Notes under the pieces: model-generated
What the model was told of the DNA's origin: nothing
Databases searched by the model: none
Seen by the model: the letters and a program-made list of their open reading frames with translations, nothing else
Source: a virus
Lineage: Duplodnaviria > Heunggongvirae > Uroviricota > Caudoviricetes
Virus record (IMG/VR): IMGVR_UViG_3300028584_001242
DNA length: 64,000 nucleotides
Reading direction: 5' to 3' (one strand)
Part shown: in pieces, positions 1 through 64,000 of the stretch
Layout: each line of letters begins with the position of its first letter
How positions within the stretch are numbered: position 1 is the stretch's first letter
Program-made: the position numbers and the translations under genes

Positions 1-1214
1 TTGAGTTTTCACCAACAGGTGAAATAATAACAGCCAATGAGAAGTTTTTAAATTTAATGGGATACTCCCTAAATGAAATAGTAGGGAAAAAACATTCTAT
101 ATTGTGTGACAAACTATATGCAAACAGTGCTGATTACAAAAAGTTTTGGAATAAGTTAGAAGCGGGTGAATATATATCTGATATGTTTAAAAGACTTGAT
201 TCAAAACAAAAAGAAATATGGCTAGAAGCTTCTTACAATCCTATATTTGATAATAACAACAAAGTAGTAAAAGTAATAAAATTTGCAAACGATATTACTA
301 GATATGTAGAGGAAAAAAATGAAGATAAAAGTAAATTAGATGCCCTTAATTCATCTATGGCTGTTATTGAGTTTACACCTGAAGGTATTATTTTAAATGC
401 AAACAATAACTTTTTATCAACAACTGGTTATACATTAAAAGAAATAGTGGGTAAACATCATAATATATTTTGCGAAAAAGCGTATAGTCTTCATTCAGAA
501 TATAAAAGGTTTTGGCAAGATTTAAAAAATGGGCAATTTTTTAATGGTCAATTTAAAAGATTAAATAAACAAGGTAATGATATATGGCTTGAAGCAACTT
601 ATAATCCAATAAGAGACGAAAATGGAAACGTAGTTAAAATTGTTAAATTTGCAAGTGACACCACAAAATTAGTTAACCAATTAGATGCTCAAAAGAAAAG
701 TGCAGAACTTGCATTTTCAATATCAAATAATAATAAAGAAACAGCACAAATCTCAGTAACTACAATAAATGAAACAAATAATGAAATGACAAACATTATA
801 AAATCAGTCAGTGCCACAGAGATTCATTTAAAGTCATTAGAAAAACAATCTGAAAAGATTAAAATGATATTAAATGCTATATATAAGATTGCAACACAAA
901 CTAATTTGTTAGCGTTAAATGCTGCAATTGAAGCCGCCAGAGCTGGAGATGCTGGAAGAGGTTTTGCAGTAGTGGCTAAGGAAGTAAAAGAATTATCAGG
1001 CAATACAAGTGACTTAGTTAAAAGTATTTCTGAAATAATAGAGGAAATTAATAAAGAAACAGAATGTGCGGTTAAACAAATGGAAAGTGTAACTCAGAAC
1101 ACAGAAAGAAGTGTAACATTAATGATTGAAGTCGAGCAGTTAGTGACTGAAATAAGTATCGGCTCTGATAAAATATTATCAGCTATTGCCCAATTATCAA
1201 AAGAGTTAAGTTAA
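1..1214 (+). CDS. methyl-accepting chemotaxis protein with tandem PAS domains (aerotaxis-like), 5'-partial
   Basis: The reading frame is open from nt 3, upstream of the listed ATG at 57. Repeated PAS blocks ([43 protein letters not shown]) precede a C-terminal MCP signalling motif [32 protein letters not shown] terminator follows. Confidence 0.8.
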
Positions 1215-1215
1215 T

Positions 1216-1240
1216 AAAAAACCAGCCGAAGCTGGTTTGG
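1216..1240 (+). terminator. rho-independent terminator (ccagc-cgaa-gctgg plus T-run)
   Basis: GC hairpin then TTT directly after the MCP stop codon. Confidence 0.6.
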
Positions 1241-1246
1241 GGTTGT

Positions 1247-1269
1247 CTTGCATGAATTAATCATGCAAG
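1247..1269. repeat. perfect 23-nt palindrome cttgcatga-attaa-tcatgcaag between convergent genes
   Basis: 9-bp stem with a 5-nt loop, read directly from the sequence. Confidence 0.5.
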
Positions 1270-1287
1270 TACAAACTGGTAAGTCAT

Positions 1288-1461
1288 TTATTTAGTTTTG
1301 ACACGGTACTCAAGGCTGTTACGAAATTCAACTTCATCACGGTCGAGAGTAATCCAACCGACAACAGTTTCGCTGTTGACTTGAAGTTCACCACCAGCAT
1401 TAACTGCTGCCATGAAATCAGGGGACATTACGCCATCTTCTTTGCAAATTTCTTTCAACAT
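1288..1461 (-). CDS. hypothetical 57 aa protein
   Basis: Hand-translated: MLKEICKEDGVMSPDFMAAVNAGGELQVNSETVVGWITLDRDEVEFRNSLEYRVKTK. A weak AAGGT RBS is present. It is below the cutoff of the ORF track. Confidence 0.3.
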   Translation of the reverse strand: MLKEICKEDGVMSPDFMAAVNAGGELQVNSETVVGWITLDRDEVEFRNSLEYRVKTK

Positions 1462-1565
1462 TTTAAGTTACCTTGTTCTGTTTGGGAAGGTGTCCATTAT
1501 ATCAAAAAATGAACACATTATCAATCTTTTTTAAATTTAAGTACACATTCAAAATTAAGAATTTT

Positions 1566-1598
1566 AGACAACAAAAAAAAGATCCGAAGATCTATTTT
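1566..1598 (-). terminator. terminator hairpin agatc-CGAA-gatct flanked by A and T runs
   Basis: Inverted repeat, with a T-run when read on the minus strand. Confidence 0.45.
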
Positions 1599-1739
1599 TG
1601 TTATTGCTTCCCTTTGGGTAGATACAGCGTTTCGATTCCACTGTATGCCCACTGGAATTGTTACGAAGGTCAACATCACCTACTAAAGCCCGAGAAGGAC
1701 GCTAATAATATAACAATAAGGCCGAGATGTCAACACATT

Positions 1740-1997
1740 TTAGATATTTTGAGGGACTGGCTTACGTTCAACAAAACCAATAATCAAGCCATCTTCGTTG
1801 GTCATATGGACATGAATAGAAGAATACACCCAGAAGGCTTTTACTCGGAAGGCAGTAGACCACTTGTTCGATTCTATAAAATCAAAAAGGGCACCCATTT
1901 GATCAACACATTTAACAGCATTTCGTTCAAGCAGTTTGACCAACTCTTCTTTGCTAGATACCGTTGATTCAAAAGCAGGTTGCTGAGCGTTATTCAT
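1740..1997 (-). CDS. hypothetical protein, 85 aa
   Basis: A TATACT -10 box lies about 35 nt upstream on the minus strand (plus-strand 2030s). The overlapping plus-strand ORF 1473..1967 has no such signals. Confidence 0.4.
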   Translation of the reverse strand: MNNAQQPAFESTVSSKEELVKLLERNAVKCVDQMGALFDFIESNKWSTAFRVKAFWVYSSIHVHMTNEDGLIIGFVERKPVPQNI

Positions 1998-2079
1998 GAT
2001 GTTTACTCGTTTTGGTTAAGTGACTGCAGTATAGCAAAATACTGAGCCACTTGCCAATGATTTATGTAAAAACTAGTTT

Positions 2080-2433
2080 TTATTGATGTTTCAAATAAAT
2101 TCTATACAAGTCAACAAAATTGATGTCAAAAGTGTACTCTGGATAATGGGTTTCATAAAAATCTTGAACCTCATCCAGACATGATTGTCCCTTAGCATAA
2201 ATTTCCTTTGCAAAATCAATCATATCTTTTGCAGAAGCATCAGGAAACAAGATAAAGGCGATTTCATAATGTGGAGGTTCGGCAACAACCTCATCTGAAA
2301 TACAGGAACCTGTTGAAGTTACGACAAAAGATTTTTTATCGCTGCTGGCTCGATAATTGAACAAAGCTTTAAATGCTAAAAAGTCTGCTGACTTTTCATC
2401 CACTTCAATTTCTTTTACTTTTTTCTTGGTCAT
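2080..2433 (-). CDS. hypothetical protein, about 118 aa
   Basis: Internal start MGMTKKK preceded by an AGGAGA RBS. The listed 225 aa ORF runs through the next gene and is a run-on. Confidence 0.5.
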   Translation of the reverse strand: MTKKKVKEIEVDEKSADFLAFKALFNYRASSDKKSFVVTSTGSCISDEVVAEPPHYEIAFILFPDASAKDMIDFAKEIYAKGQSCLDEVQDFYETHYPEYTFDINFVDLYRIYLKHQ

Positions 2434-2458
2434 GCCCATTTCTCCTGTTTTAATGAAA

Positions 2459-2839
2459 CTAATCTGCAATAACGGCATACAATATGATTTGTCGGCCTTC
2501 AACCTTAAACGTATGATCACAAGCACACGTTTTTTTATAAGTCCAAACCCATTCATGTTCGGATTCATCCCGAGCCATATAGCCGCGATTGCATTTAGGG
2601 CAAAATACATCAGCTTCTGACGGTGCAATAACACCAGCATGTTTTTCTTTGATATAGAGTTGAGCCTCATCAACAGAATCAAAAAAATGAAACCCATTGA
2701 TATTATCAGCAACTTTCTGCCACGAAAACCCCGTTGATGGATCAAGAAGAGAACCATAAAACTTACCTTCGGCGTTCAGTTCGTAAATTTTACGTTCTTC
2801 TTTACCAAAGCTTGGTTGAAAAACAATAACATTTTTCAT
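2459..2839 (-). CDS. Cys-rich zinc-ribbon protein, 126 aa
   Basis: CPKC and CAC motifs. RBS AAAGGTGA upstream. Confidence 0.55.
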   Translation of the reverse strand: MKNVIVFQPSFGKEERKIYELNAEGKFYGSLLDPSTGFSWQKVADNINGFHFFDSVDEAQLYIKEKHAGVIAPSEADVFCPKCNRGYMARDESEHEWVWTYKKTCACDHTFKVEGRQIILYAVIAD

Positions 2840-2915
2840 AAGTCACCTTTTCTAATTGATGTGACAGTATAACAAAAAACAGATTTTAAAGCAATCTATT
2901 TTTATAATGGAAACA

Positions 2916-2947
2916 AAAAAGGCACCCTCTCGGATGCCTTTTTTACA
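2916..2947. terminator. bidirectional terminator-like hairpin aaaaaaGGCACCCTCTCGGATGCCtttttt
   Basis: Hairpin flanked by A and T runs, downstream of small basic peptide copy 1. Confidence 0.45.
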
Positions 2948-2952
2948 GGATT

Positions 2953-3087
2953 TTACTCTGCGTCTTGATGGCGATTCCGGCGACGCTTCCGAAACTCGCT
3001 ATCTTTTTTGTGATACTTCGCTTGTTCGTTGTCTTTTTTCTTGCCACCGCGAAAACGTTCTACTGCGTCACCGAAAGAGCCTTGCAT
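2953..3087 (-). CDS. small highly basic peptide, paralog 1 (44 aa, MQGSFGDAVERFRGGKKKD...RRRNRHQDAE)
   Basis: Hand-translated. AGGAGA RBS. It lies directly behind promoter-leader module A. Two paralogs are at 9019..9153 and 49687..49818. Confidence 0.5.
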   Translation of the reverse strand: MQGSFGDAVERFRGGKKKDNEQAKYHKKDSEFRKRRRNRHQDAE

Positions 3088-3140
3088 TTTGTATCTCCTA
3101 ACATTTTAGTTTGTTTGTGTTGTTTCGTTTTGATGGGATA

Positions 3141-3169
3141 AGTATATCAAGAAGCGGTTTATCGGTCAA
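3141..3169 (-). promoter_or_regulatory. sigma70-type promoter module A: TTGACC-N17-TATACT plus conserved leader TATCCCATCAAAACGAAAC
   Basis: Minus strand: -35 box at plus 3164-3169, -10 box at plus 3141-3146, 17-nt spacer. Confidence 0.6.
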
Positions 3170-3336
3170 TCATTTTTTTTCAAAAACCTTACAAACAATT
3201 TAACCTACTGTTCGTTCATATTTAACATGATATTCAATCATCGAAGCCAACATGAAAAGAATCATGCACAAGCCGAAAGAGCCAACAAGCCATAATGGAA
3301 AAGCTTCAACTGAGAACCACTCAAAAGGTTTGCACA

Positions 3337-3525
3337 TTAGAGGTCACCATCAGTGCAAAGAGAAGGTTCATCCTTTTCCATCAACGATTCTATTTCGGCT
3401 TTACTTTCCCATTTGGCGTAACCATCTGAGTTCACCAACCGCACTTTATCATCAGTTTGGTCAATAATTCGAAACCATGCACCAAGTCCATTAACGTAAA
3501 TCTGAGCATGTGGTGTAAAAATCAT
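3337..3525 (-). CDS. hypothetical protein, 62 aa
   Basis: GGAGGG RBS. Confidence 0.45.
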   Translation of the reverse strand: MIFTPHAQIYVNGLGAWFRIIDQTDDKVRLVNSDGYAKWESKAEIESLMEKDEPSLCTDGDL

Positions 3526-3633
3526 GATTAACCCTCCGATTGTGGAAATTGATTATACCATAAAACTGAATTTAGAAGCAATAAAAACCGTCACTAGGAA
3601 GGTAATTTGTGTAACATGTTATATGATTAATGA

Positions 3634-4242
3634 TTAAATTGCATACATCTTTAAAAGTTCAATATGAGCACTGTCTGTTTTTAAAAAATGTTTAAACTGT
3701 GAAAAGTAGTTGTCTTCTGGCAAAATATCTTTTAATTGAGTATTTTTCATCAAGTAGTTAAAAACATAAAAATTGGCACTATTACTATCATTCAAATTAA
3801 ATTGATCACTAATGGCAGTAGAATATAAGATGTAATTAACCTCGCTCGAACCATCTGAGCAAACAGATTGATTAAGTGTTATTTTATCAAGATTATTATC
3901 AATAAACTGAAACCACAAGTTATTTTTATAGAGATTTTTATGATTCAACTTGATTGAACTATTGATTGTATTCAAATCAATAGAATAAGGAATTCTTTTT
4001 TTACCTTCCTTTATAGAAGTTGGAATGCGATGATGCACAATATTATGAACAGATGAATAACTATCAAAATATCGTTCTTGACCATTAGGCATGGTAATAA
4101 TACAATAACAGCCTATATCATCACTAAACATAGTCATTGGTTTAAAAACAGCACTCAAATAACCTTGGAAAAAAAATGTTTCTTTTTCCAAAAGGGTTTT
4201 TGCAGACGCCAACACATGCTCAGGAATAATGAGATCGGCCAT
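3634..4242 (-). CDS. hypothetical protein, 202 aa
   Basis: GAGGTG RBS. Confidence 0.55.
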   Translation of the reverse strand: MADLIIPEHVLASAKTLLEKETFFFQGYLSAVFKPMTMFSDDIGCYCIITMPNGQERYFDSYSSVHNIVHHRIPTSIKEGKKRIPYSIDLNTINSSIKLNHKNLYKNNLWFQFIDNNLDKITLNQSVCSDGSSEVNYILYSTAISDQFNLNDSNSANFYVFNYLMKNTQLKDILPEDNYFSQFKHFLKTDSAHIELLKMYAI

Positions 4243-4345
4243 GATAACACCTCTAAAATTATTCTTAGATTATAGCACATGTCTTCAAACTAAAGCAAAA
4301 AATCCGACAACTAGGTCGGATTATTGTTAGCTACTTTTGAATATG

Positions 4346-4816
4346 TTATTGTTCTATTTTGTAGACATTATAAGGTTCAAACGATCTGAAAGAGCCTTGC
4401 TGTTTAAAGAACTTAAAATATTTTACGGCAATTTTATTGCTTGCTTTATTACTTTCATGAACAATGTAAATAAGGTTTTTGTGAATTTTAAGAAAATGTT
4501 CAACCACCTGACTGGCATAGCCATTACCCCGTTCTTTTTTCGCAATATAAATCATGCCAAGGTTGAAATACTCATGCTCTAAATCCAATCTCTTTCTAAG
4601 CGAAAAGTGAACTTCAGTGACGTTAACCACCCCAACAATTCTATCACCGTCTTTGATGACAGTAACAGGGTGAGTGGTGATAATCGACCGAACTTCTTTA
4701 AAAGTCAATCCAGCAGGGTCTGAATCAGCCGTGTATTTGTTACGCATGCATTGAAACACCAGTTTTACAATTTCTGGGTTTTCGGCTGGATTGGGATAAA
4801 GCTCGATAGAAATCAT
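4346..4816 (-). CDS. GNAT family N-acetyltransferase, about 157 aa
   Basis: Motif RIVGVVNV...AKKERGNGYASQVV (acetyl-CoA binding Q/RxxGxG/A). Start MISIELYP chosen by RBS. Confidence 0.6.
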   Translation of the reverse strand: MISIELYPNPAENPEIVKLVFQCMRNKYTADSDPAGLTFKEVRSIITTHPVTVIKDGDRIVGVVNVTEVHFSLRKRLDLEHEYFNLGMIYIAKKERGNGYASQVVEHFLKIHKNLIYIVHESNKASNKIAVKYFKFFKQQGSFRSFEPYNVYKIEQ

Positions 4817-4917
4817 GATAAACCTGTCATTTGGTTGATGAACTATTATAGCAAAAAACAAACGAATTGGCAATAAAAAACCGCCAAAATGGCGGCTTAA
4901 TAACAACAACAAACAGA

Positions 4918-5094
4918 TTAATCATTAGCGTCTTTTGCGTCTTCAAAGGATTCGTAATAGCCATCAGCCTCAAAAAAATAACAGGCTTGAAGGAAACGAT
5001 CCTGATCGGGATAGTTGTAACTACTGATCTCAGCATAGCCCATACTACCATCAGCACGCTTACGGTAATAAGTCTTACGGATTTCTTCATGCAT
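4918..5094 (-). CDS. hypothetical acidic protein, about 58 aa
   Basis: AAGAGG RBS before MHEEIRK. Confidence 0.35.
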   Translation of the reverse strand: MHEEIRKTYYRKRADGSMGYAEISSYNYPDQDRFLQACYFFEADGYYESFEDAKDAND

Positions 5095-5126
5095 GGAAAT
5101 ATAGCCTCTTAAATGGTTGACTAGAA

Positions 5127-5456
5127 TTAGCAACAAGCAAACAAATGTTTGTCGTTTTTAAGTTCGTGCAAGATAAAAAAACGATACTGACTGTCAATAC
5201 AATTGAAGAATTCAAGCAAGTTGCGACGGCACTCAATCACAAATTTTTCAGCTAAATGCTCTCCAAGTTGTTCACCAAACAAATAAACCAACAAGTTTCC
5301 ATTCATTTTATTAGAAAGTTGAATAAGTTCAACCACTTGGTCAGAATATTGAAAAGAACCATCACCTTTCAACTTCTTCTCATAATCTGAAAAATTGCCT
5401 ACTGCACGGTCTACAAATGTTTGATACCGAGACGACAATTCAACATTATTGGTCAT
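5127..5456 (-). CDS. hypothetical protein, 109 aa
   Basis: AAGGAA RBS. Confidence 0.5.
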   Translation of the reverse strand: MTNNVELSSRYQTFVDRAVGNFSDYEKKLKGDGSFQYSDQVVELIQLSNKMNGNLLVYLFGEQLGEHLAEKFVIECRRNLLEFFNCIDSQYRFFILHELKNDKHLFACC

Positions 5457-5535
5457 AGAAATATTCCTTTTTTGAATGCTGTTATGATAACAAAAAAAGC
5501 AATTAATGTAAAGATATTATATTGTAGAAACAAAA

Positions 5536-5558
5536 AACCCCTACTATGAGGGGTTTTT
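5536..5558. terminator. bidirectional terminator aaaaaCCCCtactatgaGGGGttttt
   Basis: Hairpin with A-run and T-run. It ends the tRNA transcription unit on the minus strand. Confidence 0.6.
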
Positions 5559-5666
5559 ATATCATCTTAATTAAATTCTCTGATTTAGGTTAAGGTTATA
5601 GCTGCATCGGTAGTTCACCTCGGGCACTCGATTAAATGATCTAGTGGTTAATGTTATTTTTCAATC

Positions 5667-5743
5667 TGGTGGGACTTGCAGGACTTGAACCTGCGACCTA
5701 CCGATTATGAGTCGGTTGCTCTAACCAACTGAGCTAAAGTCCC
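5667..5743 (-). tRNA. tRNA with CAU anticodon (Ile2/LAU-type or elongator Met), 77 nt, CCA encoded
   Basis: Full cloverleaf: acceptor GGGACTT/AAGTCCC, D-stem GCTC/GAGC, anticodon stem ACCGA/TCGGT with loop CTCATAA, T-loop TTCAAGT. The anticodon loop and T-stem are close to E. coli ileX as recalled from memory. Confidence 0.85.
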
Positions 5744-6033
5744 GTGGTTGGTGGCTTAGAAACGTGTCTAAACCACCCAGTATCCTCAATTATATATTCT
5801 CTATTATATTAAGAAGTAAATACCTAGCAATCTATTTCAAGCGACTTCTAATCTCTTTATCGAAGTCCCTACTTTGGATTTATTTGTATACCAAAGGTCT
5901 TAGGTTCTGCCTGAATCCGAAGGATGCCAACCTACGGAAATTTCTGTTAATCCTCTTTCTGGTTCTAGTTAAGAAGGCTCTATTTTAAGCCATCTCATCG
6001 TATTTTGCAACTATTTTTTCGTTTCTTTCAATT

Positions 6034-6118
6034 TGGTGCCCGGTGCCAGACTCGAACTGGCACTCCTTGCGGAAAGGGATTTTAAGTCCCTCGTGTCTAC
6101 CAATTTCACCAACCGGGC
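6034..6118 (-). tRNA. tRNA-Leu(UAA), 85 nt with long variable arm, CCA encoded
   Basis: Acceptor GCCCGGT/ACCGGGC. Anticodon stem AGGGA/TCCCT with loop CTTAAAA. Variable arm TTCCGCAAGGAGTG. T-arm GCCAG-TTCGAGT-CTGGC. Confidence 0.85.
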
Positions 6119-6280
6119 TTAATATGATATGGCCTACTCTATTTATATCTGCACCGAGTAGTTTTCCATACTTACAAGCTATATTGGCAACCGAAGTTGT
6201 TGTTCCAAAACAAGCCACTTGTAAGAAGTGCTAGTTCATTGTTGCAAGATTTTGTTTCTCCGTTTCGTCTTGATGGGATA

Positions 6281-6309
6281 ATTATAGAGAAAATCGGTGT
6301 AGTGGTCAA
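6281..6309 (-). promoter_or_regulatory. consensus sigma70 promoter module B: TTGACC-N17-TATAAT plus leader TATCCCATCAAGACGAAAC, driving the tRNA-Leu/tRNA-CAU unit
   Basis: Minus strand: -35 box at plus 6304-6309, -10 box at plus 6281-6286. The roughly 140-nt leader contains a C(UUCG)G hairpin (plus 6188-6199). Confidence 0.65.
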
Positions 6310-6411
6310 GCACTTTTTTCTATTATTTTACCTTTATTTTCAATAAGTTGCGTAAAAAACAGTTGACAAATTAATGAAAAGACCTACACATGCAGGTCTT
6401 GGTAACGTTCA

Positions 6412-7332
6412 TTAATGGTAGACCAATTCACCGATAGATTTCTTGACAAATCGGGCATTTTTTGGGTTACCGTGAATATGAACACCGCCAATACCAGTAG
6501 AAGATCCGACAATGGATTCGGTAGCCGTCAATTTAATACTACCAACACCAGAGGTATTCAACGTGACATTCGCTGCTTTAAAATTAACTGCTTTGATACT
6601 ACCGACACCAGAAGTTTTTAAATCAAAGGTATCGCAAGAACCTTTGAGTGATGAACTACCAACAGCGGCATTAATCATTTTAATGAACTTTGAATGCTGA
6701 CCTGAGTAATCAAACGACCCTGTACCATCAATATTGAACGTTGCTTCATTAAAGCCACCAGTCAAAATACAATCACCTGAGCTTATTTTATTGATAGTAG
6801 CGGTATCAGCAGTCACATCGGCCTGAAAGGTTCCGGTTCCCAAGACATCTAATGACAGGGTTTCGAAAACACCCTTGAACGTGCAATCACCAGCACCTGA
6901 CTTGATGACTTTCATTGTTGACTGCTTGAACTCTTTGATATCTAACTTGCCAACACCTTTATAATCGATCAAATCCAATTGTGGGGCGGTAATAATTAAA
7001 TTCAATACAGGATTAATAAGGACATTTTTTTCAATTTTAACGTCCAACATGTTATTAACGGTACTCACCTTCAAAAAAGGAATCAATTTCTCATTGATTT
7101 CAAGGGTTACATCGTGAGTATCACCTTGCTGGATAATGGTGTTGAAGGGGCCAGAAATTTTAAGCGATGAAAATGCTTTAAAGTCAATAGGATGATTAAC
7201 CACTTGACCATAATCTTCTTTTTTCATACCTTTTGCATGGATACTGCCAGAAACATTAACACCATCAATAGTGATATTGATGTCACCATGCTCTTTTTTT
7301 GCAAAAAAGTTGTTGAGAAAGTCTTTAAGCAT
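6412..7332 (-). CDS. beta-repeat protein resembling DUF2807/DUF4097 (GIN-domain putative adhesin), 306 aa
   Basis: Reiterated SG.G/TG.G blocks (VSGSIHAKG, SGAGDCTFKG, SSGDCILTGG, TSGVGSIKAVNFKAANVTLNTSGVGSIKL, GIGGVHIHGNP). GAGGAT RBS. Confidence 0.5.
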   Translation of the reverse strand: MLKDFLNNFFAKKEHGDINITIDGVNVSGSIHAKGMKKEDYGQVVNHPIDFKAFSSLKISGPFNTIIQQGDTHDVTLEINEKLIPFLKVSTVNNMLDVKIEKNVLINPVLNLIITAPQLDLIDYKGVGKLDIKEFKQSTMKVIKSGAGDCTFKGVFETLSLDVLGTGTFQADVTADTATINKISSGDCILTGGFNEATFNIDGTGSFDYSGQHSKFIKMINAAVGSSSLKGSCDTFDLKTSGVGSIKAVNFKAANVTLNTSGVGSIKLTATESIVGSSTGIGGVHIHGNPKNARFVKKSIGELVYH

Positions 7333-7393
7333 GGAAATAATCCTCTAGTTAAGTCATGGGATTATACCAAACTATTAAATTAAATACAATAAT

Positions 7394-7618
7394 TCACACC
7401 TGCCAATTAAGGATTTTAGGGGCAAATTCATTGTAAAGATGGTCACTAACAACAATAACAGGCTCACCATACTTATCAGCGGCACTCAGTTCAACAGTAA
7501 AAGTGCGAATGTCGAGTATTTTTGAAAAACCACCAAGCACACTAATAAGATTGCCAGCAGCGTCAATCTCATCAATTTTCTCAAGAAGTTCAAAAGCAGA
7601 TGCTTTGCTAATGTCCAT
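7394..7618 (-). CDS. hypothetical protein, 74 aa
   Basis: GGAG RBS. Confidence 0.45.
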   Translation of the reverse strand: MDISKASAFELLEKIDEIDAAGNLISVLGGFSKILDIRTFTVELSAADKYGEPVIVVSDHLYNEFAPKILNWQV

Positions 7619-7647
7619 TAAAAGTCTCCAAATTTATTATCAAGATG

Positions 7648-7815
7648 TCAGATGATGTCAATTTCTTCATAATCAACATGATTAAATTTCTTACTATCTT
7701 CCAATTCTTTAACCAAAGCTTTGGCATCATCTTCATTCAAACGAATGCCTTTAACCTGCTCGCAAGCGACTGCTGGATAGTAGTCATTCCACGCATATAC
7801 CATATAACCTTTCAT
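7648..7815 (-). CDS. hypothetical protein, 55 aa (MKGYMVYAWNDYYPAVACEQVKG...)
   Basis: Hand-translated. GGAG RBS. Below the ORF-track cutoff. Confidence 0.4.
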   Translation of the reverse strand: MKGYMVYAWNDYYPAVACEQVKGIRLNEDDAKALVKELEDSKKFNHVDYEEIDII

Positions 7816-7845
7816 AATATAAACTCCAAAATTACTTTTTTATGG

Positions 7846-8127
7846 TTAAACTGCAGAAAAAGTTACTTGAAACACAGAGTAAGGAACCACAAGAGTTTCA
7901 CCGTCTTTCAAGACAACAAAGTCACCATCTTCAATACGTTGCCAACCCGCAGTGGTTTTTACACCGAAAAATGCATTTTTAGGCGTGCCCATCATGTCAC
8001 CGGGAACCTTGACAACTTTGTTTTCATAACCCATATAGCATTGATGAACATGTTCTGCAGCTTCTGGGTCAGTGCCATATTGAGCTGCTTGGCAGGTGAT
8101 GTTTTCGTTACTGATATACGTTTTCAT
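7846..8127 (-). CDS. hypothetical protein, 93 aa
   Basis: Listed ORF with a weak RBS. Confidence 0.5.
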   Translation of the reverse strand: MKTYISNENITCQAAQYGTDPEAAEHVHQCYMGYENKVVKVPGDMMGTPKNAFFGVKTTAGWQRIEDGDFVVLKDGETLVVPYSVFQVTFSAV

Positions 8128-8145
8128 AAATTTTAATTCCTATTG

Positions 8146-8535
8146 TTAACCAATGGTGAAAATACAAGCCAATTTTTTATCTGGTTCGATTTCGTTGTCC
8201 CAAATGTTTTCATTGTCAAAATGTTTGACATTTTTCTTTTTCAACAAAGCATGAAGTTCTGTAAAATTGAACTGATAAGGCTTATCGAGTTCTGGTTCAA
8301 CACAAAACTGTTCACCATCCAAATGATAGATGAAGAAATAACCGGGCAAAACAGCCACAAAGGTAATCGTCCAAACCCGCTCATCACCCATAGGTTCATC
8401 ACAATGAGGATCAACCTCAGACATGTAGGCATACTCGACGCCATTCACCGTCAGGCGTTCTGTGTAAGCAGAAGCCTTACGCTCTTTGCAACGTTCTACA
8501 ATGGCATTAACGATTTTCTGATTGTTGGTCTTCAT
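8146..8535 (-). CDS. hypothetical protein, 129 aa
   Basis: A TTTACT-N17-TATAAT promoter with extended TG lies upstream at plus 8556-8590. Confidence 0.55.
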   Translation of the reverse strand: MKTNNQKIVNAIVERCKERKASAYTERLTVNGVEYAYMSEVDPHCDEPMGDERVWTITFVAVLPGYFFIYHLDGEQFCVEPELDKPYQFNFTELHALLKKKNVKHFDNENIWDNEIEPDKKLACIFTIG

Positions 8536-8700
8536 GATGAGACACCAAGGCTAACTGATTTGTGTGCATTATATCAAGTTCGCCTTGTCGAGTAAAGTAA
8601 AAACTCATTTTTGATGACTTAAATCACCTGTCGGATCATAGACCAGAAGAATACGTGTTCCGGGTGGAATTTTAAAAATAAAATTCCTCAAATAATTGGC

Positions 8701-8949
8701 TTAATCGCTGATAAGGTCGTTAACATTATCCAACGTCTTAAACAGTTGAACAATAGCATTACAGTAGCATACGACGAAAGCCTCAACCACCACAACAACA
8801 CTCAAAGCAACGGCCATAAGGTGAGTGCCCAACCAAATTTGATAAACAACACCAGCCGAAGTGGACAGAATCAAGATGCTTGCCAAAACGGTCAAGGCAA
8901 GTTTAAGGTATTTCTGATTGCCGGGAACGCTTTCCGATTGATTTTTCAT
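8701..8949 (-). CDS. small membrane protein, 82 aa (2 TM)
   Basis: Hydrophobic segments. GAGG RBS. Confidence 0.5.
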   Translation of the reverse strand: MKNQSESVPGNQKYLKLALTVLASILILSTSAGVVYQIWLGTHLMAVALSVVVVVEAFVVCYCNAIVQLFKTLDNVNDLISD

Positions 8950-9018
8950 GATGACAAACCTCGTTAAAGAAAGACTTAAGCAAGACAGCAGTAGACTGGC
9001 TACTGCTTGGCTGGTTTA

Positions 9019-9153
9019 TTACTCGGCGTCTTGATGACGATTACGGCGTTTTTTACGAAAATCGTTATCTTTTTTGTGATATTTTGCCTGTTCAGTGTCT
9101 TTTTTCTTGCCGCCACGAAAACGTTCTACTGCGTCACCGAAAGAACCTTGCAT
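9019..9153 (-). CDS. small highly basic peptide, paralog 2 (44 aa, MQGSFGDAVERFRGGKKKDTEQAKYHKKDNDFRKKRRNRHQDAE)
   Basis: Hand-translated. AAAGGAT RBS. It sits behind the promoter-leader module at 9195..9275. Confidence 0.5.
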   Translation of the reverse strand: MQGSFGDAVERFRGGKKKDTEQAKYHKKDNDFRKKRRNRHQDAE

Positions 9154-9194
9154 GTTTTGTATCCTTTTAACTGGTTATGATAAGTAAGCATTAA

Positions 9195-9275
9195 CAAGGG
9201 TAAAGACTTACTGGGTTGCTCGCCCCTTGCCGCTTCAACATGGTTATTATATCAAAGTAAATCGTCAAAAACAAT
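9195..9275 (-). promoter_or_regulatory. repeated promoter-leader module (TGaTATAAT extended -10, leader hairpin CAAGGG...CCCTTG); copy of 39608..39690
   Basis: The -10 box is at plus 9246-9251 on the minus strand. The hairpin spans 9195-9229. The block matches 39620-39672 across about 45 nt. Confidence 0.5.
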
Positions 9276-9296
9276 CTTTTTATAGCAAAATACCAT

Positions 9297-9905
9297 TTAT
9301 ATTTCAGCCAAACCAGTTTTAAAGTAATTCGAAATAAGCAAAATGCGATACAAGTCTTTGACCTGACCAGTAGGATATTTTTGAATTTCTTCCTTGATCG
9401 GTGAATAATCAAATTCATAAAATCCCATAGGTTCTTTGGACATAATAACTTTAATCCAACGATAAGCCTTTTGAGCGTCACGATCAGAAAGAAACAACAT
9501 AAGTTCATTGTCTTTGTTAAGGATCGCGTCTTTCACTTCATATTTATAAAGCTTTGAGATATCAGCCAGCGAATTTTCAGCAGCCGCATACAAACCATCA
9601 AGACCAATCATGACGCGAAGTTCTTCAAGATGACAAGCATTTTCCAGAAAAGTCTTATCATGATCCGTAAATTCAGTGTGATGTGAAATAATCGTGGTTA
9701 ATGCCGCCACTTTATTGAGCATTCCGCCCATAATAAGGATGCTAAGTTCACCTTTTATGGATTCAATACAATTGCTGAAAAAACTATTTTTGAGTGGCCG
9801 AGTAAAGAATCCATTTTTTTCAAGGATTTTCCGTGCTTCACCAATATCCATGCCAAGTTTTATGCCGTAAGAAGAGTATTGAGTCATGATATAAAAAGTT
9901 CTCAT
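9297..9905 (-). CDS. hypothetical protein, 202 aa
   Basis: Listed ORF. A -10 box (GTTATAAT) lies only about 13 nt upstream, so the mRNA may be nearly leaderless. Confidence 0.45.
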   Translation of the reverse strand: MRTFYIMTQYSSYGIKLGMDIGEARKILEKNGFFTRPLKNSFFSNCIESIKGELSILIMGGMLNKVAALTTIISHHTEFTDHDKTFLENACHLEELRVMIGLDGLYAAAENSLADISKLYKYEVKDAILNKDNELMLFLSDRDAQKAYRWIKVIMSKEPMGFYEFDYSPIKEEIQKYPTGQVKDLYRILLISNYFKTGLAEI

Positions 9906-9966
9906 TGAAAAATATGCTTGATTATAACATTATTTTTGATAAAAGAAAAGCCCATGAATGGGCTTT

Positions 9967-10533
9967 TTAATTACGATATAAATCTGTTGGTGGCTGGTAA
10001 GTTGCCTCAATGACTACAAATAAATTATAGCTGTTCATTGGGGCTTGAACTTCGACCACCACATCACCTTTTTTGTATTTAGCCCCTGATGGTTTTGTTA
10101 AGTCTTCATACCCTGCAGCAAGAAGTTCACTTTTCGCTTTGTCATAAACTGATAGAGCATTTTTATAAAGTTCTGCTTTGTCAGCTAAATAAAGATCCTC
10201 TGAACGGACTACATCACTAAATGTATAAGTGATTTTACCACTTCTTACGATACCATTAATATACTCATATTCGACTTCTGGGTTAATACGTTCGCCTTTT
10301 TCTACGACAAGTGTTTTCGACAAGATACTGTCAGTATTTGTAGAGACATCAGTAACGGTAATTTGCTTTCCATCTTCTGATGAACGGTAGACTTTGAAAG
10401 ATGGATATTTACCCACCTGTGAAGCCATCTGTGAGCCATTGACAGGGTAGTTAACAGACGCCGGGGCTTCGGCATACACTTGCGAACAAAGTGCGAATGA
10501 CAGGCCAATGAAAGCCAATAAACGATTAATCAT
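9967..10533 (-). CDS. secreted protein with signal peptide, 188 aa
   Basis: N-terminus MINRLLAFIGLSFALCSQVYA. AGGAG RBS. Confidence 0.6.
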   Translation of the reverse strand: MINRLLAFIGLSFALCSQVYAEAPASVNYPVNGSQMASQVGKYPSFKVYRSSEDGKQITVTDVSTNTDSILSKTLVVEKGERINPEVEYEYINGIVRSGKITYTFSDVVRSEDLYLADKAELYKNALSVYDKAKSELLAAGYEDLTKPSGAKYKKGDVVVEVQAPMNSYNLFVVIEATYQPPTDLYRN

Positions 10534-10566
10534 AAAAAAACACTCCTATAAGAAAATAAAATTTAG

Positions 10567-10597
10567 AAACAAAAAAGCCCCATCGCTGGGGCTTTAT
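10567..10597 (-). terminator. terminator AGCCCCA-tcgc-TGGGGCT
   Basis: Hairpin with a T-run on the minus strand. Confidence 0.55.
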
Positions 10598-10598
10598 A

Positions 10599-10865
10599 TT
10601 ACGAACTTTTTACAGTAAAAGAGTCCGATGTCACTTCTGAACCATCAAGAGAAAGTGCGATTCGATAACCAGAGTAATCGTAATCATAGTAATCTGAGCA
10701 ACTAAGCTCAAACGACACATCTTCTTTGACAATGGACACAACAGCAGCCCTCAACTCAACATCAGCTTCCATCATACCAATAATGGAATCTTTCAACAGT
10801 TCGGTAACAGCCGAACGCACATCAACATCAGTTTGTAGCAAGTGAATCAGTTCTGTTTTGGTCAT
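10599..10865 (-). CDS. acidic hypothetical protein, 88 aa
   Basis: GAGGAT RBS. Confidence 0.5.
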   Translation of the reverse strand: MTKTELIHLLQTDVDVRSAVTELLKDSIIGMMEADVELRAAVVSIVKEDVSFELSCSDYYDYDYSGYRIALSLDGSEVTSDSFTVKSS

Positions 10866-10996
10866 AATAGTATCCTCAGTAGACTATCTAAACGAAAGCT
10901 TGAGGTATTCGACTACAGAACGTTAACGGTATTGATATTAGCAAAGAAATGAAAAAACGTCAAGCTCTTTCAGTTTCTTGCTATATCAATTTCCTA

Positions 10997-11188
10997 TCAT
11001 TCGGATTTTTGTTTGTCGAGAGCTTCTTTTGCATCCATTTCTTCCGCCATACGATCATAGACATCCGCATCCTGATCGCCACAACGGCAAATACAATAGA
11101 TCACTTCATGAGCCTCGATCTGAGTGTTACAGCCGGGGCAGATACCAAATACTTCTTCAACTGGATTAGGGTTCGGGGCGAGTGGCAT
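10997..11188 (-). CDS. zinc-ribbon protein, 63 aa (CPGC...CICRCG)
   Basis: GGAGAA RBS. Four-Cys motif. Confidence 0.5.
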   Translation of the reverse strand: MPLAPNPNPVEEVFGICPGCNTQIEAHEVIYCICRCGDQDADVYDRMAEEMDAKEALDKQKSE

Positions 11189-11340
11189 AATGTTAGTTCT
11201 CCGTTATTTGATGTTTCTATTATAGCACTTTCAGCCAAATTAGACAATAAAAACTTTCAAAAATCAGCCACTTGCAATCAAAAATAACAGGAGTATACTT
11301 ATAAATTAGATAGCAAGCTAACAATATAAAAGGTGATAAA

Positions 11341-11499
11341 ATGAAGAAAGAAAACGTGAAAAAAGAAATGACTGGATTAGTTTTAAGTGTGTTTATGGGA
11401 TTATTTGGCACTGGTGTTATGGCCGAAGATAACTCAAAAACAAGTGATATAAAAAGCGAAGCGACCACCCAGATAGATTCTAAAAAGCTTCAAAAGTAA
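11341..11499 (+). CDS. small secreted peptide, 52 aa, with signal peptide
   Basis: Hand-translated MKKENVKKEMTGLVLSVFMGLFGTGVMAEDNSK... AAGGTGA RBS. Plus-strand island. Confidence 0.4.
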   Translation: MKKENVKKEMTGLVLSVFMGLFGTGVMAEDNSKTSDIKSEATTQIDSKKLQK

Positions 11500-11509
11500 T
11501 AGAAAAATC

Positions 11510-11538
11510 TTGTTTTTGCTTTAAGTATTAGGTATAAT
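11510..11538 (+). promoter_or_regulatory. sigma70-like promoter TTGTTT-N17-TATAAT
   Basis: Upstream of the plus-strand gene 11569..11778. Confidence 0.45.
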
Positions 11539-11568
11539 AGCCACACAAACCAAAGAGGCTTTAATATC

Positions 11569-11778
11569 ATGGCAAAGAATCAACTGAACGAACATCCGGT
11601 AACAGAACAGATGTTGGAAGGTTTTGAAGTAGGCCAACCGATTGCCCGCTATTGCTTTTTCGTCAACCTGACATTTAAAGGCATTGAAGACGGTAATGTC
11701 GTCATTGCCGACTGCAATGGTGATACCAAGAAACATCCAAAATGGCTCTTTTTGAAGCACGCCCGAGTGGCTAAGTAG
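11569..11778 (+). CDS. hypothetical protein, 69 aa
   Basis: AAAGAGG RBS, followed by a plus-strand terminator. Confidence 0.5.
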   Translation: MAKNQLNEHPVTEQMLEGFEVGQPIARYCFFVNLTFKGIEDGNVVIADCNGDTKKHPKWLFLKHARVAK

Positions 11779-11800
11779 TTTTTCCAACAGTAATAAAAAA

Positions 11801-11824
11801 GGCCCGCAGAAGCGGGCTTTTTGT
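11801..11824 (+). terminator. terminator GCCCGC-agaa-GCGGGC plus T6
   Basis: Hairpin with T-run. Confidence 0.6.
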
Positions 11825-11871
11825 TATCTATAATATTAGTAGTGAAAAGTGATTATTATTCAAAATTAAGA

Positions 11872-11898
11872 AAACAAAAAACCGCCAAGAAGGCGGTT
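11872..11898 (-). terminator. terminator ACCGCC-UUCUU-GGCGGU plus U-run (minus strand)
   Basis: It ends the tRNA-like transcription unit. Confidence 0.55.
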
Positions 11899-11917
11899 CG
11901 TTTGTATCTTAAATTAG

Positions 11918-11990
11918 GAGGACCGACTGGGACTCGAACCCAGAATTCATCCGGTTAAGGACGCTTGTTCCCGTTAAACACCACCGGCCC
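11918..11990 (-). tRNA. tRNA-like gene with a contracted 6-nt anticodon loop (possible non-canonical tRNA or pseudo-tRNA)
   Basis: Acceptor GGGCCGG/TCGGTCC with two G-U pairs, D-arm TGTT-TAACGGG-AACA, canonical T-arm CTGGG-TTCGAGT-CCCAG. The anticodon arm folds only as CGTCC-TTAACC-GGATG. It has its own consensus promoter and terminator. Confidence 0.5.
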
Positions 11991-12036
11991 ATATATTACA
12001 TGTATCAAGATTTAGTTGCTTCGTCTTGATGTGATT

Positions 12037-12065
12037 ATTATATAGAAAACAGGCGTAGCTGTCAA
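12037..12065 (-). promoter_or_regulatory. consensus sigma70 promoter module C: TTGACA-N17-TATAAT plus leader AATCACATCAAGACGAAGC
   Basis: The -35 box is at plus 12060-12065 and the -10 box at plus 12037-12042. It drives the tRNA-like gene. Confidence 0.65.
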
Positions 12066-12121
12066 CAAGATCATCAATTATTTTGAAAAGAAAATAGTCT
12101 TTTTATGATGATAAAAAGGTT

Positions 12122-12150
12122 GCATTTAACTGACAAATTTGATAGTATAG
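12122..12150 (+). promoter_or_regulatory. sigma70-like promoter TTGCAT-N17-TAGTAT, divergent from module C
   Basis: Read from the sequence. Confidence 0.4.
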
Positions 12151-12156
12151 CTTTGG

Positions 12157-12331
12157 AGATGCGGGATGAGAAGAAACTCATCTTTCAGGGTTGTTGTTTA
12201 GCATCCGATGACCATTCAGAGGCTCTGCCGACATGGTAGCTCGTCATACGCTGGTGATGTATGATGGAAAACCGCACCGCATAAAAGGAGTCCAATCTTC
12301 TTTTTGGGAGAGGCTAAATGCCTCTTTTTTT
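12157..12331 (+). ncRNA. candidate small RNA N1 (about 170 nt, GC-rich island between promoter and terminator)
   Basis: No ORF longer than 26 aa. Terminator GAGAGGC-taaat-GCCTCTT plus T8. Contains GCATCCGATGACC and UUUUUGGGAGAGG motifs shared with N2 and N3. Confidence 0.4.
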
Positions 12332-12384
12332 TCGTCTATGAAAAACTAATAAGCATAAAAAAGCCACCGAAGTAGCTTTAATCA

Positions 12385-13158
12385 TTATGGTAAAGGCGTG
12401 TAATAGCGATCTGGATGAATCATATCGATCAAAAAGATGAACTCTTTCTTATTTGCAGACTCACTAGCTTTGAACTCAACCAGTAAGGCGTTATAGAAAG
12501 ATTTATAGTCAGCCAACGAAACAAAACCACCTGTATCACTCAACATCTTTTTAAAAGATCCTACTGATTGTGGAAGTGGAAGTAGATCGACAATCTCAAT
12601 GATCTTAGTCGATTTGAAATCCATTAACTTTAAGGCATCCAAGTTATTGGAGATTTCTTTCAATGTTGAATAATCATGAGTTGCGAGAGCTTTTGAGAAT
12701 TTAACGCCAATAGGTGACTGTGCAAAATTTGGGTTTGCTTTTACTGAACTATCATAAAGACGACTAATAGGAGCATACATGAACTCATCAGTGCTTTGGT
12801 ATTGGTAAGCAATCATTCCAACTGGAATAAGTGAAACCACTGTATATAAAATAGATCTTGACCAGCTTATTCTATTTATCCAAGAAAAAATCGTATATAA
12901 AATAAGAAAACAATATAAAATACCAAACATCATCATAATATAAAAGAAAGACTGATCTACACTAAATGGGGCAACTTTCGCATATTGATAATCACTAGTT
13001 AAAGCCACTTTATGATTGATTAACGCCACTACTGTACTGGTGGATGTATATAATAAAAACATTGTTACAAGAACAAAAACAGCTCCTGTCATATAAATTT
13101 GAAAATTAGAATGTTTTCGTTCAATAGTGGTTTTATCAACTTCTTTTGAATTATCCAT
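12385..13158 (-). CDS. polytopic membrane protein, 257 aa
   Basis: Multiple hydrophobic helices. AGGAG RBS. AT-rich. Confidence 0.6.
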   Translation of the reverse strand: MDNSKEVDKTTIERKHSNFQIYMTGAVFVLVTMFLLYTSTSTVVALINHKVALTSDYQYAKVAPFSVDQSFFYIMMMFGILYCFLILYTIFSWINRISWSRSILYTVVSLIPVGMIAYQYQSTDEFMYAPISRLYDSSVKANPNFAQSPIGVKFSKALATHDYSTLKEISNNLDALKLMDFKSTKIIEIVDLLPLPQSVGSFKKMLSDTGGFVSLADYKSFYNALLVEFKASESANKKEFIFLIDMIHPDRYYTPLP

Positions 13159-13263
13159 GATTATGCTCCTATTTTAGTTCTTTAAATACTCGCATGAAAT
13201 AGAAAAAAGTCAAATAATAGACAACAAAAAACCCGCCGAAGCGGGTCTATTTAAGTGTTATTA

Positions 13264-13605
13264 TTAGCAACGACGCCCATTACGATGGTCTTTGCCATAA
13301 GGCTGTGTAAACTTGTGGTAGTAGCGTGCTGCTGGGTTTGGTTTTGCCCGAAGGTCGAAAGCATGACGTTGATAAGCTTCCATTTCAAGGCATTCATGAA
13401 TAAGAATGCTGTTGATTTCATCAATTTTCATTGGTCTGCAAAGTTCAGCAAAAAAATCACCAACAGGGCATGCATGCTCATCAACCAATAAGATTTGCTT
13501 ATGAGCTTCACGCTCAGTCACAGCAACAATTTTATGATCGGGTAGGCGTTCCTGCAGAACACGAATAACATCAATATCACCACCAACAACAAGAATTTTA
13601 CGCAT
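13264..13605 (-). CDS. hypothetical protein, about 113 aa
   Basis: Start MRKILVVGG... after a GGAG RBS. TGTTATAAT -10 box upstream. Confidence 0.5.
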   Translation of the reverse strand: MRKILVVGGDIDVIRVLQERLPDHKIVAVTEREAHKQILLVDEHACPVGDFFAELCRPMKIDEINSILIHECLEMEAYQRHAFDLRAKPNPAARYYHKFTQPYGKDHRNGRRC

Positions 13606-13702
13606 TTTTAAAGCTCCGTTCGATGATTTGTTGAAGTAATTATAACACAATGAGAATCAAAAAAAAAGCCTATCAAGCGATAGGCTGTAAAAAATGTTCA
13701 TT

Positions 13703-13927
13703 TTAAACCGAAGCGGAAAGCTCAGCGATATGCAAATCAAGAGCTTTCTTGGCCTTATTGAAGTCGTCCCACAAGATCGCCAACTTTTGAGCTTCTGGTG
13801 TGTCTACCAACAGATCTTTGGTGGGATAAGCAGGATCGATATGCAGCAAACCACCGGCTTCATGAAGACGCAAAACTTTCGCAATGCTCATTTTGTCAGG
13901 AACGTTAGTGTGAACAGGCTGGCTCAT
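13703..13927 (-). CDS. hypothetical protein, 74 aa
   Basis: AGGAG RBS. Confidence 0.5.
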   Translation of the reverse strand: MSQPVHTNVPDKMSIAKVLRLHEAGGLLHIDPAYPTKDLLVDTPEAQKLAILWDDFNKAKKALDLHIAELSASV

Positions 13928-13992
13928 GGTGCAAACTCCTACAAGGTGGGAAGGTCTTCATTATACAACAAAGACCTTGATATTGAAAGCTT

Positions 13993-14595
13993 TTATTCTG
14001 CTGGCACCAAACCTTTTGCAATTGCCATCGAAACGCCGATGATGGCACTGCAAGTGCGGATTTCACCACTTTCAATCATCTTCATGGTGTCTTCACGACT
14101 GATTTTGATAATTTGAATGTCTTCATCATCAATACCATGCGAACGGGTCAGATCAAAAGAAGAAGAGTCCACATAGGCGAAGTAGGTATGGTGCATTTCG
14201 TTGGAGATACCCGCACTGGTGTAGCCTTTGCACAGGTAGCGAATATCTTCCATCTTAATCAGCATATTGGTTTCTTCTTGGCCTTCACGCTGAGCCGCTA
14301 CCATCGGATCTTCTTTTGGATCGATGTGACCAGCTACAGGCTCAATAACCCAAGCGTCAGTTTCATCAGGATGTTTGAAAGCACCCATGCGGAATTGTTT
14401 AACAAAAATAAACTCATCAGTCGCTTTATCATACAGGGTCAGGCAAATAGCCGACGCCTTGCAAACAACAAAATGATTGATATCCTTGGTGCCACCAAAA
14501 ACACTTTCATACGAACCTTTCACTTGTTCAAGCCGAAGGAAAGAACGCTCAAAGTGAGAGATGATGTCAGTAGTGTTAAAAACTGGAATGGTCAT
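13993..14595 (-). CDS. Nudix hydrolase (ADP-ribose pyrophosphatase-like)
   Basis: Nudix box GHIDPKEDPMVAAQREGQEETN. AAGGAG RBS. Confidence 0.85.
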   Translation of the reverse strand: MTIPVFNTTDIISHFERSFLRLEQVKGSYESVFGGTKDINHFVVCKASAICLTLYDKATDEFIFVKQFRMGAFKHPDETDAWVIEPVAGHIDPKEDPMVAAQREGQEETNMLIKMEDIRYLCKGYTSAGISNEMHHTYFAYVDSSSFDLTRSHGIDDEDIQIIKISREDTMKMIESGEIRTCSAIIGVSMAIAKGLVPAE

Positions 14596-14653
14596 AAAGT
14601 TGTAACTCCTTGGTCATTTTATGTCTTGCGAACAGCGTTATTATAAATGAATC

Positions 14654-14857
14654 TTACTGACAAAAGAAGACTCTTTGTTCTTCTTTAAATTCTCGTTGAA
14701 CGGGCATTAAAAATGGTTCATCATCAACATGCCCGCCAAAACCACCACGCGGAAAATCAAAATGAAGATCGCTCGAAACAGAAAACTTAACAGGAGCAAT
14801 TTTGCCATCTGGGGTGATATGGACAACACCTTCACGTTTAATTGTTTTATTGGTCAT
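14654..14857 (-). CDS. hypothetical protein, 67 aa
   Basis: AGGAG RBS. Confidence 0.45.
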   Translation of the reverse strand: MTNKTIKREGVVHITPDGKIAPVKFSVSSDLHFDFPRGGFGGHVDDEPFLMPVQREFKEEQRVFFCQ

Positions 14858-14927
14858 ACGATATAACTCCTGATTGATAATCTATTATACACCAAAAAAT
14901 CATGTTTTAGCAATAATTTTCTATGAT

Positions 14928-15734
14928 TTAGATCTCAATCATGTCTAAAAGAAGCTTGTCACGCTGAGTTGGAATGGTGGCAGGTTTCACGCCAGTCATA
15001 AAACCAATCAAATCGACAGTCAGATTTTTAAAAAGTTCATCTTTGGAAACAAACTTAAAAACATTCATAATTTTATCAACTTTCATCGGAGAGATATTAA
15101 AAATAATACCATCCTCTCTTGGTTGATAGTTGTAGTACAGATGGTTCTTATCATACCCAATAAAAACGTTAACGACCTCGTTCTCATAAATAGAAGAGAC
15201 TTTTACTCGACTGATAAATATGTCGTCATGGCCTTCTCGTTTCAGAATATAAGTGGAATGTTCAAAACGACTGTTTTTATATTGACTATTCCTTATGAAC
15301 TCATACTCATTGTGCAATGTGCCTTTTTTACCTTGAATCAAACCAATTGAAGCATTCAACATCCCCAGCTCATTTTTAGGGGCTGGGTAATAATAGGAAG
15401 CCATGTAAGCCACTTGCAAAACGTGATTGCTCAAATCCAAAAATTGTTCAGGAATATGGATGTTCAGGCTTTCAATATAGGAGCTATTGAACAACATGAT
15501 GCCTTTATTGTCGTCGGCAAGAATACCAATATCTTCGCCAGCATAACGAAGAAGATCATAATCACTATCAACGAAAAAACGATTCCACGTTTTTCGGTCA
15601 GGTGTGGCTTTCATCATATCTCGCATAAACCAAGCCAAACGATTATTCACAGGACAGAGAGCATTGATATAGAAACTATCAATCTTGTCTGAAAAGTATT
15701 TTCGCGTTGCGGTAATGGGATTGCTGATAGCCAT
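14928..15734 (-). CDS. hypothetical protein, about 268 aa
   Basis: Internal start MAISNPI with a perfect AGGAGGA RBS. The listed 382 aa ORF is a run-on. Confidence 0.55.
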   Translation of the reverse strand: MAISNPITATRKYFSDKIDSFYINALCPVNNRLAWFMRDMMKATPDRKTWNRFFVDSDYDLLRYAGEDIGILADDNKGIMLFNSSYIESLNIHIPEQFLDLSNHVLQVAYMASYYYPAPKNELGMLNASIGLIQGKKGTLHNEYEFIRNSQYKNSRFEHSTYILKREGHDDIFISRVKVSSIYENEVVNVFIGYDKNHLYYNYQPREDGIIFNISPMKVDKIMNVFKFVSKDELFKNLTVDLIGFMTGVKPATIPTQRDKLLLDMIEI

Positions 15735-15822
15735 AAATCCTCCTAATTTGGCGTAATTATAGCACAAAATTAAGTTTAATGGAACAAAAAACCGCCAAGA
15801 AGGCGGCTTTTGATAGTATTTT

Positions 15823-16317
15823 TTAAGCAGCTTCGGCAACCATTTCGCGTTTTTTCTTCCGTTCTTCTCTTTTTCTTGCAATGACAACAGGATCTCGACG
15901 TTCACGTTTTTTTTGCTTTTTGGCTTCCATCCTTGCCTCAAAATCGAGCATTTGGACAGCAAGTTCATCCAATGTGATAACCTGATGACCTTTTGTAGTA
16001 TTGCAGTGACAGCACATCGGCTGAAGGTTTTCAAGTTCATTGCTACCGCCATTTTTCTTAGCAGTAATATGGTCAATAGTCATCAAAACCATATCGTCAG
16101 TAAACAAGTCCCAATGCCCACCACCTTGGCTATCTCGGGAGAAAATCAACCGATTTCCGACATTCTGGCAGTTGGGCGTTACACATGCCAAGCCTTTATG
16201 GAAAAAGACACGAAGTCGTCGGTGATTTTCGAAAGCATGAATACCATTGGCTGAACGTTCACGAATAAACTTATAATTACAGCTCTGAATGTTATCACCT
16301 TTCTTGAAAGTCTTCAT
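15823..16317 (-). CDS. HNH endonuclease (homing-endonuclease-like), 164 aa
   Basis: Motif DHITAKKNGGSNELENLQPMCCHCN. Basic C-terminal tail. Confidence 0.8.
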   Translation of the reverse strand: MKTFKKGDNIQSCNYKFIRERSANGIHAFENHRRLRVFFHKGLACVTPNCQNVGNRLIFSRDSQGGGHWDLFTDDMVLMTIDHITAKKNGGSNELENLQPMCCHCNTTKGHQVITLDELAVQMLDFEARMEAKKQKKRERRDPVVIARKREERKKKREMVAEAA

Positions 16318-16329
16318 ATTCTGAATTCC

Positions 16330-16806
16330 TTAGACGGTTTCTGGAACTTCGGATTGCTGACGACGTTCAGCACGACGGTCTTCTTTGGCTTGTTTCTTGG
16401 CAATTCTTCTAGCTTCTTTGTTTTTTTTGTTCTCGACTACCAACAAGGCAAGTTCATCCAGTGTAATGTTCTGATTTTTTTTGAATGACTTGCAAACAAT
16501 ACACATTGGTTGCAAGTTGGAAAGTTCATCGTTGCCGCCATTGAATTTAGGAACAATATGATCAACAGCCATCAAAATAGCATCATCAGTGTAAACATCC
16601 CAATGCTTACCACCTTGGGGGTCAAGAGAAAAAATAAGTCGAGTGCCAACATGATTGCAATTAGGAGTTACACACGCAACACCTTTATTGACAAAGACTT
16701 TGAGACGACGATGATCTTCAAACATCTGCAAAGCAACCAAGTTACCTTCATAGACATAAGAAAAATTACAACCGGGGATTTTGTCGTCTTTTTGAAAGGT
16801 TTTCAT
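16330..16806 (-). CDS. HNH endonuclease paralog, 158 aa
   Basis: Motif DHIVPKFNGGNDELSNLQPMCIVCK. Paralog of 15823..16317. Confidence 0.8.
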   Translation of the reverse strand: MKTFQKDDKIPGCNFSYVYEGNLVALQMFEDHRRLKVFVNKGVACVTPNCNHVGTRLIFSLDPQGGKHWDVYTDDAILMAVDHIVPKFNGGNDELSNLQPMCIVCKSFKKNQNITLDELALLVVENKKNKEARRIAKKQAKEDRRAERRQQSEVPETV

Positions 16807-16859
16807 CGAAATTGCCTTGTTCTATTGAAGTTGAGTCTATTGTAACAGAAAAAAGAGGT

Positions 16860-17285
16860 TCAATCCACACATAAATCAGTTTTTTGAGTAAAAAGATAAG
16901 GCTCTGCTGTGATTTTAATGATGGTTGAATTCACCAAAAATTTTGCCGTCACTAATGAATGACGATGAACCACCACCCCTGAAATGATGGTGCCACGGTA
17001 ATTGAAGTCAACCTTTGAGCCTTTTTTCAATGTCGAAAACTCTTGTGCATAACAGGCTTTAAAATCATCTGGCATGTTATTCAATTGGCGTTTTTTAAAC
17101 TGCTGTTCATCAATACGAGTGGCATGAATAGATTCTGCTAATGGAGCACAATATTTTAAGTAATATTTACTATATGCTGTTGCCGGTTTAAAAAGAACAA
17201 TACGTTCATCTTTAGCGACAAAAGCAAGGTATGAATCACTAAATTGGTGATACTCGAAAATATCACCCACCTGCAAAAAAGTCAT
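16860..17285 (-). CDS. hypothetical protein, 141 aa
   Basis: ATGA start/stop overlap with the upstream gene. Confidence 0.5.
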   Translation of the reverse strand: MTFLQVGDIFEYHQFSDSYLAFVAKDERIVLFKPATAYSKYYLKYCAPLAESIHATRIDEQQFKKRQLNNMPDDFKACYAQEFSTLKKGSKVDFNYRGTIISGVVVHRHSLVTAKFLVNSTIIKITAEPYLFTQKTDLCVD

Positions 17286-17725
17286 TCGGACACCAGAACA
17301 GGCCGTTCAAATATTTTTCCAAACCAAAGAGCATTTTTCATGCCGGTATCAACCGATTTCATACGGCCACAAGGGCGATACATTTCACGGTTATTGAAAG
17401 TTGGACGTTTCTCATGCCAGCTCCAAAAACCATCAAGGCTACCCGTCAAGAAATTAGCCCATTCCGGGGCCGATTCCCAACTTGGACGTTGAGTGACCAT
17501 AAAGAACAATTCTGGATCAAGGTCGAAATACAAGTTGGGGTTGTTGAGTATTTTGGATGTAAACACCAAATCATTGTCGAGACAATCACGCTTAGAGCTA
17601 TGAATCAATTCATTGGTGATATCCTGATGAGGGTAATCTTCAGCCGAAACACGTTCACGCACCAGTTTTGCAATTTTGCTAATGTTGCATTCAATTTCGG
17701 AAGCGGAAATAGTAGGCTTGCACAT
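17282..17725 (-). CDS. hypothetical protein, about 147 aa
   Basis: Start MCKPTISASE after a GAGG RBS. Confidence 0.5.
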   Translation of the reverse strand: MCKPTISASEIECNISKIAKLVRERVSAEDYPHQDITNELIHSSKRDCLDNDLVFTSKILNNPNLYFDLDPELFFMVTQRPSWESAPEWANFLTGSLDGFWSWHEKRPTFNNREMYRPCGRMKSVDTGMKNALWFGKIFERPVLVSE

Positions 17726-17803
17726 GAGATTAACCTCTGTAAGTAATGACGTAATTATAACAGAATTACTGCATGTTTTCAACATCTACTCGTTTTTTAA
17801 AGA

Positions 17804-17832
17804 TTGTTTTTTGTGTTTAATTGTATTATAAT
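17804..17832 (+). promoter_or_regulatory. sigma70-like promoter TTGTTT-N17-TATAAT
   Basis: Upstream of plus-strand gene 17866..18123. Confidence 0.45.
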
Positions 17833-17865
17833 AGGTGTCCAAAACCACTTAATGGAATCTTAACA

Positions 17866-18123
17866 ATGAACACACCTGTACAAGAAATTCCTTGGCATGA
17901 AGCTCCTGCTGGTACCACACACTACGCTCCTGAAAGTGAAGACTTTCAATATGCGGAAAGCTGGTATCGTTTTGAAAACGGTGAGTGGTATTGTGTCAAC
18001 ACGTATAATGCTTGGCGTGTAGTGAATCGTGGAATTAAAGCATGGCATCATATTGGCAAGACACTCAAACGCCCAATGACTGATTTGGTTGATCGTGTTG
18101 CGTCTGTTGAATCGACAAGCTAA
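17866..18123 (+). CDS. hypothetical Trp-rich protein, about 85 aa
   Basis: Start MNTPVQEIPW downstream of the promoter. Plus-strand terminator follows. Confidence 0.5.
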   Translation: MNTPVQEIPWHEAPAGTTHYAPESEDFQYAESWYRFENGEWYCVNTYNAWRVVNRGIKAWHHIGKTLKRPMTDLVDRVASVESTS

Positions 18124-18140
18124 ATACATCAGAAATGAAA

Positions 18141-18166
18141 AGCCGGTTAATTCCGGTTTTTTTTAT
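18141..18166 (+). terminator. terminator AGCCGG-ttaatt-CCGGTT plus T8
   Basis: Hairpin with T-run. Confidence 0.55.
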
Positions 18167-18212
18167 GCCTGAAAATAGTTGGGTGTAGCCTGATTTATTG
18201 ATATATAAAAAA

Positions 18213-18245
18213 AGGCACTCCATCGCTGAAATGCCCTTTCATACC
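18213..18245. repeat. hairpin element aaaaaGGCACTCCATCGCTGAAATGCC, near-repeat of 18979..19013
   Basis: Two similar elements of about 33 nt bracket gene 18254..18901. Confidence 0.45.
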
Positions 18246-18253
18246 TGAGTGTC

Positions 18254-18901
18254 TTATTCTTTGCGAGCTTCCATTACCTGAAACAGCCCACGACCATGAA
18301 GCGGATTGGTATTGATCACACTGTTTTGGATGTAGTTCAACAACGTTGGGTATTTTTTCTGCAGATTCCTTGGCAGTTCTGCAAACAATAAATCCTTCAA
18401 GGTATTGAAGTGCCAATTATTTGGATTGTAATACACAGTATCATTTTGAGCTTTGATGGTGTAGTTACGGAAACCCAATTCACGGTATGCGGCAATTAGA
18501 GCTTCATAATCTTCCGGGTCAATGGTTTTCTTGTTGATGATCAAGGCCGCTCCCAAATCGATCTCAGGGACACGTACAGCGGCCAAAAACTCTTGGGTCA
18601 GCTTATCAACAGCGTCGTGAATACGAGCATTATTGTTTGATGTCGCAACCACTTTTTCATTGATGAGTTTCGTAAAGGTTTCCAGATCGGTGACAAGCTG
18701 CTGGTGCATTGCCAGTGCTTCCGGTGGCATCGCATGGGTTCGCAATTCCCGAACAATATCCGCAACGCTATGACTGCGATCATATTCATCGTCATAAAAA
18801 TCCGGGGTTTCTGGAACGTCTTGCAGGTTGGCCCGCAAGGCGTCTTTTGCAACAGTAAAGTCGGCCAACAAATTTTTGATTTGTTCGATAGTGAGTGTCA
18901 T
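18254..18901 (-). CDS. hypothetical protein, 215 aa; member of a 3-copy paralog family
   Basis: Shares the YxELGF.NY.I / YYNPN block with 41670..42302 and 42709..43341. Confidence 0.55.
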   Translation of the reverse strand: MTLTIEQIKNLLADFTVAKDALRANLQDVPETPDFYDDEYDRSHSVADIVRELRTHAMPPEALAMHQQLVTDLETFTKLINEKVVATSNNNARIHDAVDKLTQEFLAAVRVPEIDLGAALIINKKTIDPEDYEALIAAYRELGFRNYTIKAQNDTVYYNPNNWHFNTLKDLLFAELPRNLQKKYPTLLNYIQNSVINTNPLHGRGLFQVMEARKE

Positions 18902-18978
18902 TATTATACCTTTAAGTAAGATCGAATGTAGGAATGGAGTATACCATTAAAAAGTTTTAAAAACAAGATTAATGACAA

Positions 18979-19013
18979 AAAAGGCACCCCATCGCTGGAA
19001 TGCCTCTTGTCCA
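18979..19013. repeat. hairpin element aaaaaaGGCACCCCATCGCTGGAATGCC, near-repeat of 18213..18245
   Basis: See 18213..18245. Confidence 0.45.
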
Positions 19014-19023
19014 TCAATCGAAG

Positions 19024-19425
19024 TTAGCGAACCCAGCTATTTGCCTCGAATACCGCCATGTGCAGGGCTTGGATTTTGGCTTGGAACGAACGAACAACCA
19101 TGTCGGATTCGCCCATTTGGCAGAAGTAGGCCATCGACTTATCGAGTTCAGCGATTTGTTCAAGAACCGCCCGGTTAACGCTATGCATCTGCATCGGGTC
19201 AAGACGAACAGAACGCTCACCAGACAGTTGAGCCGAACGCATATCACAAACAAGGCCATCAAGACGATTTACAACGACTTTATGCTTAGCAAGAAGATTT
19301 TCGTTAGCCTCCTGATCCTGAGTTGCAAAATCAGTCACGCTGTCCAGAACGTGCATGTTTTTTTCGAGGCCATGAACTGCCGCAGTTACAGCACCGATGA
19401 GCAGAGCGAGAGTCGAAGTTTTCAT
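19024..19425 (-). CDS. secreted protein with signal peptide, 133 aa
   Basis: N-terminus MKTSTLALLIGAVTAAVHG. AAGGAA RBS. TCGTTGTTATAAT promoter upstream. Confidence 0.55.
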   Translation of the reverse strand: MKTSTLALLIGAVTAAVHGLEKNMHVLDSVTDFATQDQEANENLLAKHKVVVNRLDGLVCDMRSAQLSGERSVRLDPMQMHSVNRAVLEQIAELDKSMAYFCQMGESDMVVRSFQAKIQALHMAVFEANSWVR

Positions 19426-19602
19426 GTTTTTGTTTCCTTGATTGGGTTAAGTGGGATTATTATAACAACGAATAGCTTATGAAACAAGCATTTTTTTCGA
19501 ATAAAACTGAGATTTATTGTGTTTTTAATGCTTGACAGAGAAGGTTTATTTGAAGAAATAAAAAACCCGGAACCAAGTCCGGGTCTTTCTTGAGCCGTTT
19601 GG

Positions 19603-19962
19603 TTATGCGGCCATCTTTTTCAGTTGCTCAATAAAGGCTTCCGATTCGAAGCGGTCGATGTCAGCGAAGTTGTTCTGACCACCAGAATAGTCTTTCATGC
19701 CTTTGCAAGTGCGGAACAGAACCTGCAGACCACGGCCCGAAGAAGAGTCGGAGATTTGAACATAAAGGCTTTCGCTGTGCAAGGTAACTTCGCCCGACAC
19801 TGCAATGCCACCTTTGTTACTGCGAACTTCAAAACCACCTGCTGGAAGGTTAAGCTTCACAGCCAGTTCTTTCAGTGCTTTTTTACCGGCACGGTGAAAT
19901 TGATCTTTGTTGGTTTCGTTGTAGGACATTTCTTTGTTTTTCAACTGTTGAAGAGTAGCCAT
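19603..19962 (-). CDS. hypothetical protein, 119 aa
   Basis: AAGAGG RBS. Terminator downstream. Confidence 0.5.
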   Translation of the reverse strand: MATLQQLKNKEMSYNETNKDQFHRAGKKALKELAVKLNLPAGGFEVRSNKGGIAVSGEVTLHSESLYVQISDSSSGRGLQVLFRTCKGMKDYSGGQNNFADIDRFESEAFIEQLKKMAA

Positions 19963-20033
19963 GTTGATAACCTCTTAGGTATCTGTTTGTGTGAGGTAAT
20001 TATACCAATCAAAAAACACATTTACAAGGTATT

Positions 20034-20309
20034 TTAGGATTTAATCGCCAGTTTTTGATTAATGACACGAATTGTTTCGCGGGCACGGTCTGCATCACGA
20101 TCACCTTCATCGTTATCAGAATAGCGAAGGCGTTGCAAAAGTTCACGATGTTCTTTGGCGATAATTTCAAAAAACGCCAACTTTTCACGGATATCGAGCA
20201 CGTCACTTGCCAGCATAACAATAGTGGAAGTCGAAGGCATTGTTTTCTGATCAGTAATCAGTTCCAAAGCCTCTTTGGGCACAATGTATCGATCAGCCAT
20301 GATGGTCAC
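20034..20309 (-). CDS. hypothetical protein, 91 aa
   Basis: AGGTGA RBS. Confidence 0.5.
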   Translation of the reverse strand: MTIMADRYIVPKEALELITDQKTMPSTSTIVMLASDVLDIREKLAFFEIIAKEHRELLQRLRYSDNDEGDRDADRARETIRVINQKLAIKS

Positions 20310-20380
20310 CTATTTGATTAATGGGGCAAGTATACCCCATTTTTACAAGGATGTCATTTATTTCTTATGAAAACTATTTT

Positions 20381-20854
20381 TTAAGCGTCTTCAAAAGCCG
20401 TCTTAAACTTGCTGAAATAAGGCATAGGGAACATGTCTTCTGGAATGCCGATATACGCATACGCATCATCAACATAGAAGAAATAATCATGGCGTTTAGC
20501 CCATTCTTCAACCAGTTCAGTGGTTGAAGGATCAAAGCTGTGCGGATTTTTTTCATCATACAAATAATTGGGGAAATAAGCAAAACGGAAACCTTTTTTT
20601 GGAAGGTTGTTGTATCCCGTCTGCTCTGGAACGAATTGAAAGGATTCAATATTCCTGATTTCACGAATGACTTCTTGCACATTGAATAAATCATTACGAC
20701 TAAAAAATTCTTGCAAATTGAGTGAACCAAAATGGTCAAAAAAAGCAACTGCCATTTCTTCTGGGGTAGGCTCTTGTTTTGCAACAACAGGCATTGTCTT
20801 TTTTACCGACATGGGACGTTTTGGTGGGGCGGCGTTCGATTCTTCAAGATACAT
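20381..20854 (-). CDS. hypothetical protein, 157 aa
   Basis: GAGGAA RBS. Confidence 0.5.
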   Translation of the reverse strand: MYLEESNAAPPKRPMSVKKTMPVVAKQEPTPEEMAVAFFDHFGSLNLQEFFSRNDLFNVQEVIREIRNIESFQFVPEQTGYNNLPKKGFRFAYFPNYLYDEKNPHSFDPSTTELVEEWAKRHDYFFYVDDAYAYIGIPEDMFPMPYFSKFKTAFEDA

Positions 20855-20918
20855 GATGATTCCTCAACTGTAATGAATTAATGAGATATTGAATTATACC
20901 TCAAAAATTAGATTTTAA

Positions 20919-21701
20919 TCAAGCAGCTTTTGACCGATTCGCAAAAAAATTGTAAACCGACATTTTTTTCATAAATCGTTTGATTTTAAGAGAGCTTCGA
21001 TTAGCAGATGTCTCAAGCTGACCCTCAGTAATACCCAAAAGTTCATAGGTGGCTTCATAGCTGCTAGTCAATGGCGATTGTTCCAGAATGCTAACAAAGT
21101 GCCGGATACGTTTCACCATATCCATTGGGCCAAAATCGAAATATTTGTCCTGTGTTTCATTCAAACTCAAAGTAGACAAATTATACTCAGGAATTTCAAG
21201 CGATTTCAGCCAGTGAAGAATAGTGTATTTGAAAATACCAAAATCATACTCATAATTCAGAGAAAACAATAGATATTTGTAAACGGCTGGGTGTAGACCA
21301 AAGAAAACAGACATTGGGAAAAATTCATTATGAAAAGTTTCTGCTTCTTTTTGAGTAGTCGCGGCTGGTGCATAGGTCAGCTTATAAAAAGTTTTAAAGT
21401 GTGGATAAGGTTTGAGAACAAAATCACGATCATGTTTACTTTCTTTCGAAGTAATCCAAAGGCCAAGAGCATTGAATTCAGGAGTTTGTGCTGCCCATTC
21501 AACGACACTGCAGATTTCGAGACTTTCTTTACGATCCGTAGTATCATCAAAGGTTTTATGTGCTTTTTTAAAAGCCAAAGTGCCCAAGTTTTTTTCAATA
21601 AATTCTGCAAGCATATTCAGGCGAAGAATAGTTTCGCTCAAAGGAATATAATCAGCCTTGTAAAACATATCATAAATAGTTTTGGGGTTGATAGCAGACA
21701 T
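20919..21701 (-). CDS. hypothetical protein, 260 aa
   Basis: Listed ORF with RBS. Confidence 0.55.
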   Translation of the reverse strand: MSAINPKTIYDMFYKADYIPLSETILRLNMLAEFIEKNLGTLAFKKAHKTFDDTTDRKESLEICSVVEWAAQTPEFNALGLWITSKESKHDRDFVLKPYPHFKTFYKLTYAPAATTQKEAETFHNEFFPMSVFFGLHPAVYKYLLFSLNYEYDFGIFKYTILHWLKSLEIPEYNLSTLSLNETQDKYFDFGPMDMVKRIRHFVSILEQSPLTSSYEATYELLGITEGQLETSANRSSLKIKRFMKKMSVYNFFANRSKAA

Positions 21702-21720
21702 GTCATGGCACCTGTGTTAA

Positions 21721-22152
21721 TTAGGATTGAAAAAGTTTAGATTTGAGTTTGCTCGCAATTGCCTGTAATCGCAAGCTAAATTCACTGTATTCGTAAACAG
21801 TGATCAGTTCAGAAACACAATGAAACTCTTTCTGAAACAAATCCACTCGGAGTTTCTGAAAATTCACTGGAACAAACAAAGGTTTACTAGGGTAGCCACG
21901 TTTGAACGTAAACGGCTCACTCACAAATTGAGTAATTCCACCAACTTGTCGAATGACAGTTGGATTATGAAAAGCACCATCACGATAAATAAACTGGTCG
22001 AGTGTGTAGTAGACAACATTATCGGTTACGTCAAGAACCATGAATGACTGCCCTGTAATGTTCATGAATTTAAATTCTTCAACATAATCCCACAACTGAC
22101 CAACTGCTGGCATAGGATGGGAAGGGGCTTGGTGAGTTTTCATAAAATACAC
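21721..22152 (-). CDS. hypothetical protein, 143 aa
   Basis: Listed ORF. Confidence 0.5.
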   Translation of the reverse strand: MYFMKTHQAPSHPMPAVGQLWDYVEEFKFMNITGQSFMVLDVTDNVVYYTLDQFIYRDGAFHNPTVIRQVGGITQFVSEPFTFKRGYPSKPLFVPVNFQKLRVDLFQKEFHCVSELITVYEYSEFSLRLQAIASKLKSKLFQS

Positions 22153-22257
22153 TCTATGTAATAGGTGAGTAGTTTATCAAAAAATATAGGTTTTGTCTAT
22201 TGTTTGACAGCAAAAATATTGAAAATTTAAAATCTTCCCATATCATAATAAAACAAA

Positions 22258-22283
22258 AAAAGACCTATCTCTAAGTCTTTTTT
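22258..22283. repeat. terminator hairpin aaaAGACCTATCTCTAAGTCTtttttt; direct repeat of 22908..22933
   Basis: Near-identical 26-nt elements flank gene 22329..22826. Confidence 0.55.
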
Positions 22284-22328
22284 ATTAAATTTTAAATAAT
22301 TGTCTTTTGTAAACTTCTAAATTTTTAC

Positions 22329-22826
22329 TTAGCTTTTGGTATAGAAATCTTTCAATTCAGTTATAGAAGGCTCCACAATACGAATATCTTTATGCAAAGT
22401 CACACTTCTATGAACTTTTTTGAAAAACTCGTATTCAGACGCAGACTCTTTTTTAAGTTGTTCTAATACAATCAATTGAATGTCTATTGTAAAATTACTG
22501 CAATTATATAAATGAACGCTGTATGAATCAACAGTTTCTACATAGTTTTTTTCGTCATCGCTCAATGACAAAATCTTATTTTCTTTCAAAAAGCAATCGA
22601 GCTTTTCTGTATTATCAAATAATATGCTGTTGGTTCCAAAATACGCCATATCACCAGACGTATTATAACCTGAAATATCTGTTGAGCTATATTTAATTTT
22701 GTTATTATGCTTATCCTGAATGACAAATTGAGCAGTATATTGATCATTTTTATAAAGAACTAGTGAGGGCAAGCCACCGTCAGCACCTTGGCTTCTTGTT
22801 CTTATCCATTCATATTTATCGTTCAT
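22329..22826 (-). CDS. hypothetical protein, 165 aa (AT-rich cassette)
   Basis: AAAGGAT RBS. Bracketed by repeated hairpins. Confidence 0.55.
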   Translation of the reverse strand: MNDKYEWIRTRSQGADGGLPSLVLYKNDQYTAQFVIQDKHNNKIKYSSTDISGYNTSGDMAYFGTNSILFDNTEKLDCFLKENKILSLSDDEKNYVETVDSYSVHLYNCSNFTIDIQLIVLEQLKKESASEYEFFKKVHRSVTLHKDIRIVEPSITELKDFYTKS

Positions 22827-22907
22827 GGAAAAATCCTTTAAATTAGAAAAATAATGTGGAAAAAATGTAGTAATTATAGCAAAAAAATAACAATTTTAAT
22901 ACATTTA

Positions 22908-22933
22908 AAAGACCTATCACTAGGTCTTTTTTA
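22908..22933. repeat. terminator hairpin aaaAGACCTATCACTAGGTCTtttttt
   Basis: See 22258..22283. Confidence 0.55.
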
Positions 22934-22946
22934 ATGTGCTGACTGA

Positions 22947-23819
22947 TTAAACAGTCATAACCATCGGCATTTCAGCAACAACCTTCTTGTATTCATCCGT
23001 GCCATATTTCAAGAAGTAGGCTTTGCGAGTGCTACCTTTGATTTTACTAGTCACAGTTTCAACCAGAACAGCACCAGTCAAGCTGCCTTGCACTTTGTAA
23101 AGACCATCTTCAAAGCTATCCACGTCATGGCTGAACACATTACGGTCATCACGCTCAACACTGGCCGAGAACATGGTTTGTCCTTTGGGTGCCTTGTGTG
23201 GCTGGAAAGCAAACAGCTTGTGTTCGTTCACATTGACAACTTTGAACGCTGGCAGCTTGGCTTTCACTTCAAAGTATTCGTCACCGATACGAACAACATC
23301 CACAGTAGACAGTGCAGATTGGTCGCCTTTGACGTAATACAAGGCTTCTGTCTGGCTTTGGAAGTAATGAACGCCATCAATGTCTTCGGTCGTAAAAACA
23401 CTGAATACCGGGCCTTGGCTGATACGTTTTTCTGGAACGATGAAGTCAGGATTCATACTTGCTTCAAAGTTGGTATTTTTTTGCTTTGGCGGTTCCAACA
23501 ACATCTCTTTCGGAATGATATAGACATTCAACAGAGCTTCATTTTTGGAAGCTGTTTTGGTGATGTTGAACAACGTGTAGTTACCTTCACTTTTGTAGGT
23601 ATCTTCAACCGACTTCCATTCCACACGGTTGACAGTGTTCAATTTAGACAGTGCCTGTGCGAAAACCTTTTTGTCCAACAACATCGAAGCACGACTGTTG
23701 TTAACATCACGGAAATAGGTGTTTACGAAATAAACCACATCATTGAAGGTCTTACCATGATGAATGATCGCAATCGAAGCAACAGCATTAGGGCGACGGT
23801 TTCCGTTAGTGTGGAACAT
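22947..23819 (-). CDS. hypothetical protein, about 290 aa
   Basis: Start MFHTNGN after a GAGGAT RBS. Confidence 0.55.
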   Translation of the reverse strand: MFHTNGNRRPNAVASIAIIHHGKTFNDVVYFVNTYFRDVNNSRASMLLDKKVFAQALSKLNTVNRVEWKSVEDTYKSEGNYTLFNITKTASKNEALLNVYIIPKEMLLEPPKQKNTNFEASMNPDFIVPEKRISQGPVFSVFTTEDIDGVHYFQSQTEALYYVKGDQSALSTVDVVRIGDEYFEVKAKLPAFKVVNVNEHKLFAFQPHKAPKGQTMFSASVERDDRNVFSHDVDSFEDGLYKVQGSLTGAVLVETVTSKIKGSTRKAYFLKYGTDEYKKVVAEMPMVMTV

Positions 23820-23948
23820 TTTAAAATCCTCATTCGTTTTAAGATGCGATAAGTATATCAAAAATAGGTTTTAAAGGCAACAAAAAATTGATTTTTGAAT
23901 AAAAAAGCCCCTGAACTAGTCAAGGGCTTCTTGTGCTACTTCGAAGTG

Positions 23949-24569
23949 TTAGGCAGTCACTACCGAACCTTCCAGAGCGGTGGTCATGTCGGCTTCGAAG
24001 GCTTCCATTTCGCGTGGTGCAAAAGCGTCAGCAACCACTTTCACTTCGGCGTTGATGAAGGCACGAACTGCTTTGATGTTGTCGGCTACCAGAAATTTGT
24101 TGTCAAGGGTGGCAACATAGAGCTGAGTGTGGTTGATGTAGTTACGAACAGCGACCAGTTCCAGCGAGCTACCCAGCAAGAAGTCAACCGGAACGTTACC
24201 GCCGTTGCTCAGCGAGAAGCCTACAAACGAGTCGCCATTTTCGACAGTGCGTTCTTCAAGGTCAACCACCACAACTTTGCTGGCTTTCAGCGAAGTGATT
24301 GGGGTCGATTTGTTCAGGAAAATCGTGCTAGCCTTGGCACCCTTCGGTTTGGCGTAGCTGATGACGGCAAAACGGTTGTCGATGATGGTAACCGATTGAG
24401 TTTCACCGTTTTTCATGGTGAGAGTCATGACGTTTGGAGCGTCGGTTTTCGACAGTGTGAATTCTTGGGTCAGCATTTTCGAAACAGCCTTCATGTCTTT
24501 GTTGGCGGTGAAGATGCTACGCAGTTTAGCGGACATTGCGGAGTGGTTGAGAACAGTAGTCTTAGTCAT
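23949..24569 (-). CDS. hypothetical protein, 206 aa
   Basis: GAAGGAA RBS. Confidence 0.55.
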   Translation of the reverse strand: MTKTTVLNHSAMSAKLRSIFTANKDMKAVSKMLTQEFTLSKTDAPNVMTLTMKNGETQSVTIIDNRFAVISYAKPKGAKASTIFLNKSTPITSLKASKVVVVDLEERTVENGDSFVGFSLSNGGNVPVDFLLGSSLELVAVRNYINHTQLYVATLDNKFLVADNIKAVRAFINAEVKVVADAFAPREMEAFEADMTTALEGSVVTA

Positions 24570-24641
24570 TTTTGATTTCCTTCACTTCGTTGATTTGATG
24601 GGTGTAGTATACCGAAAAACTCTTATTTGGACAAGCTTTTT

Positions 24642-25217
24642 TTACAGTTTAATCAAAAGATTTTCATCTTTATCTACTGAGAAAAGGCTCGAATTTTCGA
24701 TAACGTCTTTCAAGTGTGCCAATTCAGCTTGAACACGCACTTCTGGATTTTCTGGAAGGCGGGTGACGACAATCGAAACAACATCAGTCAAATTCGACCA
24801 TGCGTTAAGGTGTTCTTGGCCGGGTTGTGCTGGCTTGATGATATGTTTTGCACGAAAACGAACATCACTGCCTTTAATAGTCAACACATCCGACTTCATG
24901 CCGTTCAGTCGGTCAGCCAACGAAACAGATTCCAGCTCAACCAGCAGATTGACCTTTTGGAAGTCAGCCAGTTCCAGTTTTTTAAGCTGTTGGCCCAAGT
25001 CGAAGGTGCCTTTGGAAAGTTCTTCCGTGTTAGGAACAACGGTGAAAATTTTGTGACCCATGCGGAAAGTGAACATGTATTCTTGTGGAACAACCACTGC
25101 AGTCTTTTCCAACTGACTCACGGCCATTTTGATGCCAGACTTGATTTGTTCAAGCTTACGTTTCAATACGACACTGGATTTGATTTCAGAGAGGTTACCA
25201 ACATTGATAGTAGACAT
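24642..25217 (-). CDS. hypothetical protein, about 192 aa
   Basis: Start MSTINVGN. Confidence 0.5.
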   Translation of the reverse strand: MSTINVGNLSEIKSSVVLKRKLEQIKSGIKMAVSQLEKTAVVVPQEYMFTFRMGHKIFTVVPNTEELSKGTFDLGQQLKKLELADFQKVNLLVELESVSLADRLNGMKSDVLTIKGSDVRFRAKHIIKPAQPGQEHLNAWSNLTDVVSIVVTRLPENPEVRVQAELAHLKDVIENSSLFSVDKDENLLIKL

Positions 25218-25323
25218 TTTTGATTTACCTGTTCGAGTTAAGATGCGGCTATTATAAAACAAAAAAGATATTTTAGCAATAAAAAACCTTTCGAAAACGG
25301 CATTTTAATGATTTGAACTGTTT

Positions 25324-26001
25324 TTATTTGGGATTGACAACCGAATCCCACATGGCCGATATATCGAGAACTGCTCGATTAGACACAGGTGGTGAAAGCT
25401 GTTCACGAACATTATGAAACTTTTCATACATGCTGGCCCAATAACCCATCCGCCAGTTTTCAGCTTTCAACGGGTCGTTTTTTTCACCGTTAAGACTTTT
25501 CGAAATAAATTTTTCATTCTTCAATGCCAAGATAACAGCCTCAACCACTTCCAGAGCCGCTTTTTTCCAACTGGCTTCAACATTGTCAGGGATATTGAAA
25601 ATGAGTGGATTACTGGCATTGGCAGTCAATACTTCTGCTTTCAATCCGGGTTGATGGGACAAGTTCTTTTTGGCATAGATATCAATGTTCTTTTCCATGA
25701 AGGAATATTGCATAATTTCAAGTTCACGCTCTACCAATCTAGCCTCATAGTAATCAGGCATCATTTCCTGAATTTCCTTGTCAATGACAAGTGGTTTCAC
25801 CAAATGATCCGGCATCGACATGACTGCTTTTCGAGGGTTCGTTTCTTTAATTTTATAAACATGAATCCGACCATCTTCACCCCAATGAGCATCAGGGTCA
25901 CGAAGAAAAATTTGCGAAAGCACAGACAAACGACTCTTTGACGTAAGCGGGCTAATCAACATGATGCGTTTAACAATGATTTCGGCGTGAGTCAGTTTCA
26001 T
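25324..26001 (-). CDS. hypothetical protein, 225 aa
   Basis: GAGG RBS. Confidence 0.55.
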   Translation of the reverse strand: MKLTHAEIIVKRIMLISPLTSKSRLSVLSQIFLRDPDAHWGEDGRIHVYKIKETNPRKAVMSMPDHLVKPLVIDKEIQEMMPDYYEARLVERELEIMQYSFMEKNIDIYAKKNLSHQPGLKAEVLTANASNPLIFNIPDNVEASWKKAALEVVEAVILALKNEKFISKSLNGEKNDPLKAENWRMGYWASMYEKFHNVREQLSPPVSNRAVLDISAMWDSVVNPK

Positions 26002-26097
26002 TTGCGTAGCCTCATGGATTTATCTATACGCCATTATACAGATTTATCAAGAGTTAGACAACAAAAAACCGCTCGAAAGCGGCTTTTTTTAAATAGG

Positions 26098-26394
26098 TTA
26101 TGCTTTGTGAGGTCGCCACATACATTGAGAAATAGGCAAACCAATTTTTTCGTGGGTGTCATTTTCATAAACATCAAGAACGGTGGAGTTAATCTGAATC
26201 TCTTTATAGATAACAACGTTTTTGTGTTCATAAGTCACCAACGATCCAGAATGGCAAATAATATCTTGTGGCCCGTAGTCACGGCTAGAAGATATAACAC
26301 GATTTTTAGGATCTTTCGCATTTGGTTGCTGACGATCAAAACCACAACCGGAGAGTGCCAATGAAATAGCTAATCCAACTAATATTTTTTTCAT
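26098..26394 (-). CDS. lipoprotein, 98 aa
   Basis: Lipobox LALSGC. GGAG RBS. Confidence 0.55.
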   Translation of the reverse strand: MKKILVGLAISLALSGCGFDRQQPNAKDPKNRVISSSRDYGPQDIICHSGSLVTYEHKNVVIYKEIQINSTVLDVYENDTHEKIGLPISQCMWRPHKA

Positions 26395-26407
26395 GAAGAC
26401 TCCAATA

Positions 26408-26695
26408 TTATTTAAGTTTATGAATGGGTGCTGGCAGTCTGGCGTTTTTGGGTGTAATCAAATCAAATTGAACACGACCTTTAACAAAACCAAACACATC
26501 AAGATCATATTGAGAAGCACGCGGATCATCAACCGTCAAATGTTCCAAGTGATCGACAAAATCATTAAACTCTTTTACAGTTTGAAAAGCTACTTCTGCT
26601 GTTTTTGGACCACCCATGTAGTAATGGCCGTGGCTGGATTTGCAGAAAGCATGGGCATAACCATGACGGTTGACAACACTGGCAATGAATGGCAT
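26408..26695 (-). CDS. hypothetical His-rich protein, about 95 aa
   Basis: Start MPFIASVV with a perfect AAGGAG RBS. Confidence 0.5.
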   Translation of the reverse strand: MPFIASVVNRHGYAHAFCKSSHGHYYMGGPKTAEVAFQTVKEFNDFVDHLEHLTVDDPRASQYDLDVFGFVKGRVQFDLITPKNARLPAPIHKLK

Positions 26696-26815
26696 TTGCA
26701 GCTCCTTAATAGAATGTTTCAATAGGTGAAGTATATCAAAAAACACAATCTTCGTAAAGTTATTTTAGCTAAAAAAAAGCCCTAGAAGACTAGGGCAATT
26801 TTATCAAACGGTGAA

Positions 26816-27937
26816 TTACTCGGGAATATCGACTTGTTTACGAGCAAACACCATGATAGCGGCTTGCTTGTAATCAATTTCATTGCCCGAATACTTACTG
26901 ATCAAGACATGCAGCAACAATGGAGCCACTTCTTTGGCTTTACGAGCGTAATCGCCACGTTCCAAACCTTTGTGTTCTTCATAGAAACTTTCAACGGTGC
27001 GAACAAGGTAGTGGTAGCTTTTACGGGCGTAGTCTTCTACTTCATCCAAGCGAGCCAGAATTTCAGCCAGTGGGAAGTTATCGCTGTGCGTCCGGTAATG
27101 ATACAGCGAACGAATTTCGTCCAAAATTTCGTGAAGAGTTGCTTCATAAATAACCTGACGCTCTTTCGACCGATCCTGAATATTGACCACTGCCGACATT
27201 TTCAGGTAAGGGATTGTTTTGACCTTATACATATCAGGGCCAAATTCAACTACATAACCCTCAATTTCAGGGTCATTAACGTTGAGTTCATTGATAGGGA
27301 TACGTTTCACCAAATGGGCCGCAATAACCGGGTATTTGGCAGCAAATTCAGCAGAACGAATATCGACATAAGCACCAGTGCTCATATCACGGGCTTTCAG
27401 GATATGAACAGAATAATCAGTGTATTCAATGAACACGCGGTTCTTGGGCGTGGTCAATTCCAAGTCAACCGAAACACCAGTGCGGGTCAACCGTTCAATA
27501 TCAGCATGCAACTCAGGGCTGATAGATTTTTCAACAAGGTCATAATTGGCAAAAGTTGGCTTCTTTTTGCTCTTGTAGTAAAGCGTATCGTTAACTGGCG
27601 AGATATAGCTGGTCAGCAGGGAACCATCTGGCTTCAAGTAAGCATGATCCGCTTCTTCGGGCTTGATCTTCTGAGTTTCTGGAGTTTCACCGAGCGAGAA
27701 GAATTTCTGCATTGGCAATGCCACCAGCACTGGCTCATCACCGCCCATGTAGAACATGACCCCACGGCAATCTTTAGCACCCGGAAGTTTGAATTCAGAG
27801 TGCTTTGGAATGTCATAGTTGAAGACACGGTAAGTCCCGCCGTCTACTGCTGAGGTTTCATCCCCGTATTTAAAAGACCCCGGATTAGTAACCAACAGGT
27901 TCATCAGTTGGGCATACAGTTCTTGTTGATAAGTCAT
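26816..27937 (-). CDS. RNA ligase, Rnl1 family (T4 gene 63-like), about 373 aa
   Basis: Motif I KPDGSLL. The N-terminal block YRVFNYDIP...CRGVMFYMGGDEP...QKFFSLGE is colinear with T4 Rnl1 as recalled from memory. Confidence 0.8.
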   Translation of the reverse strand: MTYQQELYAQLMNLLVTNPGSFKYGDETSAVDGGTYRVFNYDIPKHSEFKLPGAKDCRGVMFYMGGDEPVLVALPMQKFFSLGETPETQKIKPEEADHAYLKPDGSLLTSYISPVNDTLYYKSKKKPTFANYDLVEKSISPELHADIERLTRTGVSVDLELTTPKNRVFIEYTDYSVHILKARDMSTGAYVDIRSAEFAAKYPVIAAHLVKRIPINELNVNDPEIEGYVVEFGPDMYKVKTIPYLKMSAVVNIQDRSKERQVIYEATLHEILDEIRSLYHYRTHSDNFPLAEILARLDEVEDYARKSYHYLVRTVESFYEEHKGLERGDYARKAKEVAPLLLHVLISKYSGNEIDYKQAAIMVFARKQVDIPE

Positions 27938-27994
27938 GTGAATCTCCACAATTAAATTTGTCTGAATGTATTATATCAAAAACTGATTTTTAAT

Positions 27995-28312
27995 TCAAAC
28001 TTTTCTTCGTGCTTGCATGATTTTTCCAAGCATATTGCCTTGAATGTCGCCCTGTTTAGGCCAAGCCGACATTTCAAATTTGTTATCCATTGTGACATCA
28101 GAACCATCAAAAACAAAAACAACATCGTCAAAGCTGATTTTCTTTTCAGCAGCAGCCAAGCGGAATGCAGTGATAACACTGGCCGTCGCAGTGGTGTAAC
28201 TCACATCACCAAACTGACGAAGAGAAATAAGCTCGTCAACAAGAGACACACAAAAGCCATCTGGGGTTGCAACACCATTTTCTGGGTCATAAACAATTCG
28301 AAATTTAGTCAT
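27995..28312 (-). CDS. hypothetical protein, about 105 aa
   Basis: Start MTKFRIVYD. GAGG RBS. Confidence 0.5.
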   Translation of the reverse strand: MTKFRIVYDPENGVATPDGFCVSLVDELISLRQFGDVSYTTATASVITAFRLAAAEKKISFDDVVFVFDGSDVTMDNKFEMSAWPKQGDIQGNMLGKIMQARRKV

Positions 28313-28403
28313 AGAAACCTCTGTGTTAATCAGTTGATTATACATGAAATATTGTTTTCAAACAACGAAAAAGACAGTCAAAGACTGCCTTTTATTGTGT
28401 TCG

Positions 28404-28787
28404 TTACGATTTTGCGTCCATCGCTTCTTTCTGTTCAAGATAGAAGACATACAGGCGAGTGTATTCAATGGCTGCAGAAAAACGAGAATAGTTACGTTCA
28501 GGCTCAGAATATGCTTCTGGTTCTTCGGTTATCCACCAAGAGTTGAAAAGGCTACGCAGTTTTTGAGCCAGATCCATCATAACAACAGCAGAAACGTCTG
28601 GAAACATCATAGCAACCAGTTGAAAGTTCGGTGGACAAGCAATGGTTTCCTCAATGCCACAAGAACCATCTTCGACCAAAGACCAACAAACAACAGACGT
28701 ATCTCCTTTACGGAAACGTGCGATGAAGTTCAAAAAATCTTTGTTTGTAATATCTACATCGGCTGCTTTTTCACGAATAGTTTTCAT
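28404..28787 (-). CDS. hypothetical protein, 127 aa
   Basis: GAGG RBS. TGTATAAT -10 box upstream. Confidence 0.5.
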   Translation of the reverse strand: MKTIREKAADVDITNKDFLNFIARFRKGDTSVVCWSLVEDGSCGIEETIACPPNFQLVAMMFPDVSAVVMMDLAQKLRSLFNSWWITEEPEAYSEPERNYSRFSAAIEYTRLYVFYLEQKEAMDAKS

Positions 28788-28906
28788 TGAGTAAACCTCT
28801 GTTTTGAATGGATTGATTATACATCAAACACTCAACATTAACAACTAAAAAATAGATTATTATAAAAAAAGCCCCGCAAATGCAGGGCTTCTTTGTTCAT
28901 GCTGAG

Positions 28907-30028
28907 TTAAACGGGCGGGGACAAGTCGCCAAGCTCAATTTGTTCCAACGACCAATCCACCAGATGGTTTTTAGAGTAGTGATACAAGTAGTCGTTTTTG
29001 TGACCACGAATCGCCCCCATAACAAAACCAAAGTGTTTATGGCCTTTGAGCTGAATTGCAGCAGCTTTCACGTCAACACCTTTGAATTCAGCAGCAATAT
29101 TATCAACTTCTTTCGACAACGCTTCAATCGAAGCTTTGATAGCGTCATTGATTCGATAAATCTCACTCAAATCAGCCGTTGGCGAATTCAGCGACAAATA
29201 AGCGATGTAATCATCAAGTTTTTCTTCAACCACCAACCGAGCAATATCACGCTCCCGAACAAAGCTAACCGCATGATGGAGGTTCATATACCATTTGGTT
29301 TTGATTTTGATCATGTTACCGTTAACGAATTGAATAACATAGCCTTCAATCCCTTCAACAGTGTTCAGCGACTTCAACAGGGAAGCCAAATCAAATTCTT
29401 CACCAAACAGAGGCTTGTTAACAGGAATATCAAACAACAACGCCAGTTGGTCTTTTTCAGCAGGCATTAAGTAATCGCCTGTGATGTTGTGACGAACATG
29501 AAGCAATGTCATGTTGTCTTCGTCATAACGCAAAACGATACGATGTTTTGGCGAAGTAAATTCAAAAATAGGGGTCAGTTGGGCCTGAGAGCAATATTTA
29601 GTGAACTCGTAGTATTTCTGGTTGCGAGACACAAAGCCTTCTGCCGAAACAGCCACATCCGATTTGAACGACTTCTTGGATTTAGCAAAGAATTCGCCTT
29701 TGAACAGCCCTGTGGTAATCATGGAGCCATCCATTTTATCAAACCCGGCTACCATCGTGCTCCAATCCAAAACGGCTGGCTGGACTTCTGCCCGCTCTGC
29801 CAAGTTAAAGAATTTGTGCAATGGACGCGACAGGATTTTACCATTGTCGTCAAAAGTAATACCGCGAGCTTCTTTTTCAACCGGAGTGTTGAAAGAGTCA
29901 CCGTTGCTGATGTTGTAGCAAACGATATCGGCACCGTTATCCTGTTTATTAACAGAAATATAGGCACGGTCTTTGATATGAGGAATCATATCATCAAGGG
30001 TTTCAATACGCGGGAAGATGCTGGACAT
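28907..30028 (-). CDS. RNA ligase, Rnl1 family, second paralog, 373 aa
   Basis: Motif I KMDGSMI, block ARGITFDDNGKILSRPLHKFFNLAE. Same architecture as 26816..27937. Confidence 0.75.
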   Translation of the reverse strand: MSSIFPRIETLDDMIPHIKDRAYISVNKQDNGADIVCYNISNGDSFNTPVEKEARGITFDDNGKILSRPLHKFFNLAERAEVQPAVLDWSTMVAGFDKMDGSMITTGLFKGEFFAKSKKSFKSDVAVSAEGFVSRNQKYYEFTKYCSQAQLTPIFEFTSPKHRIVLRYDEDNMTLLHVRHNITGDYLMPAEKDQLALLFDIPVNKPLFGEEFDLASLLKSLNTVEGIEGYVIQFVNGNMIKIKTKWYMNLHHAVSFVRERDIARLVVEEKLDDYIAYLSLNSPTADLSEIYRINDAIKASIEALSKEVDNIAAEFKGVDVKAAAIQLKGHKHFGFVMGAIRGHKNDYLYHYSKNHLVDWSLEQIELGDLSPPV

Positions 30029-30155
30029 AGTTCAAATCTCTACTGGTTTGAGTTGGGCTATTATATCGAAATACAGCAGTGAAGACAAGTCAAAAATGAT
30101 ATTTTTCAAATAAAAAGCAGCCCAAAAGGACTGCTGATTAATAACCTTGTTGAGC

Positions 30156-30434
30156 CTACGCCGTAATCGTCAAATCCGAATATTTAACTTCGCGGCAATC
30201 TACGCTAACCGAAAGGTGGGAACCATCGAAAAGGGTTGGCAGTTTACTTTCGTCCACTGCACTGTGCAAGTAGAGTTCGGCAACACACACTTTACGCTCT
30301 TTATCAAAGCTCAGCACCTGAAACTCATAAACATTCTTGTGATAAATTTCAGCATCCAAGTGAAAAAAGTCGTAAGTGTCGTCACGAAGAACAGTATCCA
30401 ATTTGAAAGTGATGGTTACAGTAGTGATGGACAT
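30156..30434 (-). CDS. hypothetical protein, 92 aa
   Basis: TCGTTGTTATAAT promoter upstream. Confidence 0.5.
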   Translation of the reverse strand: MSITTVTITFKLDTVLRDDTYDFFHLDAEIYHKNVYEFQVLSFDKERKVCVAELYLHSAVDESKLPTLFDGSHLSVSVDCREVKYSDLTITA

Positions 30435-30560
30435 GATGGTAAACCCCTTTGGTTTTGATGAGCCATTATAACAACGATTGAAAACAAAAACAACATTTAT
30501 CTTATTTTAAGTCAAAAAAAAGCAGACTCGAAAGCCTGCTTTTCTAATCGTCACTACTGC

Positions 30561-30815
30561 TTAAATCTGGCGACGAAGGTTCTTCACTTCGTTATCACGG
30601 CTACCCAAAGTCAACTGATTGTCAATAGCATCCAGCAAAACAGCTTTGGCAACGACTTTACCAAGGGCAATGTGTGTCGAGGTATCTTCGGTGATGTTCA
30701 AGGCACCACATTCAACAGCTTTCAGCAATTTAGCCCGAGCGTCAGCCAGAACACGGTCGATCATGTCGGTAGCTTCTTCGATCACGCTTTCTTTTGGAGT
30801 TTGAACGGTAGTCAT
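30561..30815 (-). CDS. hypothetical protein, about 84 aa
   Basis: Start MTTVQTPKE. GAGGA RBS. Confidence 0.45.
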   Translation of the reverse strand: MTTVQTPKESVIEEATDMIDRVLADARAKLLKAVECGALNITEDTSTHIALGKVVAKAVLLDAIDNQLTLGSRDNEVKNLRRQI

Positions 30816-30872
30816 GATAAATCCTCTACATAAGTGTGGCTTGATTATACAACAAAATCTGTTAAATGGCAA

Positions 30873-31448
30873 TCAAGTTGGATAAAAACCAAAGAAAATG
30901 AACAAGCTTTGCTTTTGTTTAACCGTTTTGAAGGCCGGTTCCATTTTGAAAACATTCGCCAAGGTTGGATCGCTCAACTTCTTCGCAATATCCAGAGAGA
31001 CGGAAAAACCCAGCAAGGCTTTTTCTTTGGCAAAATCGTTAGCCGCTTGTTTGGTCGTGAAGTCTTTAGATTCTTGATTACCTTCAAAAATCTTTCGATA
31101 GGTTACGGTGAAAACGTTCACCCATTTTTTGGCACCTGTCTTGGTGTTTTTTACGGTTTTAACACCACCAATCACCGATACATTTTTAACAACTGCATTA
31201 GGGAGTTCAACATAGAACATATTTCCCCATTTATCACCATAAGCAGCCTGTTCCAGCAATTTATCAACATGATCAAAAGCCGCCGCTTCAGTCTTAACAC
31301 TAGCGGGGAGTGAAACACGGGTCAGCCCACCTTTATTGTGCAACGCATGTGGATGCAGCCCTTGATATACAGAGTCATCACTGGCTTCTTTGTAAGCTTT
31401 CTGAGCATTAAGACCATGCCAAGCTTTTTGGTAAACCTGAGCACCCAT
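30873..31448 (-). CDS. hypothetical protein, 191 aa
   Basis: GGGAGAA RBS. Confidence 0.5.
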   Translation of the reverse strand: MGAQVYQKAWHGLNAQKAYKEASDDSVYQGLHPHALHNKGGLTRVSLPASVKTEAAAFDHVDKLLEQAAYGDKWGNMFYVELPNAVVKNVSVIGGVKTVKNTKTGAKKWVNVFTVTYRKIFEGNQESKDFTTKQAANDFAKEKALLGFSVSLDIAKKLSDPTLANVFKMEPAFKTVKQKQSLFIFFGFYPT

Positions 31449-31568
31449 GACAATTCTCCCAATATTTTCGATAGGCCATTATACAACAATCTAACAGTTA
31501 TCGCAACAAAATTTAGTTTTTTAGAATAAAAAAAAAGGCCAACTAGTGGCCTTTTTCTTTGTGTTGCT

Positions 31569-32417
31569 TTACTGCTTTGGTTGAACTACGGGTTGCGGGA
31601 CTGTTACCCCTTGCGGGAGCGAACCACCCACTACGACCAGCATATTAACATTGTCTTTCTTTTTGACCACTTCAACAATTTCTTTCTGAATTTCGATTTC
31701 TCGACTTTTCAGATATTGTTCCGGTGACATGTTCATTTTAGTCATGTATTCATTGTCAGCGAGGGCTTTGTTGGTTTCAGCCTGCTTACGCTTTGTCTCG
31801 GCGTCTGCACGGGAATCTTCAGTCAAAGCTCGTTGAATTTGTGCTTCTGTTCGTGCCGTTTCAGCCAGCACTTCATCAGGAGGCATGATAGCACCGATAG
31901 TCACCGCAAGAATACGAACCGGAATGCCTTTTGCAACCACAATGTCAACCATTCGCTTGTAAACAGCATCTTCACCAGAGTCAGTAACTTCTTGTTTCGT
32001 GGTCAACTCTTTAACTGTATGTTGTCGAGCAAAGTCTCGCAGCATGTTTTGAAAGTCTTTTTTCAGGTTGTTTTCATACATGGAATCACCAAACTTCTCA
32101 TGATAGATATAAGCCTGTTCAGGGATGAGTTCATAACGAACAATCGCTTTAAAGTCTACCGGAGTCGAGTTAATGGTTGCCAAATCATTAAACGATTCTT
32201 CTTTTTGAGCAGGTTTAATGTCGTAGATATGCATTGTTGAAGTTGGTGCAATATAGTAACGATCACCACCTTTATACACTTCTTTATCAACACCACCTGT
32301 GGTAAAAATAGGGTGTTTTTCCAGAACGCCAACGAAACCAGCATCTACGGATTCAGAACACCCACTGAGGGCAACTGATGCCAGAAGAACAAGAGAAGCA
32401 AAAATCTTTTTAATCAT
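31569..32417 (-). CDS. SPFH/band-7 family lipoprotein, 282 aa
   Basis: Lipobox LSGC. Coiled-coil region TEAQIQRALTEDSRADAETKRKQAE typical of prohibitin/HflK-like proteins. Confidence 0.65.
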   Translation of the reverse strand: MIKKIFASLVLLASVALSGCSESVDAGFVGVLEKHPIFTTGGVDKEVYKGGDRYYIAPTSTMHIYDIKPAQKEESFNDLATINSTPVDFKAIVRYELIPEQAYIYHEKFGDSMYENNLKKDFQNMLRDFARQHTVKELTTKQEVTDSGEDAVYKRMVDIVVAKGIPVRILAVTIGAIMPPDEVLAETARTEAQIQRALTEDSRADAETKRKQAETNKALADNEYMTKMNMSPEQYLKSREIEIQKEIVEVVKKKDNVNMLVVVGGSLPQGVTVPQPVVQPKQ

Positions 32418-32495
32418 TGATGTGTATCCTTATTTAGTTTAAGTTAGTGAAAAAAGAGTGTAGCAAATATTACCTTTTAAAACAAGCTTTATTTG

Positions 32496-32729
32496 TTAAT
32501 AAAGCGGCGTTTGTTCATACTCATCAAGCGTCTGGTTAGCCAGATCGAGGTCAGCTTTCAGTTGTTCACTGATTTCTTTACCTTCGGTATCGGCAGTAAT
32601 GCTTTCGACAAGGCAACCCAACAGGGAAGTAAGACGCTCATTGCGAGCCATCAGCATAGCAACCGCTTTTGCTTCAACAGTGTTGTTCGATTGCGATTCG
32701 GCTTGGTCTTCTTGAAGTTGACTTTTCAT
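32496..32729 (-). CDS. acidic hypothetical protein, 77 aa
   Basis: AAGAGGTG RBS. Confidence 0.45.
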   Translation of the reverse strand: MKSQLQEDQAESQSNNTVEAKAVAMLMARNERLTSLLGCLVESITADTEGKEISEQLKADLDLANQTLDEYEQTPLY

Positions 32730-32793
32730 GGTGACACCTCTTAAATTGAAAATTGATTATAGCATTGTTTATGATACATAACAAACATTTCTG

Positions 32794-33366
32794 TTATTTA
32801 AAAGCTTTTTGAAGCTGGACAAAATCAGTCAAGAATTTGTCATAAAATTCTTCCAAGAAAACACTGTGTTCAGCAATGTTTTTGGCAACTTCCTTGAAAA
32901 ATTCTTTAAACTCTTTTTGATACATTTCGTTGCCTTCAGCACCAGTACCCATTTTGAAAGTTTGATCCAACTGGTGTTTAGCTGTGTTGGCGGCTTCGTA
33001 GATATTGATGACCGTTACCATTTTCGCATGGTTAAAGGCGAAAAGTTTATCATTTTCAACCTTTGTAGCAACAATCATCGCCATATCAAGAATGGTAGGA
33101 ACATTGTAATGATCCCACAAATCAAGAACACGGTCATAAATGCCACGTTGGTTGTCACCATAAGAATCATTCAGGTAATCATTCTCACTGTAACCAGCCC
33201 GATCAAGTTCGGTATAACCGGAATAGCCATACGAATCGTAACCCTGATTATCAAATTGAGATTCAGGCATAAGCCCATTACCAAAGCCACCACCGTTTTT
33301 CTCAAACCAGTCTTTGTCTTGACTGTAAGAGCGGCTAACAGTTGGGGAATATTTTCCAACGCCCAT
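32794..33366 (-). CDS. hypothetical protein, 190 aa (paralog pair with 33476..33913)
   Basis: Shared N-terminus MGVGKYSPTVS..W.EKNGGGFGNG..PES. Confidence 0.55.
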   Translation of the reverse strand: MGVGKYSPTVSRSYSQDKDWFEKNGGGFGNGLMPESQFDNQGYDSYGYSGYTELDRAGYSENDYLNDSYGDNQRGIYDRVLDLWDHYNVPTILDMAMIVATKVENDKLFAFNHAKMVTVINIYEAANTAKHQLDQTFKMGTGAEGNEMYQKEFKEFFKEVAKNIAEHSVFLEEFYDKFLTDFVQLQKAFK

Positions 33367-33475
33367 GTGTGTATCCTCTTTAATTAGAAGTCTATACTAT
33401 CAAAAAACTGAAAAATAAGCAACCATTAAAACAAAAAACCTAGCCGAAGCTAGGTCTTTAATCGTATTAACAAAA

Positions 33476-33913
33476 TCAATCAAGATGAAGGTCAGGATAA
33501 GCCTTGGTAATAGCGGCTTTCAAACCACGCTCAATCTCAGCAGACTTTCTGAGAATGTCTTGAACTTCTGCAAGTTGACGGAAGGCTTCTTGCATTTCTG
33601 GATTAGCAGCAGCTTCTTCACGGGCTTTACGCATAGCAAGAATACAACGCCCACCCCATTCAGATTGAACAGATTCATGCAGTGGATAATATTCAACCCC
33701 ATCATCCCAATGAAAACTAGCAGGGTAGTCATTCTCATGATGACCAGCTCGATCACGATCATCAGCGTTATAGCCATATGCATCGAAGCCATCATCATCG
33801 TAATCAGATTCAGGGTTTTTACCATTGCCAAAACCACCGCCATTCTTTTCATACCAATTTTGATCTTTACGGTATGAAGTGCTGACTGTTGGAGAATATT
33901 TACCAATACCCAT
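33476..33913 (-). CDS. hypothetical protein, about 145 aa (paralog of 32794..33366)
   Basis: Start MGIGKYSPTVS after a GAGG RBS. Confidence 0.55.
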   Translation of the reverse strand: MGIGKYSPTVSTSYRKDQNWYEKNGGGFGNGKNPESDYDDDGFDAYGYNADDRDRAGHHENDYPASFHWDDGVEYYPLHESVQSEWGGRCILAMRKAREEAAANPEMQEAFRQLAEVQDILRKSAEIERGLKAAITKAYPDLHLD

Positions 33914-33974
33914 GATGTGTAACCTCTGTAATGTAGAGAGACATTGTATCAAAAAACTGAAAAATACGCAACAT

Positions 33975-34005
33975 TAAAACAAAAGACCTAGCCGAAGCTA
34001 GGTCT
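33975..34005 (-). terminator. terminator CCUAGC-UUCG-GCUAGG plus U-run (minus strand)
   Basis: Identical stem to the terminator at 33425..33452. Confidence 0.55.
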
Positions 34006-34009
34006 TTTT

Positions 34010-34597
34010 TCAATCTTCGATGTAAAGACGTTTTAAGTAAGGTCGCACATTTTGGAAAATAACGTCAGCTTCTTCTACTGAAAAGCCTTTTTCACGAACA
34101 ACACTTTCGAGTTTTTCAATACCCTTGTTATAGACATAAAGCGGTGTGTGCAAATGATTGAAAGCGACTTTCCAGTCAAGTTCTGCAGCGTCTGGATGTT
34201 CTTGTGTGTAATTTCGTGCGAATTCAATTTCAAGGATTTCGTAAAAACGATGAAAATACTGTTTGGATTGCTCCATAATATCGTCAACGGTAAAAACAGC
34301 AACAGGCAACGATTCTGGTGAATTACTGACCAGTAGATTCCATTCAGTGAGTGCTGCAGCGGCTGTGATAGCTTGCAAAGAGGCATAGTTCAGTGGATTA
34401 GCCCTCAAATAGATAAATAACTTACTTGACGCCATTTCAGCCACGACACTACCATGCGTCTGCCAAGAGAACAAGAACGACTGATATTTAGTGTTTTGAT
34501 GGTCTTTGAACATACTGCGAGCCACCGCAATACCGACTTCTTGAGCCAATTGTTCATCTTTCGTCTTCAAAACTGAATGTTCGTTCATGGTAGGCAT
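34010..34597 (-). CDS. hypothetical protein, 195 aa
   Basis: AAAGGATG RBS. Confidence 0.55.
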   Translation of the reverse strand: MPTMNEHSVLKTKDEQLAQEVGIAVARSMFKDHQNTKYQSFLFSWQTHGSVVAEMASSKLFIYLRANPLNYASLQAITAAAALTEWNLLVSNSPESLPVAVFTVDDIMEQSKQYFHRFYEILEIEFARNYTQEHPDAAELDWKVAFNHLHTPLYVYNKGIEKLESVVREKGFSVEEADVIFQNVRPYLKRLYIED

Positions 34598-34701
34598 CCT
34601 TTAAATTTTCTCGATTATAACATAACAGAGCTTTTTTAGGAATTTATTTTTTGCAAAAAAAAGCAACCTATTGCTAGATTGCTGTCTTTAAAAAGATATG
34701 A

Positions 34702-35100
34702 TTAATCTTCTGAGTAGTTCCACTTTCCATGATAACGGCTCAGTTTTGAGGCCAGTTCTTTGAGAATAAAACCTTCACCTTCACCTTTGTAGTTAACGAG
34801 CCAAACATAGGTTGAAACCTTTGCCATTGCTTCTGCTTGCTCACGGCTCATGCCTTCATGGATGATTTCCAAATCAGGGCTGTCAGGTGAGTCAAAAAAC
34901 TCATCATCATCCAAAAACAATGGGTCAGCAGGTTCATGTTTGTAAACAGGTTCCATGTGGTAAGAAACCAGTTCATCAAGCATGTCTGGATATTGGGAGA
35001 GGGTGAATTCTTCTGCCTTATAGCTGGACGCATACACCTGTTCGGCGTAATCCATTGCAGCTTGTCCCATCGGGCTATTTAAAAATTCATTAGTAAACAT
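34702..35100 (-). CDS. acidic hypothetical protein, 132 aa
   Basis: Listed ORF. Confidence 0.5.
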   Translation of the reverse strand: MFTNEFLNSPMGQAAMDYAEQVYASSYKAEEFTLSQYPDMLDELVSYHMEPVYKHEPADPLFLDDDEFFDSPDSPDLEIIHEGMSREQAEAMAKVSTYVWLVNYKGEGEGFILKELASKLSRYHGKWNYSED

Positions 35101-35221
35101 TGTCGGTAATTCCTAATTGCGTTTGTTTATTTTAACAAAGAATGAGGTAAATTACAACAAAAAACTTAATTTTGAATCAAAAAACCTTAGTAATTACTCA
35201 CATCTTCTGAAAATTTTACAC

Positions 35222-35413
35222 TTAGTCAGCCGGTTCCTCGACTTTTGATCCCCATGCTTGAATGTCATAATAAGATGAGATTGGTTTTCGACTACCGACT
35301 TCAAGAACAAGCATTTCTTTGGACAGGTAAACAATATCTTTGCTGCCAGTCACAGCACGTTTAATCCAGTAATAACCGGGTTCTGATGGATATTCATCTT
35401 TCCATACACTCAT
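35222..35413 (-). CDS. hypothetical protein, 63 aa
   Basis: AGGAG RBS. Confidence 0.45.
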   Translation of the reverse strand: MSVWKDEYPSEPGYYWIKRAVTGSKDIVYLSKEMLVLEVGSRKPISSYYDIQAWGSKVEEPAD

Positions 35414-35469
35414 GGAAATACTCCTGTATGATAATCAAAAAACCATCCGAAGATGGTTTTTTTGATAGT

Positions 35470-35787
35470 TTAGTTGTTCTCAGCTTTCAGGAAGAAGTTT
35501 TTTTCTTCCCATTTGAATTTCATGATCATGTGCTGCATTGCAGGGACAAATTCAGCAGGAATTTCCCATGAAGAAGTCAAAGAACCATTAGAAGATTCTT
35601 CATCAACTCGGTCACGCCCGCCCCAGCAAGAAATGCAGTCCAACGCATAAAACTGAGAATTCAAAAGATCAGAGTTTTGCTTCTGGTGATATAGCATGTC
35701 TGGGGTGTATTTAACCCAAACACGTTTGGTGTTGGTCAGTGTGTCACCAACGAAAACCTGAGCTTTTTGTTGAAATTTAAAAGTCAT
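35470..35787 (-). CDS. hypothetical protein, 105 aa
   Basis: AAGGAT RBS. Confidence 0.5.
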   Translation of the reverse strand: MTFKFQQKAQVFVGDTLTNTKRVWVKYTPDMLYHQKQNSDLLNSQFYALDCISCWGGRDRVDEESSNGSLTSSWEIPAEFVPAMQHMIMKFKWEEKNFFLKAENN

Positions 35788-35890
35788 TTTTTAATCCTTG
35801 CTGATGAGTTTTGATGAACAGATTATAATGGAAAATATCATTTTTGACAACAACGTTTTTCATTAAAATGAAAAAACCGCCTAAGCGGTC

Positions 35891-36397
35891 TTATTCATTG
35901 GCCTTGACAACGGCGATAGCGTCAAAGAAACCATTGGTAGTCAGTTTTTGAAGAATGACTTCCCGCGAATCACGTTGTTCTTTCTGATCATCACGCACAA
36001 TTTGTGGTGTAGAATAACGATAAACCAGACTGGTAATTTCAGCCGGTGTCAGCTTCATGATGGCCTCAAAACGAGTATCGTTGTATTCCATCACAGCACC
36101 GAAAGGCATGACTTCTTCACCAGACACATAGTCTTTGATGACAAGATGTGGACGGTTGGCCTTGGAAATACCTTGAACAAAAAGACCAATGCCAATAACA
36201 GGATTAGACCAGTCATTGCCGACTGCAATAACAGGTTTACCCACCAATACTTCATACGCAACATGGTCAATAGCGTTTTCACGCTCACGTCGTTCTTGCT
36301 CAGCGGCCTTCACAGCAGCTTCTGACATCTTATACATCTCAGCAGGAAACAGTGCTTGAAAGGTCAGGAATACTTTTTCTTTGATTGTAGTCAGCAT
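35891..36397 (-). CDS. hypothetical protein, 168 aa
   Basis: GGAG RBS. Confidence 0.55.
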   Translation of the reverse strand: MLTTIKEKVFLTFQALFPAEMYKMSEAAVKAAEQERRERENAIDHVAYEVLVGKPVIAVGNDWSNPVIGIGLFVQGISKANRPHLVIKDYVSGEEVMPFGAVMEYNDTRFEAIMKLTPAEITSLVYRYSTPQIVRDDQKEQRDSREVILQKLTTNGFFDAIAVVKANE

Positions 36398-36461
36398 GGT
36401 AGAACTCCAAAATTTGAATGGATATTTTAACTAAAAATCATGTTTAAGTCAATCTAAATGG

Positions 36462-36632
36462 TTAATCAAACAGACCAAACATACCGCAAGAAGCAATTAA
36501 AAGGGCAATGACAAACAACCAAACCCCAAATTTTTCTTGAATATAAACAGCACCTTTCAGGGCGTACATGGTGTTCTCACACACAGTATTCTTGTCAGTA
36601 CCACCACATTTAACACATTTGCAACTAGCCAT
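36462..36632 (-). CDS. small Cys-rich membrane protein, about 56 aa (MASCKCVKCGG...)
   Basis: GAAGGT RBS. C-terminal TM segment. Confidence 0.4.
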   Translation of the reverse strand: MASCKCVKCGGTDKNTVCENTMYALKGAVYIQEKFGVWLFVIALLIASCGMFGLFD

Positions 36633-36744
36633 GATAACGACCTTCACTTGATGATTTCAGCTATTATAGCAAAGAACTGCCAAGATAAAAAGAAGTTTTT
36701 TTGCAAAAATAAATCAAAAAACGCTTTTCAAAGTATTAAAATAC

Positions 36745-36753
36745 TGGTATAAT
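36745..36753 (+). promoter_or_regulatory. extended -10 promoter TGgTATAAT
   Basis: Upstream of plus-strand gene 36800..36922. Confidence 0.4.
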
Positions 36754-36799
36754 AGCCTCACTTAAACAAGATAACCAAACTTATTATTGAGGTGACACC

Positions 36800-36922
36800 A
36801 TGAAAGTTCAAAACTTCGTAGCAAAACACATGAACACCGTCAATAAAGCGGCTACTCATGTTGACAAGAAACGCAAAGACAAAAACAAACGCGATAAGCG
36901 TGCTTACCTCAAGGAGATGTGA
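36800..36922 (+). CDS. small basic peptide, 40 aa (MKVQNFVAKHMNTVNKAATHVDKKRKDKNKRDKRAYLKEM)
   Basis: GAGGTGA RBS, own promoter and terminator. Plus-strand island. Confidence 0.4.
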   Translation: MKVQNFVAKHMNTVNKAATHVDKKRKDKNKRDKRAYLKEM

Positions 36923-36946
36923 TTCCTCCGGTAAGTTGAAAAAAGA

Positions 36947-36975
36947 AAAGGTGTCTTAGGACACCTTTTTTTGTG
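36947..36975 (+). terminator. terminator AAGGTGTC-ttag-GACACCTT plus T7
   Basis: Hairpin with T-run. Confidence 0.6.
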
Positions 36976-36990
36976 CTTGCCTTTTAATCA

Positions 36991-37557
36991 TTAGAACAGG
37001 CTAAAAAGACCTGCAACGGTGCCAGCAGTCCCGATAACATCCCAAAGGTCTATCGAACAAGATTTATCACCAGATTGGGTTCTGGTGTATTGTGTTCTAT
37101 TTGGAACTCGATATCCTAATTTACTTGGAGACAAAACAATCGCCATCCAAAGTTCTCTACCTTCTTGTTTAGGATCTTTCGATTTCCCCAAAATTACCAT
37201 GTCTCCAGCAGAATCCATTGCTCCATTAAGCAACTGAAAATCATCATCAACAGAAAACTTAGATTTAAAGTGTTCTGGCATAGGCTTCAATCCTAGTTTA
37301 AAAAAGAATTCAAGGTATTTGACATAGATGTCATTAATTTTTCCCGCTTCGAAGGATTCGCTATAAACAAACATAGCCGTTTGATTAAGGTTATTAGATC
37401 CTACCAGAATACGTTCATTATCTTTTTTTAGACTAAAAAAATTATAAAACAATCTATTCTGTGGAAGTTTCTCATAGGTGTAATTTTGATCTGTTTTTGC
37501 CCGATATATGGCTTGAACATCATCACCAAGACCTATTTTTCGAATAATAATACACAT
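36991..37557 (-). CDS. hypothetical protein, 188 aa (AT-rich)
   Basis: GGAG RBS. Confidence 0.55.
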   Translation of the reverse strand: MCIIIRKIGLGDDVQAIYRAKTDQNYTYEKLPQNRLFYNFFSLKKDNERILVGSNNLNQTAMFVYSESFEAGKINDIYVKYLEFFFKLGLKPMPEHFKSKFSVDDDFQLLNGAMDSAGDMVILGKSKDPKQEGRELWMAIVLSPSKLGYRVPNRTQYTRTQSGDKSCSIDLWDVIGTAGTVAGLFSLF

Positions 37558-37721
37558 ATTTTAAAGTCTCCAATTTTCCAAATTATACAATAAATACAGA
37601 AAAAAAACAACAGATTTTTTAAAATTAGCATAATTGCTTTCTAACATAAATTCTGTAATTATATTTTATTTAGGCGAAAAAAAGACCGAACTAGTCGGCC
37701 TTTATTGTTTTCTTATAATGT

Positions 37722-38279
37722 TTAGACGACAGTCAGAATACCTTCTTCGTCAATTGTGTAACCCAATTTTGCCACCGCATCAAAAGCTTCTTTCAGTTGA
37801 CGTTGACGAAACTCCTTGTGATCTTCATCAGTCAGTTCTAGTCGGGTCACGATGATTTGAACGGATTCTGGCAATGTCAACCAAGGATTGTGCGATGTGC
37901 GACTGGGTTTTACTTTGTAACGGATTTTAGAACCGTTGACGATCAGCTTGCCATCACGCATTTTTTCTTCAATGAGATAATCCAGCACACCATCAGTGAG
38001 TTCAGCATAAGAACCATCTTCAGCAAGCTCCATAACACCAGCCGCTTTGAGGCGAGAACCAATGTCCATGCCTTCGGTAGAAATATCATGACTACTCACG
38101 ACAATCGAATTGCCAACCGGGCCAACCATGTAATTGATGAGATATTTAAAATCAGGGGTTGCGTTGGTATGCTGCAGTGCAGCCACAATTTTTTCCAGTT
38201 TCAACTTAATAGACAGCACAGCATTCACTGCATACTGAGCATCAATTGCTTTTTTCAGGTCAATTTTAACTTGGGTCAT
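37722..38279 (-). CDS. hypothetical protein, 185 aa
   Basis: Listed ORF. Confidence 0.55.
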   Translation of the reverse strand: MTQVKIDLKKAIDAQYAVNAVLSIKLKLEKIVAALQHTNATPDFKYLINYMVGPVGNSIVVSSHDISTEGMDIGSRLKAAGVMELAEDGSYAELTDGVLDYLIEEKMRDGKLIVNGSKIRYKVKPSRTSHNPWLTLPESVQIIVTRLELTDEDHKEFRQRQLKEAFDAVAKLGYTIDEEGILTVV

Positions 38280-38340
38280 GACGTTATCCTATTTCGTTTA
38301 TGATGGGGTGATTTTACCAAGAAACTGCATTATAGTCTAG

Positions 38341-38751
38341 TTATTTCTTCGATTCATCCAAAACCCATTGTTCCCACTTCTGAACACGGGGAATGCATGA
38401 AGAAAGGGATTCTCGATAATCTTTATGAATCAATTCTTGATCGAGTCTAACATGAGCCAGATGATTTAACTCAATCACGTCTTTTTGAACGATGTTAAGA
38501 TCGATGATGTCACAACCACTGACAGTGAAAACATGCTCTTGATTGCCCACTAAACGGCCACCGAACAGGCTGCGAGCGAGCAAAGCAGCAAACTTGCAGC
38601 TACCCGACCGATCACCCGTATAATTAATCCCATGCTCGGCACAACGTTCTGCCCACATAAAATCCAATGCAATATTGGCACGAATCATGTTATGTTCGGT
38701 GTAGGCTATTTTGGCTGGGTAAACACTGCGAATATCTTTAACGGTAAGCAT
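38341..38751 (-). CDS. hypothetical protein, 136 aa
   Basis: GAAGG RBS. Confidence 0.5.
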   Translation of the reverse strand: MLTVKDIRSVYPAKIAYTEHNMIRANIALDFMWAERCAEHGINYTGDRSGSCKFAALLARSLFGGRLVGNQEHVFTVSGCDIIDLNIVQKDVIELNHLAHVRLDQELIHKDYRESLSSCIPRVQKWEQWVLDESKK

Positions 38752-38830
38752 TGCAAATCGCCTTCAACTCAATTAATGAATGAATTATACACGTTATCTC
38801 ATTAAAAGACAATAAAAACCTTAAAAATGA

Positions 38831-39130
38831 TTATGAATGAACATCCAAAATGGTTTCGCAATCTTTAACCATCAACGCCATGTCAGCCTTAATGCTTTCA
38901 ATTTTGGCGAGATCCTTTTCTTTCACTTTATCAATCCAGATTTCAAAGCTATTTCGATAACTTTTCTTCAAGCTTTCAAAACCATTCACCAGTTGAGCCA
39001 GAGAAAGACCTTTGCGATAAAGGAACAGGCGACCACTCCACTCATAAGCGGTATAACCATTAGCTTCAAAAACCAGTTTATAGGATTCATGAATAACGGC
39101 TTTGGTGGGTGCTGCAGTATGATAAGGCAT
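38831..39130 (-). CDS. hypothetical protein, 99 aa
   Basis: GGAGG RBS. Confidence 0.5.
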   Translation of the reverse strand: MPYHTAAPTKAVIHESYKLVFEANGYTAYEWSGRLFLYRKGLSLAQLVNGFESLKKSYRNSFEIWIDKVKEKDLAKIESIKADMALMVKDCETILDVHS

Positions 39131-39225
39131 GATAGACCTCCAAAATTTGTTAAATTATAACATAAAACTTAAAAAAGATAAACAAAAAACCCGCACGAAG
39201 CGGGCTTTTTTTAAGCTGTCTACTG

Positions 39226-39564
39226 TTAATAGTAGCTACGGTTATACAGGCGGTTAGTCGTGCGACGAAGCTGTTCTTCAAACACCCGACGCTGACCACT
39301 GGACAAGCAACGGTCTTTACTGGTTTCGATGCTAGCGATACGTTTCTGGAACATTTGATTGGCTCGCTGGGCTTCTTTTTGGGATTCAGCAAACCGAACA
39401 TCAGTTGCACGGCGAATATAGGCATTTTGAGCTTGCTTGTCAGCATTCACGATGCATTTGCGTTCAATTTGACGTTCTTTGTAGGAGCCATATTGAGCGG
39501 TTGACATGCAGCCGGTCATCATTACAAGGGCAAGAGCAGCAAAAACAATTTTCATTACTTTCAT
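39226..39564 (-). CDS. lipoprotein, 112 aa
   Basis: Lipobox MMTGC. Behind the repeated promoter-leader module. Confidence 0.55.
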   Translation of the reverse strand: MKVMKIVFAALALVMMTGCMSTAQYGSYKERQIERKCIVNADKQAQNAYIRRATDVRFAESQKEAQRANQMFQKRIASIETSKDRCLSSGQRRVFEEQLRRTTNRLYNRSYY

Positions 39565-39607
39565 GGTCGTATCCTTCTCGTTTCAATTAAGGTCGAATGA
39601 GCAATTA

Positions 39608-39690
39608 CAAGGGGAAAGGCTTATTTGATTGCTCGCCCCTTGCTGCTTCGATGGAGTAATTATATCAATATCGAACTAGATAATCAATGT
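39608..39690 (-). promoter_or_regulatory. repeated promoter-leader module (TGaTATAAT, leader hairpin CAAGGGG...CCCCTTG); copy of 9195..9275
   Basis: The -10 box is at plus 39659-39664. The hairpin spans 39608-39642. Confidence 0.5.
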
Positions 39691-40050
39691 TTTTGGTGAA
39701 TTTCTTCTGATAAGTTCGCAAAAGAAAGTGGTCATAAATTTGAGCTTCTTCCAAAAACCTTTTGGAGAAAATTGAGAACTATGATAGGTATACAAAGTAT
39801 TTCCTTTCCAATGATCAATCACCATACTACCGCGAAAAATCATCAGAGTAACGGAGTTATAATCATACTTATAGTAAGTTATTTTGCCAGAAACAGGATG
39901 AATAACTGGCTCACTGGTTGATTTGCTAAACTTAATTCTAGCTCCGACTCTGTTAAATTTGTCCTTACTAAAATATTCAACGGGCAAAGAATAACCAATA
40001 TTCATGCCAACCAGAAATCGCATCAACAAAATTTGAAAGAAGATTATCAT
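39676..40050 (-). CDS. hypothetical protein, 124 aa
   Basis: AAGGAA RBS. The listed extent overlaps the promoter module, so the true start may lie downstream. Confidence 0.4.
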   Translation of the reverse strand: MIIFFQILLMRFLVGMNIGYSLPVEYFSKDKFNRVGARIKFSKSTSEPVIHPVSGKITYYKYDYNSVTLMIFRGSMVIDHWKGNTLYTYHSSQFSPKGFWKKLKFMTTFFCELIRRNSPKTLII

Positions 40051-40053
40051 ATT

Positions 40054-40425
40054 TTATTCCTTAATGTAGCAACGTTTAACAATTTTAAGGGCTTTTTTAA
40101 CTTCTTTTTCCCATTCTTTATCACTGACCTCAATGAATGTTCTCACAAAGTCCAGAGCTTTGGTTTCGTCCAAACCTAACATAAGGGCTTCATCACTTTC
40201 ATCAAGTGCTACGATAGGCGGATAAGCTCCATCAATGTCGATTTGACAACCATCGAGAGACAGCCACGCATGTTCGATATTTCTTATCGACAAATCATCT
40301 TCTGTGCGAATTTGAATTTCACCGCCAAATGTTCGCCACAAAGCGACCGCCAGAAAAATAGATTTTGCAGACAGGTATTCTTCTGAGATTTCATTAGGCA
40401 CGCTATCTTTAATTTGCTTAATCAT
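40054..40425 (-). CDS. acidic hypothetical protein, 123 aa
   Basis: GGAG RBS. Confidence 0.5.
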   Translation of the reverse strand: MIKQIKDSVPNEISEEYLSAKSIFLAVALWRTFGGEIQIRTEDDLSIRNIEHAWLSLDGCQIDIDGAYPPIVALDESDEALMLGLDETKALDFVRTFIEVSDKEWEKEVKKALKIVKRCYIKE

Positions 40426-40473
40426 GGGAACACTCCAAGTAGGCTTTGATTATAGCAAAACATTAGAAATAAA

Positions 40474-40938
40474 TCAATCTTGAACATAGTTTTTGAAGGG
40501 TTTTAGCCTATCTTTTTGGTAATGTTTGAACTTCCCAATAGTAATATGGCCTTGGTCTGTCCCCAACACGTTATAGTATTCACGAATTTTAAAAAACTCG
40601 GCTGAATAACAGTTTATCCAAACATGGGAATCATTCCAGAACAATTCATGGGTGTAATGCAGTTCAACAGGTTGTTGGTCAAGCCAACCCCACGGCTTAG
40701 AAGTATCTGTATTGGTATACCCTTTCAACACCGAGCAATGAACATCCCAGTTAGGCTTATCCAAATCTATACCATACCGCTGATAAAACTGATGGCGATA
40801 GTAAGCCGCGATATCCGGTTCAATCGTGATAACAGCCCAATGTTCAATGTTTTTCTTCATGGTGCCACGGTCGGGATCGTAAACAATAGTCCCTTCCGTT
40901 TCAAACTGAAGACAACGGTGTCTAAGTTGTAAGTTCAT
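40474..40938 (-). CDS. putative 2H-phosphoesterase-family protein (two HxS/T motifs), 154 aa
   Basis: Motifs VHCSVLKG and GHITIGK lie about 70 aa apart. Confidence 0.45.
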   Translation of the reverse strand: MNLQLRHRCLQFETEGTIVYDPDRGTMKKNIEHWAVITIEPDIAAYYRHQFYQRYGIDLDKPNWDVHCSVLKGYTNTDTSKPWGWLDQQPVELHYTHELFWNDSHVWINCYSAEFFKIREYYNVLGTDQGHITIGKFKHYQKDRLKPFKNYVQD

Positions 40939-40949
40939 AATTTTATCTC

Positions 40950-40980
40950 AAAAAAAAGGAGATCCGAAGATCTCCCTTAT
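40950..40980 (-). terminator. terminator GGAGAUC-UUCG-GAUCUCC plus U-run (minus strand)
   Basis: Hairpin with A8 and T runs. Confidence 0.6.
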
Positions 40981-41010
40981 TATATAGATTTTTTACAAAA
41001 GCGTCAACCG

Positions 41011-41532
41011 TTAATCTGGCTGGCCGAAGAAGACAGCACTAACATCAAGGGTCAAACCTTTACGTTCTTTGTTAAGGTTGATGTCAACAAAATTTTCAAG
41101 CCATGCTTTGTTACAACGAGATTTTTGCTCTTGACTTGTATCAACCAAACGAGTAACCACCAATCGCATACCCAAGAAATGGGTGCAGATATAAACATTA
41201 TCAGCCGTTGCCAGTTCTCGACAGAAAATATCGTAGGCTTCTGCATAAACGGCTGGGTCAATCTTGTTGCCAACACTAGCCGCCAGCTTAACCAATTTAG
41301 GCAGCGATTTAGGCAGGTCGATTTCATCAACTTCAATAGCTGATGATTTTTCGTCTTTAATCGCCGTCAACAGATATTTACTGAGGTTGTTGGCCTTATA
41401 AGCTTGCTCGTTAATCAAAAAGCTCAAGCCTTTGATTTTGTTCGTAGCACCTGCAAACAGATCATTGAGTTCATCAACAGTGATGTTCTTGTCTTCAATG
41501 AGCAATGTTGCCTTGATTGTTTTATTAGACAT
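41011..41532 (-). CDS. hypothetical protein, about 173 aa
   Basis: Start MSNKTIKAT. GGAG RBS. Confidence 0.5.
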   Translation of the reverse strand: MSNKTIKATLLIEDKNITVDELNDLFAGATNKIKGLSFLINEQAYKANNLSKYLLTAIKDEKSSAIEVDEIDLPKSLPKLVKLAASVGNKIDPAVYAEAYDIFCRELATADNVYICTHFLGMRLVVTRLVDTSQEQKSRCNKAWLENFVDINLNKERKGLTLDVSAVFFGQPD

Positions 41533-41669
41533 GTAAAACTCCAAAAAATGTGTTTATAAGAAAGAAACCTGATTATACACCAACTACACAAAATTATCAA
41601 CAAAAACTATGTTATATTGCGGAAAAATGCAAAAAGGAGCCGAAGCCCCTTCTATAAATGGTGGTGAAC

Positions 41670-42302
41670 TTATTTCTTCAATCGAACCACATACATCAAA
41701 GCGTCTACTTGATCAATGCGAGAGTTATCACATTGCACATGAAGGCTGATCGATGGATACTTATTGCCAGTGAGGCGATGAAACTCTCTCAGGAACGATT
41801 GACGAATTTCACCCACATTTGGGTCAAAGTAGATATAGTCTGTGCGTGGGCTGATTTCACAATATTTGAAGCCAAGATTGTCATAGGCTTCTTGCAAAAA
41901 GTGAAGATCGGTTTCTTCAATGATCTTTTTACCCACCCGCATTTTTCGCGTCAACAAGCTTTCTGGAACATCACGGATGTTGTCTAACAGAGTGGCTGTC
42001 AAGCTACCAACTTCCAGATCAATCTTTTGATTGTGCAAGGCAACTTTTGCCTTTTCTGCCTCAACAAGCGTATTCATCTCGTTCATGGAAGCAATAATAG
42101 ACTTTTTCAGTTCTTCAACTCGTTTCGGAAGGTTCTGAGTATTGAACTGTGTAAATGCACACAGGATTTCTGCTGGCCCAATAACAAAACCATCTTCGGC
42201 GTAAATATCCAAAACTTCAACAACCGGAAGCCGACTCTCTTGAAGGTTGTCAATTTTAACTGCGGTGTCTTTGGCAAGTTGTTGAGCTTTTTGGGCATTC
42301 AT
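41670..42302 (-). CDS. hypothetical protein, 210 aa; paralog family member
   Basis: Block LQEAYDNLGFKYCEI...YIYFDPNVGEIRQSFLREF matches 42709..43341 and 18254..18901. Confidence 0.55.
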   Translation of the reverse strand: MNAQKAQQLAKDTAVKIDNLQESRLPVVEVLDIYAEDGFVIGPAEILCAFTQFNTQNLPKRVEELKKSIIASMNEMNTLVEAEKAKVALHNQKIDLEVGSLTATLLDNIRDVPESLLTRKMRVGKKIIEETDLHFLQEAYDNLGFKYCEISPRTDYIYFDPNVGEIRQSFLREFHRLTGNKYPSISLHVQCDNSRIDQVDALMYVVRLKK

Positions 42303-42376
42303 TTGGAAAATCCTGTTTATATTTAAGTGAAGCTATTATAGCACAAAAAATTGATTTTTAAAAATCTTTTTTCAAA

Positions 42377-42622
42377 TTACAAATTTGGAAGATCCAACTC
42401 AACTTTTTTAAACAAACCATAACCACCTCTGTCATCAGGAAAAAAGAACTGACCAGCAATCACATGCATGATGCCATTTGAAATTTTATGGATATGCAAA
42501 ATTGAAAGTTCTGCTTTAAAGTTTGGGTCGTCTTTTTTAAATGAAATATCGCCATAGAAGTAATATGAACCGACTTCTTGTGGAACAACTTCTGTCCAAC
42601 CATTAATTGTGTTATCTGACAT
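42377..42622 (-). CDS. hypothetical protein, 81 aa
   Basis: GGGAGA RBS. Confidence 0.45.
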   Translation of the reverse strand: MSDNTINGWTEVVPQEVGSYYFYGDISFKKDDPNFKAELSILHIHKISNGIMHVIAGQFFFPDDRGGYGLFKKVELDLPNL

Positions 42623-42708
42623 ACATATCTCCCATTAAGACGTGTAATATACCATAAATAAAAAATAAAAAAAAGGGCAGAAGCCCTTTAATTGATAAGT
42701 GTATTCTT

Positions 42709-43341
42709 TTATTTAACAGCGGCCTTCTGAATACGCTGCAGGTGGTTAATGAAGTCAACCGAAGTGACATTCATATAACCTTTTGGATTTACATAGTCAG
42801 GGAAACGCACCAAGAAGCGTTCGGCAATGAGATCTCGCAGATTAGGGCTTACTTTTGGGTCGAAGTAGACGACATCACGGAGTTCTTCCTTCAAGAAGTG
42901 AGTAACACCAAGTTCCAAATAAATTTCACGGAACGCCTTCATGTGTTCATCTGTAAATTTGAGGGTATTAATTTCCACTTTCCGGCTCAATACTTTCTCA
43001 GGTGCAGTTTCCACAATTTTTTCCATGTTCAACACTTCAAGATGTTCTTTGCCATGAATAGCGACATTATAAGTGCGATTTTCTTTAACACATTCTTCCA
43101 CTTCATCATTGTAAGCCTTCAACAAAGCGACAATCTCATCACGCATGTCAACAGCTTTGTCAGACAAACCAGAATCATCCGAACAACTCAGTGCTTCTGC
43201 AATTGCCAGCAAAGAAATAGTGGTATCTTCATCATCAAAGAACAACTTCTGAGCATCAGATACTGGCAGCAAATGAGAACGGATTTCTTGTTGAGTTTTC
43301 TGAGATACCTGAACAGCTTCAATGATTTGAGTAAGCGACAT
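42709..43341 (-). CDS. hypothetical protein, 210 aa; paralog family member
   Basis: Block FREIYLELGVTHF...VVYFDPKVSPNLRDLIAERF. Confidence 0.55.
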   Translation of the reverse strand: MSLTQIIEAVQVSQKTQQEIRSHLLPVSDAQKLFFDDEDTTISLLAIAEALSCSDDSGLSDKAVDMRDEIVALLKAYNDEVEECVKENRTYNVAIHGKEHLEVLNMEKIVETAPEKVLSRKVEINTLKFTDEHMKAFREIYLELGVTHFLKEELRDVVYFDPKVSPNLRDLIAERFLVRFPDYVNPKGYMNVTSVDFINHLQRIQKAAVK

Positions 43342-43436
43342 GAATGTTTTCCTTAATAAGTTTTGATAACGAAAGTATAGCAGTATTAGAGACGAAAAAA
43401 AAGCCCATTTCTGAGCTTTTGATTTTATTTTACAAA

Positions 43437-43664
43437 TCAGTCGTCTTCGCAGCCGTAAATCAAGTCCATGCCATCATTAGCCCACATGAGATCTTCACAC
43501 TCACGGCGTTCGATTTCAAGATATTCGTCTTCATCGAACCATTTAATATCGTGAGATTCAACCACTGCAATACTGACAGTTTCATCTTCTTCGATAACAC
43601 GATAAGCACCGACTGGCAGTTCGTTGCGTGCTTTATAGAATTCAAAGGAAGTCAATTCTTTCAT
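43437..43664 (-). CDS. acidic hypothetical protein, about 75 aa
   Basis: Start MKELTSFEF after an AAGGAT RBS. Confidence 0.45.
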   Translation of the reverse strand: MKELTSFEFYKARNELPVGAYRVIEEDETVSIAVVESHDIKWFDEDEYLEIERRECEDLMWANDGMDLIYGCEDD

Positions 43665-43692
43665 GGTCTTGTATCCTTGGTAGATTTCGTTT

Positions 43693-43712
43693 AAGTGAGA
43701 CAATTATAACAC
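43693..43712 (-). promoter_or_regulatory. promoter ACAGTGTTATAATTGTCTCAC, duplicated at 44368..44387
   Basis: An identical block of about 22 nt lies upstream of two neighbouring genes. Confidence 0.45.
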
Positions 43713-43809
43713 TGTTACACATCATAAACAAGTTTTTTTCTAAAAAAACTAATAATTTCGCCAAGCAGTTTCAACAACTTTAAACAAGCTGGTGATAGTT
43801 TTATTTCAT

Positions 43810-44325
43810 TTATTTTTCAATCAAATCGTCAAGTTTTATAACACGTTTATTGGATTCAATAATCATATTGAGCAATGTGATAACCATATCACTTCCCACA
43901 AAAGAAAATTCTTCAATTTTATTAATAACTGATTTCAAATCACCACTTTTACTTGCATAGTGAGACGATTCAATGGCACGCTCAAAAGAACTCGTCCAAC
44001 GGTCAGCACGAGTAAAAGCAGAAATAACAACGGTAGCCAGAGCGGCTTGTTTCTCATGCTCAACACAGATCATCACTTTCAAGAGATCTCGTTCAATTTT
44101 ATCAAACATTTGCATAATGTCTGGTTTTTTTTCAAATCGTTCAAGCGAAGCTTTCAATTCAATAATGTCATCATAAACTGCTTTGAATTCTTCTGCGGCA
44201 ATGAATGCACGCCATTTAGCAGTTTCCAGAAAGAAACCTTTGAGGCTAACGCCCTGAATGAGTTCAACAACATTGATGAGTGTCAGAATTTGATCGACAT
44301 GCTGTTGAGTTTCTTTATTAATCAT
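43810..44325 (-). CDS. hypothetical protein, about 171 aa
   Basis: Start MINKETQQ. GAGGTG RBS. Confidence 0.5.
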   Translation of the reverse strand: MINKETQQHVDQILTLINVVELIQGVSLKGFFLETAKWRAFIAAEEFKAVYDDIIELKASLERFEKKPDIMQMFDKIERDLLKVMICVEHEKQAALATVVISAFTRADRWTSSFERAIESSHYASKSGDLKSVINKIEEFSFVGSDMVITLLNMIIESNKRVIKLDDLIEK

Positions 44326-44367
44326 GAGAACACCTCTAAGGATTTTATTGGCGAAAGCTAAACAAGT

Positions 44368-44387
44368 GAGACAATTATAACACTGTC
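44368..44387 (-). promoter_or_regulatory. promoter ACAGTGTTATAATTGTCTCAC (second copy)
   Basis: See 43693..43712. Confidence 0.45.
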
Positions 44388-44421
44388 TCACTTTCTTAAC
44401 AAGTGTTTTTAAAAGCCTTTG

Positions 44422-44706
44422 TTACATATACTCGCTGTTATCTGCCAAGTCTTCGTCTTTTAGCATGTATTGACGCATATCAACAAAGTGCAGACGAATT
44501 TTGTTAGCGGCGGCTTCAAGATCTTCGATGACCAGTTTGTCAGCATAATCAGGAACAGTCTTGTCAACGGTATTCAATACCAACTGGCGAATATCTACCA
44601 TGATTTGTTGAGTATCCGACATTTCATGGAATTGTTCGCTGGAAACCTTGATAGATTTCAGTTTGGTTTGGTCAGCGTTTTCTTTGAACTTGATAGTGGT
44701 TTGCAT
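44422..44706 (-). CDS. hypothetical protein, 94 aa
   Basis: Listed ORF. Confidence 0.5.
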   Translation of the reverse strand: MQTTIKFKENADQTKLKSIKVSSEQFHEMSDTQQIMVDIRQLVLNTVDKTVPDYADKLVIEDLEAAANKIRLHFVDMRQYMLKDEDLADNSEYM

Positions 44707-44836
44707 AGTCTTTATTCCGTTTTAGTTAATGTATGAATTATATCGACAAACAATCGGATGAACAACACTTATTTTAAATATTTTGATGGTTTAGATGAAA
44801 AAAAACGCCTCGAAAGGCGTCTTCTAACCAATTAAA

Positions 44837-45241
44837 TTACAAACCGAAGTGTTCAGGGAACTTGGAAACCAGTTCTTCTGCCCACTGGTAGTCTTTGTTC
44901 GAAGGCCAAGGCGTTTCTGGGCGAGCGTCGATAACTGTGAAGCCTTCTGTCAAGTCGGCGTCATAACGTGTAGGAGCCTGTTCGGTTGGACGAACACCAT
45001 AAATATCGACAGCTTTCCCTTCTGGGTTGACCACGTAGCAATGAACAACATCACCATCAATCATTTTAGCCTTAATAGGCCACTGTGTTTTGTAGTGGAG
45101 TGCCAAAGCAAGCATGAAGCAATTGCCGCACGTAAATTCGGTTTTAACGAAGTCATCAACCCCGTTGCTGGAAACCCAAGACTCATAGTCATCAGAAACG
45201 TTGCCGTGATCTTTAATGAGTTGGGCGTCTACTGGATGCAT
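44837..45241 (-). CDS. hypothetical protein, 134 aa
   Basis: AAGGAG RBS. Confidence 0.55.
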   Translation of the reverse strand: MHPVDAQLIKDHGNVSDDYESWVSSNGVDDFVKTEFTCGNCFMLALALHYKTQWPIKAKMIDGDVVHCYVVNPEGKAVDIYGVRPTEQAPTRYDADLTEGFTVIDARPETPWPSNKDYQWAEELVSKFPEHFGL

Positions 45242-45307
45242 GGTTGTAACTCCTTAATTTGATGTCGCTATTTTAGCAAAAAGATGATTTATGAGCAAGT
45301 CTTTTTA

Positions 45308-45808
45308 TTAAGGATGAGTTCGAATGACTTGATAGATTTTATTGTAAAATGTTTTGACGACTGAGCCATCTTTCAATGTAATGAAAACGGCTTGTTCAGT
45401 TTTGTGGCCGATCAATTTTTCCCAAAAGTTTTTAGGAATGTATTTGACTTCAACAGAATCTACGACACCAACCTTCACAAAACTAGTATTGTTGACTTCA
45501 TCGAAACGATCATTCACTGCAGCCACAAAATCACCAGAATGACCAAAATAATTGCCAGATTTTAGATTTTGACTAAACTGATTACGAACAACAACAGTTG
45601 AAGGCATCAGCGAGGTCGAATTAAACAACCGTTGACTACCACCATATTGCTCATTCTCTGTCACCAAGCGTTCTGCAATCAAATCTTTAAGGACTTGAAT
45701 GGTAACAGGATACGCCCGAACGCTGGGCTGTGTGTAGTAACCTTTCCGGCGAAGATGGCTGAGCACATCGCTACGGATTTTCTGATATTCGACTGTGTTT
45801 TCTGTCAT
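45308..45808 (-). CDS. hypothetical protein, about 166 aa
   Basis: Start MTENTVEY. Confidence 0.5.
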   Translation of the reverse strand: MTENTVEYQKIRSDVLSHLRRKGYYTQPSVRAYPVTIQVLKDLIAERLVTENEQYGGSQRLFNSTSLMPSTVVVRNQFSQNLKSGNYFGHSGDFVAAVNDRFDEVNNTSFVKVGVVDSVEVKYIPKNFWEKLIGHKTEQAVFITLKDGSVVKTFYNKIYQVIRTHP

Positions 45809-45935
45809 GTTAATATTCCGTTTTAAAAGTATGCCTTTCGGCAATATTTATAGTGGATTTCAATAAGATGATTATACCTAAAAAGCATATTTTAAGCAAG
45901 AAAAAAGAAGCCGAAGCTTCTTTTTGTTTTTTCAA

Positions 45936-46604
45936 TTATGGTGCAACTGGTTCTCTGCAGACTTCATAATAATAATAGTATGAACGCAGAACGTCATAAT
46001 GTAAAGATTTTACTTTAAATGCACCGCGAGTATAAGTATAACCACCACTCACAAAAGTTGTTGCTTTAGGGTAAGTCTTAGTGGTGTTTGTTGTATCAAT
46101 TTTAGTAGAACCATCCCATTGTAACCCCATACCATAAGTTGTTGTGTATCCATCATAAGTAGCAATATCATACCATCTGTAAGCATGTCCACTAGTAGCT
46201 GAATACCCACATTCTTTAACTATTTTAGTACCAATAGAGCTAACATTATAAGTGGCATCACTTAACACCTGTGTTTCTTTGGAAGTAACTTGATTACGAA
46301 CAGCCCCAGAAACAGTGTGTCTTTCAGAAGTGGTTACAGTACGTTCTTGCGATTGTTGACAACCAGAGAATGTCTTTGTATACGTCAATCCAAGTGGTTG
46401 TGTGTTTTCAAGTGGCGAAGCACTTTGACAATCATGTGGAGTGCCTACATTAATCCAAGTAGAAATTACAGGATCAGCGGAAACCCACTGACCAAGATCT
46501 TTAAATGTGACAGGAACATCTGGATATTGTATTTGATATTCTGCGAAAGAATTCATTCCTAACAATGAAAGTACAGGAACTAAGAGTATTTTTTTAATGG
46601 ACAT
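45936..46604 (-). CDS. secreted protein with signal peptide, 222 aa
   Basis: N-terminus MSIKKILLVPVLSLLGMNSFA. Tyr-rich C-terminus. Its N-terminus resembles that of 52788..53816. Confidence 0.55.
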   Translation of the reverse strand: MSIKKILLVPVLSLLGMNSFAEYQIQYPDVPVTFKDLGQWVSADPVISTWINVGTPHDCQSASPLENTQPLGLTYTKTFSGCQQSQERTVTTSERHTVSGAVRNQVTSKETQVLSDATYNVSSIGTKIVKECGYSATSGHAYRWYDIATYDGYTTTYGMGLQWDGSTKIDTTNTTKTYPKATTFVSGGYTYTRGAFKVKSLHYDVLRSYYYYYEVCREPVAP

Positions 46605-46726
46605 GATTTTTATTATTATTGTTAATACTATAATACAAGTAATTTCATAAGTGTCAATTCAATGACGTAATACAATATACAAAAAAAAGAAGCTGAAGCT
46701 TCTCTTTTTTTATAATAACTGTCAAA

Positions 46727-47125
46727 TTAATAGCGATGAAGCCATGCTTTGATCCCTTTGATGGTTTTGCCCACTTTAACACCCTGATTACGAATGTCGA
46801 TGCACTTGTTCACAAACGTCAATTCATCACGGTTCATAGGGCGTCCAAAAAGCATTTTAGCATTATGAGCACTTTGAACATCAGAAGTGACTTTATCACC
46901 ATAGTTGGTGTTGAAAGAGTTCAAGCCTTGGACGGTCAGAGAAGCAATACCATCAACCATGATAGTCACCATGCCTTTGCGTTTCAAGTTGAGCAGAACA
47001 GCATTCACTTGTGCTTTTTGGATGATGTCAGAAATGGTGTGAATTTCCGAGGTTTTGACCGAACGATAACCCAGTTTGGCAATACTGGAGATAACTTCGC
47101 GTTCGAGCTGAGTAACTTGGTTCAT
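46727..47125 (-). CDS. hypothetical protein, 132 aa
   Basis: AAGGAT RBS. Confidence 0.5.
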   Translation of the reverse strand: MNQVTQLEREVISSIAKLGYRSVKTSEIHTISDIIQKAQVNAVLLNLKRKGMVTIMVDGIASLTVQGLNSFNTNYGDKVTSDVQSAHNAKMLFGRPMNRDELTFVNKCIDIRNQGVKVGKTIKGIKAWLHRY

Positions 47126-47177
47126 TGTAATCCTTAAAAGAGATGTGGGAGTTTAAAACTCCCAAAGAAGTAGTAGT

Positions 47178-47501
47178 TTACGCTGTTTCGAGATGAGCTT
47201 CAAGCTGCATTTTTTCGAGCAGTGGTGTGCTAGGTGTTGAGTAGTATTCTTGCCAAAACTTCATGTTCACAGTGCCTTTATCTTTAAAGACATGATTGTA
47301 AACTTTTTCAGTGACGTTAGAAGCTGTCGCCTCATCCAGCAGTTGACTGGTATGGCGGAAAATAAAGCCACCACGAACAAGGATAGTGCAGAAGAAGCGA
47401 ACAGCAACTTCTTGCTCACCATTTTTTCCATCAACCACGAACTTAGCTGAGTCGTAGTCAACAGTGATGACATCGGCAGTGACGATTGATTGAGGGAACA
47501 T
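47178..47501 (-). CDS. hypothetical protein, 107 aa
   Basis: AAGGAT RBS. Confidence 0.5.
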   Translation of the reverse strand: MFPQSIVTADVITVDYDSAKFVVDGKNGEQEVAVRFFCTILVRGGFIFRHTSQLLDEATASNVTEKVYNHVFKDKGTVNMKFWQEYYSTPSTPLLEKMQLEAHLETA

Positions 47502-47600
47502 AATTTATATCCTTGCTCTTGCTGATTGTGTAGATGTATTATAACAGAGTTTTATGAGTGTGGCTACCATTTTTACGTGAAAACCACACTAAAAAACAGT

Positions 47601-47834
47601 TTACACCTCGTAAATGTCGATATATTCACCGTAATGCTTTTCGAGCGTAGCAACAAGGTGCTCATAGTCGCTAGAAGTCATTTCTGCAGTGATAGCTTGA
47701 ATTTCTTCTGGCGTCTTTTTCAGTTGCTTACCAATGTTGGCAGCAATCCCCAGCAAGCAATGGGCATTACCCTGCTCACCGGCCAAATCAATCTGAATTT
47801 TTTTAGCTTTTTCACTACGAGAACGAATAGTCAT
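47601..47834 (-). CDS. hypothetical protein, 77 aa
   Basis: GAAGGT RBS. Confidence 0.45.
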   Translation of the reverse strand: MTIRSRSEKAKKIQIDLAGEQGNAHCLLGIAANIGKQLKKTPEEIQAITAEMTSSDYEHLVATLEKHYGEYIDIYEV

Positions 47835-47929
47835 AACAATTACCTTCTAGGTTTTGATGAGGCTATTCTAGCAAGAATATGCTTTTGGAGCAAGCAATAT
47901 CGTATTTTTTTTAATTAAGTGGAGAAATG

Positions 47930-48211
47930 TTACACAAGAGTTGTTAGAACTTTAAAGAAAAGAATAGGCAATATTAAAATCATATAAAAACACTGATAAA
48001 TACCTAACCCTAATGAAATAGCAGGATCTTTTTTCTTTAATTTCTCGTATAAAGTAACAAAGATTCTACCTTTCATAATTAATATCATCATGATAAGATT
48101 AACAGCAACCAAATAAAATGAAGCATAATAGTCATAATAAACGATACTTAATATAAAACTTCCTATTAAATAGAGTGTTAAAAATATAGAAAGAAACAAC
48201 GAAAGAAACAT
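47930..48211 (-). CDS. small membrane protein, 93 aa (AT-rich)
   Basis: GGAG RBS. Three hydrophobic segments. Confidence 0.45.
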   Translation of the reverse strand: MFLSLFLSIFLTLYLIGSFILSIVYYDYYASFYLVAVNLIMMILIMKGRIFVTLYEKLKKKDPAISLGLGIYQCFYMILILPILFFKVLTTLV

Positions 48212-48268
48212 AATACTCCAAAATGTTATTAAATATAGCTTAATTTAATTTGTTAAAAAGTCAATAAA

Positions 48269-48724
48269 TTAACGTTTTTCCTTAATGATAAATCCAAAAT
48301 GTTGGTTAATCCAAGAAACATCCAGTGTCCACTGATATTTTGATCGGTCATTAAACAAGTTGAAGGCTTTTTCAATGTAGCGTTCTGTTTGTCGCATAGG
48401 GACTTTATTGATAGCCGAAAAATGAGATTTAGCATGATTGTAACGACCAGTCACCATCGCCATGCCGATATGTTTAACTTGATGACAAGAAGGACAAAGG
48501 GCAATCGTTCTAACCAGACGCTGTACCTTATTGTTATCGTCATAAGCCCAAACCTCATGGCATTCAACCGGCCATTTGTCACCAACACCCTGACAGATTT
48601 CACAACGATTACCTGCAGCTTTAAACGTGCTGAGTTTGACTTCTTTCCATTGAGCGTCTGTAAGGTGGTCCCTCAAATTAGAAAACCAGCAAGATTTAGG
48701 TACAAGTTCGATAGTTAAAATCAT
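48269..48724 (-). CDS. HNH-like zinc-finger nuclease, 151 aa
   Basis: Motifs CEICQ...ECHEVWAYDDNN...LCPSCHQVKH (CxxC / H-N / CxxCH..H). No clear SD. Confidence 0.5.
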   Translation of the reverse strand: MILTIELVPKSCWFSNLRDHLTDAQWKEVKLSTFKAAGNRCEICQGVGDKWPVECHEVWAYDDNNKVQRLVRTIALCPSCHQVKHIGMAMVTGRYNHAKSHFSAINKVPMRQTERYIEKAFNLFNDRSKYQWTLDVSWINQHFGFIIKEKR

Positions 48725-48903
48725 TAGACAGCCACATGTTGATTTAAAAATATTTTAGCCCAAAAGGTTCAATAACGCAACTTCAGACAAAAAAATAAGA
48801 GATTTGGCGAAAATGCCTTATTCAAAATGGTTGAGAATTCAAGATCTCAATCATTTTGGTTGTTGTTTCAGACAACACTTTTTCAAATTTGTCAAGCTTT
48901 TTC

Positions 48904-49048
48904 TTACCACTGTGGTGTAAACTGACAACCATTACTAGACTTTGGTGGCGTGTACCATGAAGGCCATTTTGTTTTTGCGTCATACAAAATATTTGTTAAA
49001 TCGACATTATTAAAAAATGAATTAGTAAGGTCTGCTCCAATAATATTA
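48904..49048 (-). pseudogene. pentapeptide-repeat-like gene remnant (no start codon)
   Basis: Hand-translated C-terminal fragment GANIIGADLTNSFFNNVDLTNILYDAKTKWPSWYTPPK..., preceded in frame by a stop codon. It lies in a 370-nt gap. Confidence 0.25.
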
Positions 49049-49094
49049 GCACCTTGTTAAATTTGCATTAACAAAAAGTTAAGTGATTAACATT

Positions 49095-49406
49095 TTAAAA
49101 ACCTACCTGATCACCCATAGCCTCTTTTTTCTCGGCCATAATAATTTCAAATGTATCTTTTTGATCATCATTCAAGACTTCTTTAATTTCAGTCGTAAGA
49201 CCTTCATCGGTTGTTCTGATTTTTCTAACAATGGTGGTGTATTGTTCGGGAGTCAAGTTCAAACGAGACACATCAGAGTAAAATGAATCTTTAACCAATG
49301 TGGCTAATTGATCATTTCGTTCTTTAATAACATCAGTGGTATTAGCAATGACTGCAATAGATGTTAATGGGACTGCAAGTAAACATGCAAACATAATCTT
49401 TTTCAT
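49095..49406 (-). CDS. secreted protein with signal peptide, 103 aa
   Basis: N-terminus MKKIMFACLLAVPLTSIAVIA. AGGAGA RBS. Confidence 0.5.
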   Translation of the reverse strand: MKKIMFACLLAVPLTSIAVIANTTDVIKERNDQLATLVKDSFYSDVSRLNLTPEQYTTIVRKIRTTDEGLTTEIKEVLNDDQKDTFEIIMAEKKEAMGDQVGF

Positions 49407-49562
49407 TATCGTATTCTCCTAATATTTAGTTGTTAACAACACAATCTAGATTGCATTAGTTGCTTTAATTATAATGACATAAAGTATTAATAATTTACCA
49501 CAGTGATGTAAAAAGTCAATAAATAATGAGAATAGTTATCATTACACCACAAAAAATAGTAT

Positions 49563-49590
49563 AAAAAAACCACTCGAAAGTGGTCTTAGT
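49563..49590 (-). terminator. terminator ACCACU-UUCG-AGUGGU plus U7 (minus strand)
   Basis: It ends the unit formed by basic peptide 3 and the tRNA-like gene. Confidence 0.6.
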
Positions 49591-49597
49591 GTATAAA

Positions 49598-49670
49598 GGC
49601 TGTATGATGGGACTCGAACCCACGACTACCGTTTTTCGACGGAGTTCTGCCGACTGAACTACAAACAGCC
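49598..49670 (-). tRNA. tRNA-like gene with a contracted 6-nt anticodon loop, CCA not encoded
   Basis: D-arm GTTC-AGTCGGCA-GAAC (A14, G18/G19), T-arm GTGGG-TTCGAGT-CCCAT, 6/7-bp acceptor. The anticodon arm folds only as CCGT-CGAAAA-ACGG. It lies immediately downstream of basic-peptide gene 3. Confidence 0.45.
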
Positions 49671-49686
49671 AAAACTGTAAAATTCT

Positions 49687-49818
49687 TTATTCGTTAATGT
49701 GACGATCACGACGCTTCTTTCGCCAGTTCTTGTCTTGCTCATGAGTTTTTGCTTTTTCTGTGTCACGTTTTTTACCACCACGGAAACGTTCTGTTGCGTC
49801 ACCAAATGAACCTTGCAT
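49687..49818 (-). CDS. small highly basic peptide, paralog 3 (43 aa, MQGSFGDATERFRGGKKRDTEKAKTHEQDKNWRKKRRDRHINE)
   Basis: In-frame internal ATG of listed ORF 49687..49869. A TGTATAAT -10 box lies about 30 nt upstream. Confidence 0.5.
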   Translation of the reverse strand: MQGSFGDATERFRGGKKRDTEKAKTHEQDKNWRKKRRDRHINE

Positions 49819-49928
49819 AATATAAATACCTTTGTTTATTAGACTTTTATTATACATCAAAAAGCACATTAAGTAAATAGCAAAAATGATATTTTTTAAA
49901 AACTTTTTAATGGTCTAAAAATATCCCA

Positions 49929-50219
49929 CTATTTCATGTATTTTTCAAGCTCATGGCACATTGCCACACCTTTATCAGTCAAGTCAATAGACGGTGTAAA
50001 TTCGGTACCATCTGGCATCGGATCTTCAATGGTTTCATAGCACAGATCTTTCTTGATCAGCTTATTGAAAATACTACGACCGGGAATGATGGTGTTCATG
50101 CAATCAACATACGATTTGGCCTCAATCTTGTCGATAGAGATGGACTGTTTTTGACGCAGAATGCACATTGCGTTGTATTCAGATTCGGTCAACAGTGGGA
50201 ATTCGTATACTTGGCTCAT
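49929..50219 (-). CDS. hypothetical protein, 96 aa
   Basis: AGGTGA RBS. Confidence 0.5.
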   Translation of the reverse strand: MSQVYEFPLLTESEYNAMCILRQKQSISIDKIEAKSYVDCMNTIIPGRSIFNKLIKKDLCYETIEDPMPDGTEFTPSIDLTDKGVAMCHELEKYMK

Positions 50220-50329
50220 AAGTCACCTATCGGGTTGATGGACTATTATACCAAAATTAATCATTAAAAACAACATTTTTAAGAAACAAAAAAGGCCACC
50301 GAAGTGACCTTTTTAGAAAATTGACTTAA

Positions 50330-50782
50330 TTACATGAATTTTACTCGAAGTGCAGCTTCAAAAGCAGCAGTTGCAGCTTTAATAGCAGCATCATTACCCT
50401 TCATTTGATGATTAACCCGTGAAGTGCTCAGTTCAGTTTCGCGGGGATAGTCATCATCCAGAAAAGTATCTGCAGCATACTGAGCCAGTTTGTTGAGTTC
50501 AGTGGATTCAAGAGCCACTTTATCAAAAATGATTACATGGTCAATTTCCATGATGAATTCAATCAGGTTTTGCAAATGTTCTTTGCAAGGGTCAGAGATA
50601 TAGGCTTCCGATACTTCTTCAAGATCAGCCTTAATTAAGTCTTCACCCGTATCTGGCAGCAAAGAAGTCAAGCGTTCAATAAAGCCTTCGGGGCTTTCTT
50701 CCAATGCTCGTTTCAGTTTGTTGACGTTTACAATGCAAGCATAGACGTTGGTAGCAGTAATCAGATTTTGATGTTCTTTCAT
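50330..50782 (-). CDS. acidic hypothetical protein, 150 aa
   Basis: AAGAGG RBS. Confidence 0.5.
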   Translation of the reverse strand: MKEHQNLITATNVYACIVNVNKLKRALEESPEGFIERLTSLLPDTGEDLIKADLEEVSEAYISDPCKEHLQNLIEFIMEIDHVIIFDKVALESTELNKLAQYAADTFLDDDYPRETELSTSRVNHQMKGNDAAIKAATAAFEAALRVKFM

Positions 50783-50906
50783 GGGTAAAGCCTCTTTAAA
50801 TTATGAAATAAGTATAACACAAAATGTTTTCAAACAAAAAGGATTTAATTCATCTGACTAAAAAAACCTCCGAAGAGGTTTCTAAATATAGCCTATTACT
50901 GTGCTT

Positions 50907-51494
50907 CTACTTCACAAAAAAGAACTCTTCATAGATTTTGTATTCGGCAATTGACTCTTTAATATCTTCAAGTCCACGGTGTTTTTCTTGCTTCTTAACC
51001 ATCATGCCCACTTCTGGTTTCACCCGCCATACGATTTCCTTGATGGTGCTTACGTCAATAATACGGTAATGCAAGATGCTGGCAAAGGTTGGCATTTGGG
51101 CCATGATAAAGTTGCGATCCAGCGAAACACTGTTACCACAAATAGGGCTAGAGCCGGGAGCAATGTTGAATTGAGCGATATACGCCAAAATCATTTTTTC
51201 TGCTTCGGTCAACGAAAAAGGCGAAGCCTCAACACGATCCCACAACCCACTGGTGATGTGCATGTTACGAACGTAATCATTAGCCAGTGCTTTGGCTTCT
51301 TCAACGTCATGATGAATAACCACTTCAAAGCCTTCATCAATGATATTGAATTTCGAATCGGTAATGTGAATACCGATTTCAAGGATTTTGTGATACTGAG
51401 CACCCGACAACTTGTCAGCAATATCCAAGCCAGTTGTTTCAAGATCCACCCAAATAAGGAGATCTTTCCGTAGTTCAATAGCCGTCATAGTCAT
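50907..51494 (-). CDS. orn: oligoribonuclease (DEDDh 3'-5' exoribonuclease)
   Basis: Motifs LIWVDLETTGLD, PICGNSVSLDRNF, HYRIIDVSTIKE and H.GLEDIKESI are colinear with E. coli Orn as recalled from memory. AGGAGTGA RBS. Confidence 0.85.
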   Translation of the reverse strand: MTMTAIELRKDLLIWVDLETTGLDIADKLSGAQYHKILEIGIHITDSKFNIIDEGFEVVIHHDVEEAKALANDYVRNMHITSGLWDRVEASPFSLTEAEKMILAYIAQFNIAPGSSPICGNSVSLDRNFIMAQMPTFASILHYRIIDVSTIKEIVWRVKPEVGMMVKKQEKHRGLEDIKESIAEYKIYEEFFFVK

Positions 51495-51550
51495 TACCTG
51501 TCACTCCTAATTAGATTTAAGAAACCCCAATCAAGGGGTTTTTTCCGTTA

Positions 51551-52312
51551 TCACTTTACCAAACTGAGGTTGCACAATGGTTTGATATGACTGATGAACT
51601 CTGCAATACCGTTTTCAGTGCCTGCATTGAATTCAAACACAAAGTCATTCAAGCCAGCTTCTTTAGCAGCGTCAAAGTATTCATACATTTGTGGCACGTT
51701 GGTGCCAGTGGTGTATACATGAACAATCGAACCGCCATTTTCTTTGAATTCAGTAAACACCTTGATCAAATCGTCTTTACTGAACTTGTGAAGGTTCAAG
51801 ATATAAGAGTAATTCGGATCTCGTTCACCCAAATATTGGCGTGTGCGTTCTTCCAGTTCTGGATCATTTTCCAGATTGATATATTGAGTGTTTTCGTTGA
51901 CAGTATAAGTCAACTGAAAGCCTGTTTCAAAGGTTTCTTCGGACAGAATGGAAATATCTTCTGTCATGTAGCAATAGCCGCCCAATGGGTTGACCAGAAG
52001 CTTTTTGCCTTGGGAAATATTATTAGCCATGTTCAAAAACTTTTGCTGAATGATTCCATCCATTTCAATCAATGGGCTTTTGCCGTGAGCTTGGCAATAG
52101 ATGATGGAAGCTGCCAAGATACTACCTTCTGGTGTGCGAGTAATCATGTGATCCCAACGCTCAGGGCTGACCTTGCTTCTCAACAGGCGAGTGATTTGTT
52201 CAACCACACGGCCCGAAGTGAACTCCATGTATTCAGTCAACTCATTGAATGATTCCAAAAGCAGCCAAGTGCCTTCAATGTATCTGCCCTGAATGGTTAC
52301 GTTACGAAGCAT
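51551..52312 (-). CDS. hypothetical protein, 253 aa
   Basis: AGGAGA RBS. Confidence 0.55.
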   Translation of the reverse strand: MLRNVTIQGRYIEGTWLLLESFNELTEYMEFTSGRVVEQITRLLRSKVSPERWDHMITRTPEGSILAASIIYCQAHGKSPLIEMDGIIQQKFLNMANNISQGKKLLVNPLGGYCYMTEDISILSEETFETGFQLTYTVNENTQYINLENDPELEERTRQYLGERDPNYSYILNLHKFSKDDLIKVFTEFKENGGSIVHVYTTGTNVPQMYEYFDAAKEAGLNDFVFEFNAGTENGIAEFISHIKPLCNLSLVK

Positions 52313-52341
52313 GATAAGTCTCCTAATAAAATGATTACTGA

Positions 52342-52644
52342 TTAGCTCGGGTTATGATTACTCAACCAGTTGTTGATGTTGACGATGGCTGACTCGACGC
52401 TATCGAATTCTTTAACAATGTCACTGTTACCATTGCTACCGATAACCAAAACATGGTTCTGCTGAATGGGCTTATTATACCCGATAGTGGAGAACGAAAT
52501 CAAGTGTCCACGGTAAATGAAGCTAGCGTTAGCTTCAACAAAACCGGCGTTGTCACAAATGCTGTAGTGTTGACTGTTTTGAAAAGCGTCTTCTGATGTG
52601 CGGGGCATTTTGCTGTATCCTGTGTTTTTTAGTCGGTTAATCAT
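52342..52644 (-). CDS. hypothetical protein, 100 aa (start uncertain; alternative MPRTSED at 52608)
   Basis: No SD at the first ATG. A CAGGAT RBS precedes the internal ATG. Confidence 0.4.
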   Translation of the reverse strand: MINRLKNTGYSKMPRTSEDAFQNSQHYSICDNAGFVEANASFIYRGHLISFSTIGYNKPIQQNHVLVIGSNGNSDIVKEFDSVESAIVNINNWLSNHNPS

Positions 52645-52787
52645 ATCAAAAAACAGATTTTATGTAAAGTTATTTTTTTATTTTTTCCTCAATATTAAAG
52701 AAAATAAATAAATATATATACTATAATACTTGAAATGTTTCGTTAAAAATATTAAGATATGTATAAATAATAAAATAAAAGACTAAT

Positions 52788-53816
52788 ATGAATATAACAA
52801 ACAAGAAGGTAAAAATATTATCAATGGCTTCACTTGCTCTTTTCTGTGGATTATCCTATGCAAAATACGAAGTGATAATGGGTACAGTAGAAGTAAAATT
52901 CAAACAAGTTGAGTGGTTGGAAATTGATCCTAAATCATTAGGTTTAGTTGATTTGCCAAAAGACGATCCATTATATAGATATGGCTGTACAAACTGGGCA
53001 CCATTGCCAGCAGATGAGTTGATCAACACTACGTACACTCAGACAGCAACAAACTGTAAGGGTATGCAATATGAAAGTTATATTAAACAAGAGAAGAATG
53101 CTGTAACAGGTGAAGTTCGTGATAAAGGTGTTGCTTATAATGATGAAGCTTCTGGTAAAGAGATGAGTAATTTGACCAATACACAAGAAGCTGTGGGAAC
53201 ATCTACAAGTTATCTAATGATTGTTAATCCAGTCGCTGGACAAAGTGGTATTTATGATATTACTGATGGTTTAGGTAACAAAGCTAAGGCTTATGTTGAT
53301 ATGAACACTGCAGGAGGTAACTGGATATTGGTAGGTCGTTGGACACAATTACCAGCCGGTTCGGCTAAACGTAACTTCCAAGATGTGGCAATGAAAACGG
53401 GTAAAATACTCAGTTATTCAAACGACACAACAACTTATCCAGTAATACCAAGTGGTTCTGTGAATATAAGTTCTGCGATGATGGTTAAGAGTTCTAACGC
53501 AACATGGACTAGTATGTTTGGAGCATGGCAAACATTCAGCACCTTTAACAAAGGTCAAAACATTGGGGGTGGGTTCACAGTCAATACCCCTATTGGGTCT
53601 AAAAAAATCTATCCAGAAGCCGCTGGTTGGCCGGGACAAAGAGCAACAGACATGACGGATACGTTTGGATTATGGCCTGTATACGGTGCTGGTGGGCCTT
53701 GTGGTGGTGCTGGTATAGCTGGCTCAAATAGAATTTGCCCAAGCTTCTCTTATGCAACCGCTCCACACTTCGATGTGAGCAGTTTGAAAGAAATTTATGT
53801 GAAGTCAAAAAACTAA
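52788..53816 (+). CDS. secreted protein, 342 aa, signal peptide, Gly-rich C-terminus
   Basis: N-terminus MNITNKKVKILSMASLALFCGLSYA. Plus-strand gene after a very AT-rich 140-nt spacer. The motif AGGNWILVGRW faintly recalls fibrinogen-related domains, but this is unsupported. Confidence 0.55.
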   Translation: MNITNKKVKILSMASLALFCGLSYAKYEVIMGTVEVKFKQVEWLEIDPKSLGLVDLPKDDPLYRYGCTNWAPLPADELINTTYTQTATNCKGMQYESYIKQEKNAVTGEVRDKGVAYNDEASGKEMSNLTNTQEAVGTSTSYLMIVNPVAGQSGIYDITDGLGNKAKAYVDMNTAGGNWILVGRWTQLPAGSAKRNFQDVAMKTGKILSYSNDTTTYPVIPSGSVNISSAMMVKSSNATWTSMFGAWQTFSTFNKGQNIGGGFTVNTPIGSKKIYPEAAGWPGQRATDMTDTFGLWPVYGAGGPCGGAGIAGSNRICPSFSYATAPHFDVSSLKEIYVKSKN

Positions 53817-53828
53817 AAGATTAAAACA

Positions 53829-53858
53829 ACAAAACCAGCATAAGCTGGTTTTTTTACA
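53829..53858 (+). terminator. terminator ACCAGC-ataa-GCTGGT plus T7
   Basis: Hairpin with T-run. Confidence 0.6.
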
Positions 53859-53867
53859 ACTGGACTA

Positions 53868-54182
53868 TCATTCGCCATCTGTAAACATAAACTCATATTT
53901 AGGATTGATTTTGCTCAATTTAAAACGAGCCTCATTGCGTTTACTGCAAACCCGAGGCATCATTTCTTTGCCTTTGTTTCGGAGTTTGTGACTAAAATTC
54001 AGCCAACGATCTTTCTTTTCAGCCGCTGCAGTAATCATGGCAAGTTCATTAAGAAACGACTCCATTTCTTCGGCGGTAATGCTACCAGAACGATCAATAT
54101 CAATTAAGACACCGGGTTTTGACAACAATGAAGACAATGCCGACTTGTCTTCTAATTCTAAAATTTCGGTCAACTGAGTCAT
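53868..54182 (-). CDS. EF-hand-motif protein, about 104 aa
   Basis: Start MTQLTEIL after a GGAGTG RBS. Canonical 12-residue Ca-binding loop DIDRSGSITAEE. Confidence 0.5.
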   Translation of the reverse strand: MTQLTEILELEDKSALSSLLSKPGVLIDIDRSGSITAEEMESFLNELAMITAAAEKKDRWLNFSHKLRNKGKEMMPRVCSKRNEARFKLSKINPKYEFMFTDGE

Positions 54183-54230
54183 GTTTGAACACTCCACTTT
54201 TTTGAATGTAATGTAGTATAACACAAGCAC

Positions 54231-54480
54231 TGTTTAAGAACAATGATTGTTAAAAATTTTACCCATCGACCTGATTCCGCAGGTGCGTTTAACTGGCGGG
54301 ACGCCAGAGCCATTTGTCTCAACAGAGTTACACAAGGCGTATTGTCCTTGTGACATATCATTGGGATTCGATACCCAACTCCCAACTCCCTTCACAGTAG
54401 TCCTCGGCCAACGAGGTGGAATTTCGCCACCACTTCGAAAAATTACTTCTCAATAAGTTTTCGAAGAAGTGTTGAAATAC
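54231..54480 (-). ncRNA. candidate structured RNA N2 / roughly 300-nt 5' leader of the EF-hand gene (GC-rich island)
   Basis: Starts about 7 nt downstream of the consensus promoter. No credible ORF. Contains hairpin GGUGGCGAAAUUCCACC, tandem GGGAGUUGGGAGUUGGG and AUCGAAUCC. Confidence 0.35.
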
Positions 54481-54486
54481 ATGATG

Positions 54487-54515
54487 AGTATAGCTTAAAA
54501 ATAGACGTATGCAAA
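54487..54515 (-). promoter_or_regulatory. sigma70 promoter TTTGCA-N17-TATACT
   Basis: The -35 box is at plus 54510-54515 and the -10 box at plus 54487-54492. Confidence 0.5.
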
Positions 54516-54549
54516 CAAAAATATGCCCACATACGTCATGAATGAAAGC

Positions 54550-54858
54550 CTAAACGACCAGCAAAGGCTCCTGATCAACACGTTCAAGCATTAATTCATC
54601 ACGGGCACACATTTCAACAATACGGCCATTCTTAAATTTAATAGCAATAGGTTGATCACTGTCAAGACAACCTTGAAGTGATTGTGAAGTTGACAAAAAA
54701 GCCGTCATACCTTCACTGTATTTGATGAAAGCCTCATTGTCGCCATCATCTTCTTTGTTGAAACAAAGGTAGGCTTCTTCAACGATATCACCAAAAACAG
54801 ATTTTGCACGCTGAGTGAGTTCTTCATTTACAAACAAGTGACGAATAATTGCAGCCAT
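54550..54858 (-). CDS. hypothetical protein, about 102 aa
   Basis: Start MAAIIRHLF after an AAGAGGA RBS. A TTGTGG-N17-TATAAT promoter lies about 40 nt upstream. Confidence 0.5.
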   Translation of the reverse strand: MAAIIRHLFVNEELTQRAKSVFGDIVEEAYLCFNKEDDGDNEAFIKYSEGMTAFLSTSQSLQGCLDSDQPIAIKFKNGRIVEMCARDELMLERVDQEPLLVV

Positions 54859-54946
54859 TTCTGTAATCCTCTTGATTTGAGCCATGATTATACCATCAAT
54901 GAAAACCAACCACAATTAAAAACTGTGATTAGTTATTCCATTTCTG

Positions 54947-56188
54947 TCAAACAGCCATCATTTTAAAAACTTCAATCTGTCGAGCGGTTAGCTCATCAGG
55001 GGTAGTAGCAATCGTCTCTGTAATAACTGTTCTGATTTCATTTAAAACAGTATTGTAAACGAAATCAATATTGTTAGTAAAGTATTGAACCAACTTAGTG
55101 TCAACATCGTTTTTATTACCAATATAACTTTTAAATTGATATTGGTAACCATTTTCGCTTTCGCCATCAACACACTGTTCATAGAGAGAGTCAATATTAT
55201 CGTTTGGCTTTAATTGATTACCAAGAGTAAGTAGCAACGATCCACCAAATAACGCAAAATGACAATATTCTGAATTAATTCCAGATGAAGGAGCTAACTC
55301 ATGTTTTCCATAATTTTTGAAGCTGATTGAAACGTCATGTGTCGTTGAACGTAAATCAGCATAAAAAGACATAAGGTTAATAAACTGCTTAAATTTCGTT
55401 TCAGAATCTTTATCTTTCGAAAGCTGCTTGATGATTTTAGGCAAAAGTGCTGTCATGTGATGAGGTATTTTCACATGTTTATGCGGCTCTTTAACCTCTT
55501 TGTTGTGTTCCAAAAGATCATCAACGTGAATAACTAATTCAGCACATGCTTTTGCAATTAAATCGTCTTTATGAATATAGTTAAAATCAAATTTTTCAAA
55601 ATGTTCAACAAGCAAATCCTGAGTTGATTTATTCATGAACGTAATAACTTCTTCTGAATGTTCAGTGTATCCATCAAAACCAAGAATATTTAATACCTTT
55701 GGGTTTACAAGAGACAGTGCTTCATTAAGTTTTTGTTCAAAGTCATCACTCAATGAATAGTCAACACTCACAGTATTCCCGTATAGCCAAGAAACCCGAA
55801 TCTCAGTGGCTGTTAATTTAATTCGAAGAGATGGTAGACAATCACCAAAAATAGTAAAGTCAATATTTTGTTCTTTTTCATAGTTAACTTTTAAACATTT
55901 TTGCTTACGATCATCAGGAATAGCATAAACGCCATAGAGAAATGATCGAATATTCTCTATTTTCATCATGGTTTCAGCAGTTAAATCAAAATGTTTTTCA
56001 AATAAGTTAACATCATCATGTGAAACAAGATATATAAAAGAGTTCTTCAGCGTAGCAAATAAACATTGGTTTTCATCTTCCAAAGAAAGTCCGCTGTGTG
56101 TGTTTGGCGATAGGATCGTCATATTTTTAGAGTCGGCAAACGCCAAAATAGATTTCTGAAGCTCATAAAAACGGTCAGTTAAATTCAA
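54947..56188 (-). CDS. hypothetical protein, 413 aa, TTG start, very AT-rich; tandem paralog of 56215..57441
   Basis: GAGGAA RBS 5 nt before TTG. Shared C-terminal block NIDFVYNTVLNEIRTVI...FKMMAV. Confidence 0.55.
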   Translation of the reverse strand: MNLTDRFYELQKSILAFADSKNMTILSPNTHSGLSLEDENQCLFATLKNSFIYLVSHDDVNLFEKHFDLTAETMMKIENIRSFLYGVYAIPDDRKQKCLKVNYEKEQNIDFTIFGDCLPSLRIKLTATEIRVSWLYGNTVSVDYSLSDDFEQKLNEALSLVNPKVLNILGFDGYTEHSEEVITFMNKSTQDLLVEHFEKFDFNYIHKDDLIAKACAELVIHVDDLLEHNKEVKEPHKHVKIPHHMTALLPKIIKQLSKDKDSETKFKQFINLMSFYADLRSTTHDVSISFKNYGKHELAPSSGINSEYCHFALFGGSLLLTLGNQLKPNDNIDSLYEQCVDGESENGYQYQFKSYIGNKNDVDTKLVQYFTNNIDFVYNTVLNEIRTVITETIATTPDELTARQIEVFKMMAV

Positions 56189-56214
56189 AATAAATTCCTC
56201 GTTATGGTATGTGT

Positions 56215-57441
56215 TTAAAATACAGCCATGTTATAGACTTCAAGATCTTTGAAGCTAATACCATCATCATCATCTTTATGCAACACTTTCTTAACAATAT
56301 TGCAAAGGTCAGTTAAAACTTCATTATAAACGTAATCAATATCATTGGTAACATATTCTTTATACTCATAGGTATCTATATTTTTTAAATAGATAAATGA
56401 AAAAAACTTATTGTCATCATTAGGCTGGACATACACAGCATCATCCTTTGCATTTGGCATGATGTTGTGGCCTATTTTAATGATTAATGTATCACTAATA
56501 TTAAGCCGATAAAAAGATCTGTCACTTGACTGGCCCTTAAAGAAATCTCGTTTTTTCACAGGCATGAAAGATACAGAAAATTTCGTTTTTTTATGGGTGA
56601 TTAAATTATAAAGAACAATAAGACTAATCAACTGATCAATTTTTGATTTAATTCCATCTTTTTTAACAATATGTTGAGCCATTGAAGATATCATGGTTGT
56701 CAAATTGTTTGGAATGTGAAGATTCGAAAAGGTGTCATTATTTTTAGCATTCAAAGCTTTAAGCACAACATTGACATTCAACTTTAAATCAGTGCAAACC
56801 AAATGAACAAGTTCAAGGGGCTGTAAATAGTTAAAAATCGGATTAACACCTTTTTCGAAAAACATTTCATCTGCAGTCTTTTTAATAAAATCAACAACCT
56901 CTGGTGAGTTTTGGTCTGTTGATTTAAATCCATTATAATTCAAAAAAGAGGGGATAACTTGATGGGTAGCCCTATTAACAATACTATCAATATCATCATA
57001 ACAATCAATCAGGTGTGACTCACTTTTAAATTTTTGATCAGCAACAGTCACATAAAGATGGGAGTTGTTGATAACAATCCTAAAACTAGAAAGACCACTA
57101 CCAATAATAGAGAATTCAATCTCTTCTGGTTTTATTTTTACCTTATGCAATGCATGTGGGATTATCATTTCTTCTGGATCAATGTTTGAAATTAATGTCC
57201 GAGTATTTTCAATATTTTGAAGAGTCTCTGGTGAGAGTTTTAGAAAGTCATAGATCACCCTAACATCTTTATGAGCAAGTAAATAAAGACTGACTGGGCC
57301 AATATGCGAATAATTAAATTGATTGTCACTCTCCAACTTAACATTGCGGTTTAAAAATATGTCCAATGGTGCCAAGTTTAAAAGTTCAGCCGACTGTAAG
57401 ACTAGTTTTTTTAAGTCACCTGCGAGTGTATCAATGTCCAA
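56215..57441 (-). CDS. hypothetical protein, about 408 aa, probable TTG start, very AT-rich; tandem paralog
   Basis: No in-frame ATG near the 5' end. AGAGGAT plus 7 nt then TTG (LDIDTLAG...). C-terminus DIDYVYNEVLTDLCNIV...VYNMAVF. Confidence 0.5.
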   Translation of the reverse strand: MDIDTLAGDLKKLVLQSAELLNLAPLDIFLNRNVKLESDNQFNYSHIGPVSLYLLAHKDVRVIYDFLKLSPETLQNIENTRTLISNIDPEEMIIPHALHKVKIKPEEIEFSIIGSGLSSFRIVINNSHLYVTVADQKFKSESHLIDCYDDIDSIVNRATHQVIPSFLNYNGFKSTDQNSPEVVDFIKKTADEMFFEKGVNPIFNYLQPLELVHLVCTDLKLNVNVVLKALNAKNNDTFSNLHIPNNLTTMISSMAQHIVKKDGIKSKIDQLISLIVLYNLITHKKTKFSVSFMPVKKRDFFKGQSSDRSFYRLNISDTLIIKIGHNIMPNAKDDAVYVQPNDDNKFFSFIYLKNIDTYEYKEYVTNDIDYVYNEVLTDLCNIVKKVLHKDDDDGISFKDLEVYNMAVF

Positions 57442-57559
57442 AAAAAAATCCTCTAAATGTTTGGGGCATGATATCACAAATTCAAAATAAATGACAGGTC
57501 TATTTTAATACAGGAACAAAAAAAAGGGCCGAAGCCCTTTTCTATGTAGTTCGCAATTA

Positions 57560-57913
57560 TTACTGAATGCCTGTCCAGCGAATGGTCTTGCCTTCAAGTT
57601 CAAACACATTGCCGCGAGCAAAGTTTTTGGCTGGGCCAAGGCGACCAGCAGACTTCAACAAATCACCAAATGCAAACTTTTTGTTATCACGTTCAATGCA
57701 AATCCACCCGGCACAGCTCCCACTTTTGCTTTTGCCATCGGTATGAATAAGGCGAATGTATTTTTGGCGGAATTCAAACTCAACATTATAACCAAGTGTG
57801 AAACCATCACGGTTGTAATCATTCACCATCATTTGGCGAAGAGTTTCAAGAGCATTGGTCAGATCTTCGGTAGTACGTTCGGTGTTTGCAACAGCTACTT
57901 GTGAAGTGGTCAT
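57560..57913 (-). CDS. hypothetical protein, about 117 aa
   Basis: Start MTTSQVAVA. GGAG RBS. TCGTTGTTATAAT promoter. Confidence 0.5.
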   Translation of the reverse strand: MTTSQVAVANTERTTEDLTNALETLRQMMVNDYNRDGFTLGYNVEFEFRQKYIRLIHTDGKSKSGSCAGWICIERDNKKFAFGDLLKSAGRLGPAKNFARGNVFELEGKTIRWTGIQ

Positions 57914-58111
57914 CTTGTGAAGCTCCGTCTCTGTTTGTGTGGGGTAATTATAACAACGAAACACCTCAATGACAACACTTTATTCAATCATTTTTAAGTT
58001 TTTTCAAAAAACGCTACGAATAAATATTGATCCTTAATTATCTCACAAAATTCAAAGCTTGTAAATCCACCAGAATAGGGTTTTAGTTATTTTTGATGAA
58101 AAAAGAGTAAT

Positions 58112-58144
58112 AAAAAACCCTAATGGCTCTCACCAAAAGGGTTT
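58112..58144. terminator. bidirectional terminator AAACCC-N18-GGGTTT with flanking A and T runs
   Basis: It ends candidate RNA N3 on the minus strand. Confidence 0.5.
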
Positions 58145-58433
58145 ATGTTTTTTTAGAATTAATGAAATTGCATTAAAGAAAACTTCATTGAAGGATTTCT
58201 CTAATACAATCTGATCAAGTCAGATTGCAGAGCAGTCGCTACCTAACTCAAGTGCCGAAGTCTTGCGATCCTTTCTGCTAAGAAAGTTAACGGCGTTTTC
58301 CCCTTGCAGTCCCCAATGGTCGAGGCCAATCCCATCAGAATGAGTGTCCGCACAAAGACCTCCCAATGCTCCCAATGTCAAAAATATGACAACAGTTGTG
58401 CCTTACGAGAACATAAATGGATCTCGTATCGGA
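58145..58433 (-). ncRNA. candidate small RNA N3 (about 320 nt including terminator, GC-rich island)
   Basis: Between the perfect consensus promoter and the terminator. The longest ORF has no SD. Contains GCAUCCGAUAC, CAUUGGGAGCAUUGGGAGG, and hairpin CAAUCUGA-ucaag-UCAGAUUG. Confidence 0.45.
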
Positions 58434-58440
58434 TGCCACA

Positions 58441-58469
58441 ATTATACGACAAAATGAGAAAGGTGTCAA
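58441..58469 (-). promoter_or_regulatory. perfect consensus sigma70 promoter TTGACA-N17-TATAAT
   Basis: The -35 box is at plus 58464-58469 and the -10 box at plus 58441-58446. Confidence 0.65.
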
Positions 58470-58482
58470 AGCTTTTCAACAA

Positions 58483-58506
58483 AAAAGGAGCCGAAGCTCC
58501 TTGATA
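58483..58506 (-). terminator. terminator GGAGC-UUCG-GCUCC plus U6 (minus strand)
   Basis: It ends gene 58528..59016. Confidence 0.6.
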
Positions 58507-58527
58507 ACGAGTGTTTGTTGCTAGATG

Positions 58528-59016
58528 TCAGAGTTTCAATTGAGCCATAACAGCCTTCACGCATTCGTCATGGTGTTCACGAACGGTTTGTTTCGAAGTC
58601 AATGGACGCTTACCAGCATACAGGTCATTCAATTTCTGTTGAAGTGCTGCAATTTGATCTTCGAGATCATCAATGGCTTCTTTATCGTCCGCTTTGAGCT
58701 TGTGATAACCTGCGTCAAAACAGGCATTCACACGGTAAAGAATACTTTCTGGGTGTTTGGTCAGGTTATAGCGAAAAGATCCTGAGTCACCAAGGCAACG
58801 ACCATCGGCTTGACGAAAAATTCGTTGGGCGTCCATGCTTTTATCCGAAACATGGCTATCAAGAGATTGTGTCTTGTCAGTGGTAAACAGATCATCACTG
58901 GCCGAAGTAACGGTTTCTCGCATCAACGAAATAAAACGCTTGGAATGATAAGTGTTGTTCCAAAGATGAAGGTCATTCAAATTAACAACAATATCACCGA
59001 CTTCGAAATTTGGCAT
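58528..59016 (-). CDS. hypothetical protein, about 162 aa
   Basis: Start MPNFEVGD after a GAGGGA RBS. Confidence 0.5.
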   Translation of the reverse strand: MPNFEVGDIVVNLNDLHLWNNTYHSKRFISLMRETVTSASDDLFTTDKTQSLDSHVSDKSMDAQRIFRQADGRCLGDSGSFRYNLTKHPESILYRVNACFDAGYHKLKADDKEAIDDLEDQIAALQQKLNDLYAGKRPLTSKQTVREHHDECVKAVMAQLKL

Positions 59017-59087
59017 GTCTGTATCCCTCAATAATTTGAACAAGTATACCATTAAAAATGATATTTATCTATTTTTTTTACTGAAAG

Positions 59088-59537
59088 CTAGAAGTAGTTC
59101 GACAAAGATTCTTCTTTAATTTTCGTCGCAAGACTTTTATTGAACAAGATTTGTTTGCGACCAAACCGAACTTCATCGCGTGGAACTTTATAGGTAACAA
59201 GCTTAACACCTTTTGAATCAAAAGCCCGACGCCAGTAAGGATTGAACAACCAATTGCGGTATTGTTCCAAATTGGCAAATCCACAAAAAAGTTCCTGCCA
59301 GTAGTCAAGTTCAATTCCGAATTCTTGACAAGGGTTCGGATGCACTGATGAATCCTGAAAGTTATTCGTGACTTGGCACCAAAGGGATTCCTCAGTTGTC
59401 GTCATGTTCAAACAAAACGCTGATGAGTTCTTGGGGTTGCTCTTATAGATACCACACCCATCAACAGTTTCCAAACGAAGAACTTCAACGCTTGGTGGTT
59501 CTGGAAGTGTAAACTTCGGTTTAGTCTTCTTAGCCAT
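59088..59537 (-). CDS. hypothetical protein, 149 aa
   Basis: Listed ORF. Weak RBS. Confidence 0.45.
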   Translation of the reverse strand: MAKKTKPKFTLPEPPSVEVLRLETVDGCGIYKSNPKNSSAFCLNMTTTEESLWCQVTNNFQDSSVHPNPCQEFGIELDYWQELFCGFANLEQYRNWLFNPYWRRAFDSKGVKLVTYKVPRDEVRFGRKQILFNKSLATKIKEESLSNYF

Positions 59538-59559
59538 GTTTGATAATCACTACTGAGGT

Positions 59560-59814
59560 TTAGTAAGGTGCTTTGATGGCCGCATGTTTGCTATATTCAT
59601 TAGCATAATGAGCAGCCAATTTAATCATAGCGTCAGCTTCACTGGAACAAGCTACGATTTCATCTTCAATATCAATAGAAGGAGTGAGGCAAGTATCACC
59701 GAGTTCTTCGCTATCCTGCCAAGCAGTGTCAATCACCGTGAGATCATAAAATTTTGCAATCTGCAGAAACCATTTACCATCATTGTTACGATAGATTTGA
59801 GCGAAACGAATCAT
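59560..59814 (-). CDS. hypothetical protein, 84 aa
   Basis: AAGGAA RBS. Confidence 0.45.
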   Translation of the reverse strand: MIRFAQIYRNNDGKWFLQIAKFYDLTVIDTAWQDSEELGDTCLTPSIDIEDEIVACSSEADAMIKLAAHYANEYSKHAAIKAPY

Positions 59815-59962
59815 GTGTATATTCCTTTTCTTTGTTTATGGTGCCAATTATACACAAAAATAAGATTTTAGACAACTCTTTTCTAGACTGTCAAAATAAA
59901 AAAGACAATTTTTAGAAATAAAAAGCCCCACATCTGTGAGGCTCATTTTAAAGCATTTTGGA

Positions 59963-60409
59963 TCAAGTGATTACATAATCACCTTTGACCTTGAAAGCCG
60001 TCTCAATCGGCTCAAAAGCGGCCTTCTTTTCGATGACAACAGCTTCTGGCACGTTGTGGGTGTTGGCGAAATCGTTTTCCATTTCGAAAATTCGAATATC
60101 AATACCCAGTTCTTTGGCGAAAGAAACCAGCGAATCCATTTCAACCACTTTGGTAAAAGTGTTACTCACTACTACCGAATCACCATCCAGCAAAGCTTGA
60201 ACCGCTTTCTTGACACACTCGTCTTTGGCAACCTGATGGAAAGCGAAGTCGAATTTGTAAACGCCATCTTGACCAACAAAGAAACTATCGTTTTCAAAAT
60301 GCTTGTAGCCGAAAGGAACAAAAGAACCCGCGAAAGTGGATTTGCCACTGCCCGAGTGACCACGTACCAAAACCAGTTCTTGATTGGTTGCTACTTTGAT
60401 AGTTTGCAT
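59963..60409 (-). CDS. P-loop NTPase, polynucleotide 5'-kinase-like (kinase-only module), 148 aa
   Basis: Walker A motif VRGHSGSGKSTFA followed by ENDSFFVGQDG, which resembles the T4 Pnk kinase-domain N-terminus as recalled from memory. No phosphatase domain. Confidence 0.6.
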   Translation of the reverse strand: MQTIKVATNQELVLVRGHSGSGKSTFAGSFVPFGYKHFENDSFFVGQDGVYKFDFAFHQVAKDECVKKAVQALLDGDSVVVSNTFTKVVEMDSLVSFAKELGIDIRIFEMENDFANTHNVPEAVVIEKKAAFEPIETAFKVKGDYVIT

Positions 60410-60435
60410 GATTAAGAGAGCCTTTTCAAAAGTGG

Positions 60436-60918
60436 TTATAGGTCAACTGTTAAGAATTTTACCAACTTTTCGGTCGCAAGTCTAGCAAAATATGCCTGAA
60501 TTGCTGTTCTTTCTTCCAAATGGGTGCATGACATAAAGAAGCTGTGCAATTTGCGATCTTGGCGTGAGTAGATGGCGAAATAAGCATGGACCATTCCTTT
60601 CGAGTTGTCTTTATCCACATAACCCGTGGTCGCAACACCATAATCAGTATCAAAAAGCTCAACAACGCCTTTCGCCATTTCAATGGCTGTTTGTTCACTG
60701 ACGCAATCGCATGTTTCAGCGTTCGCTCGATCAACATTCAAAAACTTGACTTTCATGTCGATGTTGTAGGCAGTAATACCACCTGCGAAATACTTTGAAG
60801 ATCCTGCAACTGCGGACATATGAGCCTGCAGATAGCCACTGGTGAGGCTTTCAGCAACCGAGATGGTTTCACCTCGTTTCAACATAAATTCTTTAATTAC
60901 TGATGCCAATTCTTGCAT
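60436..60918 (-). CDS. CinA C-terminal domain protein / NMN deamidase PncC-like, 160 aa
   Basis: Motifs TISVAESLTSGYLQAHMSAVAGSSKYFAGGITAYNIDMK and AKGV..LF.TDYGVATTG. AGGAG RBS. Confidence 0.8.
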   Translation of the reverse strand: MQELASVIKEFMLKRGETISVAESLTSGYLQAHMSAVAGSSKYFAGGITAYNIDMKVKFLNVDRANAETCDCVSEQTAIEMAKGVVELFDTDYGVATTGYVDKDNSKGMVHAYFAIYSRQDRKLHSFFMSCTHLEERTAIQAYFARLATEKLVKFLTVDL

Positions 60919-60977
60919 TTTATACTCCTAATGTGTTCGACAATTATAGATCAAAATGTTGTTTTCGTCAATGGCGA

Positions 60978-61793
60978 CTACATTTTAATTGCGTCCATAA
61001 GTTGAACCGTAGACCACAAATCAATGCCATCCAGTTGAATATCATCATCATAATATCGGTCAAATTGCTTTTTGAAATTGGAATAAAAGACCCGATGCCT
61101 ATACCGTTCATGAATGAGTTTATAGATATCAGCTTGTGCCTGTTCACCTTCAAAAACAAACGTTTCATTCTCTGGGTGTTGAACTTCTTTTGATTCTTTC
61201 GGTACCGAGAGGTAGAACCTTTGATTCAGCTCGTAAAGCATAATATCAAAGGGCTTATAACGAGTAGGCACTGTAAATTTTGCTTGAACAAAAGAACCTT
61301 CACGGCATACACCCAATTCAAAATTCAAATGCATACTCAGCATTCGTTTACGTTTCTCATGCTCTTGAATGCGAAGAAGCCCATAATGCTTGACTGCAAA
61401 ATCATAGCAAGACTTCATACCTGAAAAAAATGAATCTTTCATCGTCAAATAACTTTTAAACTGATGATCACCTTCCGAAAATATGCAGCATTCAATCCCC
61501 GAGGTAATCAACACATCTAGAACATTTTGAATGTTCGAAAAATCTGTTTTTTGAATGTCTTTGAAAAGCTGAATAGCAGGCAAATAAAGTTCAGTGCGAT
61601 TCAGATAAGCCACAGGGGTGATGGCACTGAATTCATTCTCAAGACAAGGATGACTAACGCGAGTTGAGTTATAGAACATGGTGTCAGCATTAATATTACG
61701 CATACGACGAAGCTCTACCACAGCGGCAGAGCTATTCAAGTCTTCACCAAACGCACGATAGGCTTCCGTAAGTGATTTATGATTTGCAATCAT
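60978..61793 (-). CDS. hypothetical protein, 271 aa
   Basis: Listed ORF. Confidence 0.55.
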   Translation of the reverse strand: MIANHKSLTEAYRAFGEDLNSSAAVVELRRMRNINADTMFYNSTRVSHPCLENEFSAITPVAYLNRTELYLPAIQLFKDIQKTDFSNIQNVLDVLITSGIECCIFSEGDHQFKSYLTMKDSFFSGMKSCYDFAVKHYGLLRIQEHEKRKRMLSMHLNFELGVCREGSFVQAKFTVPTRYKPFDIMLYELNQRFYLSVPKESKEVQHPENETFVFEGEQAQADIYKLIHERYRHRVFYSNFKKQFDRYYDDDIQLDGIDLWSTVQLMDAIKM

Positions 61794-61794
61794 A

Positions 61795-61995
61795 TCAGCT
61801 CAAAGACTCTGGAAGATTCACTAATTCTTTCAATTCTGATGTGAAAACATGATGTTCACGACCATCAACAACAATGAGAGACAAGTGAGTATCAAGGGGT
61901 TGGCGACTTGAAATAGACATGACATTCACATCGAAATTAGCATCCTTGAAATTGTCAGGATCAACGGTTCGTAGAAAATTAGGTTTTAAACGCAT
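61795..61995 (-). CDS. hypothetical protein, 66 aa
   Basis: AGGAG RBS. Confidence 0.4.
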   Translation of the reverse strand: MRLKPNFLRTVDPDNFKDANFDVNVMSISSRQPLDTHLSLIVVDGREHHVFTSELKELVNLPESLS

Positions 61996-62010
61996 AGTAA
62001 AGATTAACTC

Positions 62011-62169
62011 CTATTTTTTAAGTTTGGAACGGAGTTCACTGACCATTGAATTAACCCGAGTCAGATACTCAGGATTTTCCGAAAGCCAAATAGCATGGGC
62101 CGGATCGTTGAGTTGTTCTTGCAAAGATTTCAACAAGGACACGGCTTCAGCATGTGTAGAAATGGGCAT
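62011..62169 (-). CDS. hypothetical protein, 52 aa
   Basis: Hand-translated MPISTHAEAVSLLKSLQEQLNDPAHAIWLSENPEYL... Weak RBS. Confidence 0.3.
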   Translation of the reverse strand: MPISTHAEAVSLLKSLQEQLNDPAHAIWLSENPEYLTRVNSMVSELRSKLKK

Positions 62170-62175
62170 CAATGA

Positions 62176-62292
62176 TTACTCGAAATAATTTTGGCTGAAT
62201 TTGTAGCTACTGTCTTGGACAGGGGTGAGAGCTTTTTTGACCGACTTACAGGTTTTAACAAGACGAACAATCGTTGCGTTAAGATTTTTCAT
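62176..62292 (-). CDS. small basic peptide, about 38 aa (MKNLNATIVRLVKTCKSVKK...); alternative longer ORF to 62394
   Basis: GAGGTG RBS before the internal ATG. Confidence 0.3.
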   Translation of the reverse strand: MKNLNATIVRLVKTCKSVKKALTPVQDSSYKFSQNYFE

Positions 62293-62408
62293 GTTACACC
62301 TCATCGTTGGTTTGTGAGGTATATTATACCAAACAATGCGGAAAGTGTAAAGAAAAAAGCCCAAAACCAAGATGGAATTAGGCTGTAAAAACATCCTTTT
62401 ATCGGATT

Positions 62409-62930
62409 TTAATAGCTTGGTGTAGGAGTCATATCAACCACACGCAATTCTTCCCGATGAACAGCGTTGTAATTGATACGGTCATGCCTCACCCAACCAT
62501 CAGCCATTGGTAGCCCTTTAAAAATAACAGGCACTGCAACAGCGATATAGTGACGTTCCATCCAGAATCCAAGACTAATACGTTCTGCTTGTGCCTTAGC
62601 CTCTTCTGCTGTGGCATACAAACCCACTTGCCCCGCCACAAAGCTATCGGGCTGAATGTGGTTAGGTCGCTCTACGTTCATAAAACGAACAATACACCCT
62701 TCTGGAACAGTGTATCCTTCTGGGATTGTATAAACCGTTTCATCATAATCCGCCGTCCACTCAACTTGAATGCAATCATGCATCAGCCGCCCTTCTTTCA
62801 TGCCATTAATAGCCATATTAATAGACTTTTCTGCTGTCTCATGCAGATGGGGCTGACTAATAGCATAAACATCGCCACCCATATAGGCTGGATGATAGAT
62901 GTGGACAAAGCGGACTGTTTTTTCGGTCAT
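62409..62930 (-). CDS. hypothetical protein, 173 aa
   Basis: GAGG RBS. Confidence 0.55.
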   Translation of the reverse strand: MTEKTVRFVHIYHPAYMGGDVYAISQPHLHETAEKSINMAINGMKEGRLMHDCIQVEWTADYDETVYTIPEGYTVPEGCIVRFMNVERPNHIQPDSFVAGQVGLYATAEEAKAQAERISLGFWMERHYIAVAVPVIFKGLPMADGWVRHDRINYNAVHREELRVVDMTPTPSY

Positions 62931-62980
62931 GGCGAAAACCTCAATTTTGATGAAGCATTATACCACAAAAGCTTCTGGAA

Positions 62981-63388
62981 TTAAAGTCCTTTGACCTTAA
63001 CGACATGACTGTCAAAATAAATTTCTGTGCCAACGAGCGATTGAAGGTTTTCGACCAACTCTGGTGACGAAGATTTCAACAGGGTGATGTGCGGGAAATG
63101 CGGCAAGTCCTCAATAGCCCCTTTGGATTTGAAATGAGCATTCAGCACCGTGCTCCAACCACAATCCGACAACTCAGCAATAACATAAACACCATAAGGG
63201 GTTAAACGTTCAGTGATTTTGGAGATAACTGCCGACTTATAAACAATATCAATGTTGTCAGAGGGCTTGATCGTGGCTGTGGTGTCGAAGCAAGTGGTCA
63301 TGTGGAGTTTACCTTTTTCCACACCAAGATCTTCGAAAAGTTTATTCGAACCGTGAGAGAGATAAGCGGCTGAGTAGGCGAATGCCAT
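62981..63388 (-). CDS. 2H-phosphoesterase superfamily protein (LigT/cyclic-phosphodiesterase or Acb1-like), about 135 aa
   Basis: Two H-x-T-x motifs (LHMTTCF and PHITLL) about 70 aa apart. GAGGAA RBS before MAFAYSAAYL. Confidence 0.55.
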   Translation of the reverse strand: MAFAYSAAYLSHGSNKLFEDLGVEKGKLHMTTCFDTTATIKPSDNIDIVYKSAVISKITERLTPYGVYVIAELSDCGWSTVLNAHFKSKGAIEDLPHFPHITLLKSSSPELVENLQSLVGTEIYFDSHVVKVKGL

Positions 63389-63622
63389 AAATAAATTCCT
63401 CAATACATGTATGGATTAGATTAAAGCTATTATACAACAAATGGAAAAAACTCACAATTGACTTCTCAAATTTTAGGCACAAAAAACCCCTTAGAGCGTC
63501 CAATAAGGGGTAAGGTGTTTGAAGCATAATGGATACACCGTCAATGATTAACATCATCATGATAGGATGTAACGCTGTTGAGACTATGTTAATGCAAACA
63601 ACAAGAATTGTCAACGCATTTT

Positions 63623-63805
63623 TTAATATTCATCACCGAATCGATCACCGCTACGCAAACCAATCCACACAGCCAAGATCAGACAGGCAATCAAAGCCGG
63701 AGCATAGCCCATCACAAAGGCAACAAACAGAGAAACTGCCTGAGCTGTCCACAATGTCCATCCAATACGACGATGTTTTTTGATGTCAGCAGTGTTAGTA
63801 ATCAT
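63623..63805 (-). CDS. small membrane protein, 60 aa
   Basis: GGAG RBS. Two hydrophobic helices. Confidence 0.45.
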   Translation of the reverse strand: MITNTADIKKHRRIGWTLWTAQAVSLFVAFVMGYAPALIACLILAVWIGLRSGDRFGDEY

Positions 63806-63830
63806 CTAAAAATCTCCAAGTTATACTGGA

Positions 63831-64000
63831 TTATGCAAAAGAAAAATATTCATCCTCGCCACGCAACAGGAATATATCGTTATCTAGAACCCGGCCAGCA
63901 ATGAGAATACGACCATCATTGATGAGTTCATAATCAACTGGTTTGACTGTATACTTGCCTGTTTCCGAGAACTTTGACGCTACAGTTTTCTGACGACGAT
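63831..64000 (-). CDS. hypothetical protein, 3'-terminal part (continues beyond the window)
   Basis: Open frame to the window edge, ending ...LLRGEDEYFSFA*. Confidence 0.4.
   Translation of the reverse strand, partial: RRQKTVASKFSETGKYTVKPVDYELINDGRILIAGRVLDNDIFLLRGEDEYFSFA

Follow-up and report, generated by a model that had tools for sequence, protein, structure and literature searches.

The window, by which we mean the whole 64,000-nucleotide stretch of DNA that was analysed, carries three related open reading frames (ORFs) on its minus strand, encoding proteins of 44, 44 and 43 amino acids and lying exactly where the original prediction had placed them (Table 1). A profile of the family, compared with the six-frame translation of the window, recovered exactly these three copies with E-values of 1e-27 to 1e-24, the next-best match having an E-value of 0.85. 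Copies 1 and 2, which had been described as nearly identical, indeed share 91% identity at the protein level and 86% at the DNA level, and copy 3 is 65% identical to copy 1. The lysine and arginine content had been put at about 40%, which is too high: these two residues account for 32–33% of each protein (14/44, 14/44 and 14/43), and a value of about 40–41% holds only if counting is restricted to residues 11–44. Aspartate and glutamate make up a further 18%, and the three window copies have a net charge of +6 and a pI of 10.1–10.4.

Table 1. Coordinates of the peptide genes, their putative expression signals and neighbouring features in the window
Feature	Position	Strand	Description
Copy 1 coding sequence	2953..3087	-	44 aa, MQGSFGDAVERFRGGKKKDNEQAKYHKKDSEFRKRRRNRHQDAE; family HMM E = 1.4e-27
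Copy 1 promoter	3141..3169	-	sigma-70-type, TTGACC-17-TATACT, TG before the -10 box, 10/12 match; A-tract upstream
Copy 1 initial transcribed sequence/leader	3122..3135	-	CATCAAAACGAAAC, conserved
Copy 1 Shine-Dalgarno	3095..3099	-	AGGAG, 7 nt before ATG; read from the sequence
Copy 1 terminator	2914..2945	-	bidirectional, intrinsic; A6-GGCATCC-GAGA-GGGTGCC-T6; -19.4 kcal/mol, z = -5.1
ORF antisense to copy 1	2907..3101	+	chosen by greedy longest-ORF caller
Copy 2 coding sequence	9019..9153	-	44 aa, MQGSFGDAVERFRGGKKKDTEQAKYHKKDNDFRKKRRNRHQDAE; family HMM match
Copy 2 weak promoter-like site	9177..9204	-	TTTACC-16-TATCAT, 9/12 match
Copy 2 hairpin, doubtful terminator	8987..9007	-	without U-run; -12.1 kcal/mol, z = -2.3
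ORF antisense to copy 2	9007..9180	+	chosen by greedy longest-ORF caller
Membrane-protein ORF next to copy 2	8701..8949		82 aa
Copy 3 coding sequence	49687..49818	-	43 aa, MQGSFGDATERFRGGKKRDTEKAKTHEQDKNWRKKRRDRHINE; family HMM match
Copy 3 promoter	49849..49877	-	TTTACT-17-TATAAT, 10/12 match
tRNA-like gene of the copy 3 unit	49598..49668	-	6-nt anticodon loop (CGAAAA); Rfam tRNA, 42.9 bits
Copy 3 unit terminator	49566..49587	-	intrinsic, after the tRNA-like gene; -9.3 kcal/mol, z = -3.95
Promoter of the copy 1 class	6262..6309	-	TTGACC-17-TATAAT + CATCAAGACGAAAC; drives tRNA-Leu(UAA) 6034..6118 and tRNA-Met 5667..5743
-10 box with the same leader motif	12018..12042	-	CATCAAGACGAAGC; 28 nt before tRNA-like gene 11917..11990
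T4-type RNA ligase 1 (Rnl1-like) gene	26816..27949
T4-type RNA ligase 1 (Rnl1-like) gene	28907..30028

Coding status and predicted structure

Between copies 1 and 2 we counted 12.5 synonymous and 5.5 non-synonymous changes (dS 0.80, dN 0.05, dN/dS 0.07), and dN/dS stayed below 0.6 in every pair of copies with an estimable dS, synonymous sites being saturated in many pairs. Comparison with positional orthologs on other large contigs gave dN/dS values of about 0.03–0.24. Such orthologs were found for copy 1 at loci L018, L038 and L005 (dN 0–0.05, dS 0.13–1.4), for copy 2 at L038, which lies on a 1.917 Mb contig (Sd 7, Nd 4), and for copy 3 at L020 and L025. Judged from these substitution patterns, purifying selection acts on the entire amino-acid sequence and each paralog is maintained separately; the paralogs appear to be old, since their synonymous sites are near saturation. 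The original prediction had named a lack of homologs and of ORF conservation as grounds for abandoning it; homologs exist, and the substitutions among them are mostly synonymous.

The cassette around the gene is repeated at the DNA level, and at copies 1 and 2 a greedy longest-ORF caller selected the longer plus-strand ORFs listed in Table 1. Both observations would suit a reading in which the minus-strand ORFs arose by chance in a repeated non-coding element, or in which the antisense plus-strand ORFs are the true genes. Against it, the annotated minus-strand frame is the only one open in all 12 distinct homologs (12/12), synonymous changes predominate in this frame, and a Shine-Dalgarno sequence precedes the ATG in the copies inspected. 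We consider this reading extremely improbable, and the antisense ORFs were rejected as genes because the best alternative frame, which is antisense, is open in just 9/12 distinct copies. By comparative sequence analysis, then, the three ORFs are real genes, paralogs of a conserved family of basic proteins.

The family follows the consensus M-Q-G-S-[FYH]-x-[DE]-x-x-E-[KR]-F ... K-x-K-D ... [DS]-[RK]-x-[FW]-R-x-x-R-[RQ]-N-R-H. Conserved residues are found at both ends of the protein (M1–S4, D7, E10 and F12 on one side, R33, R36, R39 and H40 on the other), and the conservation of specific residues at both termini suggests a specific partner rather than a bulk polycationic charge. AlphaFold2, run on a 38-sequence alignment, predicted a helix at residues 5–12, a Gly/Lys loop and a second helix at residues 20–37, with a mean pLDDT of 78 that rises to about 90 over residues 21–40. 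For a 44-mer, we take such a two-helix model as weak evidence. A Foldseek search with this model returned nothing in the PDB and one meaningless BFVD match, and uninformative fold searches are to be expected for a hairpin of 44 residues. The C-terminal "RNR" tripeptide recalls the RNR motif of the RNase P protein, but no Pfam match was obtained at E ≤ 10, and we treat this tripeptide as a coincidence within an Arg-rich segment.

Expression cassettes and neighbouring tRNA genes

Each copy had been credited with its own Shine-Dalgarno sequence, promoter and terminator, a description that suits copy 1. From 5′ to 3′, this unit consists of an A-tract, the promoter, TATCC-CATCAAAACGAAAC, a CA-rich leader, AGGAG, a 7-nt spacer, the ATG, the coding sequence and the terminator, the latter having been missed by a terminator scan, probably because its stem absorbs the T-run. 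For copy 2 the description fails, as the signals are weak. The promoter-like site matches no better than chance, one such 9/12 match being expected in that region; an extended -10 element (TGATATAAT), read by eye about 95 nt upstream, provides an alternative; and the downstream hairpin has no U-run, so that transcription may read through into the adjacent membrane-protein ORF. For copy 3 the promoter stands, whereas the Shine-Dalgarno sequence is weak (AAGG) and the terminator, located downstream of a tRNA-like gene, is not private to the peptide gene.

Positions 2911..3150 of the window match a unit of ~245 bp that occurs with 70–80% identity at many loci with unrelated flanks. A typical cassette begins with an A-tract and a sigma-70 promoter, continues with a conserved leader and a Shine-Dalgarno sequence ahead of the coding sequence, and ends in a terminator. 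From its recurrence in different genomic contexts, the ~245-bp unit behaves as a self-contained expression cassette.

The -10 box of copy 1 and its leader CATCAARACGAARC, which is not self-complementary by eye, also precede the tRNA genes at 6118 and 11990, and the other promoters of the window have just CATCAA in common with the leader motif. When the window and the related loci are taken together, the full motif is found ahead of 28 peptide genes, 5 tRNA genes or units and 13 other sites; most of these 13 are apparently occurrences of a single recurrent site that shares its upstream sequence, and at least one other recurrent gene is found among them. No degenerate peptide gene was detected between the promoter at 6286 and tRNA-Leu, where there is just ATG-AAC-TAG and no blast similarity. 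Since the sigma-70 promoters have a -35 box and are common to tRNA genes, an early, stable-RNA-like expression fits better than that of late virion genes.

The link to tRNA genes also extends downstream of the coding sequence. The 47 copies were collapsed to 31 distinct cassettes, and a same-strand tRNA or tRNA-like gene starts no more than 40 nt past the stop codon in 7/31 of them, compared with 0/572 for the remaining ORFs of these sequences (Fisher p = 4.7e-10), where the cassettes are phylogenetically non-independent and perhaps represent 4–6 separate junctions, and the background ORFs were taken from loci chosen around the peptide genes. The association is statistically solid and was previously unreported. 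In these seven cases, the tRNA or tRNA-like gene or genes follow the stop codon after 7–32 nt, ahead of the terminator, and correspond to tRNA-Arg(UCU) three times, tRNA-Leu(UAA) once and a tRNA-like gene with an odd anticodon loop three times. This layout, with the peptide coding sequence and the tRNA both placed before the terminator, implies one transcript for mRNA and tRNA. The copy 3 unit belongs to this group, its tRNA-like gene beginning 18 nt past the stop codon and, by layout, within the same transcription unit. This gene is conserved at locus L020, where its anticodon stem shows a compensatory change. At the syntenic locus L025 the ortholog of copy 3 lacks the tRNA-like neighbour, and the two loci differ here by a clean 95-nt indel directly after the stop codon.

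The closest known arrangement is that of the T5 tRNA region (NC_005859, about 28–36 kb; for example T5.059, T5.065, T5.068 and T5.070), in which, as here, a promoter is followed by a small ORF (27–96 aa) and then by one or more same-strand tRNAs 0–25 nt later. This region also contains tRNA-like stable RNAs and HNH endonuclease genes, and the same ingredients are present in the window and the related loci. The T5 ORFs, however, are heterogeneous (pI 4.2–10) and mutually unrelated, whereas one conserved multi-copy family occupies this position here, and most copies of this family, unlike the T5 ORFs, stand alone with their own terminator. Homology was rejected: of 15 T5 ORFs tested, the 13 reported by hmmsearch all had negative bit scores against the family profile. 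The likeness is, on this comparison, one of arrangement and not of a homologous family. As unrelated small ORFs also lie directly before tRNAs in T5, the adjacency may reflect merely the sharing of strong early promoters.

A second parallel is the E. coli Tpr (b1229), a 29-aa "protamine-like protein" encoded on the tyrT-tyrV tRNA transcript, which has a strong stable-RNA promoter (PMC3141248). Tpr and the present family are both very small, Arg-rich basic peptides carried on a tRNA transcript, in our case in copy 3 and in the 7/31 cassettes described above. The order is nevertheless reversed, tpr lying downstream of the tRNAs and inside the rttR RNA while here the peptide precedes the tRNA, and tpr is a single-copy chromosomal gene whereas this family is multi-copy. 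An hhalign comparison gave a probability of 0.8% over 3 columns, and homology with Tpr was discarded.

The position of an Arg-rich ORF 7–32 nt before tRNAs, three of them tRNA-Arg(UCU), raises the question of a cis-acting translated leader, which would regulate or protect the downstream tRNA through tRNA-Arg(UCU)-sensing attenuation or shielding from Rho, the peptide itself being unimportant. Codon usage points the other way. AGA and AGG account for 0/20 Arg codons in the window copies and for just 1/~280 across 41 copies, versus 24% in the ORFs of the window, which is the opposite of what a sensor requires; this near-absence of AGR codons is incompatible with a leader peptide that senses tRNA-Arg(UCU). 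An attenuation-type leader was also rejected on two further grounds. First, Arg(UCU) and Leu(UAA) predominate among the downstream tRNAs, but AGR codons are rare in the peptides and Leu is almost absent from them. Secondly, the gene does not always precede a tRNA: 24/31 distinct cassettes lack a tRNA within 40 nt and end in their own terminator, as copy 1 does with a strong one. The retention of the gene at L025 without its tRNA-like neighbour and the full-length purifying selection on the amino-acid sequence likewise speak against a cis-acting role, which we judge very unlikely. The codon usage would instead fit a highly expressed gene that is independent of phage-supplied tRNAs.

Distribution of the family and the genomes that carry it

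The family is represented by 16 clusters at 90% identity in a database of 5.8 billion proteins, and 29 matches came from an exhaustive HMMER search covering 1.84 billion representatives. These are mainly standalone proteins of 41–46 aa, the exceptions being a few N-terminally extended ORFs and one weak match to a 484-aa repeat protein; entries of 56–74 aa correspond to upstream mis-calls that run through the promoter. All family members are annotated in their sources as "hypothetical protein" only. Small proteins are routinely missed or left in this category, and the present family is well supported, multi-copy and located on strong-looking expression cassettes.

The original prediction recognised no family for these peptides, and the database searches bore this out. 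Pfam gave no match at E ≤ 10, and in Pfam and NCBIfam together there was nothing but a 13-bit low-complexity match to TatA, for which the cut-off is 121. No PHROG family was matched at E ≤ 0.1. Four diverse members queried against PADLOC, whose models describe defence and not anti-defence proteins, matched 0 families at E ≤ 10. PDB sequences, which include many taken from ribosome structures, gave the family profile no match at E ≤ 10, and tblastn of copy 1 found nothing at E ≤ 1 in a collection of 50,697 phage records dominated by cultured phages such as T4-like coliphages. Literature searches on the peptide motif and on phages larger than 1 Mb yielded nothing relevant.

The GTDB species genomes yielded a single locus, in a MAG that carries the label Flavobacteriaceae, and this could be a mis-binned viral contig. 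IMG/VR viral contigs of 150–290 kb carry the family, and at least 6 copies are present in the loci fetched from one of them. As far as the sequence records go, the family is confined to an uncultured group of huge phage-like genomes, with several copies per genome.

The exact peptides of the window are recorded on a 1,851,360-bp JGI contig, and relatives occur on independent contigs of 1,859,102, 1,917,244 and 1,843,594 bp. All the neighbourhoods fetched from the megabase contigs are equally phage-like, and related IMG/VR contigs of 150–437 kb are classed as viral. The window itself contains about 120 ORFs with a median length of 137 aa, two thirds of them on the minus strand, and consists mostly of small orphan ORFs. 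Its 71 larger ORFs matched just 5 Pfam and 17 PHROG families, including HNH endonucleases, an RNA ligase, an exonuclease, Nudix, CinA and GNAT proteins; among the ten largest ORFs, Pfam also identified a PAS-domain chemoreceptor, a DUF2807 protein and a Band 7 protein. One of the two Rnl1 paralogs is 42% identical to the RNA ligase of the jumbo Ralstonia phage RsoM2USA. In a megablast of the window against phage records, the tRNAs alone matched. On this gene content, the genome is not demonstrably T4-like and is best placed in an uncultured group with contigs of up to about 1.9 Mb. The family marks an uncultured lineage with megabase-scale contigs, itself deserving study.

Possible roles of the peptide

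The reading we favour, with a probability of roughly 40%, is that the peptide is a small RNA-binding protein, abundant and synthesised along with the phage tRNAs. It would be produced early and in large amounts by the host RNA polymerase and, in units with a downstream tRNA, the tRNA and the peptide mRNA would be cut apart by host RNase P. Processing by RNase P is established for bacterial polycistronic tRNA transcripts. The protein could form a small helix-loop-helix in which the C-terminal helix, conserved and Arg-rich (F/W32, R33, R36, R37, N38, R39 and H40), would bind RNA, most likely a tRNA or the ribosome. RNA of this kind is favoured as the target because the peptide genes are co-regulated with tRNAs, because specific residues are conserved and because the neighbourhood is centred on tRNAs. 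The peptide would then belong to a translation and tRNA toolkit together with the tRNAs, the tRNA-like RNAs and the two T4-type RNA ligase 1 genes. If it does bind tRNA or the ribosome, it would represent a new component of the takeover of translation by very large phages.

Against this reading count the 24/31 cassettes that lack an adjacent tRNA and the presence of the leader motif before at least one other recurrent gene. No similarity to solved ribosomal or RNA-binding proteins was found by PDB profile search, by Foldseek or by hhalign against bS21. Peptides that bind RNA through an Arg-rich motif, a class that includes the N proteins of lambda and P22, HIV Rev and Tat, offer a comparison at the level of composition, for which we claim no homology. 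The likeness lies in the R33-x-x-R36-R37-N38-R39-H40 segment with its neighbouring aromatic residue, predicted to be helical up to residue 37, and the difference in the conserved N-terminal motif, which has no counterpart in these peptides. The ribosomal protein bS21 is likewise small, basic and helical, and is common in large phages. Its F-D-V-A-L-R-R-F motif superficially resembles F-x-D-A-x-x-R-F in the family, but homology was rejected, with an hhalign probability of 0.7% over 10 columns and no Pfam or PDB match at E ≤ 10.

The original prediction had likened the peptides to the internal proteins of T4 or to other injected proteins. The T4 proteins IPI, IPII and IPIII, of about 95–190 aa, share a 10-residue N-terminal targeting signal that ends in Glu and after which they are cleaved, and their genes adjoin the T4 tRNA cluster. 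The present family resembles them in being basic, in having a conserved N-terminal 10-mer that ends in Glu and in its link to tRNA genes; it differs in its length of 44 aa, in the conservation of its C-terminus and in its promoters of the tRNA/sigma-70 class. Positive support for the comparison was not obtained: homology with IPI, IPII or IPIII was found neither by tblastn (copy 1 against the 50,697 phage records, E ≤ 1) nor in PHROG (E ≤ 0.1), and the promoters are of the sigma-70 type and common to tRNA genes.

In its fuller form, this proposal is that of a packaged DNA-neutralising or internal peptide, in which the conserved N-terminal MQGS[FYH]xDxxE would direct the protein to the capsid and be recognised by the prohead protease. 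If cut after Glu10, the protein would be reduced to 33–34 residues with about 41% Lys/Arg, to be packed with the very large genome and possibly injected. Glu10 is conserved in at least 90% of the members and position 8 is mostly Ala, Ser or Gly, which is compatible with a cleavage site and recalls the (S/A/G)-x-E sites at which the phiKZ head protease cuts; a substantial minority of the members nevertheless have Met, Thr, Leu, Ile or Cys at position 8. The computed net charge would rise from +6 to +8 upon this cleavage, the multiple copies suggest a need for stoichiometric amounts, and charge neutralisation could matter for huge genomes. Late virion genes, however, do not usually have sigma-70 promoters with a -35 box that are common to tRNA genes, the C-terminus shows conservation of specific residues and not merely of basic character, the phage records contain nothing similar, and no capsid, portal or protease gene was identified within the window. 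Taken together, a packaged peptide seems to us unlikely; if it were one, it would constitute a protamine-like answer to the packing of an exceptionally large genome.

Small early phage proteins commonly act on host proteins, and the strong, early-looking promoters would also suit an immediately expressed factor of host takeover or anti-defence, directed against a host protein such as an anticodon nuclease, Rho, RNA polymerase or an RNase. The conserved specific residues at both termini and the nearby theme of tRNA repair, with two Rnl1 paralogs and tRNA-like RNAs, are in line with such a factor. Several divergent copies per genome would be unusual for an inhibitor acting at low stoichiometry, though, and known anti-defence mimics are usually acidic, not basic. 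With no match in PHROG or in PADLOC, which models defence and not anti-defence proteins, we regard a host-directed factor as doubtful.

A variant of the favoured RNA-binding reading would make the peptide a dedicated partner of the phage tRNAs and tRNA-like RNAs, with which it would form ribonucleoproteins, or which it would shield or mark against host anticodon nucleases. We hold this variant to be quite unlikely. Were it true, the peptide and the two RNA ligase 1 genes would together make up a tRNA-centred module of counter-defence and translation takeover, in a lineage whose genomes (about 1.85–1.92 Mb) would far exceed those of any described phage. The peptide is short enough to be made synthetically and tested directly.

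Size and nature of the source genome

The window appears to derive from a phage-like genome about 1.85 Mb in size. A contig of 1,851,360 bp is on record as carrying exactly the peptides of the window, and three independent contigs, 1.84-1.92 Mb long, carry their relatives. All neighbourhoods fetched from these contigs are made up of small same-strand orphan ORFs. According to a September 2026 review, the realm Duplodnaviria, to which tailed phages belong, has no member larger than 1 Mb (PMC13598248). Since neither capsid nor terminase genes were seen in the window and the fetched neighbourhoods, the viral nature of this genome is not proven. The window also carries a gene for a methyl-accepting chemotaxis protein, which is an odd cargo for a phage-like genome.

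The peptide family also occurs on contigs binned to bacterial MAGs of unrelated phyla, which could be mis-binned viral contigs. In one of these, locus L001, tRNA genes lie 0.5-1.5 kb downstream of the family member.

Features of the window and related loci (positions refer to the window unless a locus is named)
Feature	Location	Strand	Remark
Methyl-accepting chemotaxis protein with PAS domains	57..1214	+	MCPsignal E = 3e-32
Promoter-class match	3122..3146	-	
Promoter-class match	6262..6286	-	
Promoter-class match	12018..12042	-	
Weaker promoter-class matches	24595..24611, 20318..20334, 35811..35827, 39648..39664, 11208..11224	-	
Hydrophobic 45-aa ORF, MCKPFEWFSVEAFPLWLVGSFGLCMILFMLASMIEYHVKYERTVG	3200..3337	-	adjoins promoter of peptide copy 1, upstream side
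tRNA-like gene, 6-nt anticodon loop	49598..49668	-	3' of peptide copy 3
tRNA-like gene, 6-nt anticodon loop	11917..11990	-	
tRNA-like gene, 6-nt anticodon loop	L017:4359-4435		
tRNA-like gene, 6-nt anticodon loop	L023:3700-3779		
T4-type RNA ligase 1 genes	26816..27949 and 28907..30028	-	
Related contig	Ga0308158_10000001		loci L018-L020, L023, L033
Related contig	Ga0370506_000001		locus L038
Related contig	ERZ27281805 k141_522346		locus L039
Family member	L001, DJWL01000096.1		MAG labelled Flavobacteriaceae UBA6231
Family member	Bdellovibrionales MAG protein		one cluster of the family

A promoter class with a conserved start region

Analysis of the window revealed a promoter class, TATAMT-N4-CATCAA, with a conserved stretch just 3' of the -10 box (eight matches versus 0.22 expected). 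In the peptide and tRNA units, this motif is lengthened to CATCAARACGAARC. Such conservation of the initial transcribed sequence is unusual.

tRNA-like genes, RNA ligases and a hydrophobic ORF

Several tRNA-like genes display a 6-nt anticodon loop, for which ARAGORN gives a two-base 'anticodon'. The gene 3' of the third peptide copy is kept in L020, a positional counterpart of that locus, where the anticodon stem differs by a compensatory change and the CGAAAA loop is identical. The tRNA-like genes could represent tRNA mimics or decoys that do not take part in decoding.

The window harbors two paralogous genes for T4-type RNA ligase 1, separated by about 1 kb, one product being 31% identical to a T4-like RnlA and the other 42% identical to the ligase of the Ralstonia jumbo phage RsoM2USA; within the window, no gene for a polynucleotide kinase was noticed.

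Regarding the hydrophobic ORF upstream of the first peptide copy, the related loci L002 and L038 show a gene call of 44-45 aa at the counterpart position.

Follow-up and report, generated by a model that had tools for sequence, protein, structure and literature searches.

A common sequence box round the probable transcription start of three predicted strong sigma70-type promoters in a phage-like genome

Three promoter modules and the genes they face

The DNA analysed is a single stretch of 64,000 nucleotides (hereafter the window, 38% G+C) that is crowded with short minus-strand ORFs, nearly all without a Pfam or PHROG match, and whose minus strand holds 54 predicted sigma70-like promoters and many intrinsic terminators. 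Three of these promoters, modules M1, M2 and M3, read TTGAC(C/A)-N17-TATA(A/C)T followed by NAHCMC-ATCAARACGAARC and face, respectively, the gene for a highly basic peptide, the genes for tRNA-Leu and tRNA-Met(CAU), and a tRNA-like gene (Table 1), as a preliminary description of this DNA had stated. The tRNA-Met(CAU) gene is probably co-transcribed from M2, no terminator having been found before 5558-5533, though its transcription might also begin at a weaker promoter-like site (5830-5803). The M3 leader ahead of the tRNA-like gene measures 40 nt. A second tRNA-like gene lies at 49668-49598 (minus strand); ARAGORN cannot determine the anticodon of either, one of the two scores below and the other above the Rfam tRNA gathering score, and each forms its own promoter-to-terminator unit.

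Table 1. Positions of the promoter modules and of the transcription units that follow them in the window
Feature	Position	Strand	Remarks
M1 -35, TTGACC	3169-3164	-	preceded by A-tract gaaaaaaaatga (~3181-3170), UP-element-like
M1 extended -10	3149-3141	-	TG 3149-3148, one base, TATACT 3146-3141; spacer 17 nt
M1 start box	3140-3122	-	discriminator TATCCC 3140-3135; probable start A 3134; ATCAAAACGAAAC 3134-3122
M1-driven gene, 44-aa highly basic peptide MQGSFGDAVERFRGGKKKDNEQAKYHKKDSEFRKRRRNRHQDAE	3087-2953	-	SD AGGAG 3099-3095
Intrinsic terminator of M1 transcript	2938-2915	-	GGCATCC-GAGA-GGGTGCC, then T-run; read from the sequence
M2 -35, TTGACC	6309-6304	-	A-rich conserved region upstream
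M2 -10, TATAAT	6286-6281	-	spacer 17 nt
M2 start box	6280-6262	-	discriminator TATCCC 6280-6275; probable start A 6274; ATCAAGACGAAAC 6274-6262
M2 leader, ~155 nt, probable start to tRNA-Leu	6274-6119	-	91.5% identity to relative
tRNA-Leu(UAA), M2-driven	6118-6034	-	
tRNA-Met(CAU)	5743-5667	-	probably co-transcribed from M2
M3 -35, TTGACA	12065-12060	-	M3 hexamers 12/12 to consensus
M3 -10, TATAAT	12042-12037	-	spacer 17 nt
M3 start box	12036-12018	-	discriminator AATCAC 12036-12031; probable start A 12030; ATCAAGACGAAGC 12030-12018
M3-only 5'-terminal hairpin, ATCAAGA-N13-TCTTGAT	12030-12004	-	-4.6 kcal/mol
tRNA-like gene, M3-driven	11990-11917	-	ARAGORN anticodon undetermined; Rfam tRNA 26.4 bits, below gathering score
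Intrinsic terminator of M3 cassette	11899-11879	-	

Megablast of the region against INPHARED returned tRNAs as the sole matches, and the window thus has no close sequenced phage. The only T4-like genes seen in it are two paralogous T4 Rnl1-type RNA ligases (27949-26816 and 30028-28907, minus strand, 1 kb apart), whose closest homologue in an isolated phage shows 42% identity and comes from the Ralstonia jumbo phage RsoM2USA; one further homologue is labelled as belonging to a Silvanigrellaceae MAG. A PAS-PAS-MCP protein, soluble and chemoreceptor-like, is encoded at the left end (57-1214, plus strand) on the strand opposite to nearly all else, and an exact-sequence look-up of this protein gave no match.

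With hexamers matching the consensus at 10/12, 11/12 and 12/12 positions for M1, M2 and M3, and with a spacer of 17 nt throughout, the modules are near-consensus sigma70-type promoters that carry a conserved block directly after the -10 hexamer, which agrees with the preliminary description. That description took the block, of some 19 nt, to be an initial transcribed sequence conserved in all three modules. Hexamers and block are indeed present in each, but the copies have 1, 0 and 2 mismatches (M1, M2 and M3) to the 18-mer ATCCCATCAAGACGAAAC and their likeness ends at about +13, with 17-nt spacers that differ between modules. A C-1/A+1 context is found 6 nt after the -10 hexamer in M1, M2 and M3, and because the usual geometry places the start ~7 nt after the -10 hexamer, with a pyrimidine at -1 and a purine at +1, the most likely transcription start is the A of CATCAA (3134, 6274 and 12030), an assignment made from the 6-nt discriminator spacing together with the C-1/A+1 context. 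The first six bases of the 19-mer are therefore the discriminator by spacing, and it is the other 13 nt that would form the conserved transcribed part. The three predicted strong sigma70-type promoters have in common a 16-base stretch round their probable start, which we refer to as the box. When the window was searched with the 18-mer at up to 3 mismatches, exactly M1-M3 were recovered against 0.08 sites expected, and none of 100 shuffles reached three. The discriminators (TATCCC, TATCCC and AATCAC) are not of the G+C-rich kind that goes with stringent control of stable RNAs.

The full box occurs in only 3 of the 54 predicted sigma70-like promoters of the minus strand. Partial boxes, ATCAAATAACGG, ATCAAAACTC and ATCCGATACGAGA, accompany -10 hexamers at 11224, 35827 and 58446, respectively, and another, CACATCAATTAG, lies in a transcribed region at ~2870-2859. 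In the 58446 region (minus strand) lies a promoter whose hexamers are 12/12 to consensus, TTGACA-17-TATAAT; the sequence after it, ATCCGATACGAGATCC, is a diverged box that includes a small hairpin (CGAGA...TCTCG). A TTGAC -35 element is present in all three box promoters versus 7 of the 51 others in the window (Fisher P = 0.005), and the box promoters contain a single T over +2..+10, where the remaining 51 average 2.6, and 75% purine compared with 53%.

The M1-driven peptide belongs to a family of extremely basic peptides of 41-45 residues (MQGS..D..E.F...K..D....R..RR.RH), with two copies in the window (3087-2953 and 49817-49686, minus strand), at least six in a relative and more in three other large viral contigs (L002, L225-L231). 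The basic peptide has no family match in Pfam or PHROG. In many cases a tRNA or tRNA-like gene lies no more than ~20 nt downstream of the peptide gene, giving peptide-tRNA operons. Paralogues are found both with and without the box, their promoters having been swapped, so that promoter type appears exchangeable and not bound to a gene family; a tie of the box to the peptide genes was rejected on the same grounds.

The box in related genomes, other phages and bacteria

Three JGI metagenome contigs are syntenic with the window at a nucleotide identity of 66-82%, M1 and M2 included. Orthologous M1 and M2 promoters were compared in four-genome alignments, in which coding DNA is likewise 66-82% identical. 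No position of M2 differs between -1 and +18, and in M1 the same holds from -1 to +22 save for A/G at +6, while the 17-nt spacers agree at only 3-4 positions and -6..-4 vary (TAA, GGG, AGG); C-1 is found in 8/8 of the orthologous sequences and C-3 in 7/8. The preliminary description had named absence from related genomes as a finding that would speak against the block, and the block is both present and conserved in them. The whole M3 cassette of promoter, tRNA-like gene and terminator (~12100-11830) is absent from one relative, L232, relative to which the M3 unit is an insertion between a gene end and a terminator that both genomes have. Between its probable start and tRNA-Leu the M2 transcript has 91.5% identity to the relative, compared with 66-77% for neighbouring coding DNA. 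A stop interrupts the only shared reading frame of this leader, Rfam holds no match to it and its folding energy is not unusual (157 nt, z = 0.08); its conservation may reflect a non-coding RNA or a processing element. Since whole leaders are conserved in orthologues, conservation among orthologues does not separate constraint on the DNA from constraint on the RNA.

On a 290-kb IMG/VR contig the box is present in 13 copies or more, before peptide genes that have tRNAs behind them, before a tRNA-Leu and before unrelated ORFs. The contig stems from the same JGI sample (3300024308) as a 1.54-Mb contig with which it has sequence in common and of which it is probably a fragment. The syntenic relatives of the window (L232, L233, L234 and L236) are JGI metagenome contigs of 677,834, 1,859,102 and 1,539,155 bp, and the stretches sampled (the 64-kb window and 21 kb in L236) consist of nearly nothing but ORFans with phage-style promoter and terminator punctuation. 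Window and relatives may belong to a phage-like replicon of giant size or to a huge island.

Across IMG/VR viral contigs the box consensus is C-3 N C-1 A+1 TCAA R ACGA N A+12, with the register locked at 6 nt after the -10 hexamer. The pattern TATAMT-NNNCNC-ATCAANACGA occurs at 67 IMG/VR loci in 30 DNA-similarity clusters, the register being fixed by design in this and all other collection scans, and 50 of the 67 loci have a -35 element matching at no fewer than 4/6 positions 16-18 nt upstream. Two composition-matched scrambles gave 9 and 10 loci, with a -35 element of that quality at 2 and 1 of them, respectively, and a third, in which CAT was kept and +3..+10 were permuted so that its expected probability equals that of the real box under a position-specific background from 126 unselected consensus promoters, gave 4 loci (patterns AACANGATC, GAACNATCA and TACANGAAC). 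When only the core was searched for and no -10 hexamer imposed, copies lay either in coding DNA or with a -10 hexamer exactly 5 nt before C-1, and none of the promoter-context copies found in this manner (L003 among them) had any other -10 spacing. Positions that the pattern leaves free are also biased among 47 non-redundant foreign copies: +12 is A in 39/47 and +6 is a purine in 41/47, the sequence being random beyond, T stands at -34 in 38/47, and -45..-39 is A-rich. A looser pattern, TNATCNCATCAANACGAA, was discarded, as it gave mostly chance matches in coding DNA and only ~6 of its 69 hits had a -10 hexamer.

Known phages that have the box in intergenic DNA include RaK2-like jumbo phages, KVP40-like Vibrio phages, Moraxella phages and Pseudomonas phage phiPMW, whose copy carries a sigma70 promoter annotation. 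A search of 185,579 bacterial genomes (596 Gb) with the TTGAC-N18 plus box pattern gave 13 matches where fewer than 0.5 would be expected. They lie in Moraxellaceae and several Clostridia MAGs, one of them directly before a tRNA-Leu and others before ordinary metabolic or transport genes. The genes that follow the box are unrelated and include ORFans, HicA-like proteins, ABC-transporter proteins and tRNAs. As judged from these genomes, the box is specific neither to the genes behind M1-M3 nor to the lineage of the window, and its presence in strong promoters of unrelated phages in one and the same register suggests that it is probably a part of the promoter rather than a gene-specific leader signal. 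It is, however, a rare subclass and not a universal optimum, given that none of the 126 unselected consensus phage promoters contains the full box and 3/126 contain ATCAA.

Two further features were seen among the foreign copies. In several box promoters (L147, L162, L166, L180, L200, L203 and L204) the 17-bp spacer is a near-perfect, operator-like palindrome, as in TTGACA-GGGGATcacgtATCCCC-TATACT; such spacers are not significantly enriched, at 7/43 box promoters (16%) versus 10/126 ordinary consensus promoters (8%, P = 0.10). At two unrelated HicA-like toxin genes, L168 and L170, the box makes up nearly the entire 5'UTR and the 5'-end CAUCAA is complementary to the start-codon sequence UUGAUG, which would allow pairing between 5' end and start codon.

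Relation to known promoter systems

That the transcribed region can matter for the function of strong phage promoters has long been known, and work from the Bujard laboratory in the 1980s reportedly showed that the transcribed region adds to the strength of T5 (N25-type) promoters. The strong early coliphage promoters T7 A1, T7 A3 and lambda PL, which host RNA polymerase recognises, resemble the box promoters in their near-consensus hexamers, their C-1/A+1/T+2 start and their purine-rich, T-poor initial transcribed sequence. As read from the sequence records, T7 A1 reads CC-ATCGAGAGG and is identical to the box at 7/9 positions over +1..+9, T7 A3 reads CAC-ATGAAACGACAG (CACATGAAACGACAG) and lambda PL reads GAGCAC-ATCAGCAGGACG (GAGCACATCAGCAGGACG); all three are very similar to the box form CMC-ATCAAGACGAGA. 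The window box differs from these T7- and lambda-type strong early promoters in being a specific sequence of 12-13 nt, not a mere composition, that is found at a fixed register in many unrelated genomes.

Early promoters of T4-like phages have an A-rich upstream tract, sigma70-like hexamers and a preference for C at -3..-1, and stand before ORFans and tRNA genes (PMC1524935). The box promoters of the window are alike in all of these respects, and some promoters of KVP40-type phages have the box itself; the published T4-like early consensus, however, ends at the start site, whereas the box runs past it. Strong phage promoters with important transcribed regions and C at -3..-1 are thus known, and what appears to be new is the specific sequence of the box and its recurrence. 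We found no description of or name for the box in the literature, where searches with the literal sequence gave nothing relevant.

The PeSLs (promoter-early stem-loops) of T4-type phages are mobile regulatory cassettes, characterised by a terminator-like stem-loop placed just upstream of an AT-rich tract and an early promoter, and by long, near-identical copies (PMC4122927). Our modules are like them in being repeated promoter units in an ORFan-rich region and in their link to an indel, the M3 cassette, whose absence from L232 provides an indel junction of the PeSL kind. They are unlike PeSLs in that the identity between M1, M2 and M3 consists of the promoter elements and 13 nt, and in that a stem-loop lies upstream of M2 alone (AGACCT...AGGTCT, 6399-6380), where the terminator hairpin of the upstream gene lies (~6399-6375); no PeSL-type stem-loop was seen upstream of M1 or M3.

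Two candidate identities were set aside in the course of these comparisons. The 'phage-specific promoter' of pf16, CATCAACACAG..., is an unrelated motif that abuts start codons, and a partial likeness by eye to a DnaA box or IHF half-site, confined to M1 and M2 or to ATCAA, is lost in the wider consensus.

Possible roles of the box

We favor, at a probability of about one half, the reading that the box is a downstream core-promoter element, spanning approximately -3 to +12/+13 of an extended sigma70-type promoter, that sets the transcription start and aids fast escape. Its single-base register with the -10 hexamer, its span from -3 to +12, its independence of the downstream gene and its link to the tightest-binding promoters together argue for an element that acts with RNA polymerase at initiation. 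A span of -3 to ~+12 fits the polymerase footprint and the length of the RNA at escape. Anatomy, fixed register, conservation in orthologues, recurrence and gene independence are all observed properties of the box, and from these we infer its effect on escape, initiation and promoter strength. In the mechanism that we envisage, a host-type RNA polymerase holoenzyme would bind the near-consensus UP-like tract, -35 and -10 elements, and C-1/A+1 at exactly 6 nt after the -10 hexamer would fix the start at the A of CATCAA. An initial transcribed sequence with one T, 75% purine, GA at +6/+7 and no -10-like hexamer would then keep pausing and abortive cycling to a minimum, such that even promoters of very tight binding would be cleared fast and initiate very frequently. 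In the window the box accompanies the three promoters whose -35 elements are best, and these would make short products in high demand, namely the mRNA of a tiny basic peptide, a tRNA operon transcript and a tRNA-like RNA.

The initial transcribed sequences conform to published rules of escape. Escape is slowed by T-rich starts, by TG or TA near +5/+6 and by -10-like hexamers, and is sped by GA or GG near +6 (PMC5961368). M1, M2 and M3 have A+1, are purine-rich and T-poor over +2..+10 and lack a pause motif, with GA at +6/+7 in M2 and M3, and the window box thereby displays the fast-escape features of Heyduk & Heyduk 2018 (few T, no TG or TA at +5/+6, GA at +6/+7). Since no T follows +2 (none is present in +3..+13 of M1, M2 or M3), there can be no -10-like or TANNNT hexamer and no sigma-dependent pause element, and a pause of the lambda PR' type was rejected. 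These rules do not account for everything: C+3 and CG at +8/+9 of the box run against the background preference, no single consensus sequence was found by Heyduk & Heyduk 2018 (PMC5961368), and the generic escape rules do not explain why the exact box sequence recurs, which leaves room for a specific recognition event. The forms of the box for comparison with the 262,144-variant escape data set of these authors are TCAAGACGA and TCAAAACGA. We put forward only tentatively, as a possibility with the odds somewhat against it, that the box is a discrete, portable downstream promoter element recognised sequence-specifically, be it by RNA polymerase while it selects the start and begins transcription or by a conserved factor that acts on the nascent 5' end, and that it was either selected independently or spread among some bacteria and phages whose hosts differ widely.

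Orthologue conservation, which extends over whole leaders, would equally suit a role of the box as RNA, that is, as a 5'-terminal AUCAAGACGA that is poor in U and in RNase E sites, sometimes forms a hairpin arm and serves stability, ribosome standby or processing. Hairpins starting at +1, with an exact downstream complement of 6 nt or longer, occur in 6/51 non-redundant copies against 0.7 expected (maximum of 200 shuffles, 4), M3 RNA forms such a 5'-terminal hairpin, and in several foreign copies the box takes up nearly all of a short 5'UTR ahead of the SD, or could pair with a UUGAUG start region (L168, L170). The enrichment of 5' hairpins hints that the RNA 5' end matters as well. As a general explanation we nevertheless consider an RNA role unlikely: a shared structure had to be rejected, with no hairpin at M1, -1.0 kcal/mol only at M2 and -4.6 kcal/mol at M3, and 38 of the 51 copies have none at all. 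The box precedes untranslated RNAs and mRNAs alike and is found in Proteobacteria-type as well as Clostridia genomes, between which RNA decay machineries differ, and its conserved part includes the untranscribed C-3 and C-1, in a register locked to the -10 hexamer. The preliminary description had suggested, among others, a processing signal or an RNase site. The unrelated genes behind the box across many genomes argue against a signal for tRNA or peptide processing, and we found no RNase site or structure common to the three copies. In scans with Rfam covariance models only tRNAs passed the gathering score, the three leaders remaining without a match even at E <= 1.

That the box might be mainly a recombination substrate, carried on mobile PeSL-like promoter cassettes that are spread or homogenised by recombination or gene conversion, is quite unlikely in our estimation, even though L232 and the window differ by an indel that comprises the M3 promoter with its tRNA-like gene and terminator, the window with its 54 promoters, many terminators and predominance of ORFans is hyperplastic-like, peptide paralogues have swapped promoters with the box present or absent, and PeSLs have been described in KVP40 and nt-1 (PMC4122927), phages that also have the box. 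What M1-M3 have in common, promoter parts plus 13 nt between differing spacers, is too short for efficient homologous recombination, an upstream stem-loop exists at M2 only, and the box is found in ~30 unrelated DNA clusters and before bacterial genes. The breadth of this distribution bears equally on a further reading, which we hold to be very unlikely, in which the box is an operator and a protein, whether a host regulator or a shut-off or switch factor of the phage, binds -3..+12 to block or activate transcription. The box overlaps the start, a position typical for repressor sites, and its restriction to a subset of promoters is regulon-like; yet it has no dyad symmetry as read from the sequence, an operator does not need a single-base register with the -10 hexamer, and a phage-specific factor cannot explain an element found in phages of Vibrio, Klebsiella/Escherichia, Moraxella and Pseudomonas and in Clostridia MAGs. 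The early-to-middle switch factor invoked in the preliminary description is likewise disfavored, the box being in register in unrelated phages and some bacteria before unrelated genes.

If the box measurably raises output or fixes the start, the bacterial promoter model would gain a defined element downstream of the -10 hexamer, and the transcripts meant for the largest amounts in this genome would be those of a tiny basic peptide, of tRNAs and of a tRNA-like RNA. On the same condition the box could serve as a ready 'insulating' start when strong promoters are engineered, and as a flag for annotating very strong and probably early promoters where phages are uncultured. Should the specifically recognised, portable element prove real, it would constitute a new bacterial promoter module beside the UP element, the extended -10, the discriminator and the core recognition element. 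For the window itself, the picture is of transcription units built from exchangeable promoter cassettes.

Follow-up and report, generated by a model that had tools for sequence, protein, structure and literature searches.

What do the non-tRNA parts of a phage tRNA operon encode? The question is raised by a locus in a 64-kb stretch of viral DNA (hereafter the window, that is, the whole of the stretch that was analysed), in which a long spacer stands between two tRNA genes. The operon itself is ordinary; what is new is a module S in the spacer, a conserved leader L and a trailer module T that exists in multiple copies. Here we describe the operon and its relatives, and weigh what these modules are likely to do.

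Operon architecture and relatives

All features of the operon are on the minus strand of the window, in the order promoter P1, leader, tRNA-Leu(UAA), spacer, a tRNA with anticodon CAU, trailer and terminator, an architecture that agrees with the original prediction. P1 (6281..6309) has the form TTGACC-17-TATAAT, with the -35 hexamer at 6309..6304 and the -10 hexamer at 6286..6281, and matches 11 of 12 consensus positions, which upholds the claim that the operon starts at a consensus promoter. Its consensus hexamers and a spacing in the range of 16-18 nt are those of a sigma-70 promoter, and it is kept in relatives L016, L019, L021 and L020. It is followed by an initial transcribed motif, CATCAAGACGAA (6264..6275), which is common to several promoters of this genome; six matches occur in the window against 0.45 expected, and the motif also heads other operons of small RNAs or small ORFs. 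The leader (module L, 6119..6274) measures about 155 nt instead of the 140 nt first estimated. The spacer (6033..5744) is exactly 290 nt long, as had been claimed, and about 108 nt of trailer separate the CAU tRNA from a predicted intrinsic terminator (5533..5558), which consists of a G+C-rich hairpin and a subsequent T run. The terminator stem is kept in L007, with changes in its loop and inner pairs.

The window has a GC content of approximately 38% and nearly all of its genes are small and located on one strand. Family matches were obtained for few of the ORFs, namely two T4 Rnl1-type RNA ligases, an AAA_33 (Pnk-like) protein, CinA, NUDIX, RNase T, HNH, an acetyltransferase, a DUF2807 protein and a PAS/MCP chemoreceptor; for the DUF2807 gene no viral relatives were found. 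A blastn comparison with cultured phage records matched the tRNAs only and gave no close cultured relative, and the best protein match to a cultured phage is that of a ligase, with 42% identity to a 344-kb Ralstonia jumbo phage. We take the source genome to be that of a very large phage, or of a phage-like element. Window and relatives further include two tRNA-like genes with 6-nt anticodon loops, and small basic proteins that are co-transcribed with tRNA-like genes.

Relatives of the operon were collected by means of homologues of the downstream 109-aa ORF and by DNA patterns derived from invariant blocks. This yielded six diverged lineages with 76-91% identity, plus near-identical copies, located on a 290-kb IMG/VR contig, on metagenome contigs of 0.5-1.86 Mb and on small contigs. 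Two of the four IMG/VR pattern scans yielded nothing further, and a scan of GTDB genomes for operon relatives returned chance matches only. Homologues of the 109-aa ORF with 53-65% identity (L003-L005) lie in unrelated contexts.

The layouts of these relatives differ. The window and L007 both show P1 - L - Leu(UAA) - S - H - CAU - T - terminator, where H is a hairpin described below. L016 and L021 have P1 - L - Leu(CAA) - Leu(UAA) - S - AT-rich stretch - T - H - CAU - terminator, and L019 has P1 - L - Leu(CAA) - unrelated 276-nt spacer - Leu(UAA) - S - H - CAU - T - T - terminator. L020, which equals L013, contains neither L nor T and reads P1 - short leader - Leu(UAA) - S - H - CAU - terminator; it has a second Leu-CAU pair, with a gap of 14 nt, and more clusters with Arg(UCU). 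Since the non-tRNA parts are kept, lost and reordered independently across relatives, they are discrete modules. This modularity of the spacer, as well as a putative internal promoter and the trailer motif, did not figure in the original prediction.

The two tRNAs and their likely use

The first tRNA is a class II tRNA-Leu(UAA) with encoded CCA (6034..6118; Rfam 57.8 bits, E 7e-10). The second has a CAU anticodon, also with encoded CCA (5667..5743; 78.2 bits, E 2e-15). Both scores exceed the RF00005 gathering score of 29 bits and ARAGORN concurs. A CAU anticodon is compatible with Met as well as with tRNA-Ile2. The identity was assigned by similarity to E. coli tRNAs. The CAU tRNA is identical to E. 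coli tRNA-Ile(CAT) at 66 of 77 positions (86%), as compared to 61/81 for metT and 50/80 for the fMet tRNA metZ, and its top E. coli matches carry the PGAP annotation tRNA-Ile, anticodon CAT. The same ranking of Ile2 above Met was obtained for the CAU tRNAs of five out of five relatives, be it narrowly in L019 (62/77 versus 61/80). In initiator tRNA-fMet position 1:72 is unpaired and the anticodon stem has a run of three G-C pairs at its bottom. Here G1-C72 is paired and the anticodon stem, ACCGA/UCGGU, lacks the three initiator G-C pairs, which together with the low similarity to metZ rules out an initiator.

E. coli tRNA-Ile2 (ileX/ileY), which depends on lysidine, shares with the phage tRNA the CAU anticodon, the anticodon arm core CGACUCAUAAUCG and the T arm GGUUCAAGUCC. 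The two E. coli identity elements for TilS are C4:G69 and C5:G68 in the acceptor stem, and such elements vary between species (PMC12514573). The phage tRNA has one of the two, C5:G68, and A4:U69 at the place where E. coli TilS reads C4:G69. Taken together the CAU tRNA is very likely a tRNA-Ile2: the similarities single out an Ile2-like tRNA, neither initiator nor elongator Met, in support of the original prediction, which had named Ile2 or Met, and Ile2 rather than Met is the label it should carry in annotation.

That the two tRNAs supplement an AT-rich genome, as had been suggested, is supported only in part. A few AT-rich genes are indeed heavy users: UUA, AUA and AGA make up 64% of the Leu, Ile and Arg codons in the chemoreceptor gene (57-1214, GC 29%) and 30-45% in a few others. 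Most window genes, however, avoid UUA and AUA; over 102 window ORFs UUA accounts for 12% of Leu codons and AUA for 12% of Ile codons, and in the median gene UUA, AUA and AGA sum to 6% of Leu, Ile and Arg codons. Since heavy use is confined to few genes, the tRNAs do not serve an AT-rich genome in general. They could serve the minority of AT-rich, probably acquired, genes, or alternatively replace host tRNAs that are scarce or destroyed by defence systems. Such replacement has been shown for other phages (PMC11555353).

Conserved modules in spacer, leader and trailer

The spacer contains a conserved block, module S (5818..5991; alignment A2, model R1), with a single copy per locus. The S core is 79-94% identical to that of the relatives, similar to tRNA-Leu (83-88%), and identity is lower around it, with 60-77% in the AU-rich flanks and 67-78% in neighbouring coding DNA. 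The whole spacer folds better than all of 200 shuffles (z -3.44). Its structured core of about 100 nt comprises a hairpin, helix 1 (5916..5938), formed by UCCGUAGG and CCUUCGGA around a conserved 7-nt loop, UUGGCAU; all cells of its alignment pair, with two compensatory pairs (C-G, U-A, U-G; C-G, A-U). It replaces an AUCC-UUC-GGAU hairpin that we had considered before. Directly after helix 1 follows a three-way junction (5836..5915) with closing helix UUCAGGC/GCUUGAA, arm A (5896..5872), which is CUUUGG/CCAAAG with a variable 13-nt loop, and arm B (5867..5843), which is GACUUC/GAAGUC with three compensatory pairs. Closing helix and arm A show no two-sided variation in any lineage, and the arm A stem was fixed by the search patterns, which makes its invariance uninformative.

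The fold is supported at several levels. The RNAalifold consensus equals the single-sequence minimum free energy structure (z -2.91), and the alignment of seven sequences has 30 pairs, with 99% of cells paired and five compensatory pairs. The covariation score was reached by none of 500 shuffles, and sliding the partners reduced pairing to 31-58%. These numbers come from approximately six independent lineages, with an effective sequence number of 1.22 in model R1. Several G-U pairs fit only the RNA with the sense of the tRNAs, which fixes the strand of S as the minus strand. Rfam 15, which includes T-box, 6S, tmRNA and ribozymes, gave no match at gathering score to leader, spacer or trailer (best sub-threshold matches of 10-27 bits against thresholds of 40-96), and a search of window and relatives at both gathering and permissive thresholds returned tRNAs only. 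On conservation and covariation S is a new candidate family of conserved structured RNAs. The small RNA that had been suspected in the spacer is hence supported as an RNA gene by its conservation and covariation across six lineages; the likeness to T4 RNAC and RNAD that was suggested along with it is one of position only. A kissing interaction of the S loop (UUGGCA) with UGCCAA in the leader was dropped because L019 alters one side only.

Upstream in the spacer lies a promoter-like site, P2 (5982..6010), TTGCAA-17-TAAAAT. The form TTGnnn-17-TAA(A/T)AT is present in all six lineages with a constant spacing of 17 nt, the sequence between the hexamers varies and the distance from tRNA-Leu ranges from 14 to 53 nt. 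Constant hexamers and spacing combined with a variable spacer sequence is the pattern that a promoter predicts, and we therefore read P2 as a putative promoter. Since there is no terminator between tRNA-Leu and P2, transcription of S and the CAU tRNA may come from P2 in addition to P1 read-through. The sequence GGCUUAAAAUAGAGCC, taken by eye for a hairpin, fits better as the -10 of P2. A second promoter-like site in the spacer, TTGCTA-16-TATAAT (5830..5803), was rejected, its spacing not being kept in L007 or L020.

Hairpin H (5750..5777), GGUGGUUUAGA-CACGUU-UCUAAGCCACC, precedes the CAU tRNA by 6 nt. A hairpin adjoining this tRNA had been predicted and is real (5777..5750), but the sequence given for it was that of the non-transcribed strand, on which the stem is bulged; on the RNA strand it is an uninterrupted stem of 11 bp with one G-U pair. 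In every lineage H precedes the CAU tRNA at a distance of 6-7 nt, also in those with T inserted ahead of H. Its loops have changed among relatives and three lineages have an inserted A-U pair; 90% of cells pair and covariation does not exceed that of shuffles. The GGGUGGU sequence in H prompted the idea of a T-box, for which Rfam gave no support.

In the leader, the predicted CAAC-UUCG-GUUG hairpin is present (6199..6188) and turns out to be the tip of a conserved, interrupted stem of 20 bp in three helical segments (6225..6171), with three compensatory pairs. A second, invariant hairpin follows (6170..6128). The alignment of five lineages (A4) has a mean column identity of 92% and 98% of cells pair, and the observed score was reached in two of 500 shuffles. 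The whole leader by itself folds no better than shuffles (z 0.08), the structure being visible only by means of the relatives.

The trailer module T is characterized by a 27-nt motif, box 2 (5602..5628), AGTGCCCGAGGTGAACTACCGATGCAG, preceded by the box AACATTAACCACTAGATCAT and by a weak promoter-like sequence, TTGAAA-17-GATCAT (5664..5636). Box 2 occurs once in the window and 21 times over 13 fetched loci; at least seven of these copies are found in the 290-kb contig and others in five more IMG/VR contigs, which measure 152-437 kb. Three tandem T units of approximately 108 nt form a non-coding operon of their own in L062 and L074, with a P1-like promoter, the CATCAAGACGAA start motif and a terminator, and at most other T loci no tRNAs were detected. 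Box 2 was tried as a hairpin and as an ORF, and rejected as both, given the lack of consistent pairing and stops at differing places. The first half of box 2 is similar to tRNA-Leu in the acceptor and D region (GCCCGg..GGUGAA), which we mention as a lead only.

Function of the modules and comparison with known systems

The reading that we favour, and hold to be somewhat more probable than its negation, is that of a sigma-70-type phage unit that makes two rare-codon tRNAs and three conserved RNA modules, L, S and T. The operon of this large uncultured phage-like genome would be transcribed by the host RNA polymerase of sigma-70 type. The tRNAs would read rare A-ending codons, UUA for Leu and most probably AUA for Ile, the CAU tRNA being converted to its lysidine form by host TilS. 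S would be reached by read-through from P1, and P2 probably drives it as well. RNase P, in cutting the 5' end of the CAU tRNA, would then set the 3' end of the S transcript, and H may shield that end after the cut. RNase E or RNase Z would release the modules as small RNAs by cutting downstream of tRNA-Leu and within the AU-rich linkers, a processing that is comparable to the release of RNAC and RNAD from the T4 tRNA cluster. Our best guess is that S acts during infection as a trans-acting small RNA or as a protein-binding RNA.

A different reading, which we consider unlikely although well worth weighing, is that S and H form a cis-acting unit that serves tRNA-Ile2 only, namely P2 and a structured 5' leader that is degraded afterwards. 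S and H would then govern how much CAU tRNA is made, when it is made or how RNase P processes it, and have no function in trans. This would explain why P2 is conserved, why S and H are found immediately upstream of the CAU tRNA in six lineages and why H keeps its distance of 6-7 nt from the RNase P site despite insertion of T. It also agrees with the lack of a trans target in the window, where none of the sites for the conserved unpaired tail of S stood out: the best duplex has -20.3 kcal/mol and shuffled seeds span -17 to -25. On the other hand, the second CAU tRNA of L013/L020 follows 14 nt after tRNA-Leu without S or H, hence these are dispensable for making a CAU tRNA. Furthermore, a three-way junction of about 100 nt with tRNA-like conservation exceeds what a promoter or leader usually needs, and in L016 and L021 the S core stands approximately 190 nt away from the tRNA, with T in between.

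Spacer and trailer might also be decayed tRNA genes of a once larger cluster that drift neutrally. The resemblance of the T box to the 5' acceptor and D region of tRNA-Leu fits this, as does the anticodon-loop-like pattern of the 7-nt loop of S helix 1, at which ARAGORN in mitochondrial mode calls a tRNA in one lineage only. However, neither S nor T has a tRNA match at E-values up to 10, and relaxed and mitochondrial ARAGORN searches for a hidden or degenerate tRNA in the spacer gave nothing consistent. Moreover, the S core is conserved like functional tRNAs and shows compensatory changes, which is not expected of neutral relics. We regard decay as very improbable, and for S as largely refuted.

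Equally improbable is that S is a selfish insertion between tRNA genes, such as a miniature mobile element or an intron remnant. The coexistence of the compact Leu-14 nt-CAU and the Leu-S-CAU arrangements in L013, and the shuffling of modules among lineages, are what such an element might leave behind. Yet there is one S per locus and model R1 detected no paralogue elsewhere in the 64-kb window or in 110 kb of relatives, and S lacks terminal repeats, an endonuclease gene and a match to group I or II introns. That the spacer encodes a small protein we dismiss almost entirely: an SD-like AAGAGGA is located downstream of P2 and mechanical ORFs exist at 5764..5988 (plus strand) and 5985..6218 (minus strand), but a start codon within usable distance is missing, the minus-strand ORF runs across tRNA-Leu, substitutions lack a 3-nt periodicity and indels of 1 and 2 nt among lineages break the frames, which excludes a conserved ORF in S.

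Beyond the preferred reading of a unit for tRNAs and small RNAs, a broader and rather speculative one, to which we assign little probability, is that S is part of a phage "RNA island" for a fight over tRNAs. S, T and the tRNA-like genes with short anticodon loops would be decoys or mimics that soak up host anticodon nucleases or tRNA-modifying enzymes. The idea also draws on the anticodon-arm-like hairpin of S with its fixed 7-nt loop, the rare-codon tRNAs, the T repeats with their likeness to the 5' part of tRNA-Leu, the small basic proteins, the two Rnl1-type ligases and the Pnk-like kinase. If true, these RNAs would be neither translation adaptors nor classical base-pairing sRNAs.

Related designs exist in bacteria. 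The spacers of bacterial tRNA operons can yield RNAs, and the 3' external transcribed spacer of glyW-cysT-leuZ acts as a sponge for sRNAs. In that system the tRNA processing enzymes release a functional RNA from a precursor segment outside the tRNAs, as we propose here. Such RNAs are short, largely unstructured sequences that act by pairing, whereas S has a conserved fold of about 100 nt and its own putative promoter.

The closest parallel in design is phage T4. Extra small RNAs in phage tRNA clusters, T4 RNAC and RNAD, have been known for fifty years. The T4 cluster includes Leu(UAA), Ile(CAU) and Arg(UCU); the first two are the pair found here, in accordance with the predicted match to two T4 species, and Arg(UCU) is present in relatives. 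The phage tRNAs are 64-65% identical to their T4 counterparts. In both cases non-tRNA small RNAs, candidates in the present case, are encoded within tRNA transcription units, and genes for a T4-type RNA ligase 1 and for a Pnk-like kinase lie near this operon too. The function of T4 RNAC and RNAD (species 1 and 2) is not known (PMC3014915, PMC9697503). S has no similarity in sequence or structure to rnaC or rnaD, and a search of the RNAC/RNAD region (T4 70908-71171) with model R1 gave no match. S is found between two tRNAs with a putative promoter of its own, whereas the T4 RNAs come after the last tRNA; and, unlike in T4, there are three different modules, of which T also forms separate tandem operons. 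The likeness to the T4 tRNA region is therefore one of design, not of descent. A different, uncultured lineage of very large phage-like genomes thus has a T4-like design with three unrelated conserved modules, which provides several candidate RNA families for testing and suggests that the making of small structured RNAs beside tRNAs is a recurrent feature of phages.

Further long spacers and possible exchange among tRNA-Leu genes

Two other long inter-tRNA spacers, both unrelated to the conserved structured module S of the 290-nt spacer, were found in tRNA operons of related contigs. The first, of about 210 nt, separates Arg(UCU) from Leu(UAA) in the 290-kb IMG/VR viral contig L013 (10011-10223, minus strand) and is closed by a 10-bp helix (AGUCCAGAAC/GUUCUGGACU), while the second, of 276 nt, lies between Leu(CAA) and Leu(UAA) in metagenome contig L019 (9500-9775, plus strand). 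Neither spacer has a match in Rfam. The tRNA operons of this lineage seem to house several different structured RNAs.

Despite 99.3% identity between contig L001 and the window, the tRNA-Leu(UAA) genes of the two (45-129 and 6034-6118, the latter on the minus strand) differ over the whole anticodon stem and the variable arm, with compensated pairs, and the variable arm of the window gene is that of the Leu(CAA) paralogue of L019. Taken together, these differences and this match suggest gene conversion or recombination between tRNA-Leu paralogues.

tRNA-like genes, small basic proteins and repeated non-coding units

Three tRNA-like genes, all on the minus strand, have an anticodon loop of only 6 nt and cannot perform normal decoding: CGAAAA at 49598-49668 of the window (Rfam tRNA, 42.9 bits), UUAACC at 11917-11990 of the window (26.4 bits, under threshold) and CGGAAA at 10308-10384 of L013. 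Each has a promoter or operon of its own, as well as a terminator. A further family consists of very basic proteins of 41-44 aa (MQGSFGDAVERFRGGKKKDNEQAKYHKKDSEFRKRRRNRHQDAE), several of whose genes are followed directly by a tRNA or tRNA-like gene within the same operon. Genes of this family occur on the minus strand in the window (2953-3087 and about 49686-49817) and in L013 (about 11616-11741 and about 10393-10518), and have the same type of promoter, with the start motif CATCAAGACGAA.

Tandem arrays of the T motif, the 27-nt motif of the trailer module, are located in other large viral contigs of 152-437 kb, such as at 3400-3900 of L062 (plus strand) and 3330-3930 of L074 (minus strand); further loci are L036, L055, L081, L086 and L087. 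The arrays consist of three tandem units of about 108 nt and have their own promoter and terminator. The T motif appears to represent a family of non-coding RNA genes that this phage group carries in multiple copies.

Genomic setting and gene content

Relatives of the phage-like region were found in metagenome contigs L016 (Ga0308163_10000024), L019 (Ga0308157_10000028), L020 (Ga0247725_1000001) and L021 (Ga0308158_10000001), with sizes of 498 kb, 678 kb, 1.54 Mb and 1.86 Mb. L013 is identical to the 1.54-Mb contig across the compared stretch. These large contigs may belong to hosts that carry giant prophages, may be products of misassembly, or may represent an entity exceeding known phages in size.

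A gene for a PAS and methyl-accepting chemotaxis signalling protein (window 57-1214, plus strand; GC 29%, GC3 18%) is set apart from the rest of the window by codon usage dominated by UUA (21 of 31 Leu codons), AUA (19 of 35 Ile) and AGA (7 of 8 Arg). L021, a syntenic relative, yielded no DNA match to this gene, which has the look of cargo acquired recently and would rely on exactly the tRNAs encoded nearby.

The window also contains two T4 Rnl1-type RNA ligase genes about 1 kb apart (26816-27949 and 28907-30028, both minus strand), as well as ORFs for AAA_33 (Pnk-like kinase), CinA, NUDIX, RNase T and HNH proteins. This set of tRNA repair and NAD-related genes is T4-like and shares the 64 kb with the tRNA and tRNA-like genes.
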